In this document: positions 1 through 64,000 of the stretch, piece after piece
Position numbering within the stretch: position 1 is the stretch's first letter
Layout of the letters: each line of letters starts with the position of its first letter
Source: Escherichia coli
GTDB taxonomy: Bacteria; Pseudomonadota; Gammaproteobacteria; Enterobacterales; Enterobacteriaceae
Strand: one strand, 5' to 3'
Length of the DNA stretch: 64,000 nucleotides
Assembly: GCF_013315695.1 (NCBI RefSeq)
Contig: NZ_CP054353.1
The notes under the pieces: model-generated
What the model was told of the DNA's origin: nothing
The model's input: only the letters and a program-made list of their open reading frames with translations
The model's database searches: none
Translations under genes and position numbers: made by a program

Positions 1-869
1 TAGTGGGTCAGCGGCGGCTCTTTTGCTGACTTGCGGCCTAAACGCTCCATGCTGCGGGCGATCATATCCAGCATCGGGTAAGGAACCGAACGAATACGAC
101 AGTCAATATTCAACTCGTCGATCAGCTTCTGCACGATGCTGCGCAGTGTGCGATGCTCGCCGTTGGTGATGTTGTACACACGCCCGGAAGGTAGCTTATC
201 GCAGGCTTCCTGGCTTGCCAGCCACATGGCGTGCACGGCATTTTCATAGTAGGTCATATCGACCAGCGCACTGCCGCCGTGCGGTAACAGAATGCTGCCG
301 TAGTGGTGCATCATATGCGCCAGACGGGGGATAAAGACTTTATCGTGCGGTCCGAACAGACTTTGTGGGCGCAGAATAGTAAAGCGCGTTTGTGGATTTG
401 CCTGCGAAAGCATATTGATCACTTCTTCGCTGGCTGCTTTGCTACGGGCAAACTCGTTAGCGAAGCGGTGAGGGCGAAAATCTTCTTTAATATCGCGATG
501 GTGGTGATAATCGAAGTACAGGGAGGGGGAAGAGATATGAATAAAGTTACGCACACCCCAGGCGACAGCCCATTCACCCAGGCGGCGAGTGGCGCGAACG
601 TTAGCCAGATCGAAAGCCTGTTGTGTCCCCCAGGGCGAGGTAAAGCTGGAGCAGTGCCACAGCGTATCAATGCCCGCGAGCATCACTTTAGCTTGTGATG
701 AGACCAGCTCGGTCAGATCCGCCGGAACAAACTCTGCGCCCATTTTTTCCAGCAATTTACCCATTGCCTCGTTGCGACCGGTCGCTCGCACGCTGATGCC
801 TTTCTGGCATAAAAACTCTACCGCGTTTCGACCTAAGCCGCTGGTGGCGCCGGTAACCAGTACCTTCAT
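1..869 (-). CDS. ybjS: NAD-dependent epimerase/dehydratase family protein YbjS (C-terminus beyond window edge)
   Basis: Minus-strand ORF from ATG at 869 ([19 protein letters not shown]..., Rossmann G-x-x-G motif) stays open to position 1; lies upstream of ybjT as in E. coli. Confidence 0.75.
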
Positions 870-967
870 ATCAATCCACTGTTGTTGAGAAAATAACGTG
901 CGCATTCTTCCGTGATTTCCTCCATGATGCAATGGGAAACATGAAAGAATAACGCAGGTTTTGTCGA

Positions 968-2398
968 TTAATCTGTGCTTTGTTCTGCCAGTCTGGCGAT
1001 TCGTTTTGCCATTCCGCGAAAAATAAACAGATGCGCGGGGATCATCAATAACCAGTAAAACAACCCTGGCATACCGTGCGGATGCCAGAATGCGCGAACA
1101 TCGATAGTACGATAGTCACCTTTATCTTCCAGGGTAAAACACAGTCGTCCCAGCCCCGGCGCTTTCATGCCAAATAACAGCGTAAGTTGTTTTTGCGGTT
1201 CAACGACAATCACTTTCCAGCTATCCACCGCATCTCCGGTCTGCAAATATTCACGCTCCGGGCGGCCTTTTGCCAGCTTATGACCGATCGCGCGGTCCAT
1301 CAGCGCCCGGGTCTGCCACAAAATATTACCAAAGAAATAACGCTCTCTACCGCCGATTTGATTCACCACCTGCCATAAAGCCGCAAGGCTGGCGGACGTT
1401 TTAACGGTAAACCCCGCCTGTTTGGCGAAATAACCGTACTCCGGTCGCCAGCGGGCAAAGGCCTGAGCGTCGTATCCCCAGTCGCTGGAGTTGACCAGCT
1501 TTTCTTCCTCTTTCAGGGTGCGACGTACCGCGTCATCGAAAGCAATCAGCCGTTGTGGGATGAGTGCACGTAACGCGGTGTCATCTGCCAGCAGATCGTG
1601 TTTCAGCCCCTGAATCAACGCTTTGGCGGTGGTGGGCGGTACGGAAGTAATCACATTGAGAAACCACACCGAAATCCAGCGGGTCGGAAAGGGGATGGGG
1701 ATCAACCAGCGGCGCTTACCGCTCACCGCCATAAAATGTTCAAACTGTTGCTGATAACTGAGTACTTCTGGCCCAGCGGCTTCGAAGATGCGATGTTCGC
1801 AGGCCGGATGATCTAACAGCGCCACCAGATAGTGCAGCAGGTTTTCCAGCGCAATGGGCGTGGTGCGTGAACGGACCCAGCGTGGCGGCGTTAACACGGG
1901 CAAGTTGTAAACCATATCGCGCATGACTTCGAACGCCGCTGAACCTGCACCAACGATTATTCCGGCACGCAATTCGGTCACCGGGACACCCGCTTCACGA
2001 AGAATATCCGCCGTAGCCTGACGGGCGCGCAGATGGTCCGACTGCTCATGTGGCGGGGCCTGCAACGAACTGAGAAAGATTAATTGCTTAACTGGGACTT
2101 CACGTAGCGCATCGCGGACGTTGAGGGCCACCTGGCGCTCCTGAGCGATAAAATCGCCGCCTTCGCCCATGCTGTGCACCAGAAAATAGACCGTATCGAT
2201 ATCCTGCAACAGGGCCGGAAGGTTATCCGGCCAGCTGAGATCGACTTTATGGCAACTGACATTTGCCAGTTGCAGCTTTGCAAGCCTGTCGACATGACGT
2301 GCCGCCGCCAGGATCTGATGCCCCTGCTGGCTGAGTGTTCGCACCAGATGCTGACCAATGTAGCCACTGGCACCGAGAACTAAAATGCGTTGCGGCAC
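968..2398 (-). CDS. ybjT: DUF2867/NAD(P)-binding domain protein YbjT
   Basis: ORF 968..2473; likely GTG start at 2398 giving ...[18 protein letters not shown] (Rossmann motif); recognised as E. coli YbjT from memory. Confidence 0.8.
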
Positions 2399-2408
2399 GT
2401 CTCCCTCC

Positions 2409-3410
2409 TTAACGCGCCAGGAATGCGCGCCAGTGGGCGGCGACTTCCGCCAGCTGAGCGCGCGAGACGTCAAGATGCGTCACCAGGCGGACAATCGGCG
2501 AGGCGTTAATCAGCACGTTTCTCGCTTTCATGTATTCGCCTAACGCGGCAGCATTTTCTTCCCCGACGCGAACAAACAGCATATTGGTGTCCTGACGCAT
2601 CACATCCGCGCCTGCTTCACGCAGCTGCTCCGCCATCCAGGCAGCGTTGTCGTGGTCTTCCTGCAAGCGCGCAACGTTATTTTTCAGGGCATATATTCCG
2701 GTGGCAGCCAGAATGCCGGACTGGCGCATCCCGCCACCTGTCATTTTCCGCCAGCGAATGGCACGTTTAATGTAATCACGATTACCGACGAGTAATGAAC
2801 CGACTGGCGTCCCAAGACCTTTCGACAGGCAAATGGTGAACGAATCACAATATTGTGTGATCTCTTTCAGTTCGCAGCCGTAAGCCACCACAGCATTAAA
2901 GATGCGCGCACCGTCCACATGCAGCGCCAGATTGCGCTCGCGGGTAAATTCCCATGCTTCTTTGAGGTATTCACGCGGCAGCACTTTGCCGTTGTGAGTG
3001 TTTTCCAGACTGAGTAATTTGGTGCGGGCGAAATGGATATCGTCGGGTTTGATTTTCATCGCCACTTTATCCAGCGGTAGCGTGCCGTCGGCAGCCGCGT
3101 CGATGGGTTGCGGTTGAATACTGCCCAGCACCGCCGCGCCACCGGCTTCAAACAGATAGTTATGCGCGGCCTGACCGACAATATACTCTTCGCCGCGTTC
3201 ACAGTGACTGAGCAGAGCGACCAGGTTGGCCTGAGTGCCGGTAGGCAGAAAAATGGCGGCTTCTTTACCGGAAAGCTCTGCTGCATAGTCCTGCAGAGCA
3301 TTAACGGTAGGGTCGTCTCCGTAAACGTCGTCCCCAACCGGGGCGGCCATCATCGCTTCGAGCATGGCGCGGCTCGGTCGGGTAACGGTATCACTGCGTA
3401 AATCAATCAT
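2409..3410 (-). CDS. ltaE: low-specificity L-threonine aldolase
   Basis: 333-aa [16 protein letters not shown]..., PLP-dependent aldolase signature; synteny ybjT-ltaE-poxB. Confidence 0.9.
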
Positions 3411-3446
3411 GGCATGTCCTTATTATGACGGGAAATGCCACCCTTT

Positions 3447-5165
3447 TTACCTTAGCCAGTTCGTTTTCGCCAGTTCGATCACTTCATCACCGCGTCCGCT
3501 GATGATTGCGCGCAACATATACAAGCTGAAACCTTTGGCCTGTTCGAGTTTGATCTGCGGTGGAATGGCTAATTCTTCTTTGGCTACTACCACATCCACC
3601 AACACCGGACCGTCGATGGAAAAGGCGCGTTGCAGGGCTTCATCGACTTCAGAGGCTTTTTCCACGCGAATACCCGTAATTCCGCACGCTTCGGCAATGC
3701 GGGCAAAGTTGGTGTCGTGCAGCTCAGTACCGTCTGTCAGGTAGCCTCCGGCTTTCATCTCCATCGCCACAAAGCCCAGCACGCTGTTATTAAAGACGAT
3801 AATTTTCACTGGCAATTTCATCTGCATTACTGAGAGGAAATCGCCCATCAACATACTGAAACCGCCATCGCCGCACATGGCGACCACCTGACGTTCCGGC
3901 TCGGTTGCCTGCGCACCCAGCGCCTGCGGCATGGCGTTAGCCATCGAACCGTGGTTAAACGAACCTAACAGACGACGCTTGCCGTTCATTTTCAGATAAC
4001 GTGCCGCCCACACCGTTGGCGTACCAACGTCACAGGTAAAGATGGCGTCATCGGCGGCAAAATGACTAATTTGCTGCGCCAGATATTGCGGGTGAATGGC
4101 TTTCTCGCTCGGTTTAGCTAAATCATCCAGCCCTTTGCGGGCGTCGCGGTAATCTTCCAGCGCTTTATCCAGAAACTTGCGATCGGTTTTTTCTTCCACC
4201 AGTGGCAGCAATGCCCGCAGGGTTGATTTGATATCGCCGACCAGTGCCATATCTACCTTGCTATGCGCGCCGATGCTGGCTGGGTTGATATCAATCTGAA
4301 TAATTTTGGCATCGGTCGGGTAGAACGCGCGGTAGGGAAATTGCGTGCCGAGCAGCACTAACGTATCGGCATTCATCATGGTATGGAAACCTGACGAGAA
4401 GCCGATTAATCCCGTCATTCCGACATCATACGGATTATCGTATTCGACATGCTCTTTACCGCGCAGGGCATGAACAATAGGCGCTTTAATTTTCCCGGCA
4501 AACTCAACTAACTCTTTATGCGCCCCCGCGCAGCCGCTGCCACACATCAGGGCGATATTGCTGGAATAACGCAGCAGTTGCGCCAGTTTGCGTAACTCTT
4601 CTTCTTCCGGCGTCACGACTGGTTGTGGCGCATTATACCAGTGGGTAGTTGCCCCTTCTGGTGCAGGTTTTAACGCCACGTCGCCCGGTAACACGACAAC
4701 GGAAACGCCACGGTTTAGCACTGCTTTGCGCATAGCAATTGCCAGCACTTGTGGGATCTGCTCTGGGCTGGAAACCAGCTCGCAATAGTGACTACATTCG
4801 CGGAATAGCTCTTGTGGGTGGGTTTCCTGGAAATAGCCGCTGCCAATTTCGCTGGAGGGAATATGAGCGGCAATCGCCAGTACCGGAACGTGATTGCGGT
4901 GGCAATCGAACAGGCCGTTGATTAAGTGCAGGTTGCCGGGGCCGCACGATCCGGCACAGACCGCCAGTTCTCCGCTAAGTTGTGCTTCAGCGCCAGCGGC
5001 AAACGCCGCCACTTCTTCATGCCGGGTGGACATCCACTCGATGGTGCCCATGCGATTAAGACTGTCACTAAGACCGTTCAGAGAGTCGCCCGTGACTCCC
5101 CAGATGCGTTTCACTCCTGCCGATTCGAGTGTTTTGGCGATATAAGCTGCAACCGTTTGTTTCAT
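3447..5165 (-). CDS. poxB: pyruvate oxidase (ubiquinone-dependent pyruvate dehydrogenase), TPP/FAD enzyme
   Basis: 572-aa [34 protein letters not shown]..., TPP-binding GDGG motif. Confidence 0.9.
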
Positions 5166-5297
5166 GGTTCTCCATCTCCTGAATGTGATAACGGTAACAA
5201 GTTTAGTTCATCTGACGGAGGGGGAAGGGATGGGAGAAAAAGGAGGCACTAACGGTTAAATAGCCCGATGAAAGGAATATCATCGGGCATAAGGCGA

Positions 5298-6266
5298 TTA
5301 TGCGAGAACCAAATCCCCCTGCGGATGGCAGGAGCAGGCCAGTACGTAACCTTCAGCGATTTCGGCGTCGGTCAGCGTCATTGTGCTGCTCACCGTATAT
5401 TCACCGGAAACCACTTTCGTCTTACAGCAGCCGCAAACACCTGCGCGGCAGGCGGCGACAACCGGAACGTTATTGCTTTCCAGCGCCTCCAGTAGCGTGG
5501 TGCCAACCGGGGCGTAAAATTCTCGTGCCGGTTGCAGTTTGGTGAATTTCAGACCGCTGATCGCCGCTTCCGCTACTGGGGTGAAGAATTTCTCTTTAAA
5601 GAAACGCGTCACGCCGAGCGCTTTCACTTCCTGCTCTACCCAATCCATATATGGAGCAGGGCCACAGGTCATCACGGTACGTGAGGCTAAATCAGGGACA
5701 CCTGCCAGCAGTTCGCGAGTGAGACGACCAGCGATAAAGCCTTCGGTAACGTTATTTTCCGCCACCAGCGTTACCGGATAGTTACGCCACTCATCGGCGA
5801 AAATCACATCCTGCGGCGTACGCACGTTGTAGATCACCTGCACATCGGCCTGTGGACGGTTCTTCGCCAGCCAGCGACGCATCGACATAATCGGCGTAAC
5901 GCCGCAGCCTGCCGCCAGCAACAGGAATTTATCTTCTGCTTTATCGTCGCAGGTAAATTCCCCCATCGCGTCCGAAAGCCAGAGATAATCACCGCGTTTT
6001 ACATCGCGCGTCAGCCACTGGGAGCCGACACCGTCATCAATCCGCCGCACAGTCAGGGTGATGTATTCACTCACGCCTGGCGTGGAGGAAATGGTGTAAG
6101 CACGCAGCGTTTCCGCTGAGTTACGCACGCTGACCAGTGCATATTGCCCGGCGCGATATGGGTAGTAATCGTGGCAAATCAGGGAAATCGTCCACACATC
6201 CGGCGTTTCTTGCGTAATGTGATGAACCTGCATCCGCCACGGGCATTGATTCGTTGGCATCGTCAT
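5298..6266 (-). CDS. hcr: NADH oxidoreductase for hybrid-cluster protein (FAD/NAD and 2Fe-2S ferredoxin domains)
   Basis: ORF 5298..6272; likely start MTMPTNQCPW at 6266; C-terminal CxxGxCGxC...C 2Fe-2S motif; immediately downstream of hcp. Confidence 0.9.
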   Translation of the reverse strand: MTMPTNQCPWRMQVHHITQETPDVWTISLICHDYYPYRAGQYALVSVRNSAETLRAYTISSTPGVSEYITLTVRRIDDGVGSQWLTRDVKRGDYLWLSDAMGEFTCDDKAEDKFLLLAAGCGVTPIMSMRRWLAKNRPQADVQVIYNVRTPQDVIFADEWRNYPVTLVAENNVTEGFIAGRLTRELLAGVPDLASRTVMTCGPAPYMDWVEQEVKALGVTRFFKEKFFTPVAEAAISGLKFTKLQPAREFYAPVGTTLLEALESNNVPVVAACRAGVCGCCKTKVVSGEYTVSSTMTLTDAEIAEGYVLACSCHPQGDLVLA

Positions 6267-6277
6267 CGACAAACTCC

Positions 6278-7930
6278 TTACGCGCTCAACAGTTGCTTCA
6301 TGTCTTCTTCAACAGTGGTGATAGAACGCAGGCCGAATTTCTCGTTCAGCACCGCCAGCAGGTCTGGTGTCAGGAAACCAGGTGCAGTCGGGCCGGTGAC
6401 GATATTTTTCACACCCAGAGAAAGCAGCGTCAGCAGAATGACAATCGCTTTCTGTTCAAACCAGGAGAGCACCAGCGACAGCGGCAGATCGTTGACTCCG
6501 CAGCCCAGTTTCTCTGCCAGCGTTACCGCCAGAATAATTGCTGAGTAAGCATCGTTACACTGACCAGCATCTACCAGACGCGGCAGACCTTCGATATCGC
6601 CAAACTCAAGTTTATTAAAGCGATATTTACCGCAAGCGAGGGTCAGGATCAGGCAGTCATCCGGCACGCTGGTGGCGAAATCGGTGAAGTAGTGACGCTC
6701 GCCGCGTGCGCCGTCACAGCCGCCAAGCAGGAAGATATGACGCAGTTTTTCACGGCTCACCAGATCAATCAGCGTATCGGCTGCGCCAAGCAGTGTCTGG
6801 CGACCAAAGCCCACGGTGATCAGGTGCGGAATTTCGCTGTACGGGAAGCCCGCCATCTGTTGCGCCTGGGCAATGACCGCAGAGAAATCTTCGCCATCCA
6901 GATGACGCACACCCGGCCAGCCAACGATGCTGCGGGTCCAGATACGATCGTCATAAGCGCCTACGGTTGGGTCGATGATGCAGTTTGAGGTCATCACGAT
7001 GGGGCCAGGGAAACGAGCGAACTCCACTTGCTGATTCTGCCAGCCGCTGCCGTAGTTACCGACCAGATGCTTGAATTTACGCAGCTCCGGGTAACCATGC
7101 GCAGGCAGCATTTCGCCGTGGGTGTAGACATTAACGCCCGTGCCTTCTGTCTGTTCCAGCAGGTTGTAGAGATCTTTGAGATCGTGACCGGAAATCAGAA
7201 TGCATTTACCCGCCGTCGCTTTGACGTTGACCTGGGTTGGCGTCGGGTGACCGTATTTACTGGTTTCGCCTGCATCCAGAATGCTCATCACTTTGAAGTT
7301 CATCTGGCCGATTTCCATTGAACACTCAAGAAGCGCGTTCATATCGGCAGGCCAGGTCCCCAGCCACGCCATGATTTTATGGTACTGGGCATAAATATCA
7401 TTGTCGTATTGACCGAGAACGTGTGCGTGTTCCATATAGGCCGCCGCACCTTTCAGGCCATACAGGCACAGCAGACGCAGGCCGAGAATGTTTTCGCCAA
7501 TCGCCGCTTTATCTTTGTTAGGGGTAAATTCTGCTGCCTGACGTTGCAGCTCGCCGAGATCGTCGCTCACCAGTTGCAGGTCAGCCATCGGGTTATCGAC
7601 GCGGGCGTTGGCATCTACAGCCAGGCAGTGTGCTTTCAGCGCCTCGCGCAGGGCAATCGCTTCACGAGCGTAGCCGACAATACGCGGAGAATCGAAGTTA
7701 ACGTTGGTCAGGGTTGAGAAAAAGGCACGTGGCGCAAAGCTGTCTACATCGTGGTTGATGATGCCGTATTCACGCGCTTTTACCGCCCAGGCCGAAAGCC
7801 CTTGCAGCGCCGCGATGAGTAAATCCTGAAGGTCAGAGGTTTCCGCCGTTTTACCACACATCCCCTGCGCGTATGAGCAGCCGTTTCCTGCCGGAGTACG
7901 GATAGTTTGTTCACATTGCACACAAAACAT
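6278..7930 (-). CDS. hcp: hybrid-cluster protein (hydroxylamine reductase)
   Basis: ORF 6278..7936; N-terminal MFCVQCEQT cysteine motif; ~550 aa. Confidence 0.9.
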
Positions 7931-8073
7931 GATCACACCTTTTAAAGTTATATTTAATATACATGTTTAAGGTTAAGACGCTTAACGCGGGGATAAAAGG
8001 GATTTTTCATGCAACTTTAAGGGAGATTGATTTAGCGCAATTTTGGCGGCAGGGATCTACCGCCAGAGAGGTA

Positions 8074-8973
8074 TTACGCGGAAAAAAAGGCGATGAGGAT
8101 CGGCACTAACAGGCTGAGAATAAAACCGTGAACAATCGCCGCCGGGACCATATCCAGCCCGCCAGTACGTTGAAGAACGGGCAGGGTGAAATCCATCGAC
8201 GTCGCACCGCATAAGCCCAGTGCAGTAGAGCGGCTACGGCGAATCAGCCCAGGGATTAACATAATAGCAATCAGCTCACGGGCCAGATCATTAAAAAACG
8301 CCGCGCTCCCGATTACTGGACCAAAAGATTCGGTCAATAAAATACCGGAAAGAGAATACCAGCCGAAACCGGAGGCCATTGCCAGCGCGGTATTGATGGG
8401 AAGATCAAGAATAAAGGCGTTAATTAAACCACCAATTAATGAACTGGCAACCACCACCACGGCGACAATCATTCCCCGGCGATTAAGGACAATCTGCTTT
8501 AAGGTCATGCCATTATTGCGCAACTGAATACCGACGAGGAAAAGTAGCAGAATTAAGGTGTATTCACTGGCTTTGGTCGCGTGTTGTAAGAAAGCCAGTC
8601 CACTCAGACCAATGGCAAAACCAATCACTACTACGCCGCACAGTTTTAGCGACTCCAGTGCCATCGCAATACGCGACGGGAGTTTTTCTTGATGATGGTG
8701 GTTGCGCCATGGCAGGCCGCGCTCCAGCCACAACAACGCAATAATATTGCAGAGTAAAATAATGGTAATGCTGACGGAGGAATAATGCAGAATCGCCAAC
8801 AGGTTACTGGCGAGGTTATCGAGAAACGCCAGACTGATACCCATAAAAAAGAGAATGAGGTAAACCATCCAACTTAATAGCTGATTAATAACTCTTAATG
8901 CAGCTTTTTGGCGAAGCGGAATGAGGTAACCCACAATCAGGGGAACCAGAATGATTAACAGCCCAGAAAACAT
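8074..8973 (-). CDS. ybjE: lysine exporter LysO (YbjE), inner-membrane protein
   Basis: ORF 8074..9021, highly hydrophobic; likely start MFSGLLIILVPL at 8973. Confidence 0.85.
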   Translation of the reverse strand: MFSGLLIILVPLIVGYLIPLRQKAALRVINQLLSWMVYLILFFMGISLAFLDNLASNLLAILHYSSVSITIILLCNIIALLWLERGLPWRNHHHQEKLPSRIAMALESLKLCGVVVIGFAIGLSGLAFLQHATKASEYTLILLLFLVGIQLRNNGMTLKQIVLNRRGMIVAVVVVASSLIGGLINAFILDLPINTALAMASGFGWYSLSGILLTESFGPVIGSAAFFNDLARELIAIMLIPGLIRRSRSTALGLCGATSMDFTLPVLQRTGGLDMVPAAIVHGFILSLLVPILIAFFSA

Positions 8974-9312
8974 GAAAACCCAGTCCTTGCAAAGATGAAG
9001 TCGAAATGCGCGATGACACACTACTGAAAGCGGAAGGACGAGTAAAGTTGCAATTAAAAGGAAATGTTATGCAAAAGGAGCAGTAGAGTATTCGTTTTCA
9101 TTTAAAGATGTTCTTGCGCTTTAATTACAAACCGCACCGGTGTTGGTGGCGTCAAAATCGCTGAAGCGTTCCCCGAAGGCCGGGGCAGCCCACATGGATG
9201 TGGGCTGAGGGCGCGTCTTACAAGGATAATGAGATGGACGCTCCAGATTTTACGGTATCAAAGTACCAGACTGGATCGTTGCAATACGTCCTGAAAAATT
9301 AGGGGCGTCCAC

Positions 9313-10338
9313 ATGAAAGTATCAACTCTTGGTATCGACCTGGCAAAGAACGTTTTTCAGCTTCATGGTGTCGATCATGAAGGCCATACTATTTTGCGTA
9401 AAAAGCTCACCCGGGCTAAGTTTGTTCAGTTTGTGATTCAACTGGAACCTTGTCTGATTGGCATGGAAGCCTGCTCATCCAGTCATTATTTTGCGCGATT
9501 ATTCACCCGCTATGGTCATGAGGTAAAACTCATACCTCCGCAGTATGTGAAGCCTTATGTGAAAACGAACAAGACGGATGCAGCAGATGCTGAAGCAATC
9601 TGCGAAGCGGTAACCCGTCCGAATATGCGTTTTGTTCAGATAAAAACCGAAGAGCAGCAGGCCGTTTTAGCGTTACACACTGAACGGGGAATACTTATCC
9701 GTGAGCGGATTGCCTGTGCCAATAGTTTAAGAGCCACACTTGCTGAGTTTGGTATTACGATTGCGGCCGGACAAAGCCATTTAACACGTGAGCTGCCAGC
9801 CATTCTGGAGGATGGCGAAAATGGTTTATCTCCCTTTGTCAGAACCAGCATCTACAGACAGTCTAAACATATCCGGGAACTTGAAGAACAAGTTAAACAG
9901 GTAGAAGAAGCTCTGGCCTCCTGGTATAGAACGCAGGAAGCCTGCCAGAGAATGGCCAAGATCCCGGGGGTTGGCATGCTAACGGCCACTTATGTGGTAG
10001 CAGCAGTGGGTAATGCCCGACAATTCAGTACCGCAAAGCAGTTCGCTTCATGGCTGGGGCTGACACCAAAGGAACATTCCAGCGGCGGGAAACAGCAACT
10101 GGGAGGGATCAGCAAACGTGGAGATGGATATTTCCGATACCTGCTGGTTCACGGCGCACGCGCACTTACCGCCTGGGTCAACCGAAACGGCGCGGTTGAG
10201 GAGAATTCCTGGCTTCAGGGACTCCTTGAGCGGAAGCACTACAATGTAGCTGTTGTCGCCATGGCGGCAAAAACAGCGAGGATCATGTGGTCAATGTTGT
10301 CACACAATACTGAATATCAACCTCGGCAGCTCGCCTGA
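9313..10338 (+). CDS. IS110-family (IS1111-subgroup-like) transposase
   Basis: 341-aa ORF MKVSTLGIDLAKNVFQLHG...EACSSSHYFAR...VKSNKTDAADAEAICEA; matches the N-terminal RuvC-like DEDD architecture of IS5075/IS1111-type transposases as I recall them. Confidence 0.85.
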   Translation: MKVSTLGIDLAKNVFQLHGVDHEGHTILRKKLTRAKFVQFVIQLEPCLIGMEACSSSHYFARLFTRYGHEVKLIPPQYVKPYVKTNKTDAADAEAICEAVTRPNMRFVQIKTEEQQAVLALHTERGILIRERIACANSLRATLAEFGITIAAGQSHLTRELPAILEDGENGLSPFVRTSIYRQSKHIRELEEQVKQVEEALASWYRTQEACQRMAKIPGVGMLTATYVVAAVGNARQFSTAKQFASWLGLTPKEHSSGGKQQLGGISKRGDGYFRYLLVHGARALTAWVNRNGAVEENSWLQGLLERKHYNVAVVAMAAKTARIMWSMLSHNTEYQPRQLA

Positions 10339-10800
10339 CACAAGGTCAGTCAATCTGACGAGGTGCTGAAAAAAAGTTAACGTCCTGGTAGGTGCAGGTG
10401 ACTTCAGAAGATGGCAAAACAGGTAAGACCGCAGGCAGGATACACCGAGAGGTAACAAGGGCAAGTTAGCCCGTAGAGGATGATTGGTACCTGCCTGGCG
10501 GATTTCATCATGGTTCGGGATAAAAATCCCATCAGAAACCGGATATATGGCTGCACCTACCCGTTTTATTACATAACTGAAGAAAGCATTGCATTCCGGG
10601 AGCGTCCATATATGTTACCTCGCGCCCGACCCGGTAGCCGTAAGGGATAAGCCGAGGGCACCGCGCAGCGGCGATTTTGTTCGCCAGAGCCCGGGGGTGC
10701 AGGGGGCGGCGGCGATTGGCCGCCCCCTGCGCGCTCCTTGCGCCAGTGATTATATGAAGCAATGCACATGACAGGAGCGCAACAGGATGAGAGACTGAAC
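10339..10800 (+). ncRNA. candidate IS-encoded guide (seekRNA/bridge-RNA-like) structured region at the 3' end of the transposase
   Basis: No credible ORF; GC-rich with strong hairpins, e.g. gcagggggcggc-ggcgattg-gccgccccctgc near 10700; IS1111-subgroup elements carry their guide RNA downstream of tnp. Confidence 0.3.
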
Positions 10801-10840
10801 TATTCTCGTTATTTTCGGACCTGATGACATTAATTAATTT

Positions 10841-10924
10841 TAAAATATCATCTTAAATACGCCAGTCACCACCAGTAGCCCAATCAGGAAAATAATCAAT
10901 ACAGCCCAGAGTATAATTTTCATT
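10841..10924 (-). CDS. yohP: small membrane protein YohP (27 aa)
   Basis: Minus-strand ORF translating to MKIILWAVLIIFLIGLLVVTGVFKMIF; too short for the ORF track. Confidence 0.85.
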
Positions 10925-11146
10925 GGCGTTCCTTTATTTGTGAGTGCTGAATAAGTATAGGAAAAAACGAAGCCCTTTGCCGCTATTCATAAACGATTAA
11001 GATAAATCGGAAGATATCATTCGCTTAGTGTATATTTTTCTGGATATGTCGTTTTATTGCCACTGATGTATTGCCACGCGAAACTAAAAAATATATCGCA
11101 ACACACGGTAATCTCCGCGCACCTTTTCTTACCTGATTATTCCCCC

Positions 11147-12583
11147 ATGAATCGTGATTCTTTTTATCCAGCCATCGCCTGTTTTCCGCTGTTACTGATG
11201 CTAGCCGGGTGTGCGCCTATGCATGAAACCCGCCAGGCGTTAAGCCAGCAAACACCCGCGGCACAAGTTGACACCGCATTACCCACGGCGCTGAAAAATG
11301 GTTGGCCAGACAGCCAATGGTGGCTGGAGTATCACGATAATCAACTCACCTCATTAATTAATAACGCACTACAGAACGCACCGGATATGCAGGTGGCTGA
11401 ACAGCGCATTCAGCTGGCTGAAGCCCAGGCGAAGGCAGTTGCCACTCAGGATGGTCCACAGCTCGACTTTTCTGCGGATATGGAGCGGCAAAAAATGTCG
11501 GCAGAAGGGTTAATGGGGCCGTTTGCTTTGAACGATCCTGCCGCAGGTACGACCGGTCCGTGGTACACCAACGATACTTTTGGCTTAACGGCGGGCTGGC
11601 ATCTCGATATCTGGGGAAAGACTCGGGCGGAGGTTACTGCTCGCCTCGGTACGGTTAAAGCACGGGCGGCGGAACGCGAGCAAACCCGCCAATTGCTGGC
11701 TGGCAGCGTAGCCCGCCTGTACTGGGAGTGGCAAACCCAGGCGGCGTTAAACACGGTCTTACAGCAAATCGAAAAAGAGCAGAACACCATTATCGCCACC
11801 GATCGCCAGCTATATCAGAACGGGATTACTTCTGCAGTTGAAGGTGTGGAAACCGATATTAATGCCAGCAAAACCCGGCAGCAGCTCAACGATGTCGCGG
11901 GGAAAATGAAAATTATTGAGGCACGGTTAAGTGCGCTCACCAACCACCAGACAAAGTCATTGAAGCTTAAACCGGTCGCGTTGCCGAAAGTGGCAAGTCA
12001 GCTTCCTGATGAACTCGGGTACTCCTTACTGGCCCGGCGGGCAGATTTGCAGGCGGCGCACTGGTACGTTGAGTCATCGTTAAGCACTATTGATGCGGCA
12101 AAAGCGGCATTTTATCCTGACATCAACCTGATGGCCTTTCTGCAACAGGATGCGTTGCACTTAAGCGATCTGTTCCGTCATTCCGCGCAGCAAATGGGCG
12201 TTACGGCAGGCCTGACGCTACCCATTTTCGATAGTGGTCGTCTTAACGCCAATCTCGATATCGCAAAAGCCGAAAGCAACTTGTCTATCGCCAGCTACAA
12301 CAAAGCGGTGGTTGAAGCGGTAAATGACGTGGCGCGGGCGGCCAGCCAGGTTCAGACACTGGCGGAGAAAAACCAGCATCAGGCGCAAATTGAGCACGAT
12401 GCCTTGCGTGTGGTAGGTCTTGCGCAGGCGCGCTTTAACGCGGGCATCATTGCTGGTTCCCGCGTCAGCGAAGCCAGAATCCCCGCGCTGCGTGAGCGGG
12501 CCAATGGCCTGTTATTGCAAGGGCAGTGGCTGGATGCCTCCATTCAACTCACCGGTGCGCTGGGCGGGGGTTACAAACGCTGA
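11147..12583 (+). CDS. mdtQ: multidrug efflux outer-membrane factor lipoprotein (OprM/NodT family), apparently intact
   Basis: ORF 11057..12583; likely start MNRDSFYPAIACFPLLLMLAGC (lipobox) at 11147; OMF family features. Confidence 0.8.
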   Translation: MNRDSFYPAIACFPLLLMLAGCAPMHETRQALSQQTPAAQVDTALPTALKNGWPDSQWWLEYHDNQLTSLINNALQNAPDMQVAEQRIQLAEAQAKAVATQDGPQLDFSADMERQKMSAEGLMGPFALNDPAAGTTGPWYTNDTFGLTAGWHLDIWGKTRAEVTARLGTVKARAAEREQTRQLLAGSVARLYWEWQTQAALNTVLQQIEKEQNTIIATDRQLYQNGITSAVEGVETDINASKTRQQLNDVAGKMKIIEARLSALTNHQTKSLKLKPVALPKVASQLPDELGYSLLARRADLQAAHWYVESSLSTIDAAKAAFYPDINLMAFLQQDALHLSDLFRHSAQQMGVTAGLTLPIFDSGRLNANLDIAKAESNLSIASYNKAVVEAVNDVARAASQVQTLAEKNQHQAQIEHDALRVVGLAQARFNAGIIAGSRVSEARIPALRERANGLLLQGQWLDASIQLTGALGGGYKR

Positions 12584-12635
12584 TGATATGCGCCTTCTAT
12601 ACTTAACATTTATTCAGCGTTAAGTGGAGAACTCG

Positions 12636-13397
12636 ATGGCACAGGTCGCGATAATTACCGCCTCCGATTCGGGGATCGGCAAAGAGTGCGCGTTATTACT
12701 GGCGCAGCAGGGGTTTGATATTGGCATTACCTGGCACTCAGATGAAGAAGGGGCAAAAGATACCGCGCGTGAGGTAGTTAGCCACGGCGTACGTGCGGAG
12801 ATCGTGCAACTGGATCTCGGCAATCTACCAGAAGGGGCACTGGCGCTGGAGAAACTTATTCATCGGCTGGGGCGTATTGATGTGCTGGTGAATAATGCGG
12901 GCGCAATGACCAAAGCGCCGTTTCTTGATATGGCTTTCGATGAGTGGCGCAAGATTTTTACCGTTGATGTCGATGGTGCATTTTTATGCTCGCAAATTGC
13001 TGCCCGCCAGATGGTGAAGCAAGGGCAGGGCGGTCGCATCATCAACATTACATCGGTACATGAACATACGCCGCTGCCGGATGCCAGCGCCTACACAGCC
13101 GCTAAACATGCGCTCGGCGGGTTAACCAAAGCAATGGCGTTGGAGTTGGTCAGGCATAAAATTTTGGTGAACGCAGTCGCACCTGGGGCGATCGCCACGC
13201 CAATGAACGGCATGGATGACGGCGATGTGAAGCCCGACGCGGAGCCTTCGATTCCCTTGCGACGTTTTGGCACAACGCATGAGATTGCCAGTCTGGTGGT
13301 ATGGCTTTGTTCGGAGGGCGCAAATTACACCACCGGGCGGTCGTTGATAGTGGATGGCGGCTTTATGTTGGCGAATCCGCAGTTCAACCCAGAATAG
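12636..13397 (+). CDS. yohF: short-chain dehydrogenase/reductase YohF
   Basis: ORF 12624..13397; start MAQVAIITASDSGIGKE (SDR TGxxxGxG motif), YxxxK catalytic motif. Confidence 0.85.
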   Translation: MAQVAIITASDSGIGKECALLLAQQGFDIGITWHSDEEGAKDTAREVVSHGVRAEIVQLDLGNLPEGALALEKLIHRLGRIDVLVNNAGAMTKAPFLDMAFDEWRKIFTVDVDGAFLCSQIAARQMVKQGQGGRIINITSVHEHTPLPDASAYTAAKHALGGLTKAMALELVRHKILVNAVAPGAIATPMNGMDDGDVKPDAEPSIPLRRFGTTHEIASLVVWLCSEGANYTTGRSLIVDGGFMLANPQFNPE

Positions 13398-13516
13398 CGC
13401 AGTGAGGTGCGTGGTTATTTCATTGGGTTAGGCCAGATAAGACACGCCAGCGTCGCATCAGGCATGGTGCACCGGATGTCGGATGCGGCGCGAACACCTT
13501 ATCCAGGGCAATAGTT
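13398..13516. repeat. REP/BIME-like palindromic units in the yohF-yohD intergenic region
   Basis: gccagataagacacgccagcgtcgcatcaggca and ccggatgtcggatgcggcgcgaacaccttatccagg resemble E. coli REP consensus. Confidence 0.55.
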
Positions 13517-14095
13517 TTACGCCTGATGATCCGGCTTTTTCTTCCCGCGCCGTTTCAGCCACCAGCGCACGCCTACCACCAGAACCACGACCAGAATCAA
13601 CCAGACCCAGTGCTTCAAATGCTGGTCGAGATTGTGCAACCACGGCGCAATCACCTGCCCACCAGCGTAACCGATAGTGGTAAAAATCAGCGACCAGGCA
13701 AATGCGCCGAGAATATTCAGCGGCAGAAAGATTTTCGGCGGCAGCTGGCTGGCACCAATCAGCGTCGGGCCAATGACCCGAAAGCCATACATAAAACGCG
13801 TACCAATGACAAACAGATACGGATGGCGTTGGATAAGTTTCTGCGCCCGCTCAATTTTATCCTGATGTTTCGAGAAACGGCGTAACAGCTTGCCGCCAAA
13901 CCGCCGCCCGCACAGATAAAGCACCTGGTCGCCAATCATGCCGCCAAGCGCCACAGAAAGTACCACCAGCGGGAACTTTAATAGCCCCTGATGTGCCGCA
14001 ACGCCTCCCAGCAAAGTCACGGTTTCACCTTCCGCCAGGCTACCGATCACCAGCGCGGCATAACCATATTGTGAGATGAGTGTATTGAGATCCAT
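13517..14095 (-). CDS. yohD: DedA-family inner-membrane protein YohD
   Basis: ORF 13517..14131; likely start MDLNTLISQYGYAALVIGSLAEGE at 14095. Confidence 0.85.
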   Translation of the reverse strand: MDLNTLISQYGYAALVIGSLAEGETVTLLGGVAAHQGLLKFPLVVLSVALGGMIGDQVLYLCGRRFGGKLLRRFSKHQDKIERAQKLIQRHPYLFVIGTRFMYGFRVIGPTLIGASQLPPKIFLPLNILGAFAWSLIFTTIGYAGGQVIAPWLHNLDQHLKHWVWLILVVVLVVGVRWWLKRRGKKKPDHQA

Positions 14096-14264
14096 AGGAC
14101 AGTCTGTCTCCCTTTGCTTGCCTGTAAGCATACACCCTGTGAATCATTCACGCTGAAAAAGGACGTACATCAGACGGTGCAAATTACATGAGCGAACAAA
14201 AAATAATCACAAGCTGACTTATACTTGAACTGTCAGGTTCATGAACTCACAACAAGGGGGCGGT

Positions 14265-14852
14265 ATGAGCCATGTCTGGGGACTGTTTTCCCATCCCGAT
14301 CGTGAAATGCAGGTGATTAATCGCGAAAACGAAACGATTTCTCACCATTACACCCACCACGTTTTGCTGATGGCGGCGATTCCGGTGATTTGCGCCTTCA
14401 TTGGCACTACACAGATTGGCTGGAATTTTGGCGATGGCACTATCCTGAAGTTATCCTGGTTTACCGGACTGGCGCTGGCTGTCTTGTTTTACGGCGTTAT
14501 GCTGGCTGGGGTTGCGGTGATGGGGCGGGTCATCTGGTGGATGGCGCGTAATTATCCGCAGCGTCCGTCACTTGCGCACTGCATGGTCTTCGCGGGCTAC
14601 GTTGCAACTCCGCTGTTTTTAAGCGGTCTGGTGGCGCTTTACCCGCTGGTCTGGTTGTGTGCGCTGGTCGGCACGGTGGCGCTGTTTTACACCGGCTACC
14701 TGCTGTATCTCGGTATTCCGAGCTTCCTGAATATCAACAAAGAGGAAGGACTTAGCTTCTCCAGTTCGACACTGGCGATAGGCGTGCTGGTGCTGGAAGT
14801 GCTGCTCGCCCTTACCGTTATACTATGGGGCTACGGTTATCGTTTGTTCTAG
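14265..14852 (+). CDS. yohC: Yip1-family inner-membrane protein YohC
   Basis: ORF 14241..14852; likely start MSHVWGLFSHPDRE at 14265; multi-pass membrane. Confidence 0.85.
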   Translation: MSHVWGLFSHPDREMQVINRENETISHHYTHHVLLMAAIPVICAFIGTTQIGWNFGDGTILKLSWFTGLALAVLFYGVMLAGVAVMGRVIWWMARNYPQRPSLAHCMVFAGYVATPLFLSGLVALYPLVWLCALVGTVALFYTGYLLYLGIPSFLNINKEEGLSFSSSTLAIGVLVLEVLLALTVILWGYGYRLF

Positions 14853-15025
14853 AAAGTTCTTTTGCGCTGCATTGCTGGCGTAAATGTCAGCAATGCAGCA
14901 TTTCCTCACGATTCTTCTTTGACGATCGCACTTTTTGCTCGTTATGATGGCGTCGCTAGCCTCAGTAAATCCTTACTCCGGCGGTGCGCAACCCGTGCGC
15001 GTGAACCACTATCTGAATGCTCATC

Positions 15026-15958
15026 ATGCCGAAATTTCGAGTTTCTTTATTTAGCCTGGCCCTGATGCTGGCTGTGCCTTTTGCACCGCAGGCCGTTGCG
15101 AAAACGGCAGCCGCTACCACCGCGTCACAACCGGAAATTGCCTCCGGTAGCGCGATGATTGTTGATCTGAATACCAACAAAGTGATCTATTCGAACCACC
15201 CGGATCTGGTGCGTCCGATTGCGTCTATCAGCAAATTAATGACCGCGATGGTTGTGCTGGATGCACGACTGCCGCTGGATGAAAAACTAAAAGTGGATAT
15301 CAGCCAGACGCCGGAGATGAAAGGGGTCTATTCGCGCGTACGACTGAACAGCGAAATCAGCCGTAAAGATATGCTGTTGCTGGCGCTGATGTCTTCAGAA
15401 AACCGCGCGGCGGCAAGCCTTGCGCACCATTATCCCGGTGGTTACAAAGCCTTTATTAAGGCGATGAACGCGAAAGCGAAATCGCTCGGAATGAACAACA
15501 CGCGCTTTGTTGAACCAACCGGATTGTCGGTGCATAACGTTTCAACCGCCCGTGACTTAACCAAACTGCTCATTGCCAGCAAACAATATCCGCTGATCGG
15601 GCAGTTAAGTACCACCCGGGAAGATATGGCAACCTTCTCTAACCCGACGTATACGCTGCCGTTCCGCAATACTAACCATCTGGTGTATCGCGATAACTGG
15701 AATATTCAGTTAACTAAAACCGGCTTTACCAATGCGGCGGGCCATTGTCTGGTGATGCGTACGGTTATCAATAATAAACCGGTGGCGCTGGTAGTGATGG
15801 ACGCGTTTGGCAAATATACCCATTTTGCCGATGCCAGCCGCCTGCGTACCTGGATTGAGACCGGTAAAGTGATGCCTGTTCCGGCAGCAGCGTTGAGCTA
15901 TAAAAAACAAAAAGCCGCCCAGATGGCGGCGGCGGGGCAGACGGCACAGAACGATTAA
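15026..15958 (+). CDS. pbpG: D-alanyl-D-alanine endopeptidase PBP7
   Basis: ORF 15017..15958; start [15 protein letters not shown] signal peptide; SxxK (ASISK), SxN and KTG motifs. Confidence 0.9.
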
Positions 15959-15996
15959 ATGAATGACGGATGGCGATACTCTGCCATCCGTAATTT

Positions 15997-17712
15997 TTAC
16001 TCCACTTCCTGCCAGTTTTTCCGCTTACTGGTTTTACCGATCCCCGGATTCATACTGTTGGTCGGATCGTTCTCGCGATAGAACTTCTGCAACGTCTCCG
16101 GTGCTTTATACAAATGACCGACGTTATGCTCGGCAGGGTATTGCGCGCCGCGCTGCTGCAGCAGTTCCAGCATCTGTTCTTTCAACGCATGCACATCCAC
16201 GCCTTTTTTCACGATGTAATCCTGATGGAAGACATAGCACATAAAATGGCCGTAATAGAGCTTGTGCACCAGCTGGCTGTCGATCTCCGGCGGTAAATGC
16301 TCATACCATTCGGTGTCGTTACGCCGCAGAGCGATATCCAGCGCCAGAATGTCTTCGACTTCATCGGAATGCACAGCCTGATAACGAATTGCTGCGCCCG
16401 CAGCGGCGAAACGGTGTAAAAACGCTTTGCTGCCTTCCTCCGGCGTACAGACAAAGAAATCGCCCTCGGCCTGTTTGAAATAATCCACCAGCCACGATTT
16501 GGCTTCACCGACGCCATCGCCCGCCATTTTTAACAGCAGATGATGCTCGTATTTATCGCGCCAGTTTTTCATGCGTGGCGGTAAATGGCTGGGGAACAGG
16601 TGACCGAATTTTTGCATTGCACGGTCGGTAAAATGCGGACGGAAGAATTTCACTTTCTCCAGCATCGCATCGGTGCGTCCCTTGAGATTAAAGAAGAACG
16701 GCATCTTGTCGGTGCCTAACTTATCAATCATCAGGAAGGTGTCTTTGCCGTATTTTTCCGCAATATCGTAGATATCCCGGTGCATATATTCCCCGGCAAC
16801 CGGCAAATTTTCGAAATTAGCCAGAATATGACGGCGGATTTCGGTCAGCACTTCCGGCTGGTTGGTGCCGATATAAAACACCTGCTGATTTTTTTCCGCT
16901 TCGAAGGTATCAAGACGTACCGCAAAGACGGCCAGCTTACCTGCGCAACCAGAAGATTCAAATAACCGATCCGGATCAGCGTTATAACGTGCGGGCGTGT
17001 CGGCTTCAATATCACGAACGCGGTGGACATAGTCATAATCGTGGGCGTGACGACCATCGTGGCGCACATCGTCATCTTTGATGCGATCGTCATCCAGCTT
17101 GCTAAGGATCTGCTCCGGCGTTTCGCCCAGATCAATCCCCAGATGGTTAACCAGCGTCAGCTTGCCATCTTCATTTATACGCGCGAATAACGACATTTCG
17201 GTATACGCCGGGCCACGTTGCACCAGCGAACCACCAGAGTTATTACAGATACCGCCGATGACCGATGCGCCTATACACGATGATCCAATCACCGAGTGCG
17301 GTTCGCGTCCCAGCGGTTTGAGGGCTTTTTCCAGTGAATAGAGCGTGGTGCCCGGATAGGCCAGCACCTGTTCGCCCTTGCCGAGAACGTGTAGCTTGTC
17401 GAGACGCAGGGTGCTGATGATCACGATATCGCGATCATAGTCGTTACCGTTTGGCGTAGATCCTTCGGTCAGACCTGTATTGGCGGCCTGCATGAGAATA
17501 ATTTTGTCGGCGGTGACGCAGGCTTTCAGCACCCGCCACAATTCCAGTAGTGAGCCAGGGAAAACGACAGCCAGCGCGTCGCCCTGACCAGAACGGAAGC
17601 CCTTGCGATAGCGGGCCGTTTTTGCGGGATCGGTGAGCAGGTGTGAATGACCGACCAGACGGGCAAGTTCATTCAAAAAGGCTTTATTATCAGTTGTTGT
17701 CATGGAAGACAT
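15997..17712 (-). CDS. dld: FAD-dependent D-lactate dehydrogenase
   Basis: ORF 15997..17745; likely start MSSMTTTDNKAFLNELARLVG at 17712. Confidence 0.9.
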   Translation of the reverse strand: MSSMTTTDNKAFLNELARLVGHSHLLTDPAKTARYRKGFRSGQGDALAVVFPGSLLELWRVLKACVTADKIILMQAANTGLTEGSTPNGNDYDRDIVIISTLRLDKLHVLGKGEQVLAYPGTTLYSLEKALKPLGREPHSVIGSSCIGASVIGGICNNSGGSLVQRGPAYTEMSLFARINEDGKLTLVNHLGIDLGETPEQILSKLDDDRIKDDDVRHDGRHAHDYDYVHRVRDIEADTPARYNADPDRLFESSGCAGKLAVFAVRLDTFEAEKNQQVFYIGTNQPEVLTEIRRHILANFENLPVAGEYMHRDIYDIAEKYGKDTFLMIDKLGTDKMPFFFNLKGRTDAMLEKVKFFRPHFTDRAMQKFGHLFPSHLPPRMKNWRDKYEHHLLLKMAGDGVGEAKSWLVDYFKQAEGDFFVCTPEEGSKAFLHRFAAAGAAIRYQAVHSDEVEDILALDIALRRNDTEWYEHLPPEIDSQLVHKLYYGHFMCYVFHQDYIVKKGVDVHALKEQMLELLQQRGAQYPAEHNVGHLYKAPETLQKFYRENDPTNSMNPGIGKTSKRKNWQEVE

Positions 17713-17907
17713 TTTCCACTCCTTGTGGTGGCGAAAAAATATCACAAACTAGAATAGCGCCTTGTATGACAATTCAGCGAGTGAATATTTTGAAAATTCA
17801 GACAATAAACTGAGCATTCTTTTTCTCTCTCTATCATGCTTATGGCAAACTACGGTTTTTGCACCATTTTCGCTGCCTCGTCGGGCAACAGAGGAAGAAA
17901 AATCCAT

Positions 17908-20205
17908 ATGAAATGGCTATGTTCAGTAGGAATCGCGGTGAGTCTGGCCCTGCAGCCAGCACTGGCGGATGATTTATTCGGCAACCATCCATTAACGCCC
18001 GAAGCGCGGGATGCGTTCGTCACCGAACTGCTTAAGAAAATGACAGTTGATGAGAAAATTGGTCAGCTGCGTTTAATCAGCGTCGGCCCGGATAATCCGA
18101 AAGAGGCGATCCGCGAGATGATCAAAGACGGGCAGGTTGGGGCGATTTTCAACACCGTAACCCGTCAGGATATCCGCGCCATGCAGGATCAGGTGATGGA
18201 ATTAAGCCGCCTGAAAATTCCTCTTTTCTTTGCTTACGACGTGCTGCACGGTCAGCGCACGGTGTTCCCGATTAGCCTCGGTCTGGCCTCGTCTTTTAAC
18301 CTCGATGCGGTGAAAACAGTCGGGCGTGTCTCTGCTTATGAAGCGGCAGATGATGGCCTGAATATGACCTGGGCACCGATGGTCGATGTTTCGCGCGATC
18401 CGCGCTGGGGACGTGCTTCCGAAGGTTTTGGCGAAGATACGTATCTCACCTCAATAATGGGTAAAACCATGGTGCAAGCGATGCAGGGTAAAAGTCCGGC
18501 AGATCGCTACTCGGTGATGACCAGCGTCAAACACTTTGCCGCTTACGGCGCGGTAGAAGGCGGTAAAGAGTACAACACCGTCGATATGAGTCCGCAGCGC
18601 CTGTTTAATGATTATATGCCGCCGTACAAAGCGGGGCTGGACGCAGGCAGCGGCGCGGTGATGGTGGCGCTGAACTCGCTGAACGGCACGCCAGCCACCT
18701 CCGACTCCTGGCTGCTGAAAGATGTTCTGCGCGACCAGTGGGGCTTTAAAGGCATCACCGTTTCCGATCACGGCGCAATCAAAGAGCTGATTAAACATGG
18801 CACAGCGGCAGACCCGGAAGATGCGGTGCGCGTGGCGCTGAAATCCGGCATCAACATGAGTATGAGCGACGAGTATTACTCGAAGTATCTGCCTGGGTTG
18901 ATCAAATCCGGCAAAGTGACGATGGAAGAGCTGGATGACGCTGCCCGTCATGTACTGAACGTTAAATATGATATGGGGTTGTTTAACGACCCGTACAGCC
19001 ATCTCGGTCCGAAAGAGTCTGACCCGGTGGATACCAATGCCGAAAGCCGCCTGCACCGCAAAGAAGCGCGTGAAGTGGCACGCGAAAGCCTGGTGTTGCT
19101 GAAAAACCGTCTCGAAACGTTACCGCTGAAAAAATCAGCCACCATTGCGGTGGTTGGGCCATTGGCGGACAGCAAACGTGACGTGATGGGCAGCTGGTCC
19201 GCAGCCGGTGTTGCCGATCAATCTGTTACTGTGCTAACAGGGATTAAAAACGCCGTCGGTGAAAACGGTAAAGTGCTGTACGCCAAAGGGGCGAACGTCA
19301 CCAGTGACAAAGGCATTATCGATTTCCTGAATCAGTATGAAGAGGCGGTCAAAGTCGACCCGCGCTCGCCGCAAGAGATGATTGATGAAGCGGTGCAAAC
19401 CGCGAAGCAATCTGATGTGGTGGTGGCTGTGGTCGGTGAAGCTCAGGGGATGGCGCACGAGGCCTCCAGCCGTACCGATATCACTATTCCGCAAAGCCAA
19501 CGTGACTTGATTGCGGCGCTGAAAGCCACCGGTAAACCACTGGTGCTGGTGCTGATGAACGGACGTCCGCTGGCGCTGGTGAAAGAAGATCAGCAGGCTG
19601 ATGCGATTCTGGAAACCTGGTTTGCGGGGACTGAAGGCGGTAATGCAATTGCCGATGTATTGTTTGGCGATTATAACCCGTCCGGCAAGCTGCCGATGTC
19701 CTTCCCGCGTTCTGTCGGGCAGATCCCGGTGTACTACAGCCATCTGAATACCGGTCGCCCGTATAATGCCGACAAGCCGAACAAATACACTTCGCGTTAT
19801 TTTGATGAAGCTAACGGGGCGCTTTATCCGTTCGGCTATGGTCTGAGCTATACCACTTTCACCGTCTCTGATGTGAAACTTTCTGCGCCGACCATGAAGC
19901 GTGACGGCAAAGTGACCGCCAGCGTGCAGGTGACGAACACCGGTAAGCGCGAAGGGGTGACGGTAGTTCAGATGTACCTGCAGGATGTGACGGCTTCCAT
20001 GAGTCGCCCGGTAAAACAGCTGAAAGGCTTTGAGAAAATCACCCTGAAACCGGGCGAAACCCAGACTGTCAGCTTCCCGATTGATATCGAGGCGCTGAAG
20101 TTCTGGAATCAACAGATGAAATATGACGCCGAGCCTGGCAAGTTCAATGTCTTTATCGGCACTGATTCCGCACGCGTTAAGAAAGGCGAGTTTGAGTTGC
20201 TGTAA
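17908..20205 (+). CDS. bglX: periplasmic beta-glucosidase (glycoside hydrolase family 3)
   Basis: ORF 17836..20205; likely start MKWLCSVGIAVSLALQPALA signal peptide at 17908; GH3 motifs. Confidence 0.9.
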   Translation: MKWLCSVGIAVSLALQPALADDLFGNHPLTPEARDAFVTELLKKMTVDEKIGQLRLISVGPDNPKEAIREMIKDGQVGAIFNTVTRQDIRAMQDQVMELSRLKIPLFFAYDVLHGQRTVFPISLGLASSFNLDAVKTVGRVSAYEAADDGLNMTWAPMVDVSRDPRWGRASEGFGEDTYLTSIMGKTMVQAMQGKSPADRYSVMTSVKHFAAYGAVEGGKEYNTVDMSPQRLFNDYMPPYKAGLDAGSGAVMVALNSLNGTPATSDSWLLKDVLRDQWGFKGITVSDHGAIKELIKHGTAADPEDAVRVALKSGINMSMSDEYYSKYLPGLIKSGKVTMEELDDAARHVLNVKYDMGLFNDPYSHLGPKESDPVDTNAESRLHRKEAREVARESLVLLKNRLETLPLKKSATIAVVGPLADSKRDVMGSWSAAGVADQSVTVLTGIKNAVGENGKVLYAKGANVTSDKGIIDFLNQYEEAVKVDPRSPQEMIDEAVQTAKQSDVVVAVVGEAQGMAHEASSRTDITIPQSQRDLIAALKATGKPLVLVLMNGRPLALVKEDQQADAILETWFAGTEGGNAIADVLFGDYNPSGKLPMSFPRSVGQIPVYYSHLNTGRPYNADKPNKYTSRYFDEANGALYPFGYGLSYTTFTVSDVKLSAPTMKRDGKVTASVQVTNTGKREGVTVVQMYLQDVTASMSRPVKQLKGFEKITLKPGETQTVSFPIDIEALKFWNQQMKYDAEPGKFNVFIGTDSARVKKGEFELL

Positions 20206-20212
20206 TGCTTTA

Positions 20213-20240
20213 GCAAGGGCGCGACGTTTGCGCCCTTTGC
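20213..20240 (+). terminator. stem-loop downstream of bglX (possible terminator)
   Basis: Inverted repeat caagggcgc-gacgtt-gcgccctttg directly after the bglX stop; no strong T-run. Confidence 0.45.
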
Positions 20241-20278
20241 CTGATGTTCATATCTTAACTTGCTGAATTTTCGCCCTT

Positions 20279-20315
20279 TGTAGGCCGGATAAGGCGCTCG
20301 CGCCGCATCCGGCAG
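20279..20315. repeat. REP element
   Basis: gtaggccggataaggcgctcgcgccgcatccggca matches the E. coli REP palindromic-unit consensus. Confidence 0.7.
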
Positions 20316-20456
20316 GAAACGCCGGACCGAATATGCCTCTTAAGTATTTATCTGATTCTGTAACTGAATCCGTCCGCTCAGGCTAACCCTGTCATTATCA
20401 ACTATGCTTTTCTCTTAATTCGCTGAAAACAACAGTAAAAGAATGAGGAAAGCATC

Positions 20457-21374
20457 ATGCCACTCTCAAAGGTCTGGGCAGGTTCACTGGTTTTGTTGGC
20501 AGCCGTGAGCCTGCCGCTGCACGCGGCTTCCCCAGTTAAAGTCGGTTCAAAAATCGATACCGAAGGCGCGCTGCTCGGCAATATCATTTTGCAGGTGCTG
20601 GAAAGCCACGGCGTACCAACGGTCAATAAAGTGCAACTTGGAACGACTCCTGTGGTGCGCGGGGCGATTACTTCCGGTGAACTGGATATCTATCCGGAAT
20701 ATACCGGCAATGGCGCGTTTTTCTTTAAAGATGAAAACGATGCGGCATGGAAAAATGCCGGGCAGGGCTACGAGAAAGTCAAAAAGCTCGATGCAGAGCA
20801 AAACAAGTTAATCTGGCTGACGCCCGCACCTGCGAATAACACCTGGACCATCGCCGTGCGTCAGGATGTGGCAGAGAAAAATAAACTCACTTCGCTTGCT
20901 GACCTGAGTCGTTACCTGAAAGAGGGCGGCACCTTCAAACTGGCTGCCTCAGCAGAGTTTATCGAACGCGCCGATGCGTTACCCGCGTTTGAAAAAGCCT
21001 ATGGCTTTAAGCTCGGTCAGGATCAGTTGCTGTCACTGGCTGGTGGCGATACGGCAGTGACGATCAAAGCCGCTGCTCAGCAAACCTCTGGCGTTAATGC
21101 CGCAATGGCTTACGGTACCGACGGTCCGGTCGCGGCGCTGGGGCTGCAAACCTTAAGCGATCCGCAAGGCGTGCAACCTATCTACGCACCTGCACCAGTG
21201 GTGCGTGAATCGGTGTTGAAGGAGTATCCGCAAATGGCACAGTGGCTACAGCCAGTCTTCGCCAGCCTCGATGCAAAAACATTGCAGCAACTGAATGCCA
21301 GCATTGCTGTGGAAGGACTGGATGCCAAAAAAGTGGCTGCCGACTACCTGAAACAAAAAGGGTGGACGAAGTAA
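20457..21374 (+). CDS. osmF: glycine-betaine-type ABC transporter periplasmic substrate-binding protein
   Basis: 305-aa ORF with signal peptide MPLSKVWAGSLVLLAAVSLPLHA; first gene of yehZYXW. Confidence 0.85.
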   Translation: MPLSKVWAGSLVLLAAVSLPLHAASPVKVGSKIDTEGALLGNIILQVLESHGVPTVNKVQLGTTPVVRGAITSGELDIYPEYTGNGAFFFKDENDAAWKNAGQGYEKVKKLDAEQNKLIWLTPAPANNTWTIAVRQDVAEKNKLTSLADLSRYLKEGGTFKLAASAEFIERADALPAFEKAYGFKLGQDQLLSLAGGDTAVTIKAAAQQTSGVNAAMAYGTDGPVAALGLQTLSDPQGVQPIYAPAPVVRESVLKEYPQMAQWLQPVFASLDAKTLQQLNASIAVEGLDAKKVAADYLKQKGWTK

Positions 21375-21380
21375 TTTCCC

Positions 21381-22538
21381 GTGACTTATCTACGTATTAA
21401 TCCTGTTCTGGCGCTGTTGCTGTTGCTGACGGCAATCGCAGCGGCGCTGCCGTTTATCAGTTACGCGCCTAATCGTTTAGTTTCGGGTGAGGGGCGTCAT
21501 CTCTGGCAGCTGTGGCCGCAAACGATCTGGATGCTGGTGGGCGTTGGTTGCGCCTGGATGACAGCCTGTTTTATTCCCGCTAAAAAAGGCAGCATTTTTG
21601 CACTCATTCTGGCGCAATTCGTCTTCGTATTGCTGGTGTGGGGAGCAGGAAAGGCGGCGACACAACTGGCACAAAATGGCAGTGCGCTGGCGCGTACCAG
21701 CCTCGGCAGTGGTTTCTGGCTGGCTGCGGCGCTGGCATTGCTGGCCTGTAGCGATGCCATCCGCCGAATCTCCACGCATCCGCTGTGGCGCTGGTTGTTG
21801 CATATGCAGATTGCCATTATTCCGCTGTGGTTGCTGTACTCCGGCACGCTTAACGATCTCTCGCTAATGAAAGAATACGCCAACCGTCAGGATGTGTTTG
21901 ACGACGCGCTGGCACAACATCTGACGTTGCTGTTTGGTGCGGTGCTGCCTGCGTTAGTGATTGGTGTGCCGTTGGGCGTCTGGTGCTACTTTTCCACTGC
22001 GCGGCAGGGGGCGATTTTTTCGCTACTCAATGTCATTCAGACCGTGCCTTCGGTGGCGCTCTTTGGCCTGTTGATTGCGCCGCTTGCCGCGCTGGTTACG
22101 GCCTTTCCGTGGCTGGGTAAGCTCGGCATAGCAGGAACCGGAATGACACCCGCACTGATTGCGCTGGTGCTCTATGCCTTGCTGCCGCTGGTGCGCGGCG
22201 TGGTAGTCGGCTTGAACCAGATCCCGCGCGATGTGCTGGAGAGCGCCAGAGCGATGGGCATGAGCGGGGCGCAGCGATTCCTGCATGTTCAGTTACCGCT
22301 GGCGTTACCGGTATTTCTGCGTAGCCTGCGGGTGGTGATGGTGCAAACCGTCGGCATGGCGGTGATTGCGGCGTTAATCGGCGCAGGCGGTTTTGGTGCG
22401 CTGGTTTTCCAGGGGCTGCTAAGCAGTGCCATTGATTTAGTGTTGCTGGGGGTGATCCCGGTAATTGTTCTGGCGGTGCTGATCGATGCGCTGTTCGATT
22501 TGCTTATCGCACTGCTGAAGGTGAAACGTAATGATTGA
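21381..22538 (+). CDS. yehY: ABC transporter permease YehY
   Basis: 385-aa hydrophobic ORF (GTG start), overlaps yehX start. Confidence 0.85.
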
Positions 22539-23457
22539 ATTTAGCCATGTCAGCAAACTGTTCGGCGCACAAAAAGCCGTTAACGATCTCAATCTCAATT
22601 TTCAGGAAGGGAGTTTTTCGGTGCTGATTGGCACTTCTGGCTCCGGCAAATCCACCACCCTGAAAATGATTAACCGCCTGGTGGAGCATGACAGCGGCGT
22701 GATCCGCTTTGCCGGAGAAGAAATTCGCTCGCTGCGAGTACTGGAGTTGCGCCGCCGGATGGGCTATGCCATTCAATCTATTGGCCTGTTTCCCCACTGG
22801 AGCGTGGCGCAAAATATTGCCACCGTGCCGCAATTACAAAAATGGTCACGGGCGCGGATCGACGATCGTATCGACGAATTAATGGCGCTACTGGGGCTGG
22901 AGCCAAATTTGCGTGAGCGTTATCCGCATCAGCTTTCCGGTGGTCAGCAGCAACGTGTGGGAGTGGCGCGCGCACTGGCTGCCGATCCGCAAGTCTTACT
23001 GATGGATGAACCTTTTGGCGCGCTGGACCCGGTAACGCGCGGCGCGTTGCAACAAGAGATGACGCGCATACACCGTTTGCTGGGGCGTACCATTGTGCTG
23101 GTCACTCATGATATTGATGAGGCGCTACGGCTGGCAGAACATCTGGTATTGATGGATCACGGTGAAGTGGTGCAGCAGGGCAATCCGCTGACGATGCTGA
23201 CTCGTCCGGCGAATGATTTTGTTCGCCAGTTTTTTGGACGTAGTGAACTGGGTGTGCGCCTGCTTTCGTTACGTAGTGTGGCGGATTACGTGCGTCGCGA
23301 AGAACGTGCAGAAGGTGAGGCACTGGCAGAAGAGATGACGCTACGCGATGCGCTCTCCCTGTTTGTCGCGCGGGGATGCGAGGTGCTGCCGGTGATGAAC
23401 ACGCAGGGCCAGCCTTGCGGCACGCTGCATTTTCAGGATCTGCTGGTGGAGGCGTAA
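22531..23457 (+). CDS. yehX: ABC transporter ATP-binding protein YehX
   Basis: Walker [13 protein letters not shown] signature LSGGQQQRV, Walker B LLMDEP. Confidence 0.9.
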
Positions 23458-23461
23458 ACGT

Positions 23462-24193
23462 ATGAAGATGTTGCGCGATCCGCTGTTCTGGCTCATTGCT
23501 CTGTTTGTGGCACTGATTTTCTGGCTGCCTTACAGCCAGCCGCTGTTTGCTGCCTTGTTCCCACAACTGCCACGCCCCGTTTATCAGCAAGAGAGTTTTG
23601 CAGCTCTGGCACTGGCTCATTTCTGGCTGGTGGGAATTTCGAGTTTGTTTGCGGTGATCATTGGTACTGGTGCCGGAATTGCTGTCACTCGCCCTTGGGG
23701 CGCGGAATTTCGTCCACTGGTGGAAACTATTGCCGCCGTTGGACAGACTTTTCCGCCCGTTGCAGTGCTGGCGATTGCCGTTCCGGTGATCGGCTTTGGC
23801 CTGCAACCGGCGATTATCGCCTTGATCCTTTACGGTGTGCTACCCGTCCTGCAGGCGACACTTGCCGGGCTGGGATCGATTGATGCCAGCGTGACCGAAG
23901 TTGCCAAAGGCATGGGAATGAGTCGTGGTCAGCGACTGCGTAAGGTCGAGCTACCGCTGGCGGCTCCGGTGATTCTGGCGGGCGTGCGAACTTCGGTGAT
24001 TATCAACATTGGTACGGCGACGATCGCCTCAACGGTAGGGGCCAGCACGCTGGGTACGCCCATCATCATCGGGCTTAGCGGATTTAATACCGCGTATGTG
24101 ATCCAGGGGGCGTTACTGGTGGCACTGGCGGCGATCATCGCAGACCGCCTGTTTGAAAGGCTGGTGCAGGCGTTCAGCCAGCACGCAAAATAA
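23462..24193 (+). CDS. yehW: ABC transporter permease YehW
   Basis: 243-aa hydrophobic ORF completing the yehZYXW operon. Confidence 0.85.
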
Positions 24194-24281
24194 AGGTATA
24201 ACCTGCGAGCATGACGCCACCAATTCCGCCTAACGCCATAAACAGGAACAGGGCGATGACTCCAATTTTAGCTATGCGCAT
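24174..24281 (-). CDS. yohO: small membrane protein YohO (35 aa)
   Basis: Minus-strand [38 protein letters not shown]; overlaps the yehW 3' end convergently. Confidence 0.7.
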
Positions 24282-24340
24282 AATGCACTCCTTATGTTAA
24301 CGAAAGGATTGTACAGTAAAGCGCATTTGTTAACGAATCA

Positions 24341-25027
24341 TTAAATGCCGAGTGGGAAAATATCATGGCCTTGTTCCTGCCAACTGGTGAGTTGCTGCTG
24401 TTGGGCGGAGGTTCGATTTTCACCGCACCACACCAGCAATGTACGGCCTTCGAACAGTTCAGGGCGTAGTTGATTGAGCGAGTGGGCGAGGACATCAATG
24501 CGCCATCCTTGTTGACTGGCAATCCAGCCCTCCAGCCACAGACGGGTGGTATCCTGAATATTCCAGCCAACCACCAGCGCATCTTTACCCTGTTTTTTAC
24601 GTGCCGAAGCCAGACAAATGGCAATGTAGTTGATCAGTACGCCGTCGAGGATCGCCAGCAGCGCCTGGAGAGTCGGTTGTTGGCACTGAAGCCGTCGGCG
24701 CAGTGGAATGAACAGATGTGTGGTGAGTGTCTGGGCGGGGTAATCCTGACCGCGCTCTTTGATCCACGTTCGCAGGCTATGCAGATTGCCGCTTTGCAGG
24801 TAAGTCAGTAATGTTTCTTGCTGATCGCGCCAGCCGTTCTGCACATCAACATTTTCATTACTGAGCAGCATTTTTACTTTGCTGACCTGCACGCCATTGT
24901 CGATCCAGCGTTTGATCTCGCGGATCCGGTCAATATCGGCATCGTTGAACAGCCGATGACCGCCGTCTGTCCGTTGCGGTTTCAGCAATCCGTAACGCCT
25001 CTGCCACGCGCGTAACGTGACAGGGAT
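24341..25027 (-). pseudogene. mlrA: MerR-family curli regulator MlrA (YehV), 5' end replaced by prophage DNA
   Basis: Reading frame matches MlrA from ...PVTLRAWQRRYGLLKPQRTDGGHRLF onward; upstream codons diverge and hit an in-frame stop, with no ATG for the native N-terminus (MALYTIGEVALLCDIN missing); first in-frame ATG gives the 215-aa ORF 24341..24988. Confidence 0.7.
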
Positions 25028-25062
25028 TAAGGGTAAACTAACTGATTTTACAAGTTTTTATT

Positions 25063-26349
25063 TTACCCCACTTTCTTATGGGGCATACATGGGACACTTT
25101 CAGATAGTCTTTTGTTAAGGAGTTCTATCTGTTCGTGATTGTTGTCTTTCATCCATGCTCCGTAAACATTGAATACCATTTGTGCGTTTGTGTGGCCCAT
25201 CTGGCTTGCGATAAAACTAGGATTAGCTCCAGCGGCAAGTGACCAGCATGCATAAGTATGCCTGGATTGGTACGATTTTCTGTGTCTCAGACCTGCGTGT
25301 TTTAAGATACTTGTCCATGACTCCCTGATGGAGTCAACCTTATAGTGCGGTCCGGAAAACTGCCGCTGTTTTATTACCTGAGGACTAAAAACAAAAGTGC
25401 ATTTATGCACAGTACTTCTCCCATATTCCCTCTGCTTTACCTCTACAGAATGTTGCTTTCCAAGCATGGTCATTTCCGCCTGACTTTTAAGAGCATCAAT
25501 AGCTGGTTGAACCAGATGAATTGTCCTTCCGGTGCCAGCATCGGTTTTTGGTGGAGTGAATTCGCCAAGTTTTGTATAATTCCTACGGATGGTTATAGTC
25601 CTTGCTTTAAGATCTATATCTTCCCATGCCAGCGATACCAGCTCCCCGTGACGAATACCCGTGTATACAGCGAGAATCCACAGGTTTTTTGTTTGTTGAT
25701 GACGGCAAGCCTCAATAAAACGAATAAATTCGTCACGGGTGAGAGGATCTGGTTTTACCTTGGACTTTTTTAAGGGAGCCAGACCGTTAAATGGGTTTCC
25801 TGAGGTATAACCATTATCTGTTGCAAATTGAAACATTCCAGCTATGGTTGTCATATAGTAGTTTACCGTGACCACTGAGCGCCCTTTTATGGAAGAAGTC
25901 TTTCCATTAGAAAGTTTTTGGTAACCGGTCAACAAATCTCTCCTTACGAAAAGTAAATCCTCTTTTGTTATGGATGAAACCAGTTTTTTTTCACCTAACA
26001 TTGGTAACATGTTTTTAATTACTGACTGGTAACGGTTAAGTGCATTCGCACAAATCTCAATTTTCTTAAGGTCCAACCATTTTTCCGAAAGTGCCTTAAC
26101 GGTTATCTCTCTTTTTCCCAGACCAAAGTGTTTCAGGTTAGGGGAATTAGGGAACTGCGCGGAGTAGTCGAAACTCCCCATTCTGATTGCAAAACAAACG
26201 GAAGTGCGAAGTTCACCAGCGATCTTCCGGTTTTTGGCTGTGTCAGGAACACCGAGGTTTTCTCTGACACGTTTGCCATTATAGTGAAACCATATACGGA
26301 GTGATCCTCCATGGTTTTCAACGCCTGTCGGGTATGATGCGTTACTCAT
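25063..26349 (-). CDS. int: tyrosine-type site-specific integrase
   Basis: 428-aa ORF with R (GIRHGEL), HxxR (SRHTYA) and catalytic Y (VFNVYGAW) motifs; adjacent to the attL junction. Confidence 0.9.
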   Translation of the reverse strand: MSNASYPTGVENHGGSLRIWFHYNGKRVRENLGVPDTAKNRKIAGELRTSVCFAIRMGSFDYSAQFPNSPNLKHFGLGKREITVKALSEKWLDLKKIEICANALNRYQSVIKNMLPMLGEKKLVSSITKEDLLFVRRDLLTGYQKLSNGKTSSIKGRSVVTVNYYMTTIAGMFQFATDNGYTSGNPFNGLAPLKKSKVKPDPLTRDEFIRFIEACRHQQTKNLWILAVYTGIRHGELVSLAWEDIDLKARTITIRRNYTKLGEFTPPKTDAGTGRTIHLVQPAIDALKSQAEMTMLGKQHSVEVKQREYGRSTVHKCTFVFSPQVIKQRQFSGPHYKVDSIRESWTSILKHAGLRHRKSYQSRHTYACWSLAAGANPSFIASQMGHTNAQMVFNVYGAWMKDNNHEQIELLNKRLSESVPCMPHKKVG

Positions 26350-26382
26350 TAAACCTCCCAGACGTCCAGGAGCATTAACAGG

Positions 26383-26637
26383 TTAACCGGAACTTGCATT
26401 TTTGGCACCTGGTTGTTTCTGGTTTTCGATCCATCGCATAATTTCTTCGATGTTGTACAGGCATTCACTGTAGTGCCTCGGATCACCTTCTACAGCGTAA
26501 TGGCGGTATTCTTTTCCCTGCATCCATGACTTTCTTCTTGCCCGCTCAATGGTGCCAGGCTTTAGCCCTGTTGATGCAATGAGGACTCTCTCCGTACACC
26601 ATTTGCTGGGGGTTATCTGATAGATGATTGTCTGCAT
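26383..26637 (-). CDS. xis: excisionase-like protein
   Basis: 84-aa basic ORF immediately upstream of int; typical xis position. Confidence 0.6.
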   Translation of the reverse strand: MQTIIYQITPSKWCTERVLIASTGLKPGTIERARRKSWMQGKEYRHYAVEGDPRHYSECLYNIEEIMRWIENQKQPGAKNASSG

Positions 26638-26654
26638 GCCAACCTCATAAAATT

Positions 26655-26790
26655 TTCATCCACGGCAGTGGCACCACACGTCAAACATTCGCTTCACAAC
26701 TTCACGACAGTAGAAGCCGTCAACATCTCGCGTCAGGTCATAGCGATTGCCGTAACGCTGGTGGACCCATCGTTCAAATGCTTTATTCAT
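26655..26790 (-). CDS. small phage protein (44 aa)
   Basis: ORF MNKAFERWVHQRYGNRYDLTRDVDGFY...; below the ORF-track size cutoff. Confidence 0.4.
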
Positions 26791-26793
26791 TCT

Positions 26794-27072
26794 TTACTTC
26801 CTTTTTATGGCTCGTAATTTTTTCAGGTGCTTTTCCTGCTCAGTGTCCGCGAGAATTTTGCGGTACTCCTGGTGGTCAATATGTTCGAACAGGCAGTTTA
26901 ACTCACCAATGCGTACCCGCCCGGATCGTCCGTCCATCCGTCGAAAGAACACTGAGTGCTCAGTGATGCGAGTAATCACCACGGGGTATCCGGCTCTGTC
27001 CGTGTATATCTGACCGCGTTGAATCAAAGCGAACATGTGGTTATCCCCATCGACAAATCGAGAACACAACAA
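26794..27072 (-). CDS. hypothetical early-left protein
   Basis: 92-aa ORF; true start may be the internal Met (MFALIQRGQIYTD...). Confidence 0.4.
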   Translation of the reverse strand: MLCSRFVDGDNHMFALIQRGQIYTDRAGYPVVITRITEHSVFFRRMDGRSGRVRIGELNCLFEHIDHQEYRKILADTEQEKHLKKLRAIKRK

Positions 27073-27120
27073 ACGCTGCTGCGAATACCACCCCCAGAGT
27101 TACGATTGCATCAGGCCAGC

Positions 27121-27639
27121 TCATTGATTCACCTCCTGCCTGTCGTCCGGCATTCGCTCACTACAGCTTATCCAACCATCCGGAGTTACCGGAGAGCTGG
27201 TTGACGCTTCCGGGATTTTCCGAAAATTATTGGTTGACGAATCTTTATTTTCCCGAAAGTTTCCGGACTGAAGCATGGCTTCGCGGCAATCGTTCCAGCC
27301 TGTAGCGTATGCAGCCGCTTTGCTGCTGCCTTCAACTGGCGCATCCTGCCAATACATTTCTTCCGGCACTACCGGCGCTGGAGGGGCGGCGTAAATGCCC
27401 TCTATCACTAAATGTTTGCGCTCAAAATCATCTGGCTCTCGATGATATACGTAACTCCAATCACCAAGGTTATCATTGCGCCTGCAACGGAAACCTATCG
27501 GCTCTGCTTCCAGCGATGCCAGAGCAATTCGTGCCAGTTCTTCCGCTTCTTCTGCTGGCAGTACAACGTTGCTACCCGGTCCGTATGTTTCGCGCCACTG
27601 CTTGATTGTCAGCAGTCGCTCTTTGGTAATAGTGATCAT
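27121..27639 (-). CDS. hypothetical early-left protein
   Basis: 172-aa ORF, 4-bp overlap (translational coupling) with the upstream gene. Confidence 0.5.
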   Translation of the reverse strand: MITITKERLLTIKQWRETYGPGSNVVLPAEEAEELARIALASLEAEPIGFRCRRNDNLGDWSYVYHREPDDFERKHLVIEGIYAAPPAPVVPEEMYWQDAPVEGSSKAAAYATGWNDCREAMLQSGNFRENKDSSTNNFRKIPEASTSSPVTPDGWISCSERMPDDRQEVNQ

Positions 27640-28151
27640 GCCGCGTTTCCTTCTTTCTTATTAACAATTACACCGTCATATATTTCATTAAGGTGCCCTC
27701 TCAACTCCATGCGCCTTAATGCAGATAACATGTAATCGCATTCAACCTGCTTATTCCCGGTAAATGGCTTATCGTCAGGATTACCCCAACAGCAATTACC
27801 CCTGGGCCATCCATGTACTTTCCGTACTCTTCCGTTAACAACGTGAAGTAATCCCCAGCCGGGAGGTAAATCCTCAACTGAAATAATTTCCGGCTCACTA
27901 ATAAAGAATCGCCAGTCGCCCATGCCAAGTGAGGGATTTTTACGGAAACGCTTTTTTCTATCTGCCAACAAGTCAGCACGAGAACACTTCGCCTCTATCA
28001 GGCATGATGCTGAATTTCTGAATCCCATAGCATCTGGCTGTTCTCCGGTACTGGTTACAGCAACAAAGCGGTCATGAAAGCAAACCTTGAACCCGTTGCG
28101 CTTAAGGAACTTGTACGCAATCTGACAGAGTTCGTGGTGTGTTAACGCCAT
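27636..28151 (-). CDS. PD-(D/E)xK-type nuclease-like protein
   Basis: 171-aa ORF with an E-x-PD...IEAK arrangement (GEQPDAMGF ... CLIEAKCS) typical of restriction-endonuclease-fold nucleases. Confidence 0.5.
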   Translation of the reverse strand: MALTHHELCQIAYKFLKRNGFKVCFHDRFVAVTSTGEQPDAMGFRNSASCLIEAKCSRADLLADRKKRFRKNPSLGMGDWRFFISEPEIISVEDLPPGWGLLHVVNGRVRKVHGWPRGNCCWGNPDDKPFTGNKQVECDYMLSALRRMELRGHLNEIYDGVIVNKKEGNAA

Positions 28152-28152
28152 A

Positions 28153-28752
28153 TCACTCTCCTTTGATGCGAATGTCAGCGACGCGTAATGCGTGTTCTAG
28201 GTCAATCAGGTAAAGCCAACTGCCATTTTCTTTAGGTATCATGACTTGTCGCTCATCTGCATTTATGGGGTGTCCATATCGAAGGTCGTAGCGAGTCGGT
28301 AATTGAACTTCCCGCGCTTCCAGTTCAGCAATACGCTTGCACCCATCAGAGATAACTCCCTCATAATACTCGCGCTGCTCGTTGAGTTTTGATTTTGTCT
28401 CCTCAAGCTCAACGCGCAGCTTCCCTACCGTTAGCGCAATATCCTCGTTCTCCTGGTCGCGGCGTTTGATGTATTGCTGGTTTCTTTCCTGTTCATCCAG
28501 CAGTGCCAGCACGGTAGCCGGGTTAGCCTCTGCTATGAATTCAGCGTTTGCATAAGCCTGAGCATCTGTTTCAACCAGGCAGTTAACGTGACATTCTGCA
28601 ATTACGCCACCGGGTTCTCCTTTCCATTTTTGACAAACAAAAACTCCTGTTAAATTGCCGTGTTGGTTAACAGATGTATGCCCTACGATGTAGCTTCCTT
28701 TAGTTGCTTTCTCTGCCTTTTCACGCAGTACCTGATAGTTAATGTTGCTCAC
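28153..28752 (-). CDS. Ead/Ea22-like protein
   Basis: 199-aa ORF with NPATVLALLDE motif and coiled-coil region, as in lambdoid ea22-like genes. Confidence 0.55.
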   Translation of the reverse strand: MSNINYQVLREKAEKATKGSYIVGHTSVNQHGNLTGVFVCQKWKGEPGGVIAECHVNCLVETDAQAYANAEFIAEANPATVLALLDEQERNQQYIKRRDQENEDIALTVGKLRVELEETKSKLNEQREYYEGVISDGCKRIAELEAREVQLPTRYDLRYGHPINADERQVMIPKENGSWLYLIDLEHALRVADIRIKGE

Positions 28753-28988
28753 TGGTTGCCTCCTTTACGGATCTGCGCTGCGATGCACGAAAAAAAAGAC
28801 TTTCGCGTATGACTGTTAAGAGCTGGCGCGAACGCCGCGTTAAGAACGGCGGCATCACAGCCGTCATCGATATAGAGCGCAATTTTTTTCTCCAGGCGTG
28901 CTTTGGCTTCCTGCAACTGCATATCCCGGCACGCACGCGGGATATACTCAGCAATTTGAGCGATAGATTTTTCGTTCTGTTTAAACAT
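28749..28988 (-). CDS. hypothetical small protein
   Basis: 79-aa ORF in a run of overlapping early-left genes. Confidence 0.4.
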   Translation of the reverse strand: MFKQNEKSIAQIAEYIPRACRDMQLQEAKARLEKKIALYIDDGCDAAVLNAAFAPALNSHTRKSFFSCIAAQIRKGGNQ

Positions 28989-29184
28989 GCTTCACCTCGA
29001 TAGGCTTGATGGTATCGATCAGCAGTCGGCGGCGAGTATTTTCTGCAAAGTGGCGGCGTCCGGTTTCTTTGTGGTAAAACTCGTTTTTTCCGACGACCCA
29101 CATCCGCTTTGTCTGGTGCAGTTTTTTTACCTGCGGACCGTCTCGGGTGATAACAATTCCTGTATGAGTTTTTATCACGCTCAT
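28981..29184 (-). CDS. hypothetical small basic protein
   Basis: 67-aa ORF overlapping its neighbours. Confidence 0.4.
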   Translation of the reverse strand: MSVIKTHTGIVITRDGPQVKKLHQTKRMWVVGKNEFYHKETGRRHFAENTRRRLLIDTIKPIEVKHV

Positions 29185-29543
29185 TTTTTATTCTTCGGTG
29201 CTTTCGGCATTACTGCCCAGTGAGTGATATTGACGTTTTCAAGGTCCCCGACCTGAAATGTCCACAGCCATTCTCCGGTTTCTTTTTGTCCCCAGGTGTA
29301 CCAGAGAGAACGCCAGCCAATTAGCCAGCCTTCTCCGTTAGCATCAAATAACAGAACACTTTCATTTGCTGGTGGCAGTTCAGCTGACACTGGTATTATT
29401 TTGTTTTCCAGTGCCGCACATTTAGCTTCAAGCGCGTCGAATTTACGTAACAGGTACTCAGCATTTGTTTCATTCACTTTCAGATCTCGCGGTACACATT
29501 TCCCGCGAAGAAACCCTTCCATTTCGAAAACATTCATGCGCAT
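29181..29543 (-). CDS. DUF551-like phage protein
   Basis: 120-aa ORF with GEGWLIGWRSLWYTWGQ tryptophan-rich motif. Confidence 0.45.
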   Translation of the reverse strand: MRMNVFEMEGFLRGKCVPRDLKVNETNAEYLLRKFDALEAKCAALENKIIPVSAELPPANESVLLFDANGEGWLIGWRSLWYTWGQKETGEWLWTFQVGDLENVNITHWAVMPKAPKNKK

Positions 29544-30139
29544 TTGCGTAACTCCGATAAATCGTTAAAACGTTCCATAAACATCCCGTAGGCATGACCC
29601 GGTGCCAGTGGAATCACGTTGAACATCTCTGTTGCCGGGATGCCTTCCAGTACTGGCCAGAAAGAGCCATCATCAAGCCCGAGATCGCGGCGTTCGGTTG
29701 CCAGCATGATGAGATCGGCATATTTCACAGGCGTGCGCATAACCGGGGGTAACCCGTATTTCTCACGGATTACGGCGTCTATTTTTTCTTCCATCCGTTT
29801 ATAGTCAGGAAGAAGGCGTTTCAGTGGAGCGGGAATATCCTGGCAATACGCTTCTGTTGCATCATGCATTAACGCTTCAAAAGCAAATTCCTGCGGCACC
29901 AGCTGGCTGCAAAGCACCGCATGCTGGGCGACACTGTAGAAGTGTGAAAGATGTCCTGCAAAGCGACAGATATTTGAAAGGGAAACCGCGATATCGTTAA
30001 TCACGATGTCGTCTTTATTTATCTTGTCATAATAAAAATGCTTCCCGGAAAAAGTTTTAATAAATGACATTTCGTTCTCCACTTTATATGCGCTGCACCG
30101 CTCTGAATTTTGATTGCAGCAATCCAGCCCATTTGACAT
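29534..30139 (-). CDS. HD-domain metal-dependent phosphohydrolase (5'-nucleotidase-like)
   Basis: 201-aa ORF with H...HD motif (SVAQHAVLCS ... ALMHDATEAY). Confidence 0.55.
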   Translation of the reverse strand: MSNGLDCCNQNSERCSAYKVENEMSFIKTFSGKHFYYDKINKDDIVINDIAVSLSNICRFAGHLSHFYSVAQHAVLCSQLVPQEFAFEALMHDATEAYCQDIPAPLKRLLPDYKRMEEKIDAVIREKYGLPPVMRTPVKYADLIMLATERRDLGLDDGSFWPVLEGIPATEMFNVIPLAPGHAYGMFMERFNDLSELRKCA

Positions 30140-30160
30140 GGGATGATTGCTGCAATTTTT

Positions 30161-31078
30161 TTAAGTTGTTGGATTTTGGCTTTTATCTTCTTTGTAAGAA
30201 AGAAGGTCACACATCAAATTAACTACCTTGCTGAATTGGAAAAGGTCAGCGCCAGTCTGATGACGCCACTGGAATGCTTTATCATCTTCATCATTAAATG
30301 TCTGAGATTGAGTATTGATGCGCGAAAAATGGAAATTTTCGGTAAGAATGAAGGTCACACCGCAACCGGATAACTCCATTTTATCAGCAGTGAAACTACT
30401 ACTAAGGCTATCGGCCAGTTCGCTTTGAATTGACTCATGCTCAGCTGAGTAGCGAATAATTTCCTTTTGATCTGCGTAGCGTGATAGCTGAATATAATTT
30501 CCGACAGTGAATCCTTCAAATGCATTGGCTGCACCATTGATGTAGTTATTCAGGCGTGTAGTCAGTCCATTCTTGATATCACTGATGTTGATTGTTTCTG
30601 TTTTCACTGAACCGACAACCTTAATCAGCATTGCGCATACCATACCGGCTATTATTTTATTGGTTGTGTTGATTACCAATAATTTCTCATCAGTGCTGTA
30701 CAATGCAAGAATCAGAGTAGACTTAACAAATGCCTGTTTGCATAGATCTACTCGTACGTTATCAATAATGGCCAGTCGTTCGGCACGCTTTAATTTATTC
30801 CCGGACATATTTTCGGTTGTTTGGATTCGAGAATTAGCTTCTTTCATGACGACATGTCGGGGAATTATTTTCTGATCATGACGGATTACCATTGCGTACC
30901 CACCAGATATCGGAGTTACCAGTTCACCAGTGACAGGATTCTCTACAAAAGAGGACCGTGAAAATTCTGTTTCCCCGATTTCAGAATAAGGGAGTTCGAG
31001 AAGATGACCTTCAATAGCCTGTATACTAGGTAATGTTGCTCGGTACACAATTGCGTTACGAAATTTTGGTAATTTCAT
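30161..31078 (-). CDS. RdgC-like recombination-associated protein
   Basis: Long ORF 30161..31279; likely start MKLPKFRNAIVYRATLP at 31078 with a GAGGAAAA RBS; RdgC-like N-terminus; AT-rich. Confidence 0.5.
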   Translation of the reverse strand: MKLPKFRNAIVYRATLPSIQAIEGHLLELPYSEIGETEFSRSSFVENPVTGELVTPISGGYAMVIRHDQKIIPRHVVMKEANSRIQTTENMSGNKLKRAERLAIIDNVRVDLCKQAFVKSTLILALYSTDEKLLVINTTNKIIAGMVCAMLIKVVGSVKTETINISDIKNGLTTRLNNYINGAANAFEGFTVGNYIQLSRYADQKEIIRYSAEHESIQSELADSLSSSFTADKMELSGCGVTFILTENFHFSRINTQSQTFNDEDDKAFQWRHQTGADLFQFSKVVNLMCDLLSYKEDKSQNPTT

Positions 31079-31692
31079 TCTATTTTCCTCTGCACAATGT
31101 ATTAGTTTCTCCACAAAACAGAGAAGAACACCTGCGGTGGCAGCCGCCCGGATGGATTGGGTTATGAGCCCGTCGTCCGGTGATGCTCTTCTCTGTTTTG
31201 TAAAAAGAGCGGTACCAGCCGGAAGCAAGTGTACAAACTGGTACCGCCAAAGCAGTGGCTGTTGTGGTGGGGTTGTCACTCAGGCGTATGGTCAACCTGA
31301 CAACCCGGTGTCCTCAACGGGGAAAGAGTAACCCCGCCATACTTACCGCCGCGCCATTTCGCGGATTACCACAACGCTGAGAGCACTTAGCCAGTTACGG
31401 CACCACACTTTGTCGCGGTTCCATAAATGCCCTCATCGTTGCACCCTGGTCTCTTCCCAGGCGTCAAACCGAATCGCCACGCTGGTTAGGCGTCTTATCA
31501 GCATCCTCATTGACTTGCACATTCCGGCTATCTGGTTTGTTTGCCCGAGCAAGGAGTGGATTGTCCCCTTTAACGTCCCCAGACCGCTAACGACGCATGT
31601 GCCATACGCCGTGTTACAACCAAATTTTGTTAGTACCTTGTTTGTAGGTCTGGAGAGAAAGATAAAATGAAGTTGCGCATTATGCAAGTGTT

Positions 31693-31710
31693 TTATTGCG
31701 AGATAAGCAA
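31693..31710. promoter_or_regulatory. candidate OL operator
   Basis: ttattgcgagataagcaa is a near-copy of ttattgcgcgttaagcaa in the cI-cro intergenic region. Confidence 0.5.
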
Positions 31711-31719
31711 TTTGGTGGG

Positions 31720-31745
31720 TAATGAAAAGCCACCTTCTGGTGGCT
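31720..31745 (-). terminator. intrinsic terminator downstream of cI
   Basis: agccacc-ttct-ggtggct hairpin followed (minus strand) by a U-rich tract, about 25 bp past the cI stop. Confidence 0.55.
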
Positions 31746-31766
31746 AATTGATGTTGAGGTAGGGGG

Positions 31767-32459
31767 TTAATTGTGTCGCTTAAGGGTCTGTGACTGACTG
31801 ATTAAGACCTTTCCAAAGACCATAAACCGGTGTTCGTTTTCGCTGGTAATTCCCCATTCGCGGTAAATCTGATTATCAGAAATTACCAGCAGTTTATCAG
31901 GTATCATTTGCAGTCGTTTGACGTAAATTTTATCATCAAAACCAAATACATATATACCATCCCCATCAAACTGATTGATACTGATATCAACGAAGATGAG
32001 ATCTCCTGGCTCAATGGTTGGACACATACTGTCCCCACGAACGTTGATAACTTTAATGTGATTTGCTGGTCGTCCACCAAACATCGATACAGCATTATCA
32101 GTTCTGTATTCAATGGCATGAATCACATCAATGACATCACCGCCCTGGATAAGGCCATTTCCCGCACTGGCACTGACATCCAGCATTTCAATACGGAATA
32201 CATCCTTCACCTGCGTAACATCCTCACTAATACTGTTTTTACATACAGTATTACTTTTGAGGTCTGAGGTAAAGAGATCAGCAATATCAACACCTAAGCT
32301 CCTGGCAATATTACTCAGGGCTTGTTCAGTGAATTGTTTCTGCTTACCTGTTTCGAGGCGCGAGATATTCGCCGCATCCACTCCTATTGCTTCAGCGAGA
32401 TCGGCGATTTTCATGTTCTTCGCCTGGCGAAGTTGTCTGACTCGATTTCCTATGTTCAT
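31767..32459 (-). CDS. cI: CI-like phage repressor (HTH plus S24 LexA-like peptidase domain)
   Basis: 230-aa ORF with N-terminal HTH (IADLAEAIGVDAANISRLETGK) and C-terminal S24 motifs (GDSMCPTI ... KRL); divergent from cro. Confidence 0.85.
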   Translation of the reverse strand: MNIGNRVRQLRQAKNMKIADLAEAIGVDAANISRLETGKQKQFTEQALSNIARSLGVDIADLFTSDLKSNTVCKNSISEDVTQVKDVFRIEMLDVSASAGNGLIQGGDVIDVIHAIEYRTDNAVSMFGGRPANHIKVINVRGDSMCPTIEPGDLIFVDISINQFDGDGIYVFGFDDKIYVKRLQMIPDKLLVISDNQIYREWGITSENEHRFMVFGKVLISQSQTLKRHN

Positions 32460-32556
32460 GCGTTTATTACATTTCTTTATTGCGCGTTAAGCAAATCAAC
32501 TTGCGCAAAATATTTGCGTGAAATAATATGCTCATCACGCAATATGTGGAGGTTAT
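32460..32556. promoter_or_regulatory. OR/PR/PRM-like switch region
   Basis: 97-bp AT-rich divergent intergenic region with repeated TTGCGC-containing operator-like half-sites. Confidence 0.6.
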
Positions 32557-32817
32557 ATGCAATCACCATTACGGAATGTGCGTAAGGCGCACGGATTTAC
32601 TTTGCAGCATGTTGCTGCGGGCGTTCAGGTCAATCCAGCGACGCTGAGTCGTATTGAAAGACTGGAACAAATTCCATCTATCGATCTTGCAGAACGTCTG
32701 GCCAATTTTTTTAAGGGTGAAATCAGCGAAATGCAGATTCTTTATCCGGCACGTTTTCAATCTAGCCAAAACCAGAATGGGTTTAAACCACAGGAACAGG
32801 AGGTAAGCCGTGGGTAA
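32557..32817 (+). CDS. cro: Cro-like HTH (XRE-family) regulator
   Basis: 86-aa ORF with HTH LQHVAAGVQVNPATLSRIE; first gene rightward of the switch. Confidence 0.75.
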   Translation: MQSPLRNVRKAHGFTLQHVAAGVQVNPATLSRIERLEQIPSIDLAERLANFFKGEISEMQILYPARFQSSQNQNGFKPQEQEVSRG

Positions 32818-33367
32818 GCATCATTGGAAAGTGGAAAAACAGCCTGAGTGGTACGTGAAAGCTGTCAGAAAAACTATCGCGGCGTTGCCGGGGGGTTACG
32901 CTGAAGCTGCTGAGTGGCTGGATGTAACAGAGAACGCATTATTCAACCGCCTTCGTGCAGATGGCGATCAGATTTTCCCGCTGGGATGGGCAATGGTTTT
33001 ACAGCGTGCGGCTGGCACTCACTACATTGCGGATGCTGTCGCACAGTCTGCTGGTGGGGTGTTCGTATCGCTTCCTGAAATTGAGGCAGTAGAGAACGCC
33101 GATATAAACCAGCGCCTGCTGGAAGTCATTGAACAGATCGGCAGTTATTCCAGACAGATTCGTTCAGCAATCGAAGACGGTGTAGTGGAACCGCATGAGA
33201 AGACAGCAATTAACGACGAACTGTATCTTTCAATTTCGAAGCTCCAGGAGCATGCAGCACTGGTCTACAAAATCTTCTGCGCTCCAGAAAAGAGTAACGC
33301 CCGCGAGTGTGCAGCTCCGGGCGTCGTGGCGTCGATTGCTTCTGGTTGTGGAGAAACTAACGCATGA
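32810..33367 (+). CDS. hypothetical regulator in the cII position (possibly YmfL-like)
   Basis: 185-aa ORF overlapping the cro stop and the next start. Confidence 0.4.
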   Translation: MGKHHWKVEKQPEWYVKAVRKTIAALPGGYAEAAEWLDVTENALFNRLRADGDQIFPLGWAMVLQRAAGTHYIADAVAQSAGGVFVSLPEIEAVENADINQRLLEVIEQIGSYSRQIRSAIEDGVVEPHEKTAINDELYLSISKLQEHAALVYKIFCAPEKSNARECAAPGVVASIASGCGETNA

Positions 33368-34509
33368 ATAGTTTAACGGCAAATAACCGTTTGTCGCAAC
33401 AGCTGGTGGTCAGCGTCGCTGAACACCTGTTGTTACGGCATGAATGCAGATTACCAAATCACCTGGCTGTAAGTAACCACAGAGAACTTTACCTGACTGT
33501 GGGGGGCGAGTTGTGCAGGAACTTAACCGCTGGTTTCGTGACGGAAGAGGGCTTTATGTCCATGTTATTCGTTGGGAGCCAGAAACACAGCGCGTTATCT
33601 ATCTTCGCAAAGACTACCCGCATGAGTGCTTTAGTCCTTTGTGGAAATTCAGGCGTGATTTTGTTGAGTGTGAAGGACCACCAGCATATTGATTCTGCAA
33701 TTCCGGGACGTTACACTGTTCAGGCACCTTATAAAGCGGGTGCCGGGATTGGCGTCCTGAAATTCGCACATGCGCATAACCGCGCTTCAGCGGTTTTTTT
33801 GCGCACGTTTCCTCACATCCAAATTATGGTGGGGCGTGCAGGGGCATCGAAAGATGCGCCGGGGTCATGTGCGACCGGTTACGCCAACCCTGTACGTCTC
33901 ACCACCTCTGTGATTGGCGTCCCATGTGGTGAGTTTTCAAAATTCGCACATGAGGATGTCACTATGGCAACCACCCCTACCCAAACTCACCCTAAAATTG
34001 ATGTTATCCATGGGAAGGCTGTTACCTCTTCTTTGGCCGTTGCCGAATATTTCTGCAAGCAGCACAAAAACGTTATTCAAAAAATCCAGACGCTTGAGTG
34101 CTCTGTTGAATTCACTGAGCTGAATTTTCAGCCCAGTGATTACACCGATTGCACAGGCCGCAAACTCCCTTGTTACCAAATCACCCGCGACGGTTTTGCG
34201 TTTCTTGCCATGGGCTTCACGGGGAAACGTGCTGCCCGGTTCAAAGAGGCATACATCAATGCCTTTAACCAGATGGAGAAACAGCTTTCAAATCCCTCTG
34301 TACTGAGCGACGTTGCACATAACGCCAGCGTTCTCTATTCCTACATTTCATCAATTCATCAGGTCTGGCTGCAGCAGCTTTATCCTATGTTGGCAAAAGC
34401 CGAATCTCCGCTGGCTGTTAGCTTGTATGACTATATTAATGATGCTTCGGCGCTGGCCTGCCTCATAAATTTGTCGCTGAATCCTTCAGAGGTAAGGGGG
34501 CGTAAATGA
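33364..34509 (+). CDS. Rha-family phage regulatory protein, copy 1 (variable N-terminal region plus Rha domain)
   Basis: C-terminal ITRDGFAFLAMGFTGKRAARFKEAYINAFNQME matches the Rha-domain signature as I recall it; possible internal start near 33965 (MATTPTQ...). Confidence 0.65.
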   Translation: MNSLTANNRLSQQLVVSVAEHLLLRHECRLPNHLAVSNHRELYLTVGGELCRNLTAGFVTEEGFMSMLFVGSQKHSALSIFAKTTRMSALVLCGNSGVILLSVKDHQHIDSAIPGRYTVQAPYKAGAGIGVLKFAHAHNRASAVFLRTFPHIQIMVGRAGASKDAPGSCATGYANPVRLTTSVIGVPCGEFSKFAHEDVTMATTPTQTHPKIDVIHGKAVTSSLAVAEYFCKQHKNVIQKIQTLECSVEFTELNFQPSDYTDCTGRKLPCYQITRDGFAFLAMGFTGKRAARFKEAYINAFNQMEKQLSNPSVLSDVAHNASVLYSYISSIHQVWLQQLYPMLAKAESPLAVSLYDYINDASALACLINLSLNPSEVRGRK

Positions 34510-35387
34510 TCCGGAATATTTTCAAACTGTTTACCAATCGCCACCAGCATATTGATTCTGCAATTCCGGGACGTTACACTGTTCAGGCACCTTATAAAGC
34601 GGGTGCCGGGATTGGCGTCCTGAAATTGTCAACGGCGATGTATGACGCGCCAGCGTCTTTTTTATCGTCCGCATTTGCTCACATCCAGATTATGGTGGGC
34701 TGGGCGGGGGCACCGAAAGGTGCGCCGGTCTCCGTTGACGCCGGTTACGCCAACCCCGTCCAGTTCACCACCAGTGAAATTGGCGTTTCCGGTGGTGGAA
34801 GTTTTTCACTGTCAACGGAGGCTGCCATCATGGCTACGATCCCAGCCCTCACTCAACCTGAAATCACCATTGACAACGGCCAGGCCGTTACCACTTCTTT
34901 GGCTGTTGCCAACTTCTTCTCCAAGCGTCACGACGATGTGCTGAAAAAGATCCGCACTCTGGATTGTTCCCCTGAGTTTTGTGCCCGCAATTTTGCGGAG
35001 ACATCGATTTCGGTAAATCAACCGAACGGTGGTACACGCAAGCTCCTTTGCTATCAAATCACACGAGACGGTTTTGCGTTTCTTGCTATGGGTTTCACGG
35101 GTAAACGTGCTGCCCGGTTCAAAGAGGCATACATCAATGCCTTTAACCAGATGGAAAAACTGCTTTCAAAGCCATCCACGCTGAGCGATGCCGCAGATAA
35201 CGCCAGCGTGCTTTACTCCCACCTGTCGGTAATCCACAAGGTCTGGCTGCAGCAGCTTTATCCCATGTTGGCAAAAGCCGAATCCCCGCTGGCTGTAAGT
35301 CTGTATGACCGCATCAACGACGCGGCGCTACTGGCCAGTCTCATAAATTTGTCGCTGAACCCTTCAGAGGTAAGGGGGCGTAAATGA
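34506..35387 (+). CDS. Rha-family phage regulatory protein, copy 2 (tandem paralogue)
   Basis: 293-aa ORF; same Rha C-terminal motif; N-terminus MIRNIFKLFTNRHQHIDSAIPGRY repeats a segment inside copy 1. Confidence 0.65.
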   Translation: MIRNIFKLFTNRHQHIDSAIPGRYTVQAPYKAGAGIGVLKLSTAMYDAPASFLSSAFAHIQIMVGWAGAPKGAPVSVDAGYANPVQFTTSEIGVSGGGSFSLSTEAAIMATIPALTQPEITIDNGQAVTTSLAVANFFSKRHDDVLKKIRTLDCSPEFCARNFAETSISVNQPNGGTRKLLCYQITRDGFAFLAMGFTGKRAARFKEAYINAFNQMEKLLSKPSTLSDAADNASVLYSHLSVIHKVWLQQLYPMLAKAESPLAVSLYDRINDAALLASLINLSLNPSEVRGRK

Positions 35388-35608
35388 TCCGGAATATTTT
35401 CAAACGGTTTACCAATCATACTTTCCGTTGTCCTCGTCCGGGTCAGTGGTACACCACGCCTGCAGGGCATGTTCTACGTGTTAGCCTGGTTGACCGTGAA
35501 TGTCAGAAGGTGATTTGTGAACCGCTGGGCCGTAATTACCGCGTCAGTATGCCGCTTATAGCCTTTCGCTCCGGAAAAAACATGAAGCATCTCGGAGGTG
35601 CTGCATGA
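35384..35608 (+). CDS. small protein sharing the repeat-derived N-terminus
   Basis: 74-aa ORF starting MIRNIFKRFTN, the same N-terminal motif as Rha copy 2. Confidence 0.35.
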   Translation: MIRNIFKRFTNHTFRCPRPGQWYTTPAGHVLRVSLVDRECQKVICEPLGRNYRVSMPLIAFRSGKNMKHLGGAA

Positions 35609-36423
35609 GTATGGAGTTGATGGTTAAAGCGATGAAAATTCGAGTGGGAAATCCATTGCGAAAACTGGTTCTGATTAAGCTGGCTGATAATGCCAGCGAT
35701 CAGGGTGAGTGCTGGCCCAGCTACCAGCATATTGCTGACCAGTGCGAGATTAGCAAACGTTCTGTGATGAATCATATTGCGGCCCTTTGTGAGTCCGGGC
35801 TGGTAAAAAAAGTCACCCGGAAAGGTGAAAAAGGTAACTCAAGTAATATCTATCTCCTTCATCTTGATGGTGCAGGAGATTCACTAGGGGGTAGTGCAAA
35901 TAATTCACTATCTGGTGCAGCAAATTCACCAGGTAGTGCAGGAGTTGCACCAGGGGGTAGTGCAGGAGATTCACCCAGAACCAGTCACTCTTTTGAACCA
36001 GTCAAAGAACCAGTCAATGAACCAATAGCTGTTGGTGCATCTGCTGATGAGTCTGTGCGAGTTCGTTCAAACCGACCGGAATACTCTCCGGAGTTTGAGC
36101 AGGCATGGCTGGCCTATCCAAAACGTGCTGGTGGCAATTCAAAATCTGCAGCCTTCAAAGCCTGGAAAGCCCGTTTGAATGAGGGGGTAAACCCCGAAAC
36201 CATGCTGGAAGGTGTGAAACGCTACGCGGGCTGGGTATCTGCGATGGGTAACAGCGGCACACAATTTGTGAAACAGGCTGTCACGTTCTTTGGCCCGGAT
36301 CGTCATTTCGAAGAATCCTGGGAAGTTCCTGCGGTATCTGCAGTCAGACGCGAGGACCCGTACTTCAAAGCCAGTTACGACAACGTGGACTACAGCCAGA
36401 TCCCGGAAGGATTCAGGGGGTGA
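35605..36423 (+). CDS. replication initiation protein (O-like, N-terminal HTH)
   Basis: 272-aa ORF in the O position; N-terminal HTH-like segment; internal DNA iterons at 35868-35976. Confidence 0.6.
   Translation: MSMELMVKAMKIRVGNPLRKLVLIKLADNASDQGECWPSYQHIADQCEISKRSVMNHIAALCESGLVKKVTRKGEKGNSSNIYLLHLDGAGDSLGGSANNSLSGAANSPGSAGVAPGGSAGDSPRTSHSFEPVKEPVNEPIAVGASADESVRVRSNRPEYSPEFEQAWLAYPKRAGGNSKSAAFKAWKARLNEGVNPETMLEGVKRYAGWVSAMGNSGTQFVKQAVTFFGPDRHFEESWEVPAVSAVRREDPYFKASYDNVDYSQIPEGFRG
35868..35976. repeat. iteron-like direct repeats (candidate replication origin) inside the O-like gene
   Basis: About five imperfect ~20-bp repeats of the form GGTAGTGCA(GGAG/AAAT)..TTCAC encoding a low-complexity G/S/A linker. 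Confidence 0.5.
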
Positions 36424-36914
36424 TCATGAGTCTTTTGAATGAAGTTCAGAAATTCATTGAAGCCCATCCGGGCTGTACTTCCGGAGACATTGCGGATGCT
36501 TTTGCTGGTTACTCACGGCAGCGCGTTCTGCAGTCAGCAAGCAAGTTACGTCAGAGTGGGCGTGTGGCTCACCGTTGTGAAGGAGATACACGCAGACATT
36601 TCCCACGCCTGACTGAGAGAGCGCAGGATCCGGAACCACAACCAGTTCGTGAAACCAGACCTGTGCGCAATTTCTATGTCGGCACTAACGATCCCCGTGT
36701 GATTTTGTGCCTGACCCGCCAGGCTGAAGAACTGGAGTCCAGGGGCTTATACCGTCGTGCTGCAACGGTGTGGATGGCGGCATTCCGTGAAAGCCACTCC
36801 CAGCCAGAACGAAACAATTTTCTGGCACGTCGTGAGCGGTGCTTACGGAAAAGCAGCAAGCGCGCTGCATCGGGTGAAGAGTGGTATCTGTCAGGGAATT
36901 TCGTGGGGGCTTAA
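36420..36914 (+). CDS. hypothetical protein (replication-module position)
   Basis: 164-aa basic ORF translationally coupled to both neighbours. Confidence 0.4.
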   Translation: MIMSLLNEVQKFIEAHPGCTSGDIADAFAGYSRQRVLQSASKLRQSGRVAHRCEGDTRRHFPRLTERAQDPEPQPVRETRPVRNFYVGTNDPRVILCLTRQAEELESRGLYRRAATVWMAAFRESHSQPERNNFLARRERCLRKSSKRAASGEEWYLSGNFVGA

Positions 36915-37567
36915 TGAGTAATAAATATTGCCAGGCGCTGGTGGAACTGCGGAACAAACCAGCCCATGAACTGAAGGAAGTGGGCGATCAGTGGCGCACG
37001 CCGGACAACATTTTCTGGGGAATTAACACCCTGTTTGGCCCGTTTGTTCTGGATCTGTTCACTGACGGTGATAACGCCAAATGTGCTGCGTATTACACTG
37101 CGGAAGACAACGCGCTGGCGCATGACTGGTCTGAACGTCTTGCGGAGCTTAAAGGTGCTGCCTTTGGTAATCCCCCGTACAGCCGCGCCAGTCAGCATGA
37201 GGGGCAATACATCACCGGCATGCGTTACATCATGAAACATGCCAGTGCCATGCGTGATAAAGGCGGGCGCTATGTTTTCCTGATCAAAGCTGCCACCAGC
37301 GAAGTGTGGTGGCCGGAAGATGCAGATCATATTGCTTTTATTCGCGGGCGTATTGGTTTTGAACTGCCTGCCTGGTTTATCCCGAAAGACGAAAAGCAGG
37401 TGCCAACAGGTGCTTTCTTCGCTGGTGCTATTGCTGTTTTCGACAAGACCTGGAAGGGACCGGCAATCAGCTACATAGGGCGCGATGAACTTGAGGCATG
37501 TGGTGAGGCGTTTCTGGCGCAGGTTCGCCAGCAGGCGGAAAAACTGGTCAGGGAGATGGCGGCATGA
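36914..37567 (+). CDS. phage DNA N6-adenine methyltransferase (Dam-like)
   Basis: ORF 36881..37567; likely start MSNKYCQ at 36914; NPPY catalytic motif (AFGNPPYS). Confidence 0.7.
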   Translation: MSNKYCQALVELRNKPAHELKEVGDQWRTPDNIFWGINTLFGPFVLDLFTDGDNAKCAAYYTAEDNALAHDWSERLAELKGAAFGNPPYSRASQHEGQYITGMRYIMKHASAMRDKGGRYVFLIKAATSEVWWPEDADHIAFIRGRIGFELPAWFIPKDEKQVPTGAFFAGAIAVFDKTWKGPAISYIGRDELEACGEAFLAQVRQQAEKLVREMAA

Positions 37568-37890
37568 CGACGTTAACTCAATGCCAGCAGCAGGTGCTGG
37601 ATATGCTGATTTCTTATCAGAAAGAACGTGGCTTCCCGCCAACCAATCAGGAGGTGGCAACCATGCTGGGATACCGTTCGGTGAATGCAGCGGTGGAGCA
37701 TCTTCGCGCACTGGAGAAAAAAGGCGTCATCACGATAAAGCGTGGCGTGGCCCGGGGGATAACGCTTCATACTGCGATGAAGGACGACGACAGCGAGGCG
37801 GTCGGGATTATCCGCGCACTGCTTGCCGGTGAGGAAAACGCAAGGCTGCGTGCAACCCACTGGTTACATGAGAGGGGCCTGAAAGTATGA
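37564..37890 (+). CDS. LexA N-terminal DNA-binding-domain-like protein
   Basis: 108-aa ORF, winged-HTH segment LTQCQQQVLDMLISYQKERGFPPTNQEVATMLGYRSVNAAVEHLRALEKKGVI resembling the LexA DNA-binding domain; no peptidase domain. Confidence 0.55.
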   Translation: MTTLTQCQQQVLDMLISYQKERGFPPTNQEVATMLGYRSVNAAVEHLRALEKKGVITIKRGVARGITLHTAMKDDDSEAVGIIRALLAGEENARLRATHWLHERGLKV

Positions 37891-38282
37891 AGCTAATACT
37901 GCCTTTTCCGCCCAGCGTGAACACGTACTGGCGACACCCCAACAAAGGGGCGTTTGCTGGTAAGAGCCTGATAAGCGCGGCGGGGCGAAAATTCCAGAGC
38001 GCGGCGTGTGCAGCAATAGTTGAGCAGTTACGTCGTCTGCCGAAACCAACGTCGGCACCTGCTTCAGTGGAGATCGTGTTGTTTCCTCCGGATAACCGGA
38101 TCCGCGATCTGGACAACTATAACAAGGCGCTGTTTGACGCCCTGACCCACGCGGGTGTGTGGGAAGACGACAGTCAGGTGAAAAGAATGCTGGTGGAGTG
38201 GGGACCGGTTATCCCGGAGGGGAAGGTCGAGATCACTATCAGTAAGTACGAAAAAGCGAGTTGCAAATTAGCAACTCGGTAA
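37887..38282 (+). CDS. rusA: RusA-family Holliday-junction resolvase
   Basis: 131-aa ORF MKLILPFPPSVNTYW...DLDNYNKALFDALTHAGVWEDDSQV, conserved RusA motifs. Confidence 0.8.
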   Translation: MKLILPFPPSVNTYWRHPNKGAFAGKSLISAAGRKFQSAACAAIVEQLRRLPKPTSAPASVEIVLFPPDNRIRDLDNYNKALFDALTHAGVWEDDSQVKRMLVEWGPVIPEGKVEITISKYEKASCKLATR

Positions 38283-38432
38283 CGGAATTGAGCAACACCC
38301 TAAATTTGGGTATTACCTCGTTAAAGATACTGTATTTATGAACAGTGTATCCTTGATAACTATTAAAAATCGCAGTAAGTTCATCCTGCATCAACGAAAA
38401 GGGAGTGCAGTCCCGCTCGTGGATAAAAATTT

Positions 38433-39260
38433 GTGGAGAAACCAATGAATCAGTTGCTTGTAATTGATGGCGTTTCTGTGCGCCAGTACTTCGAATCTAA
38501 CTACTGTCTTAACGACCTTCAGAAAGCTGCTCTTCTTGCCGCTGGTGAGAATCGCTCCTCCCGTTCGCTGGAAGTTCACGAGTTTATGCGTCGTCCTGAA
38601 ACGAAGGCTCTTGTGGAATTATTGGAAGAAGAAACTACGGGAGATTCCCGTAGTATTCCTGTCATCACCATTCAGGGGCGCAATGGTGGGACGTATGTCT
38701 GTAAAGAGCTGGTCTATGCATATGCAATGTGGATCAGCCCGGCATTCAGCTTAAAAGTGATACGTACTTTTGATGCGCTTCATAATTCATCACCAGAAGA
38801 AACCACATCCGACAAAATTAAATCCGGGGTCATTCTGCTTGAATCAGCAGCAAAGACTCTAAATCTGTCAAACTCCTCGAAACTTGGTGCATACCAGAAA
38901 TTATCAAAGGTAGCTGGTCTTCCTGAACTTATGCCGATCTATGCCATTGATGCACCTGCTGATGCGCCAGATGGTTCAAGCCGCCCTACGCTGTCGCTGA
39001 GTGCACTGCTGAAGCAGTATGGTATCCGCCTGACGGCTAATCAGGCATATCACCAGATGGCGAAGCTGGGGATCGTTGAACAACGCGAACGATACAGCCG
39101 TACCGCGATTAACAACATCAAAAAATTCTGGTCGCTGACCGCGAAAGGCTGCATGTTCGGCAAGAACATCACCAGTCCTGCAAATCCGCGCGAGACGCAG
39201 CCGCATTTCTTCGAATCCCGATTTCCTGAGCTGTTAAAGCTGCTCGATACCGTTCATTGA
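38433..39260 (+). CDS. KilA-N domain protein
   Basis: 275-aa ORF; N-terminal region resembles the KilA-N domain. Confidence 0.5.
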   Translation: MEKPMNQLLVIDGVSVRQYFESNYCLNDLQKAALLAAGENRSSRSLEVHEFMRRPETKALVELLEEETTGDSRSIPVITIQGRNGGTYVCKELVYAYAMWISPAFSLKVIRTFDALHNSSPEETTSDKIKSGVILLESAAKTLNLSNSSKLGAYQKLSKVAGLPELMPIYAIDAPADAPDGSSRPTLSLSALLKQYGIRLTANQAYHQMAKLGIVEQRERYSRTAINNIKKFWSLTAKGCMFGKNITSPANPRETQPHFFESRFPELLKLLDTVH

Positions 39261-39261
39261 G

Positions 39262-40257
39262 GTGACTGTGAGAGCACTACTGACCCCTGAAATTGCCCCG
39301 CGTATGGGGATCGTATTGTTCAGGCCAGGTTCAGAGCTGATGCCCCTGTTTATGCAGGGGCGTGTCCTGCTGGAGCCTGAGCCGGAGCGTTATTCATCTT
39401 TCGCCAGTGGTGCCGTTCCGGCGGCATCACAACCGCTGGCGGATGATCCTGCCGTTCGGGCCGTGTTCCGCCATGAGGCAGTGATCCGTCGTGCTGGTGG
39501 CGTGGAATGTCTTGAAAGCTGGTTACTTCGTGAAAAAGGCTGCCAGTGGCCTCATTCCGGATGGCACAGCGAGAACATGACCACAATGCGACACGCTCCG
39601 GGTGCAATCCGTCTGTGCTGGCACTGCGATAACCAGCTGCGCGATCAGTTCACGGAACGGCTGGAATCAATGGCAACGGATAACTGTGCCCGCTGGGTGT
39701 TGTCTGTTGTGCGTCGGGATCTCGGTTTTGATGACAGTCACGTTGTGACAATGCCGGAACTGTGCTGGTGGCTGATTCGTAATGACCTGGCGGATGCCTT
39801 ACCGGAAAGTGCAGCCCGTAAGGCACTGAGATTACCGAAGCCTGTTGTGCCGTCTGTCACCCGGGAAAGTGACCTTGTGCCTTCGGTTCCTGCCACCAGC
39901 ATCATCCAGGATAAAGCGAAAAAGGTGCTGGCGCTGAAAGTGGATCCGGAGTCGCCGGAGTCTTTTATGTTACGCCCCAAACGTCGCCGCTGGGTTAATG
40001 AAAAGTACACGCGCTGGGTTAAGACGCAGCCGTGTGCATGTTGTGGAAAGCCTGCTGATGATCCCCACCACCTGATAGGCCACGGTCAGGGGGGAATGGG
40101 TACAAAAGCGCATGACCTCTTCGTGCTGCCTTTGTGCAGAAAGCATCACGACGAGCTGCATGCGGATACCGTGGCATTTGAAGAGAAGTATGGCTCCCAG
40201 CTGGAGCTGATATTTCGTTTTATCGATCGTGCGCTGGCAATAGGCGTGCTGGCCTGA
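39262..40257 (+). CDS. DUF968-like protein (YdfU-like)
   Basis: 331-aa ORF (GTG start) with C-terminal cysteine/histidine cluster CACCGKPADDPHHLIGH...CRKHHDELH. Confidence 0.5.
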   Translation: MTVRALLTPEIAPRMGIVLFRPGSELMPLFMQGRVLLEPEPERYSSFASGAVPAASQPLADDPAVRAVFRHEAVIRRAGGVECLESWLLREKGCQWPHSGWHSENMTTMRHAPGAIRLCWHCDNQLRDQFTERLESMATDNCARWVLSVVRRDLGFDDSHVVTMPELCWWLIRNDLADALPESAARKALRLPKPVVPSVTRESDLVPSVPATSIIQDKAKKVLALKVDPESPESFMLRPKRRRWVNEKYTRWVKTQPCACCGKPADDPHHLIGHGQGGMGTKAHDLFVLPLCRKHHDELHADTVAFEEKYGSQLELIFRFIDRALAIGVLA

Positions 40258-40259
40258 TT

Positions 40260-40646
40260 TTGTGGAGAAAGTTGATGCGTGATATTCAAATGGTTCTTGA
40301 ACGTTGGGGGGCATGGGTGGCAAATAATCACGAGGATGTGGAATGGTCATCTGTTGCTGCAGGTTTTAAGGGATTAATTCCTTCGAAAGTAAAATCCCGC
40401 CCGCAATGTAGCGATGACGATGGCCTGATCATTAGCTCTGCGATGACAGTTCTTAAGAAAAAGGAACCGTATCAATACGAATTACTGGAAATGTATTATG
40501 TGTATGGGGTTACATTACGGGTGTTGGGGGTAAAACTGGGGATATCACTTAATCAGGTTGTTATCAGACTGCAGAAAGCTGAAGGGTTTATTGACGGTTG
40601 TCTGGCAATGTTGGGGGTATCTTTAGAAATTGATTGTTACATATAG
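40260..40646 (+). CDS. late-gene antiterminator Q
   Basis: 128-aa ORF resembling the short Q proteins of E. coli cryptic prophages (QuuD-like); true start may be MRDIQMVLERW at 40275; sits directly upstream of the late region. Confidence 0.7.
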   Translation: MWRKLMRDIQMVLERWGAWVANNHEDVEWSSVAAGFKGLIPSKVKSRPQCSDDDGLIISSAMTVLKKKEPYQYELLEMYYVYGVTLRVLGVKLGISLNQVVIRLQKAEGFIDGCLAMLGVSLEIDCYI

Positions 40647-40685
40647 TAATAAATTCAATCAAAGTAAATAATCATATTTTATTAT

Positions 40686-40718
40686 AACCTCCTGATGATA
40701 CCTGTTCATTGGGAGGTT
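40686..40718 (+). promoter_or_regulatory. RBS-sequestering hairpin upstream of the 214-aa cargo gene
   Basis: aacctcc(40686-40692) pairs with ggaggtt(40712-40718), which contains the GGAGG RBS for the ATG at 40722. Confidence 0.45.
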
Positions 40719-41339
40719 ATTATGGATAAAAATGTAGAGCATGTATTAGTTGATGCAATTGAAAATAAGCAATCTTTAACAGTCGTTTACTTAGGAGGGA
40801 GCCAGCCCGGAACATTAAGGAATATTTCTCCGATTAGTATAAATGGGGATAAATTGCGGGCAAGATGCCATAGTTCTGGAGCAGTAAAGGTTTTCAATCT
40901 TGGGAAAATACAGTTACCCAGTGACTCCTGCGCGGTATCTATGCACTATGGAGATTTAGAAGTTAAAGCTTATGAGACGATGCAGAGCGTAAATGACAAC
41001 TTTCATGCCCTTTATCCTGAAGGACGATGGGGTGTTGATTTTAATGAGCATCGCTTTGCTTTATTTGATTTTTTTAAAAACGGGAAACGAAAAAAAACGG
41101 CATTTATGGCAATTGAGTTCAGGGAAAGAGATGAAGAGAAAATAATAACAGGTGTAACAATTGATATTGGTATATCTGGAACAGTGATTTCTGAGAAGTC
41201 CCGAATCCCAAAAAGACGACCATGGGTAGTGGTTGGTCCCGAACACGGAGAATACAGTACTTATTCAACTTTGGACAAGGCTGCTACAGCGTTTTTTGAG
41301 AGGCTTTCGTTGATAGCATCCGGCCTGGAAGATAATTGA
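40695..41339 (+). CDS. hypothetical cargo protein downstream of Q, family not recognised
   Basis: 214-aa ORF, AT-rich; probable start MDKNVEH at 40722 preceded by a GGAGG RBS; segment YLGGSQPGTLRNISPISINGDKLRARC...FNLGKI could be a small beta-barrel ligand-binding domain. Confidence 0.5.
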   Translation: MIPVHWEVIMDKNVEHVLVDAIENKQSLTVVYLGGSQPGTLRNISPISINGDKLRARCHSSGAVKVFNLGKIQLPSDSCAVSMHYGDLEVKAYETMQSVNDNFHALYPEGRWGVDFNEHRFALFDFFKNGKRKKTAFMAIEFRERDEEKIITGVTIDIGISGTVISEKSRIPKRRPWVVVGPEHGEYSTYSTLDKAATAFFERLSLIASGLEDN

Positions 41340-41468
41340 TTTTATGTTTGGTATTCAGAGTTCGCCGTGCTTAAGAAAGTCAAGATTCTAAAAATACTGA
41401 ATGAGCTACTTGTGTTATAACAAAAATGCTATTAGTGTGTTAAGAGTGGTTACTTCGCCACACAACTT

Positions 41469-41494
41469 AAACCCGCCACTGAGCGGGTTTTTTG
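41469..41494 (+). terminator. rho-independent terminator
   Basis: acccgc-cactga-gcgggt stem-loop followed by TTTTTT. Confidence 0.75.
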
Positions 41495-41617
41495 TACCTG
41501 TAAACTTGGTGCAGTACAGTAAACACGCTGGTGGTCGTGAATACTGGCTTTTTATCTTGCTGGCTTTTTAGACAAGAGTTATTGGTATGTCACGTTAACC
41601 GGAAAGGGTAAAAAGAC

Positions 41618-41815
41618 ATGCTGAAACAGCAGGATATGACAGAAACCGCCAGAGTTGTGTTTGATGAATTAAGCGTTACCGAACCGGCGACAGTCGGGGA
41701 GATTGCGCAGAATACTTACCTTTCACGCGAACGCTGCCAGTTAATACTGACCCAGCTTGTTATGGCGGGTCTGGCAGACTATCAGTGCGGTTGTTACAGA
41801 CGCCTTCAGTCCTGA
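41618..41815 (+). CDS. small winged-HTH-like regulator
   Basis: 65-aa ORF; PATVGEIAQNTYLSRERCQLILTQLVMAGL resembles a PapI/FaeA-like winged helix. Confidence 0.4.
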   Translation: MLKQQDMTETARVVFDELSVTEPATVGEIAQNTYLSRERCQLILTQLVMAGLADYQCGCYRRLQS

Positions 41816-41949
41816 AGGCTTTTTATTTGTGGTGAATGGGCGGCTGGTGGGGGGGCGACACCTGTCAGTCCTTTGCTTATGTGTTGATGATAATTTACCT
41901 TTTGGGGCTATAATTGAGCTAACCAATTGCTAATGAAAGTAAAATTATA

Positions 41950-42663
41950 ATGGCTGTTGTCTGTTCAGTTATCATGGTTTGCTCCCCAATTAATATTTTT
42001 CTTGAAAAGGATACGTTGTCACTTAAGCCAGGCTCAGTTGTTCTGGCCACCAAATGCATCAGGGAGCTTTTCCTTATGCATTATGGCAAAGTTAAAATTG
42101 TCGATATAAGCGAATCCGTCGTAAGTCAATATCTGGAAAGTCAGCATAAGCTGACGAGGACTCGTCTGACTGACATTCCGCTTTACCTGTTGCTGGAACC
42201 CAACAATCCTGCGTTGGCTGCGGCTTTAATTACCAGCCAGGGATTTTCCGGAGAGGCCACGGATATGTTTCTTATGATGGCCTGCCTGTCTCTGTTTGAA
42301 ACAGATGAACGGATGTCATTGTTTTTAAGTGGATGTTTATCCAGCATAAGTGCCAAAGTCAGGGCGATAATTCAGACAGATATATCAGCAAGCTGGACGC
42401 TTGGTGCGATTGCTCTACAGTTGCATATGAGTGAGAGTTTGTTAAAGACAAAACTGAAAAATGAAGGGGGCATGTTCAGTCGCTTGTTGCTGGAAGAGCG
42501 GATGCGTGTTGCTGTAAATATGTTATGTTCCCGGCATGGATATGGACAGGCTATAGCAGAAAAATGCGGTTATTCAAGCAGGTCCTACTTTATTTCTGTA
42601 TTTCACCGCTATTATGGCTTCCCGCCAGACAGATATGTATCCAGGCAAGGGCTTGATTATTGA
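41950..42663 (+). CDS. AraC-family transcriptional regulator
   Basis: 237-aa ORF with C-terminal AraC-type dual HTH (WTLGAIALQLHMSESLLKTKLK ... IAEKCGYSSRSYFISVFHRYYGFPP); AT-rich. Confidence 0.7.
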   Translation: MAVVCSVIMVCSPINIFLEKDTLSLKPGSVVLATKCIRELFLMHYGKVKIVDISESVVSQYLESQHKLTRTRLTDIPLYLLLEPNNPALAAALITSQGFSGEATDMFLMMACLSLFETDERMSLFLSGCLSSISAKVRAIIQTDISASWTLGAIALQLHMSESLLKTKLKNEGGMFSRLLLEERMRVAVNMLCSRHGYGQAIAEKCGYSSRSYFISVFHRYYGFPPDRYVSRQGLDY

Positions 42664-42691
42664 TTTTCATCTGATTATTATTTTTTGGCTC

Positions 42692-42767
42692 GGCCCTTTA
42701 GCTCAGTGGTGAGAGCGAGCGATTCATAATCGCCAGGTCGCTGGTTCAAATCCAGCAAGGGCCACCA
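42692..42767 (+). tRNA. tRNA with CAU anticodon (Ile2/Met-type; ileZ-like)
   Basis: Cloverleaf GGCCCTT-TA-GCTCAGTGGTGAGAGC..anticodon loop TTCATAA..GGTTCAAATCC..AAGGGCC-A-CCA. Confidence 0.85.
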
Positions 42768-42774
42768 TCACATA

Positions 42775-42851
42775 CCGCCATTAGCTCATCAGGATAGAGC
42801 GCCAGCCTTCGAAGCTGGTTGCGCGGGGTTCGAGTCCTCGATGGCGGTCCA
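42775..42851 (+). tRNA. tRNA-Arg (anticodon UCG; argN-like)
   Basis: Acceptor CCGCCAT/ATGGCGG, anticodon loop CTTCGAA, T-loop GGTTCGAGTCC, encoded CCA. Confidence 0.8.
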
Positions 42852-42864
42852 TTATCTGTACCCT

Positions 42865-42941
42865 GCGTTATTAGCTCAGCCGGACAGAGCAATTGCCTTC
42901 TAAGCAATCGGTCACTGGTTCGAATCCAGTACAACGCGCCA
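42865..42941 (+). tRNA. tRNA-Arg (anticodon UCU; argO/argU-like)
   Basis: GCGTTATTAGCTCAGCCGGACAGAGC..anticodon loop CTTCTAA..GGTTCGAATCC..CGCCA, close to host argU. Confidence 0.8.
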
Positions 42942-42954
42942 GACTTATTTTTCC

Positions 42955-42980
42955 CGGCTCGCTTTTGCGGGCTTTTTTTT
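42955..42980 (+). terminator. rho-independent terminator after the tRNA cluster
   Basis: gctcgc-tttt-gcgggc hairpin followed by eight T. Confidence 0.7.
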
Positions 42981-43433
42981 AAATGTCTCACAATTCAGAC
43001 GGTTGACAGTTGTCTGTTTTGCGGGGAGTTTGTTAAAAGAAACTGGCATGGTGAATCCCCCTGTGCGGAGGGGCAATCAGCAACTGGTGTTTTGTCACCG
43101 ACCCTTATCCTTTCTGTGCGGGTTCAGGTGCTGATACTGAACTCACCGGGAGGCACCCGGCATCATGTGCATGATGATACAGATACGCGGCTTTAGCCCC
43201 TCTCCGGAGGGGCTTTCTTGTGGGCAAAAAAAAGCCCGAGTGGGTTCGGGCAACAGCATGAGATATACATTTTTATAATCGAATGGATTTTAACCAGAAT
43301 TCATAAGGCTGCGCAACTGCGCGGTCTTTTTCGAATTGCGGGCTGTCGTCTCTCTTCTGCCATTGTCCTGTAACTTCCGGACTTCAGCCCGCTCCTTATT
43401 TTACTCACAATATTATCCCGGCCGGGAGGATTC

Positions 43434-45395
43434 ATGGCATTTAAACACTATGACGTGGTCAGGGCGGCATCGCCGTCAGACCTTGCGAAACGACTGACAC
43501 AAAAACTGAAGGAGGGGTGGCAGCCATTTGGCAGTCCGGTGGCCATCACGCCTTATACCCTGATGCAGGCCATTGCGGCGGAAGGTGATGTCACCACACC
43601 TGTGGTGGTGAAGCCGTCGGATGGAGAAGGCGCAGTTATCAGCAACACCAGCAACCCGGAGTATTACTTTGTTGTTGCCCTGGCCGGGCAGTCAAACGGT
43701 ATGGCGTATGGTGAAGGGCTTCCGCTGCCGGAGACATATGACCGTCCGGACCCGCGTATTAAACAGCTGGCGCGTCGCAGCACTGTCACGCCGGGTGGTG
43801 CGTCCTGTAACTACAATGACATTATTCCTGCGGACCACTGCCTGCATGATGTTCAGGATTTGAGTAAGTTTTCACACCCGAAAGCCAGCGCAGCTCAGTA
43901 TGGATGCGTGGGGCAGGGATTACATATCGCGAAGAAATTGTTGCCGTTTATTCCGGCGAATGCCGGTATTCTTCTGGTTCCGTGCTGCCGTGGTGGTTCT
44001 GCATTTTTGGCGGGCGATGAAGGTACCTTCAGCGAATCCACCGGCGCAAGCGAGACCTCGGCACGCTGGGGTGTAGATAAGCCACTGTACAAGGACCTGC
44101 TTACCCGTACTCAGGCCGCACTGAAGGCCAACCCTAAAAATATTCTGCTTGCAGTGGTCTGGATGCAGGGCGAGTTTGATTTGAAACAGGGTGCATACGC
44201 CACTCAGCCGGGGCTGTTTGATTCCATGGTGGAAAAATATCGTTCTGACCTGTCGGAATTCGGAGGTCAGTGTCTCGGGGGCTCTCCGTCATCAGTTCCC
44301 TGGATTTGTGGCGACACGACCTACTACTGGAAGCAGACTTATTCTTCGCAATACGATGCGGTGTATGGTGCATATAAGACGAAATCCGCAAAAAAAATCT
44401 TCTTTGTGCCGTTTATGACGGATGAAAACGGGCGAAATGTGGGTACCAACGAGCCGTCAGAAGATCCGGATGTTGCGGATATTGGGTATTACGGAGCCGG
44501 TGGTCGAACGGACGCCAAAACCTGGACGACGGCTGACCGTAAAACGCATTTTGGATCATGGGCACGTCGTGGGATTATTTCCGACCGTCTGGCAACGGCG
44601 ATTCTTGTGCATGCCGGGAGAACCGCTGAATTCATTACCGGAAAACAGCCTGATACGGTGAAGCCCACCGGACCTTCCGGTGAAGGTACGGAGAGAGAGC
44701 CGGAAGGTCCGGTCAGTAACCGAACCCTGATGAGTCTGCTGGCGTCCGGCGAAGACCTGGCATCACAGGGCTGGCGCTATTATCACAAACCGGCGAGCGG
44801 AGACAATGTTAACAAAAACATTGCTGAAGCGGTGGTCAGTGATGCGGGGGCTACGGGAGGTAAGGCCCTGCAACTGAATAAACCGGAAAACCACATCTGG
44901 TTTCTGGAGCATGATGCAGCCGGGCAGGGGGCAGAGTTGCTGAAGAAAGGAGGACGTGTGAGCGTACGGTTTAAGTTGCCGGGTTCACTGGTGCCGAATC
45001 AGTTTGCCCTGGGCATTTACTGGCAGTTGTCGTCCCTGCCGGAGGGAGTGACGCTGGCAGAGGAAGGCAACGACATGCTGATGTCCTTCTTTCTGCAGAC
45101 GGATGCGACGAACCTGAACGCGATGCACCACAAGAAGCCGAATGCGAAGCTGGAAACGTTCGGGGTCTTTGATAACGGATGGCACACACTGGCTTTTGAG
45201 TTTGCCGGAAACAACAGCATTCAGGTGACGCCGGTACTGGATGAGAAACGGGGGACGCCGTTCACACTGGTGAAATCTCCGGCATCAGGGGCGGCGGACA
45301 AACTGCAACTGACAGGCATATCAAAGGCGGCGACATATACGCTGCTGATTGACAGTGTGAAGGTGGAAGTGAACAACGCGGATGCCGCGGCATGA
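43434..45395 (+). CDS. nanS-p: prophage sialate O-acetylesterase (NanS-p-like)
   Basis: 653-aa ORF; position and sequence recalled as the esterase found downstream of stx in Stx phages. Confidence 0.65.
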   Translation: MAFKHYDVVRAASPSDLAKRLTQKLKEGWQPFGSPVAITPYTLMQAIAAEGDVTTPVVVKPSDGEGAVISNTSNPEYYFVVALAGQSNGMAYGEGLPLPETYDRPDPRIKQLARRSTVTPGGASCNYNDIIPADHCLHDVQDLSKFSHPKASAAQYGCVGQGLHIAKKLLPFIPANAGILLVPCCRGGSAFLAGDEGTFSESTGASETSARWGVDKPLYKDLLTRTQAALKANPKNILLAVVWMQGEFDLKQGAYATQPGLFDSMVEKYRSDLSEFGGQCLGGSPSSVPWICGDTTYYWKQTYSSQYDAVYGAYKTKSAKKIFFVPFMTDENGRNVGTNEPSEDPDVADIGYYGAGGRTDAKTWTTADRKTHFGSWARRGIISDRLATAILVHAGRTAEFITGKQPDTVKPTGPSGEGTEREPEGPVSNRTLMSLLASGEDLASQGWRYYHKPASGDNVNKNIAEAVVSDAGATGGKALQLNKPENHIWFLEHDAAGQGAELLKKGGRVSVRFKLPGSLVPNQFALGIYWQLSSLPEGVTLAEEGNDMLMSFFLQTDATNLNAMHHKKPNAKLETFGVFDNGWHTLAFEFAGNNSIQVTPVLDEKRGTPFTLVKSPASGAADKLQLTGISKAATYTLLIDSVKVEVNNADAAA

Positions 45396-45546
45396 TAAAA
45401 AAAGGCCGCCAGCAATGAAGGAAAGGGATGAACTGTGTCCACTACATGAATGCTGGCGGCTGGTAAAACGACCACGATGACACCGAAGTTTGCGATATTT
45501 TTCTACAAAAATAAGTAAATCATGTCAACTATCACGGTGAGAAACC

Positions 45547-45729
45547 ATGACATTTCTGAACCAGTTAATGCTGTACTTCTGTACGGCAGTCTGTGTTATG
45601 TATCTTCTTTCGGGTGGGTACAGGGCAGTGCGCGATTTCTGGCGCAGGCAGATTGATAAAAGGGCCGCTGAGAGAATCAGCGCCAGTCAGTCAGCCGGAA
45701 GCAAACCCGAAGATCCGCTCATTCCGTAG
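45547..45729 (+). CDS. small hydrophobic protein
   Basis: 60-aa ORF with one predicted TM segment, upstream of the lysis cassette. Confidence 0.35.
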   Translation: MTFLNQLMLYFCTAVCVMYLLSGGYRAVRDFWRRQIDKRAAERISASQSAGSKPEDPLIP

Positions 45730-45766
45730 TCACTTTCTTGACAACACCTTTCAACGAGAAAATCCC

Positions 45767-46036
45767 ATGTCAGAAATCACATCCCTGGTCACTGCTGAGG
45801 CAGTGAAGGAAGTCCTGCGCTCTGAAGAAGTCCTGAGCGCACTGAAACAGAAACTCCGCCAGAACCTTGAGGCGCGTCTTGATGCAGAAGTGGATGCCAT
45901 TCTGGATGAGCTGCTGGGCGTACCAGCGGTTCCGGAGCCGGAAGGCATTGCGGATGACAGTACTGTTTCAGATGGCGTCGGGTCTCAGCCTGACGGTAGT
46001 GAAGAGCCTCAGCCTGACGGCGAAATGATGATGTAA
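45767..46036 (+). CDS. acidic hypothetical protein
   Basis: Internal start MSEITSLVTAE of ORF 45593..46036; highly acidic C-terminus. Confidence 0.4.
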   Translation: MSEITSLVTAEAVKEVLRSEEVLSALKQKLRQNLEARLDAEVDAILDELLGVPAVPEPEGIADDSTVSDGVGSQPDGSEEPQPDGEMMM

Positions 46037-46111
46037 CCATGCGCAGGGGGTGTCGGTGTGAGCTGATGCCCCACTTGTTGTTGTGAGCTTCCGGATTGCG
46101 GGAGACGGGGT

Positions 46112-46327
46112 ATGTACCAGATGGAAAAAATCACAACAGGTGTGTCATACACCACGTCAGCGGTGGGAACGGGCTACTGGTTCCTGCAGTTGCTGGACAG
46201 GGTTTCCCCGTCTCAGTGGGCGGCAATAGGCGTGCTGGGGAGTCTGCTGTTTGGGCTGCTGACATATCTGACTAACCTGTATTTCAAAATCAGAGAGGAC
46301 CGGCGTAAGGCGGCGCGGGGAGAGTAA
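46112..46327 (+). CDS. holin (phage-21 S-type pinholin)
   Basis: 71-aa [46 protein letters not shown]..., two TM segments, charged C-terminus; recalled as S21 family. Confidence 0.85.
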
Positions 46328-46328
46328 A

Positions 46329-46682
46329 GTGATGAATAAAAAATATGAACTGGTTGTTAAGGGGATAAATAATTACGGGGATAAGGTTACTGTTACTGTG
46401 AAGCCGGAAGGTGACGGGCAAGCGTCGCTGTTGTTGCCAGATGTGGCGATTAGTCTTGACCGTACTGAAGGTGCCACGCTGGAGTTTTACGAAGCTGAGG
46501 CGAAAAAGCAGGCGAAGCAGTTTTTCATGGATGTTGCTGCCGGGTTATGTGAAGGGGATGGTCCGTTGCCGGAAAAGCGCCCCGTAATTTTAGAGGCGCA
46601 GGATGTGTTGATAACCTACAAAGGAAAGCTACCGGGAAGAATTACTGGTTCTCTGAAGACTCCACCGGAATCACAACCTTAA
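46329..46682 (+). CDS. hypothetical protein inserted between holin and endolysin
   Basis: 117-aa hydrophilic ORF starting 1 bp after the holin stop. Confidence 0.5.
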   Translation: MMNKKYELVVKGINNYGDKVTVTVKPEGDGQASLLLPDVAISLDRTEGATLEFYEAEAKKQAKQFFMDVAAGLCEGDGPLPEKRPVILEAQDVLITYKGKLPGRITGSLKTPPESQP

Positions 46683-46745
46683 TTCACTGACCGGAACAGA
46701 TAAACCTGTCCGTGGGCAGAAACCGATAAATCCTGATAAATATCC

Positions 46746-47279
46746 ATGAACGCAAAAATCAGATACGGCCTGTCGGCTGCCGTTCTGGCGCTGATTGCCG
46801 CAGGTGCGCCTGCGCCTGACATTCTCGACCAGTTTCTGGATGAAAAGGAAGGTAACCACACCACGGCATACCGTGATGGTGCGGGTATCTGGACTATCTG
46901 CCGCGGTGCCATCCTGGTGGATGGCAAACCTGTCGTTCCGGGCATGAAGTTGTCGAAGGAAAAATGCGACCAGGTTAACGCCATTGAGCGTGATAAAGCG
47001 CTGGCGTGGGTGGAGAAAAACATCAGAGTGCCGCTGACCGAACCCCAGAAAGCGGGGATCGCGTCATTCTGTCCGTACAACATTGGTCCCGGTAAGTGTT
47101 TCCCGTCGACGTTTTATAAACGAATTAATGCAGGTGATCGCAGGGGAGCGTGTGAGGCGATTCGCTGGTGGATTAAGGACGGTGGCAGAGACTGCCGTAT
47201 CCGCTCAAACAACTGTTATGGTCAGGTATCCCGTCGTGACCAGGAGAGCGCGCTGGCGTGCTGGGGAATCGACAGATAA
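46746..47279 (+). CDS. SAR endolysin (lysozyme, GH24; phage-21 R-type)
   Basis: N-terminal signal-anchor-release segment (LSAAVLALIAAGAPA) and E-D-T catalytic triad spacing (EGNHTTAYRDGAGIWTICRG). Confidence 0.85.
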   Translation: MNAKIRYGLSAAVLALIAAGAPAPDILDQFLDEKEGNHTTAYRDGAGIWTICRGAILVDGKPVVPGMKLSKEKCDQVNAIERDKALAWVEKNIRVPLTEPQKAGIASFCPYNIGPGKCFPSTFYKRINAGDRRGACEAIRWWIKDGGRDCRIRSNNCYGQVSRRDQESALACWGIDR

Positions 47280-47370
47280 GCAGAATATTTTGCTGAAAAA
47301 TAAGGCATGGCCACGCGGGCGGATAACACGAAATCCTGCGAACTGGCGAAACGTAAGTGAATAAAAGTAA

Positions 47371-47410
47371 AAACCCCGTTTGTTGGCACCAAGCGGGGTT
47401 TTGTGTTTCC
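47371..47410 (+). terminator. strong stem-loop with U-tract inside the lysis cassette
   Basis: aaaccccgtttg-ttggcac-caagcggggttt followed by tgtgttt. Confidence 0.5.
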
Positions 47411-47438
47411 TGACTCCGGAAAAGTCAAAGGAGAAAGT

Positions 47439-47576
47439 GTGTTTGATTTTAGCAAACTGATTCGGGAGATTCGAGTGATGGCTGAAAAATTATCCACCTG
47501 GAAGTTCATTCTTATCTGGCTGGTGTTTGTGATTATGGCCTCCGGTTATTTCATCGGTCAGATACGCTGGTGGTGA
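47439..47576 (+). CDS. small membrane protein (45 aa from GTG, or 32 aa from ATG at 47478)
   Basis: AGGAG RBS 9 nt upstream of GTG; product ...MAEKLSTWKFILIWLVFVIMASGYFIGQIRWW; stop overlaps the Rz start. Confidence 0.4.
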   Translation: MFDFSKLIREIRVMAEKLSTWKFILIWLVFVIMASGYFIGQIRWW

Positions 47577-47577
47577 A

Positions 47578-48015
47578 ATGAACCGCGTACTGTGCGTGGT
47601 CATCATTGCCCTGCTGGTGGCCTGTGGTGCGCTTAGTCTGGGGCTGAATCATTACCGTGATAACGCCATGACCTACAAAGAGCAGCGCGATAAAGCCACA
47701 TCCATCATCGCTGATATGCAGAAGCGTCAACGTGATGTAGCAGAACTCGACGCCAGATACACAAAGGAGCTTGCTGATGCTAACGCGACTATCGAAAGTC
47801 TCCGTGCTGATGTTTCTGCTGGTCGTAAGCGCCTGCAAGTCGCCGCCACCTGTGCAAAGTCAACGACCGGAGCCAGCAGCATGGGCGATGGAGAAAGCCC
47901 AAGACTTACAGCAGATGCTGAACTCAATTATTACCGTCTCCGAAGTGGAATCGACAAGATAACCGCGCAGGTTAACTACCTGCAGGAATACATCAGGACG
48001 CAATGCCTGAAATAA
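47578..48015 (+). CDS. i-spanin Rz
   Basis: 145-aa ORF with N-terminal TM and coiled-coil periplasmic domain; Rz1 embedded. Confidence 0.8.
   Translation: MNRVLCVVIIALLVACGALSLGLNHYRDNAMTYKEQRDKATSIIADMQKRQRDVAELDARYTKELADANATIESLRADVSAGRKRLQVAATCAKSTTGASSMGDGESPRLTADAELNYYRLRSGIDKITAQVNYLQEYIRTQCLK
47771..47962 (+). CDS. o-spanin Rz1 (lipoprotein) embedded in Rz in the +1 frame
   Basis: Lipobox LVVSAC followed by a proline-rich segment; fully inside Rz. Confidence 0.7.
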   Translation: MLMLTRLSKVSVLMFLLVVSACKSPPPVQSQRPEPAAWAMEKAQDLQQMLNSIITVSEVESTR

Positions 48016-48216
48016 TTTTTTTGCAAATCACAAAGTCAATTTAATGAGCCTCGCGATGCGGGGCTTTTTGCAATAAATGCGTACCGCAACGCATGTTTTT
48101 TACACCGAACCTGCCCCTTTGGAATGGGCCTTTGAGGATACCAGTTAGTGCTGGCGAGCCTCGGTGGGCTGGTTTCCTATGCGGCAAAGGTTCATTTCAA
48201 ATGGTAGGTAAACGTT

Positions 48217-48738
48217 ATGAATATCGTGCCACTTAATTACAAAGGTGAAATTGTCAGTTTCAACACTGATGGTTGGATCAACGTCACAGGTGTTGCTGAG
48301 AGATTTGGAAAACGCATTGATAACTGGATGCGTTTGGCAGAAACGCTTGAATACGTTCGTGCTTTAGACGAAGCGTTGACCGGGAAAGAATCTCAAATTT
48401 TACATCCCTCACAATCGAGGTATGTAAAAACCAGCAAGGCACGAAAGGACAGGGGTGGTGGTACGTGGCTACATCCAAAACTTTCAGTTGCATTTGCCCG
48501 TTGGTGTGATGCTCGTTTTGCTGTGTGGTGCGACCTGCACATTGATAGTCTGCTTCGCGGTGAACTGACTGAGCAGCAGAAATATGAGCAAGCATGTCGC
48601 ATTCGCGATGACCGGAAATCAAAAGCCAGCAATGGGGCAAGAGAGATGGCTCGCTGGCGATGGGATAAGCCGGTTATTGAAGCAAATGTTGAGTACTGGC
48701 GCGAGCAACTGCAGTTGACTCTCGATATCGCGTGCTGA
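48217..48738 (+). CDS. KilA-N-like domain protein
   Basis: 173-aa ORF with WLHPKLSVAFARWCDARFAVW motif. Confidence 0.45.
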   Translation: MNIVPLNYKGEIVSFNTDGWINVTGVAERFGKRIDNWMRLAETLEYVRALDEALTGKESQILHPSQSRYVKTSKARKDRGGGTWLHPKLSVAFARWCDARFAVWCDLHIDSLLRGELTEQQKYEQACRIRDDRKSKASNGAREMARWRWDKPVIEANVEYWREQLQLTLDIAC

Positions 48739-49719
48739 TGGCAAACGCAAAACTGCGTTATCGGAAAAATCAAAGCATTACGAGAACTGAGCAACGGCTA
48801 TCCATTACAAAGCCCATCTACGGGTGGGCTTGATAATGAAACCGGAATTTATTCTTGGCAACCAGTTACGGCAGTACCACGAAACAACCCAAGCCAGTAA
48901 GTGGGGAAATAACACTGGCAGCCACTGAAAGATGAAGCTCCTGCCTTAAGGCAAAAAAGATTCTTTGTGGTGGCGGACTGATGGAAAGACATCGGTTATT
49001 GCAGAGGCCATTCAATGAGTGGTCTCGACAATGGCTTATACCCTACACGGGATAACTTAACTGATATCCCTTTTAAAGGATAAAGGTATTCAAGCCTGAC
49101 ACATCATGCGCTGTATCGTCGCCGTATTCCTGCATTAACAGAGACCGCAGCCCGACAGGGAGACTCCTCTGCGCGAGTGTGCGGGGATAATCAAAAACGA
49201 TACACACCGGGGTTTACCGCGTTAACGGAGCGCGGCGTTGTCCCCTCATAGTCGCCTGTCCGGTGCGATGGTGGAAGAAACCGGATGTTTATCACTATTA
49301 ATTGATGACACAGAAATGGATTCATTGAATTTCAGCACGTTTTTGTATTCGTGTTATTGAACATCTGTTTATTTTACTTTTAACATATTGATAATAAAAA
49401 GAGCTGTAAATCTTTAGATGAGTCGATTTTGTCCGGGGAAGTTCAAATGGATTTTATGCTGACGGTTTCTGGTGTGGTTATCCTGTCCATTGCTTATACT
49501 GCAGATAAATATGGCTGCCATTTGTTATCACGTATTGGCGCTTATTGTTCGTTGATGCTGATTTTCTCGTCGCTTTTTTTTGAGTAAGTTATATTAATTA
49601 TAACAAATAATTTTCTGTGTTATTTTTTCAGGCTATCCCGTCAGAGGGGAAGCCTGTACTGCCGGGGAGCGAATGGAAAACTGATGTGTCCGGTAACTGC
49701 GTGTTCTGTGAACACCATG

Positions 49720-49905
49720 TTACTTAATTATGTAATTCATACCCGAACTCTCTGTTGACAGCCTTCTTCTGCAGGCTTCAATAACCCACGCTGAAAAGTT
49801 TCCTGAACCTTTCAGATCAAGAGCGATGTTAATTTGTTCAATCATCTGGTTTGGAAATCGGATGTTGCGGGTTGTTGTTCTGCGGGTTCTGTTCTTTGAT
49901 GACAT
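49720..49905 (-). CDS. small ribbon-helix-helix-like DNA-binding protein (YlcI/DUF3950-like)
   Basis: 61-aa ORF MSSKNRTRRTTTRNIRFPNQMIEQINIALDLKGSGNFSAWVIEACRRRL. Confidence 0.45.
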   Translation of the reverse strand: MSSKNRTRRTTTRNIRFPNQMIEQINIALDLKGSGNFSAWVIEACRRRLSTESSGMNYIIK

Positions 49906-50112
49906 AATGTTTCCCCATATTCAGTGTTGCTGATTTGTATTATCTGAAGTTGCTTTTACGTTAATTTGATGCAGATCAATTAATACGATACCTGCGTCAT
50001 AATTGATTATTTCTCGTGGTTTGATGGCGTACACACATGTTGTGATAAACCTTATATAGATGATAATCATTATCATTTTCGTGGGTCCTTTCCGGCGATC
50101 CGACCGGTTACG

Positions 50113-50124
50113 GGGCGGCGACCT
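50113..50124 (+). other. cosN cohesive-end site
   Basis: gggcggcgacct followed by cgcggattttcactatttatgaaaattttccgg, matching the lambda left cohesive end GGGCGGCGACCT as recalled. Confidence 0.8.
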
Positions 50125-50308
50125 CGCGGATTTTCACTATTTATGAAAATTTTCCGGGATCCATGTCCGGTTTCTCTGCAAGTTAACCATATGAAAAATA
50201 TAAAAACATGCTTTCCATGAACCGGGCATGCGCAAAAAATAGACACTAAAACCGGACATGACCGGTTTTGTTGTGATTGTGAGGTGAGAGTTTTTTGCGA
50301 GGTGAGGA

Positions 50309-50818
50309 GTGGCTACGCAGACTGAAGTTGCCAGGCATTTAAGTCTGACCGATCGCCAGCTTCGCAGATTGCAGAAATTGCCGGGTGCCCCGATATCGAA
50401 TAAGCGAGGGCAACTGGATCTGGATGCCTGGCGCGATTTTTACATATCGTATCTGAGAAGAAGTAAAAACGATGTGCCTGATGGCGATAGCGAAGACGAC
50501 TATGAGGAGAAATTGCTTATTGCCAGATGGGAACTGACAGCAGAACAGGCTGTTACACAGCAGTTAAAAAATGAGGTGTCAAAAGGAAAACTTATTGACA
50601 CCGGGTTCTGTATTTTTGCCCTCAGCAAGCTGGCAATGGCGTTATCCAGTACGCTTGATTCCATCCCTTTATCCATGCAGCGACAGTTTCCTGATTTAAC
50701 ACCGCGCCATCTTGACCATCTGAAAACCCTTATTGCGAAGGGGGCAAATCAGTGTGCGCGGGCGGGGGATAAATTACCGGATTTACTCGATGAATATATC
50801 AGAGCAACAACTGAATAA
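50309..50818 (+). CDS. terminase small subunit (Nu1-like)
   Basis: 169-aa ORF (GTG start); C-terminal similarity to lambda Nu1. Confidence 0.8.
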   Translation: MATQTEVARHLSLTDRQLRRLQKLPGAPISNKRGQLDLDAWRDFYISYLRRSKNDVPDGDSEDDYEEKLLIARWELTAEQAVTQQLKNEVSKGKLIDTGFCIFALSKLAMALSSTLDSIPLSMQRQFPDLTPRHLDHLKTLIAKGANQCARAGDKLPDLLDEYIRATTE

Positions 50819-52707
50819 TATGATGAGTGCTGTCACAACAGCATTACAGCCCCTGATAAGGGCATTGCCGGTGACGCCAGTTGAATGGGCTGATCAAAAT
50901 TATTATCTGCCTAAAGAATCTTCATATGGTGAGGGAGAATGGAAAACGCTGCCGTTCCAGATCGCCATCATGAACAGCATGGGGAATGATCAGATCCGGA
51001 CTGTTAATCTGATTAAATCTGCCCGTGTTGGCTATACAAAGATGTTGCTGGGGGTGGTCGGGTATTTTATTGAGCATAAATCCCGAAACAGTCTGCTTTT
51101 TCAGCCCACGGATTCTGCCGCTGAAGATTTTATGAAGTCTCACGTGGAGGCGACGATTCGGGATGTGCCATGTCTGAAAGACCTTTCTCCATGGCTGGGG
51201 CGTAAACATCGTGACAATACTCTCACGCTGAAACGCTTTTCATCGGGTGTGGGCTTCTGGTGCCTGGGCGGCGCTGCCGCCAAAAACTACCGTGAAAAAT
51301 CCGTGGACGTGGTCTGCTATGACGAACTTTCCTCGTTCGAACCGGATGTCGAAAAAGAGGGTTCGCCAACCCTGCTTGGGGATAAACGTATTGAGGGCTC
51401 TGTATGGCCCAAATCCATTCGCGGCTCGACGCCTAAAATCAAAGGCACCTGCCAGATCGAAAAAGCGGCCAACGAGTCGGCGCATTTCATGCGTTTTTAT
51501 GTGCCCTGCCCGCACTGTGGGGAGGCGCAGTATCTGAAATTTGGCGATGAGTCCACGCCTTTTGGCCTTAAATGGGAGAAGGACAGCCCCGAAAGCGTTT
51601 TCTACCTCTGTGAACATCATGGCTGCGTGATCCATCAGTCTGAGCTTGACCAGAGCAACGGGCGGTGGATCTGTGAAAACACGGGGATGTGGACCCGCGA
51701 CGGTCTGACGTTTTTCAGCGCTGCGGATAATGAAATTCCGCCGCCGCGCTCCATCACATTCCATATCTGGACGGCGTACAGTCCGTTCACCACCTGGGTA
51801 CAGATTGTCTATGACTGGCTGGATGCACTGAAAGATCCCAACGGCCTGAAAACCTTTGTGAACACCACGCTGGGCGAGACCTGGGAAGAGGCCGTGGGCG
51901 AAAAACTCGATCACCAGGTGCTGATGGATAAGGTTGTGCGTTACACGGCTGCGGTGCCTTCCCGGGTGGTTTATCTGACGGCGGGCATTGACTCGCAGCG
52001 AAACCGTTTTGAGATGTATGTCTGGGGATGGGCTCCGGGAGAGGAAGCCTTTCTGGTGGATAAAATCATCATTATGGGGCGTCCCGATGAGGAAGAGACG
52101 CTGTTACGTGTGGATGTGGCGATCAACAAAAAATACCGCCATGCAGACGGAACCGAAATGACCATTTCCCGTGTCTGCTGGGACACCGGGGGGAATTGTC
52201 TATCAGAGGTCAAAAAAACACGGTGTTTTCCGGGTGCTGCCGGTAAAAGGTGCATCTGTTTATGGCAAGCCGGTGATCACCATGCCAAAAACCCGCAATC
52301 AGCGGGGCGTGTATCTGTGCGAAGTGGGGACGGACACCGCAAAAGAAATTCTCTATGCCCGTATGAAAGCCGATCCCACGCCTGCGGATGAAGCCACGTC
52401 GTATGCCATCCGTTTTCCTGATGATCCGGAGATTTTTTCGCAGACAGAGGCGCAGCAACTGGTGGCGGAAGAGCTTGTGGAGAAGTGGGAAAAAGGAAAG
52501 ATGCGTCTGCTGTGGGATAACAAAAAGCGGCGTAACGAAGCGCTGGACTGCCTGGTGTATGCCTACGCGGCATTACGTGTGTCCGTGCAACGCTGGCAGC
52601 TTGATCTGGCTGTACTGGCAAAATCCCGGGAAGAAGAGACGACCCGGCCAACCCTTAAAGAACTGGCAGCGAAGCTGTCCGGAGGAGTGAATGGTTACAG
52701 TCGCTGA
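50790..52707 (+). pseudogene. terminase large subunit (lambda A-like) with a frameshift at 52188-52193
   Basis: N-terminal frame (MNISEQQLNN...RVCWDTGG) and C-terminal frame (GIVYQRSKKHGVFRVLPVKGASVYGKPV...) both match lambda gpA as recalled, but are offset by one base at a run of six G. Confidence 0.8.
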
Positions 52708-52897
52708 ACTGCAGGCGCTGCGTCAGGCGCGCCTTGATTTATTAACCGGTAAACGGGTGGTGTCTGTCCAGAAAGATGGTCGCAGAATTGAATATACGGC
52801 AGCTTCTCTGGATGAGCTTAACCGGGCGATCAATGATGCGGAGTCGGTACTGGGGACAACCCGCCGTCGCCGTCGTCCGCTGGGAGTGAGGTTATGA
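52691..52897 (+). CDS. head-tail joining protein W
   Basis: 68-aa ORF ...LTGKRVVSVQKDGRRIEYTAASL... close to lambda gpW. Confidence 0.85.
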   Translation: MVTVAELQALRQARLDLLTGKRVVSVQKDGRRIEYTAASLDELNRAINDAESVLGTTRRRRRPLGVRL

Positions 52898-54486
52898 AAC
52901 GAACGCCTGTCCTGATTGATGTGAACGGCGTTCCGCTTCGGGAGAGCCTCAGCTACAACGGTGGCGGTGCAGGATTTGGCGGGCAAATGGCAGAGTGGTT
53001 GCCACCCTCGCAGAGTGCCGATGCGGCCCTGCTGCCCGCGTTGCGTCTGGGGAATGCCCGTGCAGATGATCTGGTGCGCAATAACGGAATAGCGGCCAAT
53101 GCGGTGGCCCTGCATAAGGATCACATTGTCGGGCATATGTTTCTGATCAGTTACCGTCCGAACTGGCGCTGGCTGGGGATGCGGGAGACCGCGGCAAAAA
53201 GTTTTGTCGATGAGGTGGAGGCGGCCTGGTCAGAATACGCAGAAGGGATGTTTGGTGAGATCGACATGGAAGGGAAACGCACGTTCACGGAATTTATCCG
53301 TGAAGGTGTGGGCGTTCATGCGTTTAACGGCGAAATCTTTGTGCAGCCGGTCTGGGATACGGAGAGCACGCAACTGTTTCGTACGCGTTTTAAAGCCGTG
53401 AGTCCGAAACGGGTGGACACGCCAGGACACGGTATGGGGAACCGTTTTCTGCGGGCCGGTGTGGAGGTCGATCGATATGGTCGTGCCGTTGCGTACCATA
53501 TCTGTGAGGATGATTTTCCTCGCTCCGGGAGTGGACGATGGGAACGGATCCCGCGTGAACTTCCCACCGGGCGTCCGGCCATGCTGCATATTTTCGAGCC
53601 GGTGGAGGACGGGCAGACCCGTGGGGCCAATCAGTTTTACAGCGTAATGGAACGGCTGAAGATGCTCGATTCCCTGCAGGCAACACAGCTTCAGTCGGCC
53701 ATAGTGAAGGCGATGTATGCAGCGACGATTGAAAGTGAACTTGATACCGAAAAGGCCTTTGAATATATCGCCGGTGCGCCGCAGGGGCAGAAGGATAATC
53801 CGCTTATTAATATTCTGGAGAAGTTCTCCACCTGGTATGACACGAATAGCGTGACGCTGGGCGGTGTCAAAATTCCGCACCTTTTCCCCGGTGATGATCT
53901 GAAACTTCAGACCGCGCAGGATTCAGACAATGGATTTTCGGCGCTTGAACAGGCGCTGCTGCGGTATATCGCCGCCGGTCTTGGCGTTTCCTACGAACAG
54001 TTGTCCCGTGATTACTCGAAGGTCAGTTATTCAAGTGCCCGCGCATCCGCCAATGAGTCGTGGCGCTATTTTATGGGGCGGCGAAAATTTATTGCGTCCC
54101 GGCTGGCCACGCAGATGTTTTCCTGCTGGCTGGAAGAGGCACTTCTTCGGGGGATTATTCGTCCGCCACGGGCGCGTTTTGATTTTTATCAGGCGCGATC
54201 AGCCTGGTCACGGGCTGAGTGGATTGGAGCCGGAAGAATGGCCATTGACGGGCTCAAGGAGGTTCAGGAATCAGTGATGCGCATTGAGGCCGGACTGAGC
54301 ACGTATGAGAAAGAGCTGGCGCTGATGGGCGAGGATTATCAGGACATTTTCCGCCAGCAGGTCAGGGAATCTGCAGAGCGGGAAAAAGCCGGACTCTCAC
54401 GTCCGGTGTGGATAGCGCAGGCGTATCAGCAGCAGATAGCGGAGAGTCGCAGGCCGGAAGAGGAGACAACACCACGTGAGACGTAA
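52894..54486 (+). CDS. portal protein (lambda B-like)
   Basis: 530-aa ORF with long near-identical stretches to lambda gpB (VEDGQTRGAN.FYSVME..KMLD.LQ.TQLQSAIVKAMYAATIESELDT). Confidence 0.9.
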   Translation: MKRTPVLIDVNGVPLRESLSYNGGGAGFGGQMAEWLPPSQSADAALLPALRLGNARADDLVRNNGIAANAVALHKDHIVGHMFLISYRPNWRWLGMRETAAKSFVDEVEAAWSEYAEGMFGEIDMEGKRTFTEFIREGVGVHAFNGEIFVQPVWDTESTQLFRTRFKAVSPKRVDTPGHGMGNRFLRAGVEVDRYGRAVAYHICEDDFPRSGSGRWERIPRELPTGRPAMLHIFEPVEDGQTRGANQFYSVMERLKMLDSLQATQLQSAIVKAMYAATIESELDTEKAFEYIAGAPQGQKDNPLINILEKFSTWYDTNSVTLGGVKIPHLFPGDDLKLQTAQDSDNGFSALEQALLRYIAAGLGVSYEQLSRDYSKVSYSSARASANESWRYFMGRRKFIASRLATQMFSCWLEEALLRGIIRPPRARFDFYQARSAWSRAEWIGAGRMAIDGLKEVQESVMRIEAGLSTYEKELALMGEDYQDIFRQQVRESAEREKAGLSRPVWIAQAYQQQIAESRRPEEETTPRET

Positions 54487-55981
54487 TCTTTCACACATTA
54501 TTGCCGCAGCATTCAATGAACCGCTGCTTCTGGAGCCCGCCTATGCGCGGGTTTTCTTTTGCGCGCTCGGGCGCGAGATGGGGGCAGCAAGTCTTTCGGT
54601 ACCGCAACAGCAGGTACAGCTTGATGCTCCCGGGATGCTGGCTGAAACGGACGAGTACATGGCCGGAGGTAAACGACCGGCCCGTGTTTACCGGGTGGTG
54701 AACGGTATTGCGGTACTGCCGGTGACCGGCACGCTGGTGCACCGGCTGGGGGGGATGCGGCCATTTTCCGGAATGACTGGCTATGACGGCATTGTCGCCT
54801 GTCTTCAGCAGGCAATGGCAGATAGCCAGGTGCGGGGCATACTGCTGGACATTGACAGTCCGGGCGGGCAGGCCGCCGGCGCGTTTGACTGCGCTGACAT
54901 GATTTACCGCCTCCGGCAGCAGAAGCCGGTCTGGGCACTGTGTAATGACACGGCCTGTTCTGCAGCCATGCTGCTGGCGTCGGCCTGCTCCCGACGGCTG
55001 GTTACCCAGACATCCCGTATCGGCTCCATTGGCGTGATGATGAGCCATGTCAGCTATGCCGGTCATCTGGCGCAGGCCGGTGTGGATATCACGCTGATTT
55101 ACTCAGGAGCGCACAAGGTGGATGGCAATCAGTTTGAAGCGTTGCCGGCAGAGGTTCGCCAGGACATGCAGCAGCGGATTGATGCGGCGCGCCGGATGTT
55201 TGCCGAAAAAGTGGCGATGTATACCGGTCTGTCTGTTGATGCGGTCACGGGAACAGAGGCTGCCGTTTTTGAAGGTCAGTCCGGCATTGAGGCCGGGCTG
55301 GCGGATGAATTAATCAATGCGTCGGATGCCATCAGTGTGATGGCCACGGCGCTGAACAGTAATGTCAGAGGAGGCACTATGCCGCAATTAACTGCAACGG
55401 AAGCCGCCGTGCAGGAGAACCAGCGAGTGATGGGGATCCTGACATGCCAGGAAGCGAAAGGACGTGAACAGCTTGCCACGATGCTGGCAGGGCAACAGGG
55501 CATGAGCGTTGAACAGGCCCGGGCGATTCTGGCCGCGGCGGCACCGCAGCAGCCGGTGGCATCCGCACAGAGTGAAGCCGATCGCATTATGGCGTGTGAA
55601 GAAGCGAACGGTCGTGAACAACTGGCGGCAACGCTGGCGGCGATGCCGGAGATGACGGTGGAAAAAGCCCGCCCGATCCTGGCTGCTTCACCGCAGGCGA
55701 ATGCCGGACCATCACTCCGTGATCAGATCATGGCACTGGATGAGGCAAAAGGGGCTGAGGCGCAGGCTGAACAGCTGGCTGCCTGCCCGGGAATGACTGT
55801 GGAGAGCGCCCGGGCTGTGCTGGCTGCGGGATCAGGTAAGGCAGAACCGGTCTCTGCATCCACAACCGCCCTGTTTGAACATTTCATGGCGAACCATTCA
55901 CCGGCTGCGGTCCAGGGGGGCGTGTCACAGGCGTCAGAAGACGGTGATGCGGACGTGAAAATGCTCATGGCCATGCCATGA
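54476..55981 (+). CDS. head protease/scaffold (lambda C/Nu3-like, S49 peptidase family)
   Basis: 501-aa ORF; C-terminal half carries three tandem ~35-aa repeats. Confidence 0.8.
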   Translation: MRRNLSHIIAAAFNEPLLLEPAYARVFFCALGREMGAASLSVPQQQVQLDAPGMLAETDEYMAGGKRPARVYRVVNGIAVLPVTGTLVHRLGGMRPFSGMTGYDGIVACLQQAMADSQVRGILLDIDSPGGQAAGAFDCADMIYRLRQQKPVWALCNDTACSAAMLLASACSRRLVTQTSRIGSIGVMMSHVSYAGHLAQAGVDITLIYSGAHKVDGNQFEALPAEVRQDMQQRIDAARRMFAEKVAMYTGLSVDAVTGTEAAVFEGQSGIEAGLADELINASDAISVMATALNSNVRGGTMPQLTATEAAVQENQRVMGILTCQEAKGREQLATMLAGQQGMSVEQARAILAAAAPQQPVASAQSEADRIMACEEANGREQLAATLAAMPEMTVEKARPILAASPQANAGPSLRDQIMALDEAKGAEAQAEQLAACPGMTVESARAVLAAGSGKAEPVSASTTALFEHFMANHSPAAVQGGVSQASEDGDADVKMLMAMP

Positions 55982-56017
55982 AGTCAGTGCTGAACATCAA
56001 TACGAGGTTTTTACAAT

Positions 56018-56368
56018 ATGGTGACGAAAACCATCACTGAACAGCGTGCGGAAGTACGTATTTTTGCCGGTAATGATCCGGCTCACACCGCCACAGGCAG
56101 CAGCGGGATTTCCTCGGCAACACCGGCACTGACACCCCTGATGCTGGATGGGGCCACCGGGAAACTGGTGGTCTGGGACGGACAGAAAGCCGGTAGTGCG
56201 GTTGGCATACTGGTACTGCCGCTTGAAGGCACAGAGGAGGTGCTGACCTATTACAAGTCGGGGACCTTTGCGACGGAGGCAATCCGCTGGCCTGAAAGTG
56301 TGGATGAACACAAAAAGGCCAACGCCTTTACCGGCAGTGCCCTGAGTCACGCGGCGCTGCCGTAACAC
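56018..56368 (+). CDS. head decoration protein D
   Basis: 115-aa ORF ...DPAHTAT...TPLMLD...YYKSGTF... lambda gpD-like. Confidence 0.85.
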
Positions 56369-56422
56369 GTTATCAGGCCACCGCGTTGGCCTGACTGATT
56401 TCTTAATGAAAGGAACTGATTT

Positions 56423-57451
56423 ATGGGATTGTTTACGACCCGCCAGTTACTCGGTTATACCGAACAAAAAGTTAAATTCCGTGCGCTGTTTCTGGAGCTG
56501 TTTTTCCGCCGTACGGTGAATTTCCACACCGAAGAGGTGATGCTGGACAAAATTACCGGAAAAACGCCGGTGGCGGCCTATGTCTCCCCGATCGTTGAAG
56601 GAAAAGTGCTTCGCCATCGCGGTGGTGAAACCCGCGTGTTACGTCCGGGCTACGTCAAGCCCAAACACGAATTTAATTACCAGCAGGCGGTTGAGCGCCT
56701 TCCTGGTGAAGATCCGGCTCAGCTGAACGACCCGGCCTACCGTCGTCTGCGTATCATTACCGATAACCTCAAACAGGAAGAGCACGCCATTGTCCAGGTG
56801 GAAGAAATGCAGGCGGTGAATGCCGTGCTGTATGGCAAATACACCATGGAAGGGGATCAGTTTGATACTGTCGAGGTGGATTTCGGGCGCTCTGAAGGAA
56901 ATAACATTGAGCAGGCTGACGGTAAAAAATGGTCTGAGCAGGACCGTGATACGTTTGATCCGACGCATGATATTGACCTCTACTGCGATCAGGCCAGCGG
57001 CCTTGTGAATATCGCCATTATGGACGGTACGGTCTGGCGTCTGCTGAATGGCTTTAAGCTGTTCCGCGAAAAACTGGATACCCGTCGCGGCTCAAATTCA
57101 CAACTCGAAACGGCAGTGAAAGATCTGGGGGCGGTGGTGTCCTTCAAGGGGTATTACGGCGATCTGGCCATTGTGGTGGCGAAAACGTCTTATGTGGCAG
57201 AGGACGGTACCGAAAAACGTTATCTGCCGGAGGGCATGCTGGTGCTGGGGAATACGGCAGCAGAGGGCATTCGTTGCTATGGTGCCATTCAGGATGCGCA
57301 GGCGTTGTCCGAAGGTGTGGTGGCCTCTTCCCGTTACCCGAAACACTGGCTGACCGTGGGCGATCCGGCCCGTGAATTCACCATGACGCAGTCCGCACCG
57401 CTGATGGTGCTGCCGGATCCGGATGAGTTTGTGGTGGTACAGGTGAAATAA
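56423..57451 (+). CDS. major capsid protein E
   Basis: 342-aa ORF with extended identity to lambda gpE (GYVKPKHE ... TRRGSNS.LETAVKDLG ... GDPAREFTM.QSAPLM). Confidence 0.9.
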   Translation: MGLFTTRQLLGYTEQKVKFRALFLELFFRRTVNFHTEEVMLDKITGKTPVAAYVSPIVEGKVLRHRGGETRVLRPGYVKPKHEFNYQQAVERLPGEDPAQLNDPAYRRLRIITDNLKQEEHAIVQVEEMQAVNAVLYGKYTMEGDQFDTVEVDFGRSEGNNIEQADGKKWSEQDRDTFDPTHDIDLYCDQASGLVNIAIMDGTVWRLLNGFKLFREKLDTRRGSNSQLETAVKDLGAVVSFKGYYGDLAIVVAKTSYVAEDGTEKRYLPEGMLVLGNTAAEGIRCYGAIQDAQALSEGVVASSRYPKHWLTVGDPAREFTMTQSAPLMVLPDPDEFVVVQVK

Positions 57452-57502
57452 TCCGTGAGCGGGGGCGAAATGCCCCCGTGTCTTTTTTCACAGGAGGCTG
57501 AG

Positions 57503-57886
57503 ATGGCAACAAAAGAAGAAAATCTGAATCGTCTTCGTCAACTGGCTGGCCTGCTGGGGCGCGAGGCGGATATGTCGGGGAGTGCTGCGGATATTGCTCA
57601 ACGTGTGTCTGAGTGGGAAGAGGAGCTTGCTGTTTCCCCGGAGGGCATTATGCACTCTGATGAGAGCGGGGCTGATCAAAATCACACAGACGATGGTGAG
57701 CAGTTGCACAACACTGATGCTCCGGATGATGTTAAAGCGGTCCGTGTGCGGAAATGCCTGCATGTGATGGGGTATTGCCCGGAGACAGGCCGTCCCGTTG
57801 AACTGACGTACCGGGGCATGCGTGTTATGGTGCCATCACCACTGGCGACAGCCATGATACAGCACGGAACGGCTGAGCATGCGTGA
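57503..57886 (+). CDS. DNA-packaging protein FI
   Basis: ORF 57455..57886; AGGAGG RBS before MATKEENLNRLRQLAG at 57503. Confidence 0.65.
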   Translation: MATKEENLNRLRQLAGLLGREADMSGSAADIAQRVSEWEEELAVSPEGIMHSDESGADQNHTDDGEQLHNTDAPDDVKAVRVRKCLHVMGYCPETGRPVELTYRGMRVMVPSPLATAMIQHGTAEHA

Positions 57887-58232
57887 TTTTCAGAATGCCT
57901 TTGATGCTGCCCTCGCCGGGGTGGACAGTACGATCGTTGAAGTGATGGGGATCCGTGCGCAGTTCACCTCCGGAGCACAACGTGGCGGCGAAGTTCAGGG
58001 GGTTTTTGACGATCCGGAGTCGCTGGGTTTTGCCGGTGGCGGGGTCCGTATTGAAGGAAGCAGCCCGTCATTATTTGTGCGGACGGATACGGTGCGTGCC
58101 GTGCGGCGTGGTGACACGCTGACCATTAACGGCGAGATGTTCTGGGTGGATCGTGTTTCTCCGGATGACGGGGGAAGCTGTTATCTCTGGCTCAACCGTG
58201 GGCAACCACCCGCTGTTAACCGGCGACGATAA
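57879..58232 (+). CDS. head-tail joining protein FII
   Basis: 117-aa ORF ending ...FWVDRVSPDDGGSCYLWLNRGQPPAVNRRR, near-identical to lambda gpFII. Confidence 0.85.
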   Translation: MRDFQNAFDAALAGVDSTIVEVMGIRAQFTSGAQRGGEVQGVFDDPESLGFAGGGVRIEGSSPSLFVRTDTVRAVRRGDTLTINGEMFWVDRVSPDDGGSCYLWLNRGQPPAVNRRR

Positions 58233-58247
58233 ACGCAGGGTGAAATT

Positions 58248-58823
58248 ATGGCGATAAAAGGGCTTGATCAGGCGATTGATAATCTGAGCCGGGTTCGTAA
58301 AAACGCCATTCCGGCGGCTTCAGCAATGACGATTAACCGCGTGGCCACAACGGCGATTAATCAGTCTTCATCACAGGTTGCCCGGGAGACAAAGGTACGC
58401 CGGAAACTGGTTAAGGAACGGTCCAGACTGAAACGGGCCACGGTCAGAAATCCGAATGCAAAAATTATCGTTAACCGCGGTGATCTCCCTGTGATTAAGC
58501 TGGGGATCAGAATGCTGGGGCGTCGTCCGGACAGCATACTCAAAGCCGGTCAGCATCGTTATCAGCGGGCATTTATCCAGCGATTAAATAATGGGCGCTG
58601 GCATGTTATGCAACGTCTTCCCCAGGCCAGATATGAGGAGGGCAATGACGACAAGGGAAGGAAAAAGCGTAATCGCCTTCCCATTCAGGTGGTGAAAATC
58701 CCGATGGCGGCCCCACTGAAACAGGCATTTGATGAGAATGTTGACCGTATCCGGCGTGAACGCCTGCCTAAAGAACTGGCATACGCGCTGAAACAACAAC
58801 TGAGGATTGCGATAAAACGATGA
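58248..58823 (+). CDS. minor tail protein Z
   Basis: 191-aa ORF MAIKGLDQAIDNLSR...ARETKVRRKLVKER.RLKRATV, lambda gpZ-like. Confidence 0.85.
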   Translation: MAIKGLDQAIDNLSRVRKNAIPAASAMTINRVATTAINQSSSQVARETKVRRKLVKERSRLKRATVRNPNAKIIVNRGDLPVIKLGIRMLGRRPDSILKAGQHRYQRAFIQRLNNGRWHVMQRLPQARYEEGNDDKGRKKRNRLPIQVVKIPMAAPLKQAFDENVDRIRRERLPKELAYALKQQLRIAIKR

Positions 58824-59215
58824 AACACACTGACATTCGTGCCGCAGTGCTGGATGCACTCGAGCAGCATGAACACGGGGCGACGCTGTTTGATGGTCGC
58901 CCCGTTGTTTTTGACGAAGAGGATTTTCCTGCGATCGCGGTTTATCTGACGGATGCAGAGTATACCGGTGAAGAGCTGGATGCAGATACCTGGCGGGCCA
59001 CGCTGCATATTGAGGTGTTTTTACCGGCACAGGTACCGGATTCAGAGCTTGATCAGTGGATGGAAAGCCGGATTTACCCGGCGATGACTGCGATCCCGGC
59101 ACTGGCAGGACTGATTACCACGATGGTTACGCAGGGCTATGAGTATCGTCGTGATGACGATATGGCGTTATGGAGCTCTGCGGATCTGACTTATTCCATT
59201 ACATACGAGATGTGA
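58820..59215 (+). CDS. tail terminator protein U
   Basis: 131-aa [36 protein letters not shown]..., lambda gpU-like. Confidence 0.85.
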
Positions 59216-59222
59216 GGACGAT

Positions 59223-59969
59223 ATGGCAACACCAAATCCCCTGGAGCCGGTAAAAGGTGCCGGTACCACTCTGTGGGTTTACAACGGCAAGGCTGATGCT
59301 TATGCAAACCCGTTGTCAGACGATGACTGGCAGCGACTGGCTAAGGTGAAGGATCTGACGCCGGGCGAGATGACGGCTGAATCCTACGATGATAACTACC
59401 TGGATGATGAAGACGCGGACTGGAGCGCGACCGGGCAGGGGCAGAAATCTGCAGGTGATACCAGTTTTACGCTGGCCTGGAAACCGGGAGAGGAAGGTCA
59501 GAAAGGGCTTATAGGCTGGTTTGAAAGCGGCGATGTCCGGGCCTATAAAATCCGTTTTCCGAATGGCACGGTGGATGTGTTTCGTGGCTGGGTCAGCAGT
59601 ATCGGTAAGGCCGTGACGGCGAAAGAAGTGATCACCCGCACGGTGAAAGTCACTAACGTGGGTAAACCTTCTGTAGCGGAAGAACGCAGCAAAATTACGC
59701 CGGTCACTGCGATTAAGGTAACGCCGACAGGTACGGTTGAAAAAGGGAAAACAACCACCCTGACCGTTACTGTGGAACCGGAAAATGCAACGGATAAGAC
59801 ATTCAGGGCGATTTCCGCCGATCCATCAAAAGCCACCATTAGCGTGAAAGATATGACGATTACTGTGACGGGGGTTAAGGATGGAAAAGTCAGCATCCCT
59901 GTGATTTCCGGTAATGGTCAGTTTGCTGCGGTGGCTGAAATTACCGTTAATAATGTGCCGGGTGGCTAA
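59223..59969 (+). CDS. major tail tube protein V (C-terminal Ig-like domain)
   Basis: 248-aa ORF ...[11 protein letters not shown]...[40 protein letters not shown], lambda gpV-like. Confidence 0.9.
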
Positions 59970-59987
59970 AGAGCTGAGAGATAAGCG

Positions 59988-60419
59988 ATGTTCCTGAAAA
60001 CAGAACAATTTGAATATAACGGTGTATCCGTCACGCTTTCTGAGCTGTCTGCGCTGCAGCGTATTGAGCATCTTGCCCTCCTGAAACGGCGGGCAGAAGA
60101 GGCTGAAGCCAGCGGCAACCTGCAGGTGAGTGTGGAAGATCTTGTCAGAACCGGCGCGTTTCTGGTGGCGATGTCCCTGTGGCATAACCATCCACAGAAA
60201 ACGCAGTCACCGTCAATGAATGAGGCCGTGATGAAGATAGAGCAGGAAGTGCTCACCACCTGGCCTGCCGATGCCATTGCCCGGGCGGAAGACGTGGTGT
60301 TGTGCCTGTCCGGGATGATCGAAGCTGTTCGTCCGGATACTGATATTACTGAAGTGGCGAAAAATAACACGCTGACTGATGATGATTTTTCTGCGGGAAA
60401 GTCTTCGACGGCGAGCTGA
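59988..60419 (+). CDS. tail assembly chaperone G
   Basis: 143-aa ORF followed by an overlapping -1 frame ORF (T). Confidence 0.8.
   Translation: MFLKTEQFEYNGVSVTLSELSALQRIEHLALLKRRAEEAEASGNLQVSVEDLVRTGAFLVAMSLWHNHPQKTQSPSMNEAVMKIEQEVLTTWPADAIARAEDVVLCLSGMIEAVRPDTDITEVAKNNTLTDDDFSAGKSSTAS
60395..60401 (+). promoter_or_regulatory. programmed -1 ribosomal frameshift slippery site (G to G-T fusion)
   Basis: Heptamer GGGAAAG at the 3' end of G, as in lambda G/GT; -1 frame continues as ORF 60446..60859. Confidence 0.75.
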
Positions 60420-60445
60420 ACTTTGCCCTCAGACTGGCGCGTGAG

Positions 60446-60859
60446 ATGGGGAGACCCGACTGGCGCGCCATGCTTGCCGGGATGACATCCACCGAATATG
60501 CCGACTGGCACCGTTTTTACCGCACGCATTATTTTCAGGATACCCAGCTGGATATGCATTTTTCCGGGCTGACGTACGCTGTACTCAGCCTGTTTTTTTG
60601 CGATCCGGATATGCATCCCTCTGATTTCAGTCTGCTTGTCCCCCGGCATGAGGAAGAGCAGGTGGAGAGGCCGGATGAGGACAAAATGCTGATGCAGAAA
60701 GCGGCAGGACTTGCCGGAGGCGTCCGGTTCGGTGGGGACGGAGGGCGCGATATTTTATCGTCTGCGGATGTGGCGGATGTCATGGTGGATGATGCCGCAT
60801 TAATGATGGCTTCAGCGGGGATTCCGGGAGGTGTGAGATATGTCCCAGCCGGTTGGTGA
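60446..60859 (+). CDS. T-frame portion of the G-T tail assembly protein
   Basis: 137-aa ORF in the -1 frame relative to G, ends overlapping the H start. Confidence 0.7.
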   Translation: MGRPDWRAMLAGMTSTEYADWHRFYRTHYFQDTQLDMHFSGLTYAVLSLFFCDPDMHPSDFSLLVPRHEEEQVERPDEDKMLMQKAAGLAGGVRFGGDGGRDILSSADVADVMVDDAALMMASAGIPGGVRYVPAGW

Positions 60860-63401
60860 TCTTGTTATTGACCTTAGTCTGGATGCTGTCCGTTTCGATG
60901 AGCAGATGAGCCGGGTAAGGCGTCATTTTTCAGGTCTGGATACCGACGCCAGAAAAACCGCCAGTGCTGTTGAACAGGGCCTGAGCCGCCAGGCGCTGGC
61001 TGCACAAAAAGCAGGGATTTCCGTCGGGCAGTATAAAGCGGCCATGCGAACCCTGCCCGCACAGTTTACGGATATCGCCACGCAGCTTGCCGGTGGTCAG
61101 AATCCCTGGCTGATCCTGCTGCAACAGGGCGGTCAGGTGAAGGACTCCTTCGGCGGGATGATCCCCATGTTCAGGGGGCTTGCCGGTGCGATCACCCTGC
61201 CGATGGTCGGGGTCACCTCGCTGGCGGTGGCGACAGGTGCGCTGGTGTACGCCTGGTACCAGGGAGATTCCACGCTTTCAGCGTTTAATAAAACCCTGGT
61301 TCTTTCCGGTAATCAGTCCGGACTGACTGCCGATCGCATGCTGACGCTCTCCAGAGCCGGACAGGCCGCAGGGCTGACGTTTAACCAGGCGAGTGAGTCA
61401 CTGGCAGCCATGGTGAATGCCGGTGTGCGTGGTGGTGAACAGTTTGATGCCATCAACCAGAGTGTCGCGCGTTTTGCGTCTGCATCCGGTGTGGAGGTGG
61501 ACAAGGTTGCAGAGGCTTTCGGAAAACTGACCACTGACCCGACGTCGGGGCTGATTGCGATGGCGAAGCAGTTCCATAACGTGACGGCGGAGCAGATTGC
61601 GTATGTTGCTCAGTTGCAGCGTTCCGGCGATGAAACCGGGGCATTGCAGGCGGCGAACGAGGCCGCAACGAAAGGGTTTGATGACCAGACCCGCCGCCTG
61701 AAAGAGAACATGGGCACGCTGGAGACCTGGGCAGACAGGACAGCGCGGGCATTCAAATCCATGTGGGATGCGGTGCTGGATATTGGTCGTCCTGATACCG
61801 CGCAGGAGATGCTGATTAAGGCAGAGGCTGCGTTTAAGAAAGCAGACGACATCTGGAATCTGCGCAAGGATGATTATTTTGTTAACGATGAAGCGCGGGC
61901 GCGTTACTGGGATGATCGTGAAAAGGCCCGTCTTGCGCTTGAAGCCGCCCGAAAGAAGGCTGAGCAGCAGACTCAACAGGACAAAAATGCGCAGCAGCAG
62001 AGCGATACCGAAGCGTCACGGCTGAAATATACCGAAGAGGCGCAGAAGGCTTACGAACGGCTGCAGACGCCGCTGGAGAAATATACCGCCCGTCAGGAAG
62101 AACTGAACAAGGCACTGAAAGACGGGAAAATCCTGCAGGCGGATTACAACACGCTGATGGCGGCGGCGAAAAAGGATTATGAAGCGACGCTGAAAAAGCC
62201 GAAACAGTCCGGCGTGAAGGTGTCTGCGGGCGATCGTCAGGAAGACAGTGCTCATGCTGCCCTGCTGACGCTTCAGGCAGAACTCCGGACGCTGGAGAAG
62301 CATGCCGGAGCAAATGAGAAAATCAGCCAGCAGCGCCGGGATTTGTGGAAGGCGGAGAGTCAGTTCGCGGTACTGGAGGAGGCGGCGCAACGTCGCCAGC
62401 TGTCTGCACAGGAGAAATCCCTGCTGGCGCATAAAGATGAGACGCTGGAGTACAAACGCCAGCTGGCTGCACTTGGCGACAAGGTTACGTATCAGGAGCG
62501 CCTGAACGCGCTGGCGCAGCAGGCGGATAAATTCGCACAGCAGCAACGGGCAAAACGGGCCGCCATTGATGCGAAAAGCCGGGGGCTGACTGACCGGCAG
62601 GCAGAACGGGAAGCCACGGAACAGCGCCTGAAGGAACAGTATGGCGATAATCCGCTGGCGCTGAATAACGTCATGTCAGAGCAGAAAAAGACCTGGGCGG
62701 CTGAAGACCTGCTTCGCGGGAACTGGATGGCAGGCCTCAGGTCCGGCTGGAGTGAGTGGGAAGAGAGTGCCACGGACAGTATGTCGCAGGTAAAAAGTGC
62801 TGCCACGCAGACCTTTGACGGTATTGCACAGAATATGGCAGCGATGCTGACCGGCAGCGAACAGAACTGGCGTGGTTTCACCCGTTCTGTGCTGTCCATG
62901 CTGACAGAGATTTTTCTGAAGCAGGCGATGGTGGGGATAGTCGGGAGTATCGGCAGCGCCATTGGCGGTGCTTTCGGTGGTGGTGCGTCTGCCTCCACGG
63001 GGACGGCCATTCAGGCTGCGGCGGCGAACTTCCATTTCGCGACCGGGGGATTTACGGGGACGGGGGGTAAATATGAACCTGCGGGGATTGTTCATCGCGG
63101 GGAGTTTGTCTTCACGAAGGAGGCGACCAGCCGGATTGGTGTCGGCAATCTGTACCGCCTGATGCGGGGCTATGCGGAAGGTGGTTATGTCGGCGGTGCC
63201 GGAAGTCCGGCGCAGATGCGGCGGGCGGAAGGCATTAATTTTAATCAGAACAATCACGTGGTGATTCAGAACGACGGCCCCAACGGGCGGGCAGGGCCGC
63301 AGCTGATGAAAGCGGTGTATGAGATGGCCCGCAAGGGGGCACAGGATGAACTCCGGCTGCAGTTGCGTGATGGCGGTATGTTATCAGGGAGCGGTGGATG
63401 A
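60840..63401 (+). CDS. tail tape-measure protein H
   Basis: 853-aa ORF, same length as lambda gpH, with coiled-coil-rich centre. Confidence 0.9.
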   Translation: MSQPVGDLVIDLSLDAVRFDEQMSRVRRHFSGLDTDARKTASAVEQGLSRQALAAQKAGISVGQYKAAMRTLPAQFTDIATQLAGGQNPWLILLQQGGQVKDSFGGMIPMFRGLAGAITLPMVGVTSLAVATGALVYAWYQGDSTLSAFNKTLVLSGNQSGLTADRMLTLSRAGQAAGLTFNQASESLAAMVNAGVRGGEQFDAINQSVARFASASGVEVDKVAEAFGKLTTDPTSGLIAMAKQFHNVTAEQIAYVAQLQRSGDETGALQAANEAATKGFDDQTRRLKENMGTLETWADRTARAFKSMWDAVLDIGRPDTAQEMLIKAEAAFKKADDIWNLRKDDYFVNDEARARYWDDREKARLALEAARKKAEQQTQQDKNAQQQSDTEASRLKYTEEAQKAYERLQTPLEKYTARQEELNKALKDGKILQADYNTLMAAAKKDYEATLKKPKQSGVKVSAGDRQEDSAHAALLTLQAELRTLEKHAGANEKISQQRRDLWKAESQFAVLEEAAQRRQLSAQEKSLLAHKDETLEYKRQLAALGDKVTYQERLNALAQQADKFAQQQRAKRAAIDAKSRGLTDRQAEREATEQRLKEQYGDNPLALNNVMSEQKKTWAAEDLLRGNWMAGLRSGWSEWEESATDSMSQVKSAATQTFDGIAQNMAAMLTGSEQNWRGFTRSVLSMLTEIFLKQAMVGIVGSIGSAIGGAFGGGASASTGTAIQAAAANFHFATGGFTGTGGKYEPAGIVHRGEFVFTKEATSRIGVGNLYRLMRGYAEGGYVGGAGSPAQMRRAEGINFNQNNHVVIQNDGPNGRAGPQLMKAVYEMARKGAQDELRLQLRDGGMLSGSGG

Positions 63402-63727
63402 AAACCTTTCGCTGGAAAGTGAAGCCGGATATGGAGGTGAACTCGCAGCCATCGGTGCGTGAAGTGCGTTTTGGTGACGGGTACTCACAGCGTATGGCGG
63501 CAGGGCTGAATGCTGACCTGAAAACATACAGGGTGACGCTTTCCGTGACCCGGGAGGAGGCCCGGCATCTGGAAGCGTTCCTGGCAGAGCACGGTGGCTG
63601 GAAGGCATTTTTGTGGAAGCCACCCTATGCATACCGGCAGATAAAGGTGACCTGTGCCGGGTGGTCTGCGCGGGTCGGGATGTTGCGCGTTGAGTTCAGC
63701 GCGGAGTTTAAGCAGGTGGTGAACTGA
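63398..63727 (+). CDS. minor tail protein M
   Basis: 109-aa ORF MKTFRWKVKP...VRFGDGYSQR...VTCAGWSARVGMLRVEFSAEFKQVVN, lambda gpM-like. Confidence 0.9.
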   Translation: MKTFRWKVKPDMEVNSQPSVREVRFGDGYSQRMAAGLNADLKTYRVTLSVTREEARHLEAFLAEHGGWKAFLWKPPYAYRQIKVTCAGWSARVGMLRVEFSAEFKQVVN

Positions 63728-64000
63728 TGCAGGATATTCGCGAAGAAAGTCTGAACGAGTCGGTTAAGTCAGAGCAGTCACCGCGGGTGGTACTCTGGGA
63801 AATCGACCTGACGGTACAGGGTGGTGAGCGGTATTTTTTCTGTAATGAGCTGAATGAAAAAGGGGAGCCGGTCACCTGGCAGGGGCGTAAGTATGAGGCA
63901 TACCCGATTGACGGCAGCGGCTTTGAGATGAACGGCCGGGGCAGCAGTGCCAGACCGTCGCTGACGGTGTCCAATCTGTTCGGTCTGGTCACCGGGATGG
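63727..64000 (+). CDS. minor tail protein L (N-terminal part; continues beyond window)
   Basis: ORF from ATG at 63727: MQDIREESLNESVKSEQSPRVVLWEIDLTVQGGERYFFCNE..., lambda gpL-like. Confidence 0.85.
   Translation, partial: MQDIREESLNESVKSEQSPRVVLWEIDLTVQGGERYFFCNELNEKGEPVTWQGRKYEAYPIDGSGFEMNGRGSSARPSLTVSNLFGLVTGM

Follow-up and report, generated by a model that had tools for sequence, protein, structure and literature searches.

This locus raises the question of why a hairpin resembling an intrinsic terminator and a small hydrophobic open reading frame (ORF) should lie between the endolysin and Rz genes of a phage lysis operon. The window (the whole stretch of Escherichia coli DNA that was analysed, 64,000 nucleotides) contains a phage-21-type lysis cassette at 46112-48015, as read from the sequence with the ORF list and the annotation. 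Its members are a class II holin gene (46112-46327), a YdfR-family ORF (46329-46682) located between the holin and lysozyme genes, the lysozyme or endolysin gene (46746-47279, stop codon at 47277-47279), and Rz (47578..48015, + strand), in which Rz1 (47771-47962) is embedded. The endolysin is annotated only as "lysozyme", and its N-terminus reads as a SAR-type signal-anchor. According to the annotation of the collinear MS7163 prophage, which was transferred to the window, a Q-family antiterminator gene lies about 6.8 kb upstream of the hairpin and the ORF, with three tRNA genes and an esterase gene in between. It is known from lambda biology that Q-modified polymerase transcribes past terminators, and a terminator is therefore tolerable inside a late operon transcribed by Q-antiterminated polymerase. 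The endolysin-to-Rz spacer is 298 bp long in the window. Its first part (47280..47357, + strand) is a post-endolysin segment common to phages that have neither the hairpin nor the ORF. The hairpin and the ORF make up a cassette of about 215 bp outside this segment, which is one self-contained unit and not two separate oddities. The terminator, which the preliminary description took as an anomaly of the lysis operon in its own right, thus belongs to the small gene's own cassette.

The 13-bp stem and U-tract that had been pointed out about 90 bp past the endolysin stop were confirmed by a terminator scan, folding and covariation. Hairpin 1 (47370..47402, not assigned to one strand) is an intrinsic-terminator-like stem-loop that begins 90 nt past the endolysin stop and consists of a 13-bp stem and a 7-nt loop (AAAACCCCGTTTG / TTGGCAC / CAAGCGGGGTTTT, then GTGTTTCC). 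The 13 pairs include one G.U on the + strand and six GC pairs. It ranked top among the terminator-like sites in 45000-49000, where 12 sites were found against 3.9 expected from shuffles, and its folding energy was -18.9 kcal/mol (z = -3.7). The U-tract TTTTGTGTTTCC (47399..47410, + strand), for which the family consensus in the alignment is TTTT(C/G)TGTTTC, follows directly 3' of the hairpin. On its other side there is an A-rich tract (47358..47373) that reads aataaaagtaaaaa on the + strand, where the family consensus is AAAAGC(A/G)AAA, and serves as the U tail UUUUUACUUUUAUU on the - strand. The columns of this tract were near-invariant in the unfitted alignment A3, and the - strand U tail past hairpin 1 matches the near-invariant AAAAGCAAAA of the same alignment. 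The arrangement expected of an intrinsic terminator, a GC-rich stem and then a U-tract, was found in both directions: the U-tract is TTTTGTGTTTCC when the + strand is read and TTTTTACTTTTATT when the - strand is read.

Between hairpin 1 and the ORF, a second stem overlaps the Shine-Dalgarno (SD) site (47409..47433, + strand). In this stem 2, CCTGAC (47409-47414) pairs with GTC..AGG (47424-47431) with a 2-nt bulge, and the 3' arm overlaps the SD AAGGAG (47428-47433). The window copy has a weak register and was taken directly from the sequence; compensatory variants among homologues include CCTTG/CAAGG, CCGTTA/TAACGG and CCTTCTG/CAGAAGG. In an unfitted MAFFT alignment of 20 sequences, 8 of the 13 pairs of hairpin 1 and 4 of the 5 pairs of stem 2 had changed on both sides, with 90% and 77% of cells paired, respectively. 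In the model-fitted alignment of 42 distinct sequences the corresponding values were 10/13 pairs with 94% of cells paired and 5/5 pairs with 77.5%. In either alignment none of 500 shuffles was as good, and slid-partner controls were far lower. Compensatory change in 8-10 of 13 pairs maintains the structure of hairpin 1, as is looked for in an intrinsic terminator. The hairpin was more stable as a + strand fold in 16 of the 20 sequences, and in the + strand reading there were 15 G.U cells against 5 A.C cells. Since the G.U wobbles favour the + strand hairpin, the - strand terminator carries A.C mismatches, and the greater stability on the + strand means that function on this strand was probably also selected. 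Hairpin 1 is probably bidirectional, as a predicted insulator on the + strand and as the predicted 3' end of an antisense RNA on the - strand.

The hydrophobic ORF that had been noticed behind an AGGAG motif is likewise real. It starts at GTG 47439, with AAGGAG (47428-47433) 5 bases ahead, ends with TGA at 47574-47576 (47439..47576, + strand) and encodes 45 residues, (M)FDFSKLIREIRVMAEKLSTWKFILIWLVFVIMASGYFIGQIRWW. PGAP annotates exactly this ORF in some genomes as the hypothetical protein WP_000459345.1. Its length had been given as 32-45 aa; 45 aa is the length from GTG 47439, and the 32-aa version starts at the internal Met14 (47478..47480, + strand). This codon is ATG in 17/18 sequences and has GGGAG upstream at 47464-47468, so Met14 is a possible second start, which, if used, would give the ORF a dual start of the kind seen in holins. 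The 57-aa ORF from GTG 47403 in the mechanical ORF list is an upstream extension without an SD. The proposed overlap of the ORF stop with the Rz start was not borne out. The Rz ATG (47578-47580) comes one base past the TGA, so that the two genes abut, and the final codons of the small ORF, TGGTGGTGA, supply an SD-like GGTGG ahead of Rz. An insertion scar, which had also been considered, disagrees with the pairwise dN/dS of the ORF (0.05-0.3, with synonymous sites saturated) and with its conservation from E. coli to Pseudomonas phages. The small membrane-protein gene is thus real and not a scar. The best 80 copies in viral contigs were all intact and encoded an identical protein, and the viral scan with alignment A1 matched only E. 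coli copies of this identical protein.

The 45-aa protein matched PHROG 6632, a family without an assigned function, over residues 1-45 of the 45-position profile (E = 1.2e-29), and had no match in the Pfam, NCBIfam, PADLOC or PDB sequence profiles. The peptide, its accession WP_000459345.1 and PHROG 6632 were found nowhere in the literature searched. An AlphaFold2 model based on a 30-sequence alignment (mean pLDDT 84) gave two helices, at residues 4-17 and 20-43, with the break at a conserved Leu-Pro/Ser. As judged from the sequence, the first 22 residues form an amphipathic stretch with a net charge of +2, residues F23-Q41 are uncharged and the C-terminus is QIRWW. Together these features suggest an N-in bitopic inner-membrane protein with a cytoplasmic amphipathic helix and one transmembrane helix. 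The most conserved residues, E10, R12 and F23, lie in or beside the predicted cytoplasmic helix, and conservation centred there would suggest that the protein oligomerises or has a specific partner rather than forming a generic pore. We infer that the protein is membrane-active or harmful if mis-expressed.

The cassette is common in E. coli. Of 5426 complete E. coli genomes, 2059 had a match to the spacer, and coverage was at least 80% in 870 of these. In 21 of the best 30 genome records the cassette site was without any annotated feature. H-19B and many Stx1a, Stx2a and Stx2c phages also carry the spacer, with 94-96% identity. The conservation in related cassettes that the preliminary description had asked for was thus found, Stx-phage cassettes included, and for the leader as well as for the ORF. 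In the K-12 prophages Qin and DLP12 there is no spacer, and the endolysin gene overlaps Rz (rrrQ/rzpQ, rrrD/rzpD), which indicates that the spacer is inserted DNA. Sakai Sp15 retains only the first ~95 nt after the endolysin gene, and beyond these nucleotides there are an antirepressor gene (Ant) and another small ORF, ECs_5741, and no hairpin. Occurrence of the post-endolysin segment without the cassette, as in Sp15, accounts for the many partial spacer matches (2059 against 870 full ones).

More distant relatives were found by tblastn and profile searches in the Salmonella phages SPN3UB and SEN34 and the Pseudomonas phage YMC11/02/R656, and by a genome scan with alignment A1 (12 loci) in Citrobacter, Yersinia, Sodalis, Pantoea, Providencia and Pseudomonas genomes; a representative search added metagenomic relatives in 50 clusters at 50% identity. 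The leader preceded the ORF in every family locus inspected, at a similar distance in 21 of 22, and in loci L114 and L115 the hairpin was weaker and more distant from the ORF. Its order is AAAAGC(A/G)AAA, the GC hairpin, TTTT(C/G)TGTTTC, stem 2 overlapping the SD, and then GTG, TTG or ATG. The leader is about 70 nt long, and among homologues the ORF lies about 70 nt downstream of the A-tract, hairpin and U-tract. Many genomes carry several leader copies.

When 19 units were scanned from -120 to +260, no sigma70-like + strand promoter was found ahead of the ORF or inside it, and the sole match, in L114, straddled the ORF start codon. The protein must therefore come from read-through late mRNA. 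The cassette thus has a terminator upstream, and neither a sense promoter nor a downstream terminator was found in it.

On the opposite strand, the first codons of the ORF carry a promoter-like motif. Two blocks of codons were frozen at synonymous sites. In codons 3-6, GAT was used for 14/14 Asp, TTT for 10/10 Phe, ATT for 5/5 Ile, AGC for 17/17 Ser and AAA for 15/17 Lys; in codons 10-12 there was GAG in 17/18 cases, TTG for 10/10 Leu and CGA for 13/18 Arg. The freeze in both blocks persisted in the GC-rich Pseudomonas phages. At the conserved residues L7, I8, R9, L18, P19, F23, G36 and Y37, synonymous sites vary freely. Read on the - strand, the two frozen blocks give TCGCAA, a 17-nt spacer and TGcTAAAAT. 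In the window, the reverse complement of codons 3-6 (GAT TTT AGC A) forms a predicted antisense extended -10 promoter, TGcTAAAAT (47446..47454, - strand). A weak -35-like hexamer, TCGAAT (47469..47474, - strand; family TCGCAA), with 3/6 matches, lies 17 nt upstream of the -10 and overlaps frozen codons 10-12. The latter block also contains an SD-like (A/C)GGGAG nine bases ahead of Met14, and its freeze may reflect the internal start rather than a -35. An early-coding mRNA stem, AGCAA/UUGC, was considered as the cause of the two frozen blocks and was unsupported by the window and Pseudomonas copies. Similarly, the first antisense candidate, a - strand site at 47561..47532 (CTGACC-18-CATAAT), was dropped, as it is not conserved in homologues.

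The leader covariance model found further leaders before other ORFs for small membrane proteins, of which seven have unrelated N-termini and several end in IRWW. In the first codons of these ORFs the - strand carries the -10 hexamers TATACT, TATCAT, TGnTATTAT, TGnTATACT, TACAAT and TATAAT. The TGcTAAAAT of the window is in the top 0.1% of the window background. Among 33 units, which include 8 leader-model finds with unrelated or divergent N-terminal coding sequence, the - strand of ORF nt -3 to +33 fell in the top 10% of the locus background in all except one (32/33; median percentile 0.3%, against 29% for the + strand), and TGn was present in 24. The score reached by 85% of the units was reached by 6.5% of 92 control prophage gene starts. 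Mann-Whitney tests against these gene starts gave p = 3e-16 for all units and p = 3e-6 when only the 8 units whose N-termini are unrelated or divergent were compared, values that overstate independence, as the sequences in the promoter tests, like those in the covariation tests, are related. A synonymous-recoding test was weakly significant (Fisher p = 0.03); its null is conservative because codons were drawn from the family's own pool, and the background and gene-start controls were used instead.

The base at -7 of the antisense -10 falls at ORF nt 3-14, mostly 5-8, which would place the antisense start at about the ORF start codon. From the geometry of promoter and terminator, a cis-antisense RNA of ~75-85 nt is predicted (47360..47441, - strand). 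Such an RNA could base-pair with the start codon, the SD and stem 2 of the sense transcript, and its 3' end would be formed by hairpin 1 and the U tail. Its predicted fold comprises a short 5' single strand, a stem-loop and the terminator (z = -3.0 to -4.5 in four homologues). We infer that this RNA is made and represses the ORF; on the sequence evidence, a short antisense RNA very probably keeps the small membrane gene silent. A search of 44000-50000 on both strands against Rfam 15 (including STnc490/art200, Sok, AgvB and AsxR) gave no match to the cassette with E <= 1, and the E-value scan of the same region gave two chance matches, both away from the cassette.

The conservation of the cassette as one unit, the covariation, the selection at the protein level, the absence of a + strand promoter in the scanned units and the enrichment of the - strand motif make it reasonably likely that this is an antisense-gated, terminator-insulated cassette that yields its protein only under strong late transcription. 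As we picture it, a mobile cassette of ~215 bp would have inserted co-directionally into phage late operons, and the mRNA of the protein would be the late polycistronic transcript, made here by Q-antiterminated polymerase. Hairpin 1 would act as an intrinsic terminator that stops stray upstream transcription. Stem 2 would mask part of the SD of an ORF whose start codon is GTG in the window and often non-AUG in the family. A constitutive - strand extended -10 in codons 3-6 would make the ~80-nt antisense RNA, which would cover the start codon and the SD and terminate at hairpin 1 in reverse. The protein would then appear only once late transcription is massive. A consideration against this mechanism is that, in phages that lack antitermination, a + strand terminator placed among essential tail genes should have a polar effect.

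Rather unlikely, in our judgement, is that hairpin 1 serves solely as a + strand terminator that insulates the gene, with no antisense RNA made and the -10-like motif a by-product of AU-rich early codons. The small protein would then arise only from late polymerase that resists terminators. The greater stability of the + strand fold in 16 of 20 sequences and the wobbles, which are G.U on that strand, agree with such a role, as does the position of a cassette without its own promoter in a Q-dependent late operon. Bacterial genes often begin with AT-rich codons, so that AU-rich gene starts are a general phenomenon, and a + strand role of ATTTTAnCA may be an alternative explanation for the frozen codons. 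However, AU-richness leaves unexplained why Ser is invariably AGC, when AGT or TCT would be more AU-rich, why TG occurs at a fixed spacing in 24/33 units, and why the motif recurs in ORFs with unrelated N-termini; a hairpin that works on the + strand only also gives no reason for the conserved A-tract on its 5' side.

Two further readings connect the hairpin or the protein with the lysis genes, and the genomic contexts of the unit bear on both. The unit was always co-oriented with late genes, at varied junctions. It stands directly after the endolysin gene in at least seven cassettes (the window, SPN3UB, L110, L093, L099, L100 and L009), before the spanin where one was recognised, and the endolysins of these cassettes apparently differ in type, to judge by their length, Pfam family or annotation. 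Elsewhere it lies between baseplate genes (in SEN34 and Yersinia, and the Pantoea copy has the flanking sequence of SEN34), after tail protein K, between tail chaperone T and a gene at the tape-measure position, between genes reading as tail I and J, within head modules, and amid ParE, HicAB and RelB cargo near terminase genes. The repeated post-endolysin position is still notable as such. Hardly credible, and already contradicted by the comparative data, is that the hairpin is the 3' end of the endolysin transcript, of an R-derived or intergenic sRNA, with the ORF an unrelated neighbour or scar. The ~90 nt past the endolysin stop that precede the hairpin are indeed conserved among E. coli phages, and terminator-bearing prophage sRNAs are common in this region of Stx-type phages. 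Nevertheless, the hairpin accompanies the ORF into contexts without an endolysin, and Sakai Sp15 has the 95 nt after the endolysin and neither hairpin nor ORF, from which it follows that the hairpin is not the endolysin gene's own. The ORF is, in addition, under purifying selection. Among the Pas and EcOnc prophage sRNAs for which the papers examined give a position, PasA/C/D and EcOnc02/27 are located ahead of the holin and PasB belongs to a structural-protein operon, and hence none of them falls in the gap. It is also improbable, if less so, that the protein is a lysis accessory, either an antiholin-like or a release-modulating partner of the pinholin and SAR-endolysin, with Met14 giving a 45-aa/32-aa pair. 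The at least seven post-endolysin cassettes, the conserved Met14 with its SD-like AGGGAG upstream, and the ORF abutting Rz are in keeping with this idea. Against it stand the baseplate, tail (K, T/tape measure, I/J), head and toxin-antitoxin cargo contexts, the apparently different endolysin types, and the C-terminus, in which only QIRWW follows the transmembrane segment and which ends in RWW instead of the charged tail typical of holins. The varied junctions argue against a function tied to one holin-endolysin pair, and a lysis-specific antiholin role is disfavoured. As for the antiholin-like modulator suggested in the preliminary description, some link to lysis may exist, since the unit recurs after several apparently different endolysin types. 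Its presence in baseplate, tail and head modules, far from any holin, indicates that the protein is probably not a dedicated antiholin. As a whole, that earlier interpretation was partly supported.

For the antisense-gated cassette, the wider meaning depends on the leader. We tentatively raise the possibility, itself somewhat doubtful, that the 70-nt leader is an undescribed portable regulatory module that plugs several unrelated small membrane proteins into late operons and that can cause interference in trans between phages. If so, its parts would be a terminator acting both ways, a stem that masks the SD and an antisense promoter in the first codons, and it would serve temperate phages of Enterobacterales and Pseudomonas. 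Because leaders are conserved between phages and several copies occur per genome, a resident antisense RNA could pair with the late mRNA of a related phage. RNA from a resident prophage acting on the mRNA of an induced or superinfecting phage would then constitute an RNA-level lock or a form of inter-phage interference. The cassette is common, given that 870 of the 5426 complete E. coli genomes have the full spacer, and yet mostly unannotated. Should the antisense RNA exist, the cassette would represent a new compact gene-plus-regulator design, and a small protein and an sRNA would have been hidden in a much-studied phage operon. The question bears on how phages silence harmful late membrane proteins in lysogens and offers a testable handle on late expression. 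Furthermore, the leader model alone recovers more small membrane ORFs, which provides a route to similar cassettes.

By analogy, the architecture of the cassette matches that of the IS200 left end and the logic of type I toxin-antitoxin systems. SymE/SymR and hok/sok are type I systems, and SymE/SymR shows the geometry of a 5'-overlapping antisense RNA. The cassette resembles them in its hydrophobic protein of less than 60 aa (45 aa, with F23-Q41 uncharged and an AlphaFold2 helix at 20-43), in a predicted antisense RNA running from the first codons over the SD, and in layered repression. It differs in that no toxin promoter or stable mRNA was found and in that its protein is most conserved in the cytoplasmic amphipathic helix, not in the transmembrane segment; the PHROG 6632 family was not in the type I toxin-antitoxin survey checked. 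Of the three readings first offered for the ORF, a membrane toxin came closest. The layers of repression typical of toxic small membrane proteins are present as an upstream terminator, an SD-masking stem, an often non-AUG start and a predicted cis-antisense RNA, while toxicity itself would be a presumed property of the protein.

The closest design is the IS200 left end. It has been reported that a bidirectional terminator protects this element against impinging transcription, that a stem sequesters the SD, and that the antisense RNA art200 of 90 nt covers the 5'UTR and three codons (PMC4513863). The likeness lies in the upstream bidirectional terminator guarding a mobile gene and in the SD-masking stem. 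In contrast, the cargo of the cassette is a 45-aa membrane protein and not a transposase, its leader is ~70 nt rather than ~140 nt long, and it resides in a phage late operon. Past its terminator IS200 carries a weak promoter, and none was seen in the cassette. As Rfam gave no match, the cassette has no detectable sequence or structure homology to the IS200 left end.

The cassette can also be compared with other phage genes. The lambdoid-phage moron has been described as a promoter-gene-terminator arrangement expressed in the lysogen (Juhala et al. 2000, as cited in PMC4104026). Like morons, the cassette is extra DNA between genes that are adjacent in related phages (rrrQ/rzpQ, rrrD/rzpD), and it occurs at many late-operon junctions and next to other cargo. 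Unlike them, it has its terminator ahead of the gene and none behind it, lacks a sense promoter, and would be built for silence in the lysogen. In P22, the gene ant lies within an operon, and sar, a short phage antisense RNA complementary to the ribosome-binding region of ant, delays the expression of this gene or keeps it low. The predicted antisense RNA would likewise be a short phage RNA over a ribosome-binding region inside an operon, whereas the two loci are unrelated in sequence and the P22 product is a soluble antirepressor. Finally, ORFs of the ECs_5741 type (in Sakai Sp15 and phiSTEC1589-Stx1c) belong to a different protein family (MISDKLITLVKSLCV...), and ECs_5741 in Sp15 comes after the antirepressor gene without a hairpin leader; like the ORF of the cassette, they are single-pass membrane ORFs, of 43-48 aa, that end right before Rz.

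The ATG at 47478, which encodes Met14 of the 45-aa ORF located between the endolysin and Rz genes, is kept in 17 of 18 family members (relatives of this predicted membrane protein, PHROG 6632), and an SD-like GGGAG made by codons 9-10 lies 9 nt ahead of it (within 47464-47480, plus strand). Judged from the sequence, Met14 is a candidate second start, so that the small ORF could possibly give a 45-aa and a 32-aa form, a dual start which would recall those of holin/antiholin pairs. The final codons and stop of the same ORF (TGG TGG TGA) form an SD-like GGTGG directly ahead of the Rz ATG (47566-47580, plus strand). An (I)RWW-stop end a few bases from the next gene is also found in many family members and in several unrelated cargo ORFs, the small membrane ORFs which follow copies of the leader. 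Based on these two features, the cassette may carry a built-in ribosome site serving the gene downstream.

Using the covariance model of the leader (the hairpin 1 and stem 2 stretch), extra terminator/SD-stem leaders were found upstream of further small membrane ORFs, which are 50-60 aa long and have unrelated N-termini. These units are located in L103 (1907-2170), L107 (3620-3879 and 5146-5384), L111 (2601-2863), L114 (3210-3456), L129 (4050-4280) and L139 (436-680), and up to three leader units were detected per phage region by the model.

Small membrane ORFs seem to have a hotspot at the junction between endolysin and Rz. In Sakai Sp15, an antirepressor gene is inserted at this junction, and downstream of it lies ECs_5741 (L117 14749-14895, minus strand), a 48-aa single-pass membrane ORF of another family than the 45-aa protein, which stops just short of Rz. 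The endolysin-Rz gap of phiSTEC1589-Stx1c (L009 2430-2950) is a mosaic. It contains the cassette hairpin and a family member of the Providencia type, as well as another small membrane ORF, which is ECs_5741-like and 43 aa long. A third copy of the family in this gap appears to be frameshifted, and a 3' stub ending in ...RAIRWW and a stop lies ahead of Rz. A further apparent hydrophobic ORF of ~36 aa (MSKRDVSALCFLMAAAVAISGNDGWGWLIFAGIIIL), unannotated in the record, was seen in SPN3UB (L006, ~2235-2345); it lies upstream of the cassette and overlaps the stop of the endolysin gene. Actinobacillus phage vB_Apl-pPE4 (PP818812.1, 37933-38067) encodes a protein with 89% identity to the E. coli type; with a copy this similar, the recorded host of the phage, Actinobacillus pleuropneumoniae, is unexpected.

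In the window, the endolysin stop is followed by a conserved non-coding segment of ~80-90 nt (47280-47357, plus strand). Since this segment also occurs in cassette-less phages such as Sakai Sp15, 1189 E. coli genomes gave a partial match only. A 95-aa minus-strand ORF (47222-47509), for which phage CP-1639 carries a hypothetical-protein annotation, also runs across the spacer; it overlaps the hairpin and the conserved plus-strand ORF, and is probably spurious. After Rz, two successive terminator-like hairpins, GAGCCUCGCGAUGCGGGGCUUUUUGC then AUGCGUACCGCAACGCAUGUUUUUU (48046-48100), precede a KilA-N gene (48217-48738). A YdfR-family ORF of 117 aa (46329-46682) sits between holin and endolysin, as is likewise the case in K-12 Qin. 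Further upstream, three phage tRNA genes (Met-CAT, Arg-TCG and Arg-TCT; 42692-42941) lie upstream of an esterase gene and downstream of the antiterminator gene Q, which was placed by annotation transfer from MS7163. No stx genes occur in the window from the tRNA trio to the lysis cassette. The same Q/tRNA/esterase arrangement is found in Stx-type phages.

What the first reader, a model, noticed from the sequence alone, without database searches (positions are those of the whole stretch)
48740..50112. About 1.4 kb of low-coding DNA between the lysis region and cos
Only a 61-aa ribbon-helix-helix-like ORF (49720-49905, minus strand) and sub-threshold hydrophobic ORFs are present, e.g. 49447-49587 (MDFMLTVSGVVILSIAYTADKYGCHLLSRIGAYCSLMLIFSSLFFE). 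There are several AT-rich stretches and apparent gene remnants. This is the bor-equivalent moron site of lambda and could hold a small toxin or a regulatory RNA.
Basis: seen in the sequence. Interest (0 to 1): 0.35.

Follow-up and report, generated by a model that had tools for sequence, protein, structure and literature searches.

The report
Conserved structured RNA candidate near lambda cos
The "empty" 1.4 kb before the cohesive end of this E. coli prophage is not gene debris: it holds a known small gene, a probable small membrane-protein gene, and an unannotated 182-base element that phage lambda itself also carries and that evolves like a folded RNA.

Summary
The window is a lambda-like prophage of E. 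coli S88. The interval 48740-50112 runs from the stop of a KilA-N gene to the last base of the phage right end (cosQ 50083-50089, cosN 50113-50124). The description is accurate: no ORF over 61 aa, and two AT-rich stretches. The "gene remnants" are not supported.

Four conserved modules are present:
1. Conserved non-coding blocks and a hairpin, 48803-49106.
2. A 182-nt GC-rich element, 49107-49288. Its edges are sharp and its flanks are mosaic. It occurs in about 400 phage records, including lambda, 933W, 21 and ES18, and in 36% of complete E. coli genomes. It always lies downstream of Rz in late-gene sense. It is unannotated, absent from Rfam 15 and not open in any frame. Its helices show compensatory changes, and G·U outnumbers A·C about 13 to 1, which points to a + strand RNA.
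3. An AT-rich cassette, 49295-49719, with a 46-aa two-segment hydrophobic ORF. A copy 81% identical in DNA keeps the ORF (dN/dS 0.31).
4. ylcI/ynfO (DUF3950, minus strand) plus about 200 bp nearly identical to the lambda right end.

The function of the RNA candidate is unknown. No toxin is shown.

The parts
48803..48838 (+). Conserved hairpin with 14-nt arms (CATTACAAAGCCCA / TGGGCTTGATAATG). It follows the upstream gene, whichever that is: KilA-N here, Rha in ES18, hypothetical genes elsewhere.
48839..49106 (+). Conserved non-coding blocks that different phages carry in different subsets: ES18 has 48839-48912, WGPS8 has 49036-49106, POCJ13 has 48868-49106. The 30-aa ORF at 48836-48928 is not a gene.
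   Evidence: Alignment A6. The ORF is frameshifted or truncated in other copies. No Pfam or PHROG match.
49107..49288 (+). 182-nt conserved structured element, a candidate RNA in late-gene sense. Helices: P2 49113-49119/49197-49203; P3 49125-49135/49179-49189; P4 49146-49153/49158-49160+49169-49173; P5 49217-49221/49231-49235, enclosed by 49209-49211/49243-49245; P6 49258-49264/49280-49286, whose loop carries the invariant GGAAGAA.
   Evidence: About 400 phage records. 63 distinct copies aligned. RNAalifold and pair counts. G·U against A·C asymmetry. Covariance model R1 scores 229.8 bits here and 115.6 bits in lambda. No Rfam hit. No open frame.
49295..49719 (+). AT-rich accessory (moron-like) cassette. 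It is flanked by an imperfect 12-nt inverted repeat (49305-49316 / 49612-49623) and contains a hairpin at 49631-49656.
   Evidence: GC 0.30-0.38. Present as a whole in 733 of 5426 E. coli genomes at 97-100% identity, but in only 2 phage records. Repeat I5. Replaced by unrelated sequence in WGPS8 and Sakai Sp9.
49447..49587 (+). 46-aa ORF with two hydrophobic segments (about residues 3-19 and 29-45), preceded by GGGGAAG 5 nt upstream of the ATG. Probably a small membrane protein.
   Evidence: Annotated by PGAP as WP_000347013.1. All homologues are from E. coli. A 45-aa ORF is kept in the 81%-identical SHP24 copy, with conservative substitutions and dN/dS 0.31. Hydropathy. No Pfam, PHROG or PADLOC family.
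49720..49905 (-). ylcI/ynfO-family gene (DUF3950), 61 aa. The N-terminal 48 residues are nearly invariant and the C-terminal tail is variable.
   Evidence: Pfam PF13132, E 9e-19. phrog_949, E 9e-32. PGAP name. Family alignment A9. Lambda has an unannotated 64-aa homologue.
49906..50082 (.). ylcI upstream region, about 95% identical to the right ends of lambda, DLP12 and ev099. It contains an inverted repeat, ATCAATTAATACG / CGTCATAATTGAT, at 49975-50007. It is the presumed ylcI promoter/operator region; no convincing sigma-70 match was found.
   Evidence: Alignment A1. Repeat I6. Promoter scan at chance level.
50083..50124 (+). cosQ (GGGTCCT, 50083-50089) and the cohesive-end sequence cosN (GGGCGGCGACCT, 50113-50124), identical to lambda.
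   Evidence: Sequence. Alignment with the lambda right end and DLP12. The assignment of cosQ and cosN rests on established lambda knowledge.

Best explanation
The interval is the accessory end of the right arm of a lambda-like prophage. It consists of conserved modules, not decayed genes.

Its most notable part is a 182-nt element at 49107-49288. I infer that it is transcribed as part of the Q-dependent late transcript, because it always has the same sense as Rz and lies downstream of it. I infer that it folds into a multi-helix RNA: a long 5' arm (P2-P3-P4), a variable hairpin (P5), and a terminal hairpin (P6) presenting an invariant GGAAGAA loop.

Most likely mechanism, inferred and not shown: it acts in cis at the 3' edge of the lysis cassette as an RNA processing or stability element. 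It could be a barrier to exonucleases or a nuclease entry site. Either role could release a stable late RNA of about 180 nt.

To its right lie three further modules: an AT-rich moron-like cassette with a 46-aa two-segment membrane protein gene; the convergent DUF3950 gene ylcI, a probable small DNA-binding protein; and cosQ/cosN.

Shown: the conservation, the sharp boundaries, the synteny, the lack of coding capacity, the compensatory base-pair changes and the strand asymmetry.

Inferred: that the element is transcribed, that it folds in vivo, and what it does.
For: Identity of the locus: 100% match to E. coli S88 and its annotation.

The element:
- 398 phage records match, 391 over at least 80% of its length, at 75-97% identity. 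All listed matches are on the + strand and most are unannotated.
- It is found in 1940 of 5426 E. coli genomes at 4679 places, up to 9 per genome, and the listed matches are almost all unannotated.
- Its ends are sharp, with at least five different upstream and many downstream contexts. These include Rz stop + 10 nt on the left and cosQ 32 nt on the right.
- An Rz-like gene lies upstream on the same strand in 113 of 120 loci.
- Pair counts on A4: 98.1% of 2796 cells are paired, against 34-59% when partners are slid. Ten pairs change on both sides, and 0 of 500 shuffles reach any of the five measures.
- With ES18-like copies added (A8): 15 pairs change on both sides and 96.9% of cells are paired.
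- P5 exists in five sequence versions that all pair. P6 switches CCGGU/ACCGG to CCUGU/ACAGG and to CUCGA/UCGAG.
- G·U occupies 251 cells in 22 pair columns; A·C occupies 19 cells in 11 columns. One U·G pair is invariant. This fits folding of the + strand only.
- Copy lengths are 165-182 nt and differ by amounts that are not multiples of three. No frame is open in most copies.
- Covariance model R1 finds full-length copies in lambda (46864-47041, E 4e-32) and in DLP12.

Cassette and ORF.

ylcI. In K-12, ybcW-ylcI is reported as a convergent overlapping transcript pair (PMC12288877).
Against: - There are no expression data for the element.
- In Hfq-CRAC of uninduced EHEC, reads in the Rz-DUF3950 spacer are almost entirely in one strand column. 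I assign that column to the minus-strand EcOnc12 RNA, which implies few + strand reads.
- The single-sequence folding energy is not exceptional: z = -0.86 and -0.43.
- Diversity is shallow. The element is found only in Escherichia and in ES18-like, probably Salmonella, phages. It comes in a handful of recombining lineages, so counted cells are not independent events.
- The structure was derived from the same sequences on which it was tested.
- Lambda and 933W copies carry two mismatches in P2 and P4, and phage 21-type copies have lost P6 through a 17-nt deletion.
- No mechanism is demonstrated. The proposed processing or stability role rests only on position.
- Lambda-type phages tolerate 1.5 kb of insertions between the element and cos, so the element is not a packaging signal.
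Confidence: 0.55

Rival explanations
1. First reader's reading. The site holds a small membrane toxin of a type I toxin-antitoxin kind. The 46-aa ORF would be the toxin, kept in check by an antisense RNA or by overlapping convergent transcription from ylcI.
For: - The ORF is small and hydrophobic, with two hydrophobic segments.
- It is conserved as an ORF across 19% DNA divergence, with dN/dS 0.31.
- It has its own AT-rich cassette, and the 35-nt block upstream is the most conserved part.
- It is convergent with ylcI across a 132-nt gap, and the analogous K-12 pair ybcW-ylcI is a reported excludon.
- A promoter-like site on the minus strand lies at 49410-49382.
Against: - It has no similarity to any known toxin family or antitoxin RNA in Pfam, PHROGs, PADLOC or Rfam.
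- Promoter-like sites are no more frequent than chance: 4 found against 5.5 expected.
- No antisense RNA is demonstrated.
- Small prophage membrane proteins are at least as often exclusion or accessory factors as toxins; this last point rests on my own knowledge (for example HK97 gp15).
Confidence: 0.15
2. The 182-nt element acts at the DNA level. It would be a block of homology at a module junction that survives because recombination within it yields viable hybrid phages, or a protein-binding site. Its apparent structure would be incidental.
For: - It has sharp ends with mosaic flanks on both sides.
- Primary sequence is strongly conserved even in unpaired stretches.
- The folding energy is unexceptional.
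- Its phylogenetic range is narrow.
Against: - Changes on both sides keep pairing in 10-15 helix positions.
- The 13:1 excess of G·U over A·C is meaningless for duplex DNA.
- P5 is replaced by unrelated sequences that still form a hairpin.
- A mere homology block needs neither fixed orientation nor helices.
Confidence: 0.15
3. The element is an independent, trans-acting small RNA gene expressed from the prophage, like the Hfq-dependent EHEC prophage sRNAs.
For: - Prophage sRNAs are common at accessory sites (PMC4104026).
- A neighbouring cassette allele in Sakai encodes a strongly Hfq-bound RNA.
- The element has invariant single-stranded stretches that could act as seeds.
Against: - There is no conserved promoter, because the upstream flank varies and can be the Rz stop codon.
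- There is no terminator or U-tail at the 3' end in most lineages.
- By my assignment of the strand columns, there are almost no + strand Hfq-CRAC reads in uninduced Sakai.
Confidence: 0.12
4. The whole interval is decaying DNA, made of pseudogene fragments with nothing under selection.
For: - The prophage is defective: its large terminase gene is frameshifted.
- ORFs are short.
Against: - Every segment is conserved in intact, functional phages such as lambda, 933W, 21 and ES18.
- No ORF fragment matches a protein family.
- ylcI is intact and matches DUF3950.
Confidence: 0.03

Closest known systems
Right-arm accessory region of phage lambda and prophage DLP12 (bor, lambdap78/ybcV, lambdap79/ybcW, ylcI, cos)
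   Same: Same map position, between Rz and cos. Same ylcI gene, and the same roughly 200-bp ylcI-to-cos sequence at about 95% identity. Identical cosQ and cosN. Lambda and DLP12 also carry the structured element, between bor and ybcV.
   Different: S88 has a KilA-N gene instead of bor. It has no ybcV or ybcW; an AT-rich cassette with a 46-aa membrane ORF sits in the ybcW position. Its element has a different P5 region, and extra non-coding blocks lie upstream.
Prophage morons (lambda bor and lom; HK97 gp15)
   Same: The cassette 49295-49719 has a base composition unlike its neighbours. It is present or absent as a unit among related phages, and it encodes a small membrane protein. These are the usual hallmarks of a moron; that description of morons comes from my own knowledge (Juhala et al. 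2000, cited in PMC4104026).
   Different: No convincing promoter or terminator was found. Expression from the prophage is untested. The ORF has no homology to bor, lom or any PHROG family.
EHEC prophage sRNAs: EcOnc10/11/12, AgvB and AsxR (Tree et al. 2014, PMC4104026)
   Same: EcOnc10-12 map to the same site, the spacer between the structured element and the DUF3950 gene, in Sakai prophages Sp9, Sp10 and Sp12. The ECs1786-ECs1788 spacer ranks 15th among intergenic regions in Hfq-CRAC.
   Different: EcOnc12 is a minus-strand RNA ending in a hairpin followed by seven U. Its sequence is absent from the S88 window. AgvB and AsxR lie between Q and S, not here, and their Rfam models do not match. 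The structured element has no terminator and is on the other strand.
Cis-acting structured RNAs within phage operons (for example HK022 put RNAs and the lambda sib/RNase III site); cited from my own knowledge
   Same: A folded RNA embedded in a long phage transcript, acting on that transcript. This is how I propose the element works.
   Different: It has no sequence or model similarity to any Rfam family. Its location, size (182 nt, five helices) and architecture are different. No activity has been shown.
Type I toxin-antitoxin systems (hok/sok, ldr/rdl, ibs/sib, zor/orz and others)
   Same: A small hydrophobic ORF in a prophage, with convergent transcription nearby.
   Different: No family match. 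There are two hydrophobic segments rather than the usual one. No antisense RNA has been identified and toxicity is untested.

Membership tests
Any Rfam 15 RNA family | Covariance-model score reaching the family's gathering threshold, or at least a low E-value | tested here: not met
   Nothing relevant at E<=1 over 46000-51000 or at E<=10 over 49050-49350. The only matches were chance hits to eukaryotic families, far below threshold.
Conserved structured RNA (generic criteria) | Base pairs maintained through compensatory changes more often than controls | tested here: met
   Ten (A4) to fifteen (A8) pairs change on both sides. 97-98% of cells are paired, against 33-59% when partners are slid. 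0 of 500 shuffles reach the observed value on 4-5 of 5 measures. Caveats: few lineages, and the structure was derived from the same data.
Conserved structured RNA (generic criteria) | Strand-specific signal (G·U tolerated, A·C not) | tested here: met
   251 G·U cells in 22 pair columns against 19 A·C cells in 11 columns.
Conserved structured RNA (generic criteria) | Transcription of the element and folding in vivo | not testable with these tools
   No RNA-seq was available. Hfq-CRAC tables suggest few + strand reads in uninduced Sakai, if the dominant strand column is the minus strand.
DUF3950 / YlcI-YnfO family | Pfam PF13132 match above the gathering score | tested here: met
   67.5 bits against a cut-off of 25, E 9.2e-19. 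phrog_949, E 9e-32. PGAP name 'YlcI/YnfO family protein'.
Ribbon-helix-helix DNA-binding proteins | Strand-helix-helix fold similar to solved ribbon-helix-helix structures | tested here: inconclusive
Type I toxin-antitoxin system | Small hydrophobic toxin ORF | tested here: met
   46 aa, GRAVY 1.11, two hydrophobic segments.
Type I toxin-antitoxin system | Cognate antisense RNA overlapping the toxin mRNA; homology to a known toxin or antitoxin family | tested here: not met
   No match to an Rfam antitoxin RNA. No Pfam, PHROG or PADLOC match. Promoter-like sites are at chance level. Whether any antisense RNA exists cannot be tested here.
Type I toxin-antitoxin system | Toxicity on expression | not testable with these tools
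   Needs experiment.
Lambda-type cos site | cosQ heptamer about 24-30 bp before the nick, and the 12-nt cohesive-end sequence | tested here: met
   GGGTCCT at 50083-50089 and GGGCGGCGACCT at 50113-50124, identical to lambda and DLP12.
Moron | Deviant composition and presence/absence among otherwise related phages | tested here: met
   GC 0.30-0.38. The cassette is present in 733 of 5426 genomes, always whole. It is replaced by other sequence in WGPS8 and Sp9.
Moron | Own promoter and terminator; expression from the prophage | tested here: inconclusive
   No + strand sigma-70 match upstream of the ORF and no clear terminator. Expression is untested.
EcOnc10-12 Hfq-bound RNA of EHEC prophages | Sequence similarity to the Sakai Sp9 spacer RNA with its terminator | tested here: not met
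   blastn of the Sp9 spacer against the window gives only chance matches.

The most novel reading that the evidence does not exclude
The 182-nt element is a new class of functional structured RNA carried in the late operon of lambdoid phages, lambda included. It would have an activity of its own, for example self-cleavage or nuclease-guided processing that separates the lysis and morphogenesis parts of the late transcript. Alternatively it could be a stable late RNA that titrates a host protein through its invariant GGAAGAA loop and AUCAAAAA/CACACC stretches.
Probability: 0.35. Interest if true: 0.7.

Novelty: new variant of a known kind. Interest (0 to 1): 0.55.

Why it matters
Phage lambda is among the most thoroughly annotated genomes. 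A conserved, apparently structured 170-180-nt element sits unannotated between bor and lambdap78, at lambda 46864-47041. It recurs in Shiga-toxin phages, in phages 21 and ES18, and in a third of complete E. coli genomes. If real, that is a gap in the map.

If it is a functional RNA, it adds a post-transcriptional layer to late gene expression in lambdoid and Stx phages. It can be tested directly in lambda with simple deletions and compensatory mutants. Covariance model R1 allows it to be annotated.

The work also clarifies what this supposedly empty prophage end contains: a probable small membrane-protein moron and the ylcI gene. It places the strongly Hfq-bound EHEC RNAs EcOnc10-12 at an alternative allele of the same site.

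Tried and rejected
- **Rfam**, E<=1 over 5 kb and E<=10 over 300 bp: nothing.
- **Known EHEC/EPEC prophage sRNAs.** AgvB, AsxR and the Pas RNAs lie between Q and S and end in terminators, so they are not this element. EcOnc13 and EcOnc32 are in the Q-S region of Sp3. EcOnc10-12 lie next to the element but on the other strand, in a cassette absent from S88.
- **Protein-coding reading of the element.** Rejected because of stops, because length differences are not multiples of three, and because no frame is open.
- **30-aa ORF at 48836-48928**, which looked conserved in ES18. Rejected because it is frameshifted or truncated in other copies.
- **Pseudogene remnants.** Ten ORF fragments were scanned against PHROGs and Pfam with no convincing hit.
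- **Thermodynamic stability as evidence.** z-scores were not significant on either strand.
- **Alternative long-range fold of the 3' domain** (UUUACCGCG pairing with GCGAUGGUGGA), which is the MFE in S88. It cannot form in the 933W and ES18 types.
- **Terminator role for P6.** Only the ES18 lineage has a U-run after it.
- **Packaging-site role.** The distance to cosQ varies from 32 to 1436 nt, and the element occurs with three terminase types.
- **Promoter search for the small ORF and for ylcI.** No convincing sigma-70 sites, and the scan was at chance level.
- **Literature searches** by sequence strings and accession numbers returned nothing. One search was wasted on the prefix 'bord', and one failed on a term that was too short.
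- **Genome-contig scan.** It returned Escherichia plus short contigs that look like contamination.
Full report
**Where we are.** The 1373-bp interval is 100% identical to E. coli S88 (NC_011742, about 580 kb) and to 13 other listed ExPEC genomes. RefSeq annotates the neighbourhood in this order: holin, YdfR-like protein, lysozyme, a small ORF, the Rz-type lysis protein, a KilA-N protein, a 46-aa hypothetical protein, YlcI/YnfO, the small terminase, and a frameshifted large terminase. The interval ends exactly at the phage right end. cosQ (GGGTCCT) is at 50083-50089 and the cohesive-end sequence GGGCGGCGACCT is at 50113-50124, both identical to lambda.

**The observation.** It holds in most respects.
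- The longest ORF is the 61-aa minus-strand ORF at 49720-49905; all others are 52 aa or shorter.
- The 46-aa hydrophobic ORF is present as quoted.
- GC drops to 0.30-0.38 at 49300-49674 and to 0.34-0.37 at 49825-50049.
- The "gene remnants" are not there. Ten sub-threshold ORFs give no credible Pfam or PHROG match, and the left part aligns to conserved, unannotated non-coding DNA of other phages.

**Right-hand third: known things.**
- The 61-aa ORF is a clear DUF3950 (YlcI/YnfO) protein: Pfam E 9e-19 and phrog_949 E 9e-32.
- Alignment with lambda, DLP12 and ev099 shows that lambda carries an unannotated 64-aa homologue at 48109-48303 on the minus strand.
- The roughly 200 bp between the ylcI start and cos is about 95% identical in all four.
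- The family has an almost invariant N-terminal 48 residues and arbitrary C-terminal tails. Some alleles simply read on into whatever follows, including the minus strand of the element described below.
- In K-12, the corresponding convergent pair ybcW-ylcI is listed as an excludon detected in at least half of the RNA-seq samples (PMC12288877). ylcI is therefore transcribed there.

**Middle: the AT-rich cassette (49295-49719).**
- It occurs in 733 of 5426 complete E. coli genomes, as a whole in 732 of them, at 97-100% identity in all but one. It occurs in only two phage records.
- It sits next to ylcI whatever the packaging module is, either lambda Nu1/A or HNH plus terminase.
- In other prophages (WGPS8, Sakai Sp9) unrelated sequence replaces it.
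- Its 46-aa ORF has homologues only in E. coli and belongs to no Pfam, PHROG or PADLOC family.
- One divergent copy (strain SHP24, 81% DNA identity) keeps a 45-aa ORF without internal indels, although the flanks do have indels. The substitutions are conservative (V/I, S/A, M/I, F/L). There are 11 synonymous and 13 non-synonymous differences, giving dN/dS 0.31.
- The protein has two hydrophobic segments.
- I conclude that it is probably a real small membrane-protein gene in a moron-like cassette. Whether it is a toxin, an exclusion factor or something else cannot be told here. No antisense RNA, promoter or terminator stands out.

**Left-centre: the unexpected part.** A four-way alignment showed a GC-rich stretch of about 190 bp conserved between prophages that differ on both sides of it.
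- A sensitive search with 49095-49295 found 398 phage records, 391 of them covering at least 80% of the query, at 75-97% identity. All listed matches are on the + strand and most are unannotated. They include 933W, VT2-Sakai, phage 21, and Salmonella phages ES18 and SPN3UB.
- The edges are sharp, at TGCGCTGTATCG (49107) and GGAAGAAACCGGA (49288). Beyond them the flanks fall into many unrelated classes. In the most compact phages the element starts 10 nt after the Rz stop codon and ends 32 nt before cosQ.
- Among the 120 loci, an Rz-like gene lies upstream on the same strand in 113. ylcI lies downstream on the opposite strand in 74. Nu1-type, HNH-type or 933W-type packaging genes lie downstream. 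bor lies upstream on the opposite strand in 15.
- The element is found in 1940 of 5426 complete E. coli genomes, at 4679 places and up to 9 per genome; the listed matches are almost all unannotated.
- A scan of one genome per species found it only in Escherichia, plus short contigs that look like contamination.

**It is not coding.** Copy lengths are 165-182 nt and differ by amounts that are not multiples of three. There are deletions of 1, 10 and 17 nt, and no frame on either strand is open in most copies.

**It behaves like a folded RNA of the + strand.**
- RNAalifold predicts a long 5' arm (P2, P3, P4) and a terminal hairpin, P6. By inspection there is also a variable hairpin, P5, enclosed by a GGG/CCC helix.
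- P5 occurs in five unrelated sequence versions that all pair: CCGCG/CGCGG, CUCAU/AUGGG, CUGUG/CGCAG, CGCGU/ACGCG and CAGC/GCUG.
- P6 switches from CCGGU/ACCGG to CCUGU/ACAGG and, in ES18, to CUCGA/UCGAG.
- For my 45-pair structure on the 63 copies, 98.1% of cells pair, against 34-59% when partners are slid. Ten pairs change on both sides, and none of 500 shuffles reaches any of the five measures.
- I built a covariance model, R1. It scores 229.8 bits in the window and has no second credible hit there. It finds full-length copies in lambda (46864-47041, 115.6 bits, E 4e-32) and in DLP12, between borD and ybcV.
- Adding 27 ES18-like loci and realigning with the model gave 15 pairs with changes on both sides, including new ones in P3 and P4, with 96.9% of cells paired.
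- G·U pairs fill 251 cells in 22 pair columns, whereas A·C fills 19 cells in 11 columns, and one U·G pair is invariant. On the minus strand these G·U pairs would be mismatches.
- The structure therefore belongs to the strand that the Q-dependent late transcript would carry.

**Caveats.**
- The diversity comes from a handful of recombining lineages.
- The structure was derived from the sequences used to test it, and the model-based alignments lean towards it.
- Single-sequence folding energies are unremarkable, with z between +0.12 and -0.86.
- Lambda and 933W copies have two mismatches, and phage 21-type copies have lost P6.
- I found no expression data.
- In Tree et al. 2014, the Sakai spacer ECs1786-ECs1788 ranks 15th among Hfq-bound intergenic regions, with reads almost entirely in one strand column.
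- After correcting a coordinate offset of about 135 bp between genome versions, the peaks EcOnc10-12 map to a minus-strand RNA. It ends in a hairpin followed by seven U, 12 nt to the right of the element. I therefore take the dominant column to be the minus strand.
- That RNA belongs to a cassette allele absent from S88. It shows that the + strand element is not an abundant Hfq ligand in uninduced lysogens, which is what a late-only transcript would predict.

**What it does.** This is inference.
- The element has no conserved promoter and no terminator. It is always in late sense after Rz, and it is the only thing kept between Rz and cos in the most compact genomes.
- That points to a cis-acting part of the late transcript at the end of the lysis cassette. 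I favour a processing or stability element, possibly releasing a stable RNA of about 180 nt. I put about 25% on that specific role and about 55-60% on "functional + strand RNA".
- Its invariant unpaired stretches (AUCAAAAA, CACACC and the GGAAGAA loop) suggest a binding partner.
- It is not a packaging signal: the distance to cos varies from 32 to 1436 nt and three terminase types are involved.
- The main rival is a DNA-level homology block at a module junction. That explains the sharp edges but not the compensatory changes or the G·U asymmetry.

**Comparison with what is known.**
- The element matches no Rfam 15 family.
- It is not one of the described EHEC/EPEC prophage sRNAs.
- Its characteristic sequence strings occur in none of the searchable papers.
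- ylcI, cos and the general architecture are known.
- The cassette is an ordinary-looking moron with an orphan ORF.

**Verdict.** The "remnants" are wrong. The guess of a "toxin or regulatory RNA" lands near something real: a probable small membrane protein, and, at other coordinates, an undescribed structured RNA candidate shared with lambda itself.

Noticed in passing
window 50821-52747 (L001 6082-8008): RefSeq annotates the large terminase subunit gene as frameshifted. The window shows two overlapping ORFs, 50733-52391 and 52171-52707. The S88 prophage is therefore probably unable to package DNA.
   Followed up: no
L132 6157-6207 (NC_002695.2, about 1779657-1779705, minus strand), with equivalents in Sakai Sp10 and Sp12: The orphan Hfq-CRAC peaks EcOnc10/11/12 of Tree et al. 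2014 were not Northern-tested but have very high read counts. After correcting a coordinate offset of about 135 bp, they map to a minus-strand RNA ending in the hairpin CUGCUGUGACUCCAACACGGCAG followed by seven U. It lies downstream of the DUF3950 gene and 12 nt from the structured element.
   Followed up: partly
L007 3110-3304 (lambda 48109-48303, minus strand): Phage lambda record NC_001416.1 does not annotate a 64-aa YlcI/DUF3950 homologue that is 83% identical to the S88 protein.
   Followed up: partly
L007 1865-2042 (lambda 46864-47041, + strand); L008 3006-3184 (K-12 DLP12, between borD and ybcV): Full-length copies of the structured element are present in lambda and in E. coli K-12, both unannotated. 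Their P3 carries a compensatory C-G to G-C swap relative to the consensus.
   Followed up: yes
window 50154-50274: Downstream of cosN there are repeats of CATGTCCGGTTT / CATGACCGGTTT in direct and inverted orientation (50162, 50249 and 50257). They include a palindromic hairpin at 50247-50270 flagged as a two-way terminator. They may be small-terminase binding sites (cosB) for this Nu1-like protein.
   Followed up: no
window 48217-48738: The KilA-N protein in the bor position gives a weak match (E 1.2e-5) to the PADLOC candidate defence protein PDC-S22. Its C-terminal part resembles Rha/ORF11CD3-type regulators.
   Followed up: no
window 49022-49036 compared with 48826-48840: Two similar motifs, TGGTCTCGACAATGG and TGGGCTTGATAATGA, lie 196 bp apart. 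WGPS8-type phages look like a deletion between them, which suggests the non-coding blocks are shuffled by recombination at short repeats.
   Followed up: partly
P0083; phage 2G7b: In prophages where ylcI directly abuts the element, the ylcI reading frame runs on into the minus strand of the element's 3' domain (tail ...DYEGTTPRSVNAVNPGVYRF). Annotated 'YlcI' proteins therefore sometimes overlap the RNA candidate.
   Followed up: no
window 47439-47576: PGAP annotates a 45-aa ORF with a hydrophobic segment between the lysozyme and Rz genes, another small membrane ORF in the lysis cassette.
   Followed up: no

What the first reader, a model, noticed from the sequence alone, without database searches (positions are those of the whole stretch)
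50113..50124. cos site fixes the phage genome ends
gggcggcgacct is identical to the lambda cohesive end as recalled, and is followed by a lambda-like cosB/IHF region (cgcggattttcactatttatgaaaattttccgg). This fixes the packaged-genome coordinates and places the lysis-proximal cargo at the right arm.
Basis: partly seen in the sequence, partly recalled or inferred. Interest (0 to 1): 0.3.

Follow-up and report, generated by a model that had tools for sequence, protein, structure and literature searches.

The report
Lambda-type cos site, non-lambda recognition half
This is a real lambda-family cohesive-end (cos) site in an E. coli prophage, but the part that terminase recognises belongs to a different, uncharacterised class, and the prophage's own cutting enzyme gene is broken, so the site probably cannot be cut without a helper phage.

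Summary
GGGCGGCGACCT lies at 50113-50124, the only exact copy in the window, inside a block homologous to lambda and phage 21. That block holds cosQ (7/7 identical), cosN (16/16) and the next 33 bp (31/33).

1. The quoted "cosB/IHF" string is the conserved cosN flank plus the I2 spacer (bp 13-45), not cosB.
2. True cosB (bp 46-196) is unrelated to lambda (26% identity). It carries four CATGNCCGGTT boxes and an IHF-like core, laid out like the R3-I1-R2-R1 sites annotated for phage 21. The first box sits at bp 50-60, where R3 lies.
3. The adjacent small terminase subunit matches lambda/21/N15 proteins only in its C-terminal ~60%. Its N-terminal winged-helix domain belongs to a separate small family, and 7 of 9 further family members examined have CCGGTT boxes upstream of their gene.
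4. The large terminase gene has a private 11-bp deletion that truncates the nuclease domain after residue 468. This prophage (about 49 kb, at mlrA) probably cannot cut its own cos.

Verdict: an ordinary cos site of a common but uncharacterised specificity class, found in 21% of complete E. coli genomes, and here dependent on a helper.

The parts
50083..50089 (+). cosQ (GGGTCCT), bp -30..-24 relative to the left cohesive end; the packaging-termination signal
   Evidence: 7/7 identical to lambda and phage 21 at the same register. Invariant in 7 diverged copies. Falls within the 'R4 ... terminal cos cleavage' feature of the phage 21 record. That lambda cosQ lies at 48473-48479 is from my own knowledge; that the 7-bp cosQ is highly conserved is from PMC4669245.
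50111..50126 (+). cosN (CG|GGGCGGCGACCT|CG). Predicted nicks lie between 50112/50113 on the top strand and 50124/50125 on the bottom strand, giving 12-nt 5' cohesive ends
   Evidence: 12/12 identical to lambda, with the CG dinucleotides flanking both nick positions conserved. 0/16 columns vary among 7 copies. The 16-bp definition is from PMC9026076. The nick positions are inferred by homology and were not measured.
50127..50157 (+). cosN-to-cosB spacer containing the I2 IHF-type site (TATGAAAATTTTCCG, 50142-50156 = bp 30-44).
   Evidence: 31/33 identical to lambda and 30/33 to phage 21 over bp 13-45. I2 is annotated at bp 30-44 in M81255. The IHF-consensus scan hits the same 13-mer in the window and in lambda.
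50162..50173 (+). R3-equivalent box CATGTCCGGTTT (bp 50-61), the proposed primary TerS binding site
   Evidence: Same position as lambda R3 (bp 50-65, PMC9026076) and the annotated phage 21 R3 (bp 50-65). It is one of four CATGNCCGGTT copies, the only ones in 64 kb (0.13 expected). Invariant in 7 copies. CCGGTT lies at bp 55-60 in the independent relative L016 as well.
50184..50196 (-). I1-equivalent IHF-like core (TTTCATATGGTTA on the - strand, bp 72-84) with an adjacent A/T-rich tract
   Evidence: 2 mismatches to WATCAANNNNTTR, the same quality, strand and position (within 2 bp) as the lambda I1 core AAACATTAAGTTA. Phage 21 I1 is annotated at bp 72-86. This is consensus-level evidence only.
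50220..50230 (-). R2-equivalent box, inverted (CATGCCCGGTT on the - strand, bp 108-118)
   Evidence: Phage 21 R2 is annotated, inverted, at bp 107-122. Relatives read CATGTCCGGTT here.
50249..50268 (.). Overlapping inverted pair of boxes, AAACCGGACATGACCGGTTT: a - strand copy at bp 137-148 and an R1-equivalent + strand copy at bp 145-156. It is also hairpin-capable and followed by a T-run
   Evidence: Phage 21 R1 is annotated at bp 150-165. 1 of 18 columns varies among 7 copies. The terminator scan flags 50247-50270 on both strands.
50309..50818 (+). Small terminase subunit (TerS, 169 aa, GTG start): divergent N-terminal winged-HTH domain, then a Nu1-like oligomerisation and TerL-binding part
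   Evidence: Pfam Phage_Nu1 covers only residues 48-149 (profile 62-163 of 164). tblastn to lambda, 21, N15, phi80 and Gifsy-1 aligns only residues ~58-165. The N-terminal family has 41 representatives and is aligned. AF2 model pLDDT 88.6. Fold hits are MerR/Xis-type wHTH domains, including gpNu1 1J9I and Rpp 6HN7. Same protein as RefSeq WP_000235436.1.
50790..52707 (+). Large terminase subunit (TerL, gpA family), a pseudogene: an 11-bp deletion (ATCGATGGCGA) between 52193 and 52194 shifts the frame after residue 468
   Evidence: Residues 1-468 are identical to the intact 642-aa TerL of strain N1, followed by 65 aberrant residues and a stop. The Pfam GpA_nuclease match is split at profile position ~158 of 294. 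The deletion is absent from all 1,879 complete E. coli genomes carrying this segment.

Best explanation
Window 50083-50308 is the cohesive-end site of a lambdoid prophage. The collinear relative is about 49 kb and integrated at mlrA/yehV.

The site has two halves with different histories. The core (cosQ, cosN and the I2 spacer, bp -30 to +45) is nearly identical to lambda and phage 21. By homology it specifies staggered nicks that leave 12-nt 5' ends, GGGCGGCGACCT.

The recognition half (cosB, bp 46-196) belongs to a specificity class different from lambda, 21 and N15. It has four CATGNCCGGTT boxes and an IHF-like core. A + strand box sits at the R3 position, the IHF-like core at the I1 position, an inverted box at the R2 position, and an overlapping inverted pair at the R1 position.

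Inferred mechanism: the adjacent TerS, whose N-terminal winged-HTH domain belongs to a separate 'MATQxEVAxHLxLSDRQ' family, binds these boxes across an IHF-induced bend. This positions TerL to nick cosN, as in lambda and 21.

In this particular sequence TerL is truncated in the middle of its nuclease domain by a private 11-bp deletion. It also lacks the coiled-coil helix and portal tether. The prophage therefore cannot cut or package its own DNA. Its cos could still be used in trans: for initiation by a co-resident prophage of the same class, and probably for termination by any lambda-like terminase.

Shown: sequence identities, box positions, domain boundaries and the frameshift. Inferred: TerS-box binding, IHF binding, nick positions and use in trans.
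For: Core:
- cosQ 7/7, cosN 12/12 plus flanking CGs, and bp 13-45 31/33 identical to lambda.
- DE3 annotates the aligned 12-mer as its cos site.

cosB:
- Identity to lambda and to 21 drops to 25-26% from bp 46.
- All four CATGNCCGGTT copies in 64 kb lie at bp 50-155, against 0.13 expected.
- Their positions and orientations parallel the curated R3/I1/R2/R1 features of phage 21, M81255.
- Among 7 diverged copies, 2/40 box columns vary against 19/111 elsewhere in cosB (P = 0.04).

TerS:
- The Nu1 profile matches only the C-terminal part.
- lambda, 21, N15, phi80 and Gifsy-1 TerS align only over residues ~58-165.
- No PDB sequence hit, but the predicted fold is a MerR/gpNu1/Rpp-type wHTH.

Co-variation:
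- 9 of 11 loci (7 of 9 family members other than the window's own protein, from E. coli-like, Aeromonas, Pseudomonas and metagenome sources) carry (T)TCCGGTT boxes between a cos-like core and the TerS start.
- L016 has CCGGTT at bp 55-60 exactly as here. L018 repeats the +/-/+ layout. The phiARM81ld record starts with a lambda-like 12-mer and has the box at bp 52-68.

Functional relatives: PhiR12_1 to PhiR12_5 phages, propagated on K-12 or E. coli C, carry an identical TerS, a 98%-identical cos and an intact TerL.

TerL defect.

In-trans plausibility: this cosB type occurs in 1,142 of 5,426 genomes, with a median of 2 places per genome. Termination is independent of cosB specificity (PMC4669245).
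Against: - No virion-end data exist for this prophage or for any phage of this class in the records or papers searched. The PhiR12 records are in prophage order, with cos internal.
- TerS-box binding and IHF binding are inferred from position, repetition and co-variation only.
- The conservation test is weak: P = 0.04, on related sequences.
- Two family members (L020, L021) lack CCGGTT and have other repeats at that position.
- The boxes share CATGTC with phage 21 R2/R1 (TTTCATGTCGGNCCTT), so cross-recognition by a 21-type TerS is not excluded.
- The overlapping box pair could be a terminator-like hairpin instead of, or as well as, a binding site.
- The 11-bp deletion could be an assembly error. 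I cannot see the reads.
Confidence: 0.72

Rival explanations
1. One reading: a lambda cos with a lambda-like cosB, used by the prophage's own terminase, so that 50113 is the left end of the virion chromosome this prophage produces.
For: The 12-mer, cosQ and bp 13-45 are identical or near-identical to lambda. TerS, TerL, portal, protease, gpD, gpE and tail genes follow in lambda order.
Against: cosB from bp 46 is unrelated to lambda (26% identity; specificity positions bp 56/59 are C/T against lambda T/C). The TerS DNA-binding domain falls outside the Nu1 profile. TerL is frameshifted in the nuclease domain.
Confidence: 0.08
2. The 11-bp deletion in terL is a sequencing or assembly artefact. 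The prophage is fully functional and cos is used in cis, still with the non-lambda cosB class.
For: The deletion occurs in none of the 1,879 genomes carrying this segment. Everything else in 33 kb is 99.4% identical to an intact prophage, with no other frame-breaking indel.
Against: An 11-bp loss outside a repeat is not a typical consensus error. The absence of homopolymer-type indels elsewhere argues for a clean assembly. Recent private inactivating mutations are common in prophages (general knowledge).
Confidence: 0.17
3. The repeated boxes, especially the overlapping pair at 50249-50268, are transcription-terminator or regulatory hairpins in the late operon leader, not terminase binding sites.
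For: The terminator scan calls 50247-50270 on both strands and 50154-50170 (6 sites found against 1.9 expected). Lambda and 21 also have a hairpin-capable inverted repeat followed by Ts between R2 and R1 (read directly from the sequences).
Against: The box recurs as single, non-hairpin copies at the R3 and R2 positions. The box sequence tracks the TerS DNA-binding family across genera, even where no hairpin is formed. The two roles are not mutually exclusive.
Confidence: 0.1
4. The cos is a satellite-type (PICI-like) cos that hijacks a helper terminase through a redirecting protein.
For: PICI cos sites also combine a lambda-like cosQ/cosN with an unrelated cosB (PMC9026076, PMC6739421). The resident TerL is defective, so packaging would need a helper.
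Against: The element is a ~49-kb prophage with its own cognate TerS, TerL and a full head and tail gene set. PICI cosB is described as lacking I1, R2 and R1 (PMC9026076), whereas multiple boxes and an IHF-like core are present here. Intact relatives are plaque-forming phages.
Confidence: 0.02

Closest known systems
Bacteriophage lambda cos (cosQ-cosN-cosB; gpNu1/gpA terminase)
   Same: cosQ 7/7, the cohesive-end 12-mer 12/12, the flanking CG dinucleotides, and the I2 spacer 31/33. The cosN-to-R3 distance is the same (box starts at bp 50). The TerS start is at bp 197 against 191 in lambda. TerS, TerL, W, portal and the following genes are in lambda order.
   Different: The R boxes are unrelated (CATGTCCGGTTT against CGTTTCCGTTCTTCTT; 3/20 identity at bp 46-65). 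The TerS recognition domain is not detectable as Nu1 by sequence. There is an extra inverted box overlapping R1. TerL is a pseudogene here.
Bacteriophage 21 cos (M81255; curated R4, I2, R3, I1, R2, R1, I0)
   Same: Identical cosQ and cosN. Same subsite layout within a few bp: R3 at bp 50-65, I1 at 72-86, inverted R2 at 107-122, R1 at 150-165. The boxes share the CATGTC half with 21's TTTCATGTCGGNCCTT.
   Different: The second half of the box differs (CGGTTT against GGNCCTT). bp 56/59 are C/T against G/G. TerS-21 aligns only over the C-terminal 60% at 40% identity.
N15 / Monarch packaging specificity
   Same: A lambda-like cos core combined with a non-lambda R3 at bp ~48-60. One relative of the window's TerS family (L016) carries the N15-type cohesive end GGGCGGCGTCCG. 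phiARM81ld has a simple N15-like layout, with a box at bp 52-68 and TerS at bp 79.
   Different: N15 R3 is GAGGTTGTTGTT (PMC4669245). N15 TerS aligns only over the C-terminal part. The window has a complex multi-box cosB, not the single-R3 type.
PICI cos recognised by Rpp-TerS (EcCICFT073 type)
   Same: A lambda-like cosQ/cosN with a completely different cosB, read by a winged-HTH protein of the same fold class. The Rpp structure 6HN7 is among the fold matches (TM 0.60).
   Different: Here the recognition domain is part of a bona fide TerS inside a complete phage morphogenesis operon. PICI cosB is described as lacking I1, R2 and R1 (PMC9026076).

Membership tests
Lambda-like cos site (12-nt 5' cohesive ends; cosQ-cosN-cosB) | [quoted passage not shown] | tested here: met
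   12/12 identical to J02459 bp 1-12
Lambda-like cos site (12-nt 5' cohesive ends; cosQ-cosN-cosB) | Conserved CG dinucleotides flanking both nick positions (16-bp cosN) | tested here: met
   CGGGGCGGCGACCTCG at 50111-50126. Invariant in 7 copies.
Lambda-like cos site (12-nt 5' cohesive ends; cosQ-cosN-cosB) | 7-bp cosQ about 30 bp upstream of the nick | tested here: met
   GGGTCCT at bp -30..-24, 7/7 identical to lambda and 21
Lambda-like cos site (12-nt 5' cohesive ends; cosQ-cosN-cosB) | TerS-binding element at the critical distance from cosN (R3 at about bp 50-65) | tested here: met
   Repeated box at bp 50-61. Binding itself was not tested.
Lambda-like cos site (12-nt 5' cohesive ends; cosQ-cosN-cosB) | Complex cosB: R3, IHF site, inverted R2, R1 | tested here: met
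   + box at bp 50-60, IHF-like core at bp 72-84, - box at bp 108-118, + box at bp 145-155, plus an extra - box at bp 138-148. Sequence-level evidence only.
Lambda-like cos site (12-nt 5' cohesive ends; cosQ-cosN-cosB) | Adjacent genes for Nu1-family TerS and gpA-family TerL | tested here: met
   Phage_Nu1 (partial), GpA_ATPase and GpA_nuclease matches. TerL is frameshifted.
Lambda-like cos site (12-nt 5' cohesive ends; cosQ-cosN-cosB) | Virion DNA ends map to the site as 12-nt 5' overhangs | not testable with these tools
   Needs virion DNA. No end data were found in the records or papers searched.
Lambda packaging specificity (cosB-lambda / gpNu1 DNA-binding domain) | R boxes of the CGTTTCC(G/T)TTCT type, with T at bp 56 and C at bp 58/59 | tested here: not met
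   3/20 identity at bp 46-65. bp 56/59 are C/T.
Lambda packaging specificity (cosB-lambda / gpNu1 DNA-binding domain) | gpNu1-type recognition domain (helix residues 17-24, Q20/E24) | tested here: not met
   Nu1 profile positions 1-61 are unmatched. tblastn aligns only residues 72-163. The aligned helix reads DRQLRRLQ.
Phage 21 packaging specificity | R boxes TTTCATGTCGGNCCTT, with G at bp 56 and 59 | tested here: not met
   Shares CATGTC only. bp 56/59 are C/T. 5/20 identity at bp 46-65.
Phage 21 packaging specificity | TerS-21 DNA-binding domain | tested here: not met
   M81255 gene 1 aligns only to residues 63-165 at 39.8% identity
N15 packaging specificity | R3 = GAGGTTGTTGTT at bp 48-59; TerS-N15 recognition helix | tested here: not met
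   The window has TCCATGTCCGGT at bp 48-59. N15 gp1 aligns only to residues 58-163.
PICI (Rpp-dependent) cos | Simple cosB on a satellite that lacks terminase and capsid genes | tested here: not met
   A full TerS, TerL, head and tail operon lies downstream, and cosB has multiple boxes

The most novel reading that the evidence does not exclude
This cos represents a further, experimentally uncharacterised packaging-specificity class of lambda-like phages. The class pairs a 'MATQ'-type winged-HTH TerS domain with CATGTCCGGTT/CCGGTT boxes, alongside the lambda, 21 and N15 classes. It is present in about a fifth of complete E. coli genomes, including O157:H7 and O26, often in two or more prophages per genome. 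Terminase-defective members like this one could therefore be packaged in trans by siblings of the same class.
Probability: 0.55. Interest if true: 0.45.

Novelty: new member of a known kind. Interest (0 to 1): 0.3.

Why it matters
As a cos site it is ordinary. It lets an annotator orient the prophage map: head and tail genes form the left arm, and the tRNAs, SASA esterase, lysis genes and KilA-N gene form the right end.

Two corrections matter in practice.
- A lambda-identical 12-mer does not mean lambda packaging specificity. cosB and the TerS recognition domain decide which terminase can start packaging, and here they belong to a class that, as far as I could find, nobody has tested, although it is common in pathogenic E. 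coli.
- A perfect cos does not mean a packageable prophage. The resident nuclease gene is broken, so mobilisation of this element and its cargo would depend on a compatible co-resident phage. That question is relevant to the defective-prophage pools of EHEC and ExPEC.

Tried and rejected
- Sequence search of TerS against PDB chains found nothing meaningful, not even gpNu1.
- The word-indexed homologue search with the N-terminal 69 residues returned only truncated fragments. The exhaustive representative search replaced it.
- Foldseek on the full-length model gave no significant E-values. Only the consistent fold class of the hits (MerR, Xis, RacA, BldC, gpNu1, Rpp) is used, as weak support.
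- The Rfam scan of 48700-50900 gave only sub-threshold chance hits, so no known RNA element lies here.
- The promoter scan was not enriched: 3 found against 4.9 expected.
- The 1-mismatch 12-mer at 2435 was rejected as a second cos, because it has no cosQ or I2 flanks and lies in coding GC-rich DNA.
- Literature searches for PhiR12, phiARM81ld end determination, or a description of this cosB class found nothing relevant.
- I did not retrieve the PICI cos sequences for a direct box comparison. The PICI reading was rejected on gene content instead.

Full report
**Observation.** The 12-mer GGGCGGCGACCT is at window 50113-50124 on the + strand. It is the only exact copy in the window and is identical to bp 1-12 of lambda J02459. 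They match lambda bp 13-45 at 31/33 positions, differing at bp 18 and 24. blastn aligns window 49900-50157 to lambda, DE3, HK629, HK630 and many others at about 88% identity (E = 7e-88). The DE3 record annotates the aligned 12-mer as its cos site. A 1-mismatch copy at 2435 lies in GC-rich coding DNA without any cos flanks and is a chance match.

**Anatomy of the core.** I number from bp 1 = 50113.
- cosQ (GGGTCCT) is at bp -30..-24 (50083-50089), 7/7 identical to lambda and 21.
- The 16-bp cosN, CG|GGGCGGCGACCT|CG, is fully conserved.
- Both elements are invariant among seven diverged copies of this cos from E. coli chromosomes and a phage.
- The quoted string is therefore not cosB. It is the cosN right flank plus the spacer that carries the weak IHF site I2.
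- The phage 21 record M81255 annotates I2 at bp 30-44.
- Feiss et al. note strong conservation of cosQ, cosN and I2 among lambda, 21 and N15 (PMC4669245).

**cosB is not lambda's.** From bp 46 (50158) the identity to lambda falls to 40/151, and to 3/20 over the R3 position. Against phage 21 it is 37/151. From about 50061 onward the window is 98% identical to phages PhiR12_1 to PhiR12_5, and cosB is 100% identical to that of E. coli CE10. Sequences to the left of about bp -45 fall into several unrelated families among phages that share this cosB. Lambda shares the window's left flank but not its right. The conserved ~75-bp cos core is thus a mosaic joint.

**Layout of the boxes.** The replacement cosB contains four copies of CATGNCCGGTT. 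These are the only copies in the 64-kb window, against 0.13 expected.

| Element in window | Strand | Position (bp) | Phage 21 annotation |
|---|---|---|---|
| Box 1 | + | 50-60 | R3, 50-65 |
| IHF-like core TTTCATATGGTTA | - | 72-84 | I1, 72-86 |
| Box 2 | - | 108-118 | R2 (inverted), 107-122 |
| Box 3 | - | 138-148 | none |
| Box 4 | + | 145-155 | R1, 150-165 |
| TerS start | + | 197 | gene 1, 189 |

- Lambda R3 spans bp 50-65, with TerS contacts at bp 55-63 (PMC9026076).
- The IHF-like core has the same quality, strand and position (within 2 bp) as the best consensus match in lambda I1.
- The boxes share CATGTC with 21's R2/R1 consensus TTTCATGTCGGNCCTT but differ in the other half.
- At the specificity positions bp 56/59 the window has C/T, lambda T/C and 21 G/G (roles of these positions from PMC4669245).
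- N15's R3 (GAGGTTGTTGTT, PMC4669245) is unrelated.
- Among the seven copies, 2/40 box columns vary against 19/111 elsewhere in cosB. This is one-sided P = 0.04 on related sequences, so only modest support.

**The cognate TerS.** The ORF at 50309-50818 (GTG start, 169 aa, = WP_000235436.1) matches Pfam Phage_Nu1 only over residues 48-149, which is profile 62-163 of 164. tblastn aligns lambda, 434, phi80, 21, N15 and Gifsy-1 TerS only over the C-terminal ~55-63%, at 34-47% identity. Full-length matches are limited to the PhiR12 phages (100%), Pseudomonas phage LPPA33 (43%) and Aeromonas phages such as phiARM81ld (about 30-35%).

An exhaustive search with residues 1-62 finds a small family of 41 representatives. 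Nearly all are 150-190-aa TerS-like proteins with the domain at the extreme N-terminus. The conserved motif is MATQxE(V/I)AxHLxLSDRQ...P.SKGRGG.DLDACR..YI.YLR. The AlphaFold model (pLDDT 88.6) has helix 4-10, helix 15-22, an extended segment and helix 38-54. Foldseek matches, although individually insignificant, are uniformly MerR/excisionase-type winged-HTH domains. They include the lambda gpNu1 DNA-binding domain (1J9I, TM 0.56), Rpp (6HN7, TM 0.60) and another viral TerS domain (7LW0, TM 0.65). So the fold class is the same as gpNu1, but the recognition helix differs (DRQLRRLQ against IRTIQNWQ in the alignment).

**Co-variation test.** If this domain reads the boxes, other family members should carry similar boxes. 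In 9 of 11 loci examined, representing 7 of 9 family members other than the window's own protein, a (T)TCCGGTT box lies between a cosQ/cosN-like core and the TerS start. It is often doubled as CCGGTTCCGGTT.
- L016 (57% identical domain) has ATGTCCGGTT with CCGGTT at bp 55-60, exactly as in the window. Its cohesive end is N15-like (GGGCGGCGTCCG), and it has an inverted second copy.
- L018/L019 repeat the R3(+)/R2(-)/R1(+) layout with CAYTTCCGGTT.
- The phiARM81ld record begins with GGGCGTTAGACC and has CATTTCCGGTTCCGGTT at bp 52-68.
- Two members (L020, L021) have different repeats at that position.

This is the strongest evidence that the boxes are the TerS recognition elements. It is still an inference.

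**The resident terminase is broken.** TerL (50790-52707) is split into two frames. Alignment with near-identical chromosomes (99.7%) shows an 11-bp deletion (ATCGATGGCGA) between 52193 and 52194. Residues 1-468 are identical to the intact 642-aa protein of strain N1. They are followed by 65 out-of-frame residues and a stop. Pfam shows GpA_ATPase intact and GpA_nuclease cut at profile position ~158 of 294. The TerL C-terminal domain contains the endonuclease centre, the coiled-coil helix and the portal tether (PMC9026076), so the truncated protein should neither nick cosN nor dock on proheads.

The deletion occurs in none of the 1,879 complete E. coli genomes that carry this segment. It is also the only frame-breaking indel in 33 kb that is otherwise 99.4% identical to the N1 prophage. 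It is either a recent private mutation or, less likely, an assembly error. The other head and tail ORFs visible in the window have the same lengths as in N1.

**Context.** The window is collinear with a prophage of strain N1 integrated at mlrA (yehV). The integrase corresponds to window 25063-26349 on the - strand. In N1 the element spans about 49.2 kb, from the split mlrA to a small mlrA remnant, a lambda-sized chromosome. In the window, the right arm runs from about 25.0 kb to cos. Only 13.9 kb of the left arm is present, and the remaining ~10 kb (L to J, lom, tail fibre) lies beyond the window end. Those genes are the tRNA cluster at 42692-42941, the SASA-family esterase at 43434-45395, the holin, lysozyme and Rz genes, KilA-N at 48217-48738 and DUF3950 at 49720-49905.

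**How it most likely works.**
- Shown: the core is lambda-type. cosB and the TerS N-terminal domain are of a different, matched class. TerL is truncated.
- Inferred: in intact relatives, TerS dimers bind the R3 and R2 boxes across an IHF bend and position TerL to nick at 50112/50113 (top strand) and 50124/50125 (bottom strand). In this copy, cutting requires terminase supplied in trans.
- Trans supply is plausible. This cosB class is found in 1,142 of 5,426 complete genomes, including O157:H7 and O26, with a median of two places per genome.
[quoted passage not shown] Any lambda-like terminase arriving from an upstream compatible cos could probably terminate here.

**Comparison and novelty.** The site meets every sequence-level criterion of a lambda-like cos. 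It fails the tests for lambda, 21 and N15 specificity and for a PICI cos (see the membership table). I found no paper describing this TerS/cosB class or the ends of phages carrying it. Phages with an identical TerS have been sequenced and annotated simply as 'terminase subunit Nu1'. I rate it a new member (a further specificity class) of a well-known kind, not a new kind.

Noticed in passing
window 50277-50288 and 50295-50306: Two copies of TTGYGAGGTGAG, 18 bp apart, immediately upstream of the TerS GTG start (bp 165-176 and 183-194). They are Shine-Dalgarno-like, lie roughly where phage 21 has its annotated I0 IHF site (bp 172-186), and are nearly invariant in 7 relatives.
   Followed up: no
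window 50247-50270; lambda bp ~136-151; phage 21 bp ~131-153: All three cos types have a hairpin-capable inverted repeat followed by Ts between R2 and R1 (lambda GAGGC-TTTTTG-GCCTC; 21 AAAATGCC-TTTTTCT-GGCGTTTT). In the window the hairpin is formed by two overlapping boxes and is called terminator-like on both strands. I do not know a function for it.
   Followed up: partly
protein P0022: A 2,465-aa protein in the representative library matches the 62-residue TerS DNA-binding domain in 19 separate stretches (28% identity, E = 5.5e-19). This would be a highly repetitive array of this winged-HTH unit; its origin is unknown.
   Followed up: no
window 42692-42941: A cluster of three tRNA genes downstream of the Q-antiterminator region and upstream of the esterase and lysis genes: CAT anticodon (called Met by ARAGORN, annotated tRNA-Ile in the relative), Arg-TCG and Arg-TCT.
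   Followed up: no
window 43434-45395: A 653-aa SASA-family carbohydrate esterase with DUF1737 and DUF6645 domains lies between the tRNAs and the holin. It is late-operon cargo that would sit near the right end of the virion map.
   Followed up: no
window 30110-31101: The only segment (~1 kb, early/recombination region) that is not collinear with the otherwise ~99%-identical prophage of E. coli strain N1, a local module replacement.
   Followed up: no
window ~24341-25060: The prophage is inserted at mlrA (yehV), with the integrase gene (428 aa, 25063-26349, - strand) next to the truncated mlrA. In the relative, a 66-bp mlrA remnant marks the other end ~49.2 kb away. From my own knowledge, this is the site used by Stx1 prophages in O157:H7.
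   Followed up: partly
window 50226 (cos bp 114): The R2-equivalent box reads CATGCCCGGTT in the window and in CE10 but CATGTCCGGTT in all other copies examined. This single substitution falls at the one box position that also varies between boxes: T, C or A.
   Followed up: partly
L005 (E. coli O157:H7 FRIK804) and L008 (CE10): Other copies of this cos class lie next to different lesions: TerS truncated by an IS66-family element in O157:H7, and an IS3 insertion ~330 bp upstream of cosB in CE10. Decay around this cos type seems common.
   Followed up: no

What the first reader, a model, noticed from the sequence alone, without database searches (positions are those of the whole stretch)
52188..52193. 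Terminase large-subunit gene split by a frameshift in a G6 homopolymer
The upstream frame ends ...RVCWDTGG and then reads out of frame; the next frame resumes GIVYQRSKKHGVFRV..., and both halves match lambda gpA. A run of five G (accgggggaatt) would restore one continuous protein. This is either a homopolymer sequencing error or a genuine inactivating mutation that makes the prophage packaging-defective.
Basis: seen in the sequence. Interest (0 to 1): 0.5.

Follow-up and report, generated by a model that had tools for sequence, protein, structure and literature searches.

The report
Prophage terminase gene broken by 11-bp deletion
The large terminase gene of a lambda-like prophage in this E. 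coli chromosome is split by an 11-base deletion just after a normal run of six G's, not by an extra G; this is ordinary prophage decay that should stop the phage from packaging its own DNA.

Summary
The G6 run at 52188-52193 and the frame switch there are real, and both halves are large terminase (TerL, lambda gpA family). Intact relatives, including the same prophage at the same chromosomal site in sister strain E. coli MSB1_4I and phage 21, also have G6. They follow it with ATCGATGGCGA, which the window lacks.

The lesion is therefore an 11-bp deletion at 52193|52194. It removes codons I469-D470-G471-E472 and shifts the frame in the middle of the GpA_nuclease domain. The predicted product has 468 native residues plus 65 nonsense residues. 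It lacks the rest of the nuclease domain and the C-terminal segment that in lambda binds the prohead.

A G5 run would reopen the frame, but the protein would lack invariant I469 and D470.

The deletion junction was not found in 5,426 complete E. coli genomes, GTDB species representatives, JGI metagenomes or IMG/VR. It is the only unbalanced indel in about 63 kb compared with MSB1_4I. I read it as a recent, private, probably genuine mutation (about 0.8); a local assembly error remains possible (about 0.15).

cosN, terS, portal, protease and capsid genes are intact, so rescue in trans by a co-resident lambdoid prophage is plausible. Novelty is low.

The parts
50113..50124 (+). cosN-like cohesive-end site, GGGCGGCGACCT, an exact match to the lambda 12-nt end
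   Evidence: the only zero-mismatch match in the window. It lies 185 bp upstream of terS, as in phage 21 and lambda.
50309..50818 (+). terS (small terminase, 169 aa), intact
   Evidence: The ORF is. It hits PHROG terminase small subunit families. Its coordinates match the annotated terS WP_000235436.1 in MSB1_4I.
50790..52193 (+). terL N-terminal part in its native frame (residues 1-468): the ATPase domain and the first half of the nuclease domain, ending ...CWDTGG
   Evidence: every residue matches the intact MSB1_4I TerL. Pfam on the intact protein gives GpA_ATPase 48-293 and GpA_nuclease 323-601. The PHROG TerL match stops at residue 469.
52188..52193 (+). G6 run (GGG GGG = G467 G468); this is the wild-type length and not the lesion
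   Evidence: the same G6 is present in the intact alleles L001, L003, L004, L006-L008, L012 and L015.
52193..52194 (+). Junction of the 11-bp deletion. Ancestral ATCGATGGCGA (equivalently TCGATGGCGAA) is missing between these two bases, with 1-nt microhomology.
   Evidence: Alignment A1. Base-by-base comparison with MSB1_4I. Adding the 11 bases back gives a 642-codon ORF reading DTGGIDGEIVYQ.
52194..52391 (+). Out-of-frame tail of the truncated product (65 nonsense codons, NCLSEVKK...HACG, then a stop codon)
   Evidence: No family match beyond residue about 474.
52192..52707 (+). terL C-terminal part, stranded in the +1 frame (ancestral residues 473-642): the second half of the nuclease domain including invariant NEALD (D590), plus the C-terminal segment that is the prohead-binding end in lambda gpA
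   Evidence: identical to MSB1_4I TerL residues 473-642. Precomputed Pfam assigns GpA_nuclease to the identical 141-aa fragment. No promoter-like site lies nearby. By eye, there is no Shine-Dalgarno sequence before the GTG at 52171.
52212..52218 (+). A7 run 19 nt downstream of the G6. It has the wild-type length here but is a frameshift site in other genomes.
   Evidence: A5, A6 and A8 variants occur in L006, L007, L008, L014 and L015.
52691..52897 (+). gpW-like head-tail joining gene, intact
   Evidence: The ORF is. It is annotated as WP_000259002.1 in relatives.
52894..54486 (+). Portal gene (530 aa), intact
   Evidence: It has the same length as the annotated portal genes.

Best explanation
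The window carries an E. coli lambdoid prophage integrated next to mlrA (yehV). It runs from about 25 kb to beyond the window end.

Its large terminase gene (phage 21 / lambda gpA type) has lost 11 bp, ATCGATGGCGA, immediately after a conserved GGG GGG (Gly467-Gly468) pair of codons. This removes codons 469-472 (IDGE) and shifts the frame by one base.

Translation from ATG 50790 should therefore give a 533-residue protein:
- 468 native residues, comprising the N-terminus, the ATPase domain and about half of the nuclease domain;
- 65 nonsense residues.

The last 170 native residues are no longer translated in frame. They hold the rest of the nuclease domain, including the invariant NEALD aspartate, and the extreme C-terminus that in lambda docks terminase on the portal.

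Shown here: the identity of the lesion, its position within the domains, and its absence from all relatives examined.

Inferred:
- The mutation is real rather than an assembly error.
- The truncated protein cannot complete cos cleavage or prohead docking, so the prophage cannot package itself.
- The prophage keeps cosN, terS and the head genes, so a co-resident lambdoid prophage with a compatible terminase could still package it.
For: Identity of the lesion:
- The alignment with intact alleles shows G6 in all of them and an 11-base gap only in the window.
- Against the same prophage in MSB1_4I (99.6% identity over 36.9 kb), this is the only unbalanced indel.
- The terL gene otherwise differs from MSB1_4I by one substitution that does not change the protein.

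Assembly quality:
- The adjacent 26 kb of chromosome shows 8 SNPs and 0 indels against MSB1_4I, so the assembly has no indel noise.

Rarity:
- In the 401-bp search no complete genome lacked the gap. The 39 of the 40 top hits that span 412 bases for the 401-base query score 97.3%, the value expected from the 11-base gap alone. The one exception is ExPEC XM, at 411 bases.
- The junction is absent from GTDB species representatives, JGI metagenomes and IMG/VR.
- The exact truncated products are absent from a 15-billion-protein collection.

Position and consequence:
- The break lies inside GpA_nuclease, which spans residues 323-601.
- I469, D470, D401, D465 and D590 are invariant in 18 homologs.
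- In lambda, loss of only the last 5 residues of gpA abolishes prohead binding and virus yield, and this defect is rescued about 2000-fold in trans (PMC4856287).
- TerL nucleases are RNase H-like with three acidic catalytic residues (PMC9410871).

Rescue in trans:
- An exact cosN is present, and terS, portal, protease and capsid genes are intact.
- O157 Sakai prophage Sp4, which has a broken terminase, is still packaged, most likely by Sp14 terminase (PMC2669165).
- Closely related strains hold 2-3 places matching this cos-terS module.
Against: - No reads are available, so a local consensus or polishing error cannot be excluded. This is a particular risk where several paralogous prophage terL copies exist in one genome.
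- No experiment here shows loss of packaging.
- The assignment of D401, D465 and D590 as catalytic residues is by analogy only. No relative has a solved structure detectable by sequence, and the AlphaFold model was unusable (pLDDT 34).
- The window ends at 64000, inside the tail region, so the integrity of the rest of the prophage and the presence of a helper prophage in this genome are unknown.
Confidence: 0.8

Rival explanations
1. The 11 bases are present in the real genome and were lost in assembly or polishing. This could happen through mis-mapped reads from paralogous prophage terL copies, in which case the prophage terminase is actually intact.
For: - The allele is unique to this sequence, which is also what an artefact would look like.
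- terL and cos-terS paralogs are common in E. coli. Genomes that have the terL segment hold a median of 2 places, and some closely related strains hold 2-3 places for cos-terS.
- Other public assemblies show evident length errors or variants in the nearby G6 and A7 runs.
Against: - Typical sequencing errors are 1-2 bases in homopolymers, not a clean 11-base loss of non-repetitive sequence.
- The rest of the 63 kb shared with MSB1_4I shows no unbalanced indel.
- The flanking G6 and A7 runs have the wild-type length.
Confidence: 0.15
2. This is the first reader's model: a one-base expansion of a G5 run to G6 split the gene, either as a homopolymer sequencing error or as a slippage mutation.
For: - The frame changes exactly at the run.
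- Removing one G reopens the frame.
- A genuine G5 variant of this run exists in another genome, ExPEC XM, where it is annotated as frameshifted.
Against: - Every intact allele examined has G6.
- The window lacks the 11 bases that follow the run in all of them.
- A G5 allele here would encode a protein missing invariant I469 and D470.
Confidence: 0.01
3. The split is tolerated through recoding. A +1 ribosomal slip or transcriptional slippage on GGG GGG A yields some full-length TerL lacking IDGE, and that protein is active enough for packaging. Alternatively, the two fragments reassemble.
For: - The required shift is +1 and it falls on a run of identical Gly codons.
- The downstream frame is fully open and identical to wild type.
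Against: - No relative uses two frames here. All have a single ORF, so nothing has been selected for recoding.
- The slip product would lack invariant I469 and D470, and no homolog varies in length at this loop.
- No stimulatory structure is apparent (z-score -0.9).
- The C-terminal fragment has no promoter-like site and, by eye, no ribosome-binding site.
- The window's genuine programmed frameshift (G/GT, GGGAAAG at 60395-60401) looks quite different.
Confidence: 0.02

Closest known systems
Phage 21 gp2 and lambda gpA large terminase (Pfam GpA_ATPase PF05876 + GpA_nuclease PF20454)
   Same: - The reconstructed protein is 642 aa, 91% identical to phage 21 gp2 and 66% to lambda gpA.
- It has the same two domains.
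- The gene order is the same: cosN, terS, terL, W, portal, protease.
   Different: - In the window the gene is interrupted by an 11-bp deletion at codon 469 and cannot encode the full protein.
- The terS N-terminal half differs from that of phage 21 and lambda: terS is 169 aa here against 182 aa in phage 21.
Defective lambdoid prophages of E. coli, such as O157 Sakai Sp4, whose terminase gene nu1 is disrupted by an IS (PMC2669165)
   Same: - Both are otherwise largely complete lambdoid prophages disabled in the packaging enzyme.
- Both keep a cos site, so trans-packaging by a sibling prophage is possible.
   Different: - The lesion here is a small deletion in the large subunit, not an IS insertion in the small subunit.
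- No experimental data exist for this prophage.
Lambda Aam42 and other gpA C-terminal truncation mutants (Feiss laboratory; PMC4856287)
   Same: Both truncate gpA and remove the C-terminal prohead-binding end. Aam42 is recessive and can be complemented in trans.
   Different: - Aam42 lacks only 5 residues and still nicks cos.
- The window allele loses 174 residues (469-642), including half of the nuclease domain, so cos cleavage is also expected to fail. That expectation is an inference.
Homopolymer frameshift alleles of the same terL in other E. coli assemblies (G5; A5, A6 or A8)
   Same: They affect the same gene and the same 30-nt stretch, and they give the same outcome: a split terL annotated as a pseudogene or as two fragments.
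   Different: The window has wild-type run lengths and an 11-bp deletion instead.

Membership tests
Lambda gpA-type large terminase (functional member) | N-terminal GpA_ATPase domain | tested here: met
   Pfam finds GpA_ATPase at residues 48-293 of the intact sister protein. The window's N-terminal part matches that protein at every residue.
Lambda gpA-type large terminase (functional member) | Complete GpA_nuclease domain in one polypeptide | tested here: not met
   The domain spans residues 323-601. The window's frame breaks after residue 468, and the PHROG TerL match stops at 469.
Lambda gpA-type large terminase (functional member) | C-terminal prohead (portal)-binding end translated in frame | tested here: not met
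   The C-terminal 170 codons are stranded in the +1 frame. In lambda, loss of the last 5 residues already abolishes prohead binding (PMC4856287).
Lambda gpA-type large terminase (functional member) | Genomic context: cosN, terS upstream, W and portal downstream | tested here: met
Lambda gpA-type large terminase (functional member) | ATPase, cos-cleavage and packaging activity | not testable with these tools
   This requires induction and packaging assays.
Homopolymer-length frameshift (sequencing error or slippage mutation) | Run length differs from that of intact alleles | tested here: not met
   The window and all intact alleles have G6, and the A7 run also has the wild-type length.
Programmed ribosomal frameshift or recoding site | Two-frame organisation conserved among homologs | tested here: not met
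   All 18 aligned homologs and the annotated relatives are single ORFs. The split allele was not found elsewhere.
Programmed ribosomal frameshift or recoding site | Stimulatory element (structure or slippery heptamer) at the shift site | tested here: not met
   The fold around the site scores z = -0.9 against shuffles. There is no X XXY YYZ motif. Compare the genuine G/GT site, GGGAAAG at 60395-60401.
Pseudogene in a decaying prophage | Disrupted ORF whose intact ortholog exists at the same locus in close relatives | tested here: met
   MSB1_4I carries the same prophage at the same mlrA-side site with an intact 642-aa terL.
Pseudogene in a decaying prophage | The lesion is present in the organism and not only in the assembly | not testable with these tools
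   No reads are available. Indirect support comes from the absence of any other unbalanced indel in 63 kb.

The most novel reading that the evidence does not exclude
The G6 run next to the deletion might allow low-level +1 slippage, transcriptional or ribosomal. That would make a full-length TerL lacking IDGE with residual activity, leaving the prophage leaky rather than dead. Alternatively, the truncated protein, which keeps the N-terminal region that binds the small subunit in lambda gpA (background knowledge, not tested here) and the ATPase domain but has no portal-binding end, might act as a dominant-negative inhibitor of packaging by related co-resident or superinfecting lambdoid phages that share its terS/cos specificity.
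Probability: 0.03. Interest if true: 0.4.

Novelty: already known. Interest (0 to 1): 0.1.

Why it matters
This matters mainly for annotation and quality control. The gene should be annotated as a terL pseudogene caused by an 11-bp deletion. It should not be 'corrected' as a homopolymer error, because trimming one G would create an artificial protein that lacks two invariant residues.

Biologically, it is a clean example of two near-identical strains disabling the same mlrA-integrated prophage in different ways: an IS insertion in int in MSB1_4I and a deletion in terL here. That is the expected pattern of rapid, independent prophage decay.

For mobility predictions, this prophage should be unable to package itself but could still be mobilised by a compatible helper terminase.

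Tried and rejected
- **Junction searches.** Exact searches for the deletion junction in GTDB species representatives, JGI metagenomes and IMG/VR returned nothing.
- **Exact protein look-up.** The 533-aa and 178-aa products are not on record. Only the generic 141-aa C-terminal fragment is. The contigs that encode it all carry different lesions, G5 or A-run changes.
- **Solved structures.** Single-sequence and 3-sequence profile searches found no relative, so catalytic residues could not be mapped by homology.
- **AlphaFold2.** A run on an 18-sequence alignment gave pLDDT 34 and pTM 0.26. The model is unusable, and no fold search was run on it.
- **Cause of the deletion or a recoding signal.**
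  - The DNA fold is not different from shuffles.
  - There is only 1-nt microhomology.
  - No promoter-like site precedes the C-terminal fragment.
- **638-aa homologs.** I checked whether these natural variants lack the IDGE loop. They do not; their length difference is at the extreme C-terminus.
- **Link to nearby recombination.** I considered whether the deletion is tied to the mosaic tract. The SNP cluster starts at 53007, about 800 bp downstream of the deletion, and terL itself has a single substitution. I found no link.

Full report
**Observation**

Window 52188-52193 is GGGGGG, in the context ACC GGG GGG AAT TGT. The ORF list shows a frame from 50733 (biological ATG at 50790, MNISEQQ...) that reads ...ISRVCWDTGG. 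It then continues through 65 unrelated codons to a stop at 52389-52391. A second frame, shifted by +1, reads GIVYQRSKKHGVFRVLPVKG... to a stop at 52705-52707.

**What the lesion is**

A megablast of 51990-52390 against 5,426 complete E. coli genomes found the segment in 1,882 of them. Of the 40 top hits, 39 span 412 bases for the 401-base query and score 97.3%, the value expected from an 11-base gap alone. The exception is ExPEC XM, which spans 411 bases. No genome matched without a gap. Phage 21 and several recently deposited E. coli phages gave the same 412-base result.

The alignment settles the point. Intact alleles read ACC GGG GGG ATC GAT GGC GAA ATT GTC (T G G I D G E I V). These include E. 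coli AR_0013, phage 21 (which has ATC in place of ACC) and later MSB1_4I. The window reads ACC GGG GGG AAT TGT C.

- G6 is the ancestral run length.
- The window lacks the following 11 bases, ATCGATGGCGA. This is equivalent to TCGATGGCGAA, so there is 1 nt of microhomology.
- Re-inserting the 11 bases restores a 642-codon ORF.
- Deleting one G gives a 638-codon ORF that reads DTGGIVYQ.
- The strain ExPEC XM has a true G5 allele, which RefSeq annotates as frameshifted.

**Context**

The window is E. coli chromosome followed by a lambdoid prophage.

- Bases 1-25998 match strain MSB1_4I with 8 SNPs and no indel.
- The prophage begins next to mlrA (yehV) and runs past the end of the window.
- Window 27100-64000 aligns to the MSB1_4I prophage at 99.6% identity. 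The 11-base gap is the only unbalanced indel.
- Substitutions cluster in the portal, protease and decoration genes (53.0-56.5 kb) and after 63.8 kb. terL itself has one substitution, which does not change the protein.
- In MSB1_4I the integrase is split by ISKpn26, whereas the window's 428-aa integrase is uninterrupted. The two sister strains have thus disabled the same prophage in different ways.
- Upstream of terL, an exact lambda-type cosN (GGGCGGCGACCT, 50113-50124) and terS (50309-50818) are intact. Downstream, gpW, portal, S49 protease/scaffold and major capsid genes are intact.

**Protein-level consequences**

Apart from the deleted codons, the two halves match the intact MSB1_4I TerL (WP_001530580.1, 642 aa) residue for residue. 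That intact protein is 91% identical to phage 21 gp2 and 66% to lambda gpA. Pfam places GpA_ATPase at residues 48-293 and GpA_nuclease at 323-601, so the break after residue 468 is in the middle of the nuclease domain.

In 18 homologs of 66-100% identity, the following residues are invariant: W464, D465, G467, G468, I469, D470, I473, V474, and also D401 and D590. None of the homologs varies in length at this loop. The 634-638-aa variants are shorter only at the extreme C-terminus.

TerL nucleases are RNase H-like with three acidic catalytic residues (HK97 D302, D388 and D471; PMC9410871). By analogy, the truncated product would keep D401 and D465 but lose D590. This mapping is an inference. 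No relative has a solved structure detectable by sequence, and an AlphaFold2 run on the 18-sequence alignment failed (pLDDT 34).

In lambda, removing only the last five residues of gpA (Aam42) abolishes prohead binding and phage yield, and the defect is complemented about 2000-fold in trans (PMC4856287). A loss of 174 native residues (469-642) should therefore be null for packaging.

**Real mutation or artefact**

The junction is absent from complete E. coli genomes, GTDB species representatives, JGI metagenomes and IMG/VR. The exact truncated products are absent from a 15-billion-protein collection. Contigs that encode the same 141-aa C-terminal fragment all carry other lesions, namely G5 or A5/A6/A8 in the A7 run 19 nt downstream.

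Uniqueness fits either a recent private mutation or an assembly error. I favour a real mutation, at about 0.8, for two reasons:

- An 11-base loss of non-repetitive sequence is not a typical sequencing error.
- The assembly shows no other unbalanced indel in about 63 kb against a near-identical strain, and the adjacent G6 and A7 runs have the wild-type length.

A polishing error caused by paralogous prophage copies cannot be excluded without reads. I put that at about 0.15.

**Recoding**

Restoring the downstream frame needs a +1 shift on GGG GGG A. The evidence is against it:

- Nothing suggests selection for such a shift. All relatives are single ORFs.
- The local fold is no better than shuffled sequence.
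- No promoter-like site precedes the C-terminal fragment, and by eye there is no ribosome-binding site before the GTG at 52171.
- Any slip product would lack invariant I469 and D470.
- The window's genuine programmed frameshift, the lambda-type G/GT site GGGAAAG at 60395-60401, lies 16-22 nt before the G stop and looks quite different.

**How it most likely works**

On induction, the late operon would produce TerS, a truncated TerL, and normal proheads.

- Without the complete nuclease domain and the portal-docking end, cos cleavage and translocation should fail. The prophage may still lyse the cell but would not release its own infectious particles. This is an inference.
- Because terminase acts in trans and cosN is intact, a co-resident lambdoid prophage with a compatible cos-terS/terL module could package this prophage.
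- Such rescue was shown for O157 Sakai Sp4, which has a disrupted terminase and was packaged most likely by Sp14 terminase (PMC2669165).
- The cos-terS module occurs in 1,148 complete genomes. Several closely related strains hold 2-3 matching places.
- Whether this genome has such a helper cannot be seen from the window.

**Verdict**

The feature is a terL pseudogene created by an 11-bp deletion next to a wild-type G6 run. It is a commonplace form of prophage decay, with low novelty and low interest. The practical point is that the gene must not be 'repaired' by trimming a G.

Noticed in passing
window 25063-26349 (-), compared with L016 29563-32048: The prophage integrase is uninterrupted in the window (428 aa). 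In the near-identical sister strain MSB1_4I it is split by an ISKpn26 (IS5-like) insertion, while that strain's terL is intact. The same mlrA-integrated prophage has therefore been inactivated independently in two different ways.
   Followed up: partly
window 52212-52218 and 52188-52193; loci L002, L006-L008, L014, L015: In other public E. coli assemblies the same terL is split by run-length changes in this A7 run (A5, A6, A8) or in the G6 run (G5). This 30-nt stretch is thus a recurrent site of frameshift calls. Whether they are real mutations or long-read homopolymer errors was not resolved.
   Followed up: partly
window 9313-10338 (+): An IS110-family transposase sits where lysO (ybjE) abuts yohP-mdtQ, two regions that are far apart in the K-12 map as I recall it. 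This suggests an IS-associated chromosomal rearrangement shared with MSB1_4I. Five of the 8 SNPs against MSB1_4I lie inside this IS.
   Followed up: no
window 42692-42941 and 43434-45395: A phage tRNA cluster (Met-CAT, Arg-TCG, Arg-TCT) is followed after about 490 bp by a 653-aa SASA-family carbohydrate esterase. From memory this resembles the late-region layout of Stx phages, but no toxin genes lie between the two features.
   Followed up: no
window 53007-56473 and 63816-63981: Substitutions relative to the MSB1_4I prophage are tightly clustered in the portal, protease/scaffold and decoration genes and again in the gene after the tape measure gene. The rest of the prophage is nearly identical. 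This looks like mosaic recombination with other lambdoid prophages.
   Followed up: partly
window 60395-60401 (+): The lambda-type slippery heptamer G GGA AAG lies in the correct frame 16-22 nt before the stop of the tail chaperone G gene (59988-60419), with the T frame following (60446-60859). This is the known programmed -1 G/GT frameshift.
   Followed up: partly
proteins P0016-P0018 (other E. coli contigs): These 742-aa TerL variants carry an in-frame tandem duplication of about 100 residues (roughly 288-387) spanning the junction of the ATPase and nuclease domains. They were found among the close homologs. Whether they are real or assembly artefacts is unknown.
   Followed up: partly
window 33364-34509 and 34506-35387 (+): Two adjacent Rha-family regulatory genes share a segment of about 880 bp at 78% identity, so they are tandem paralogs in the early region.
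   Followed up: no
window 50309-50818 (+): The small terminase is 169 aa with a GTG start. Its N-terminal (DNA-binding) half is unlike that of phage 21 and lambda, although the large subunit is 91% identical to that of phage 21. A different cosB specificity joined to a 21-like terL is implied. cosB repeats were not looked for.
   Followed up: no
window 32890-63067: All nine G or C runs of at least 6 bases in the window lie in the prophage part, and none lies in the 25 kb of chromosome.
   Followed up: no
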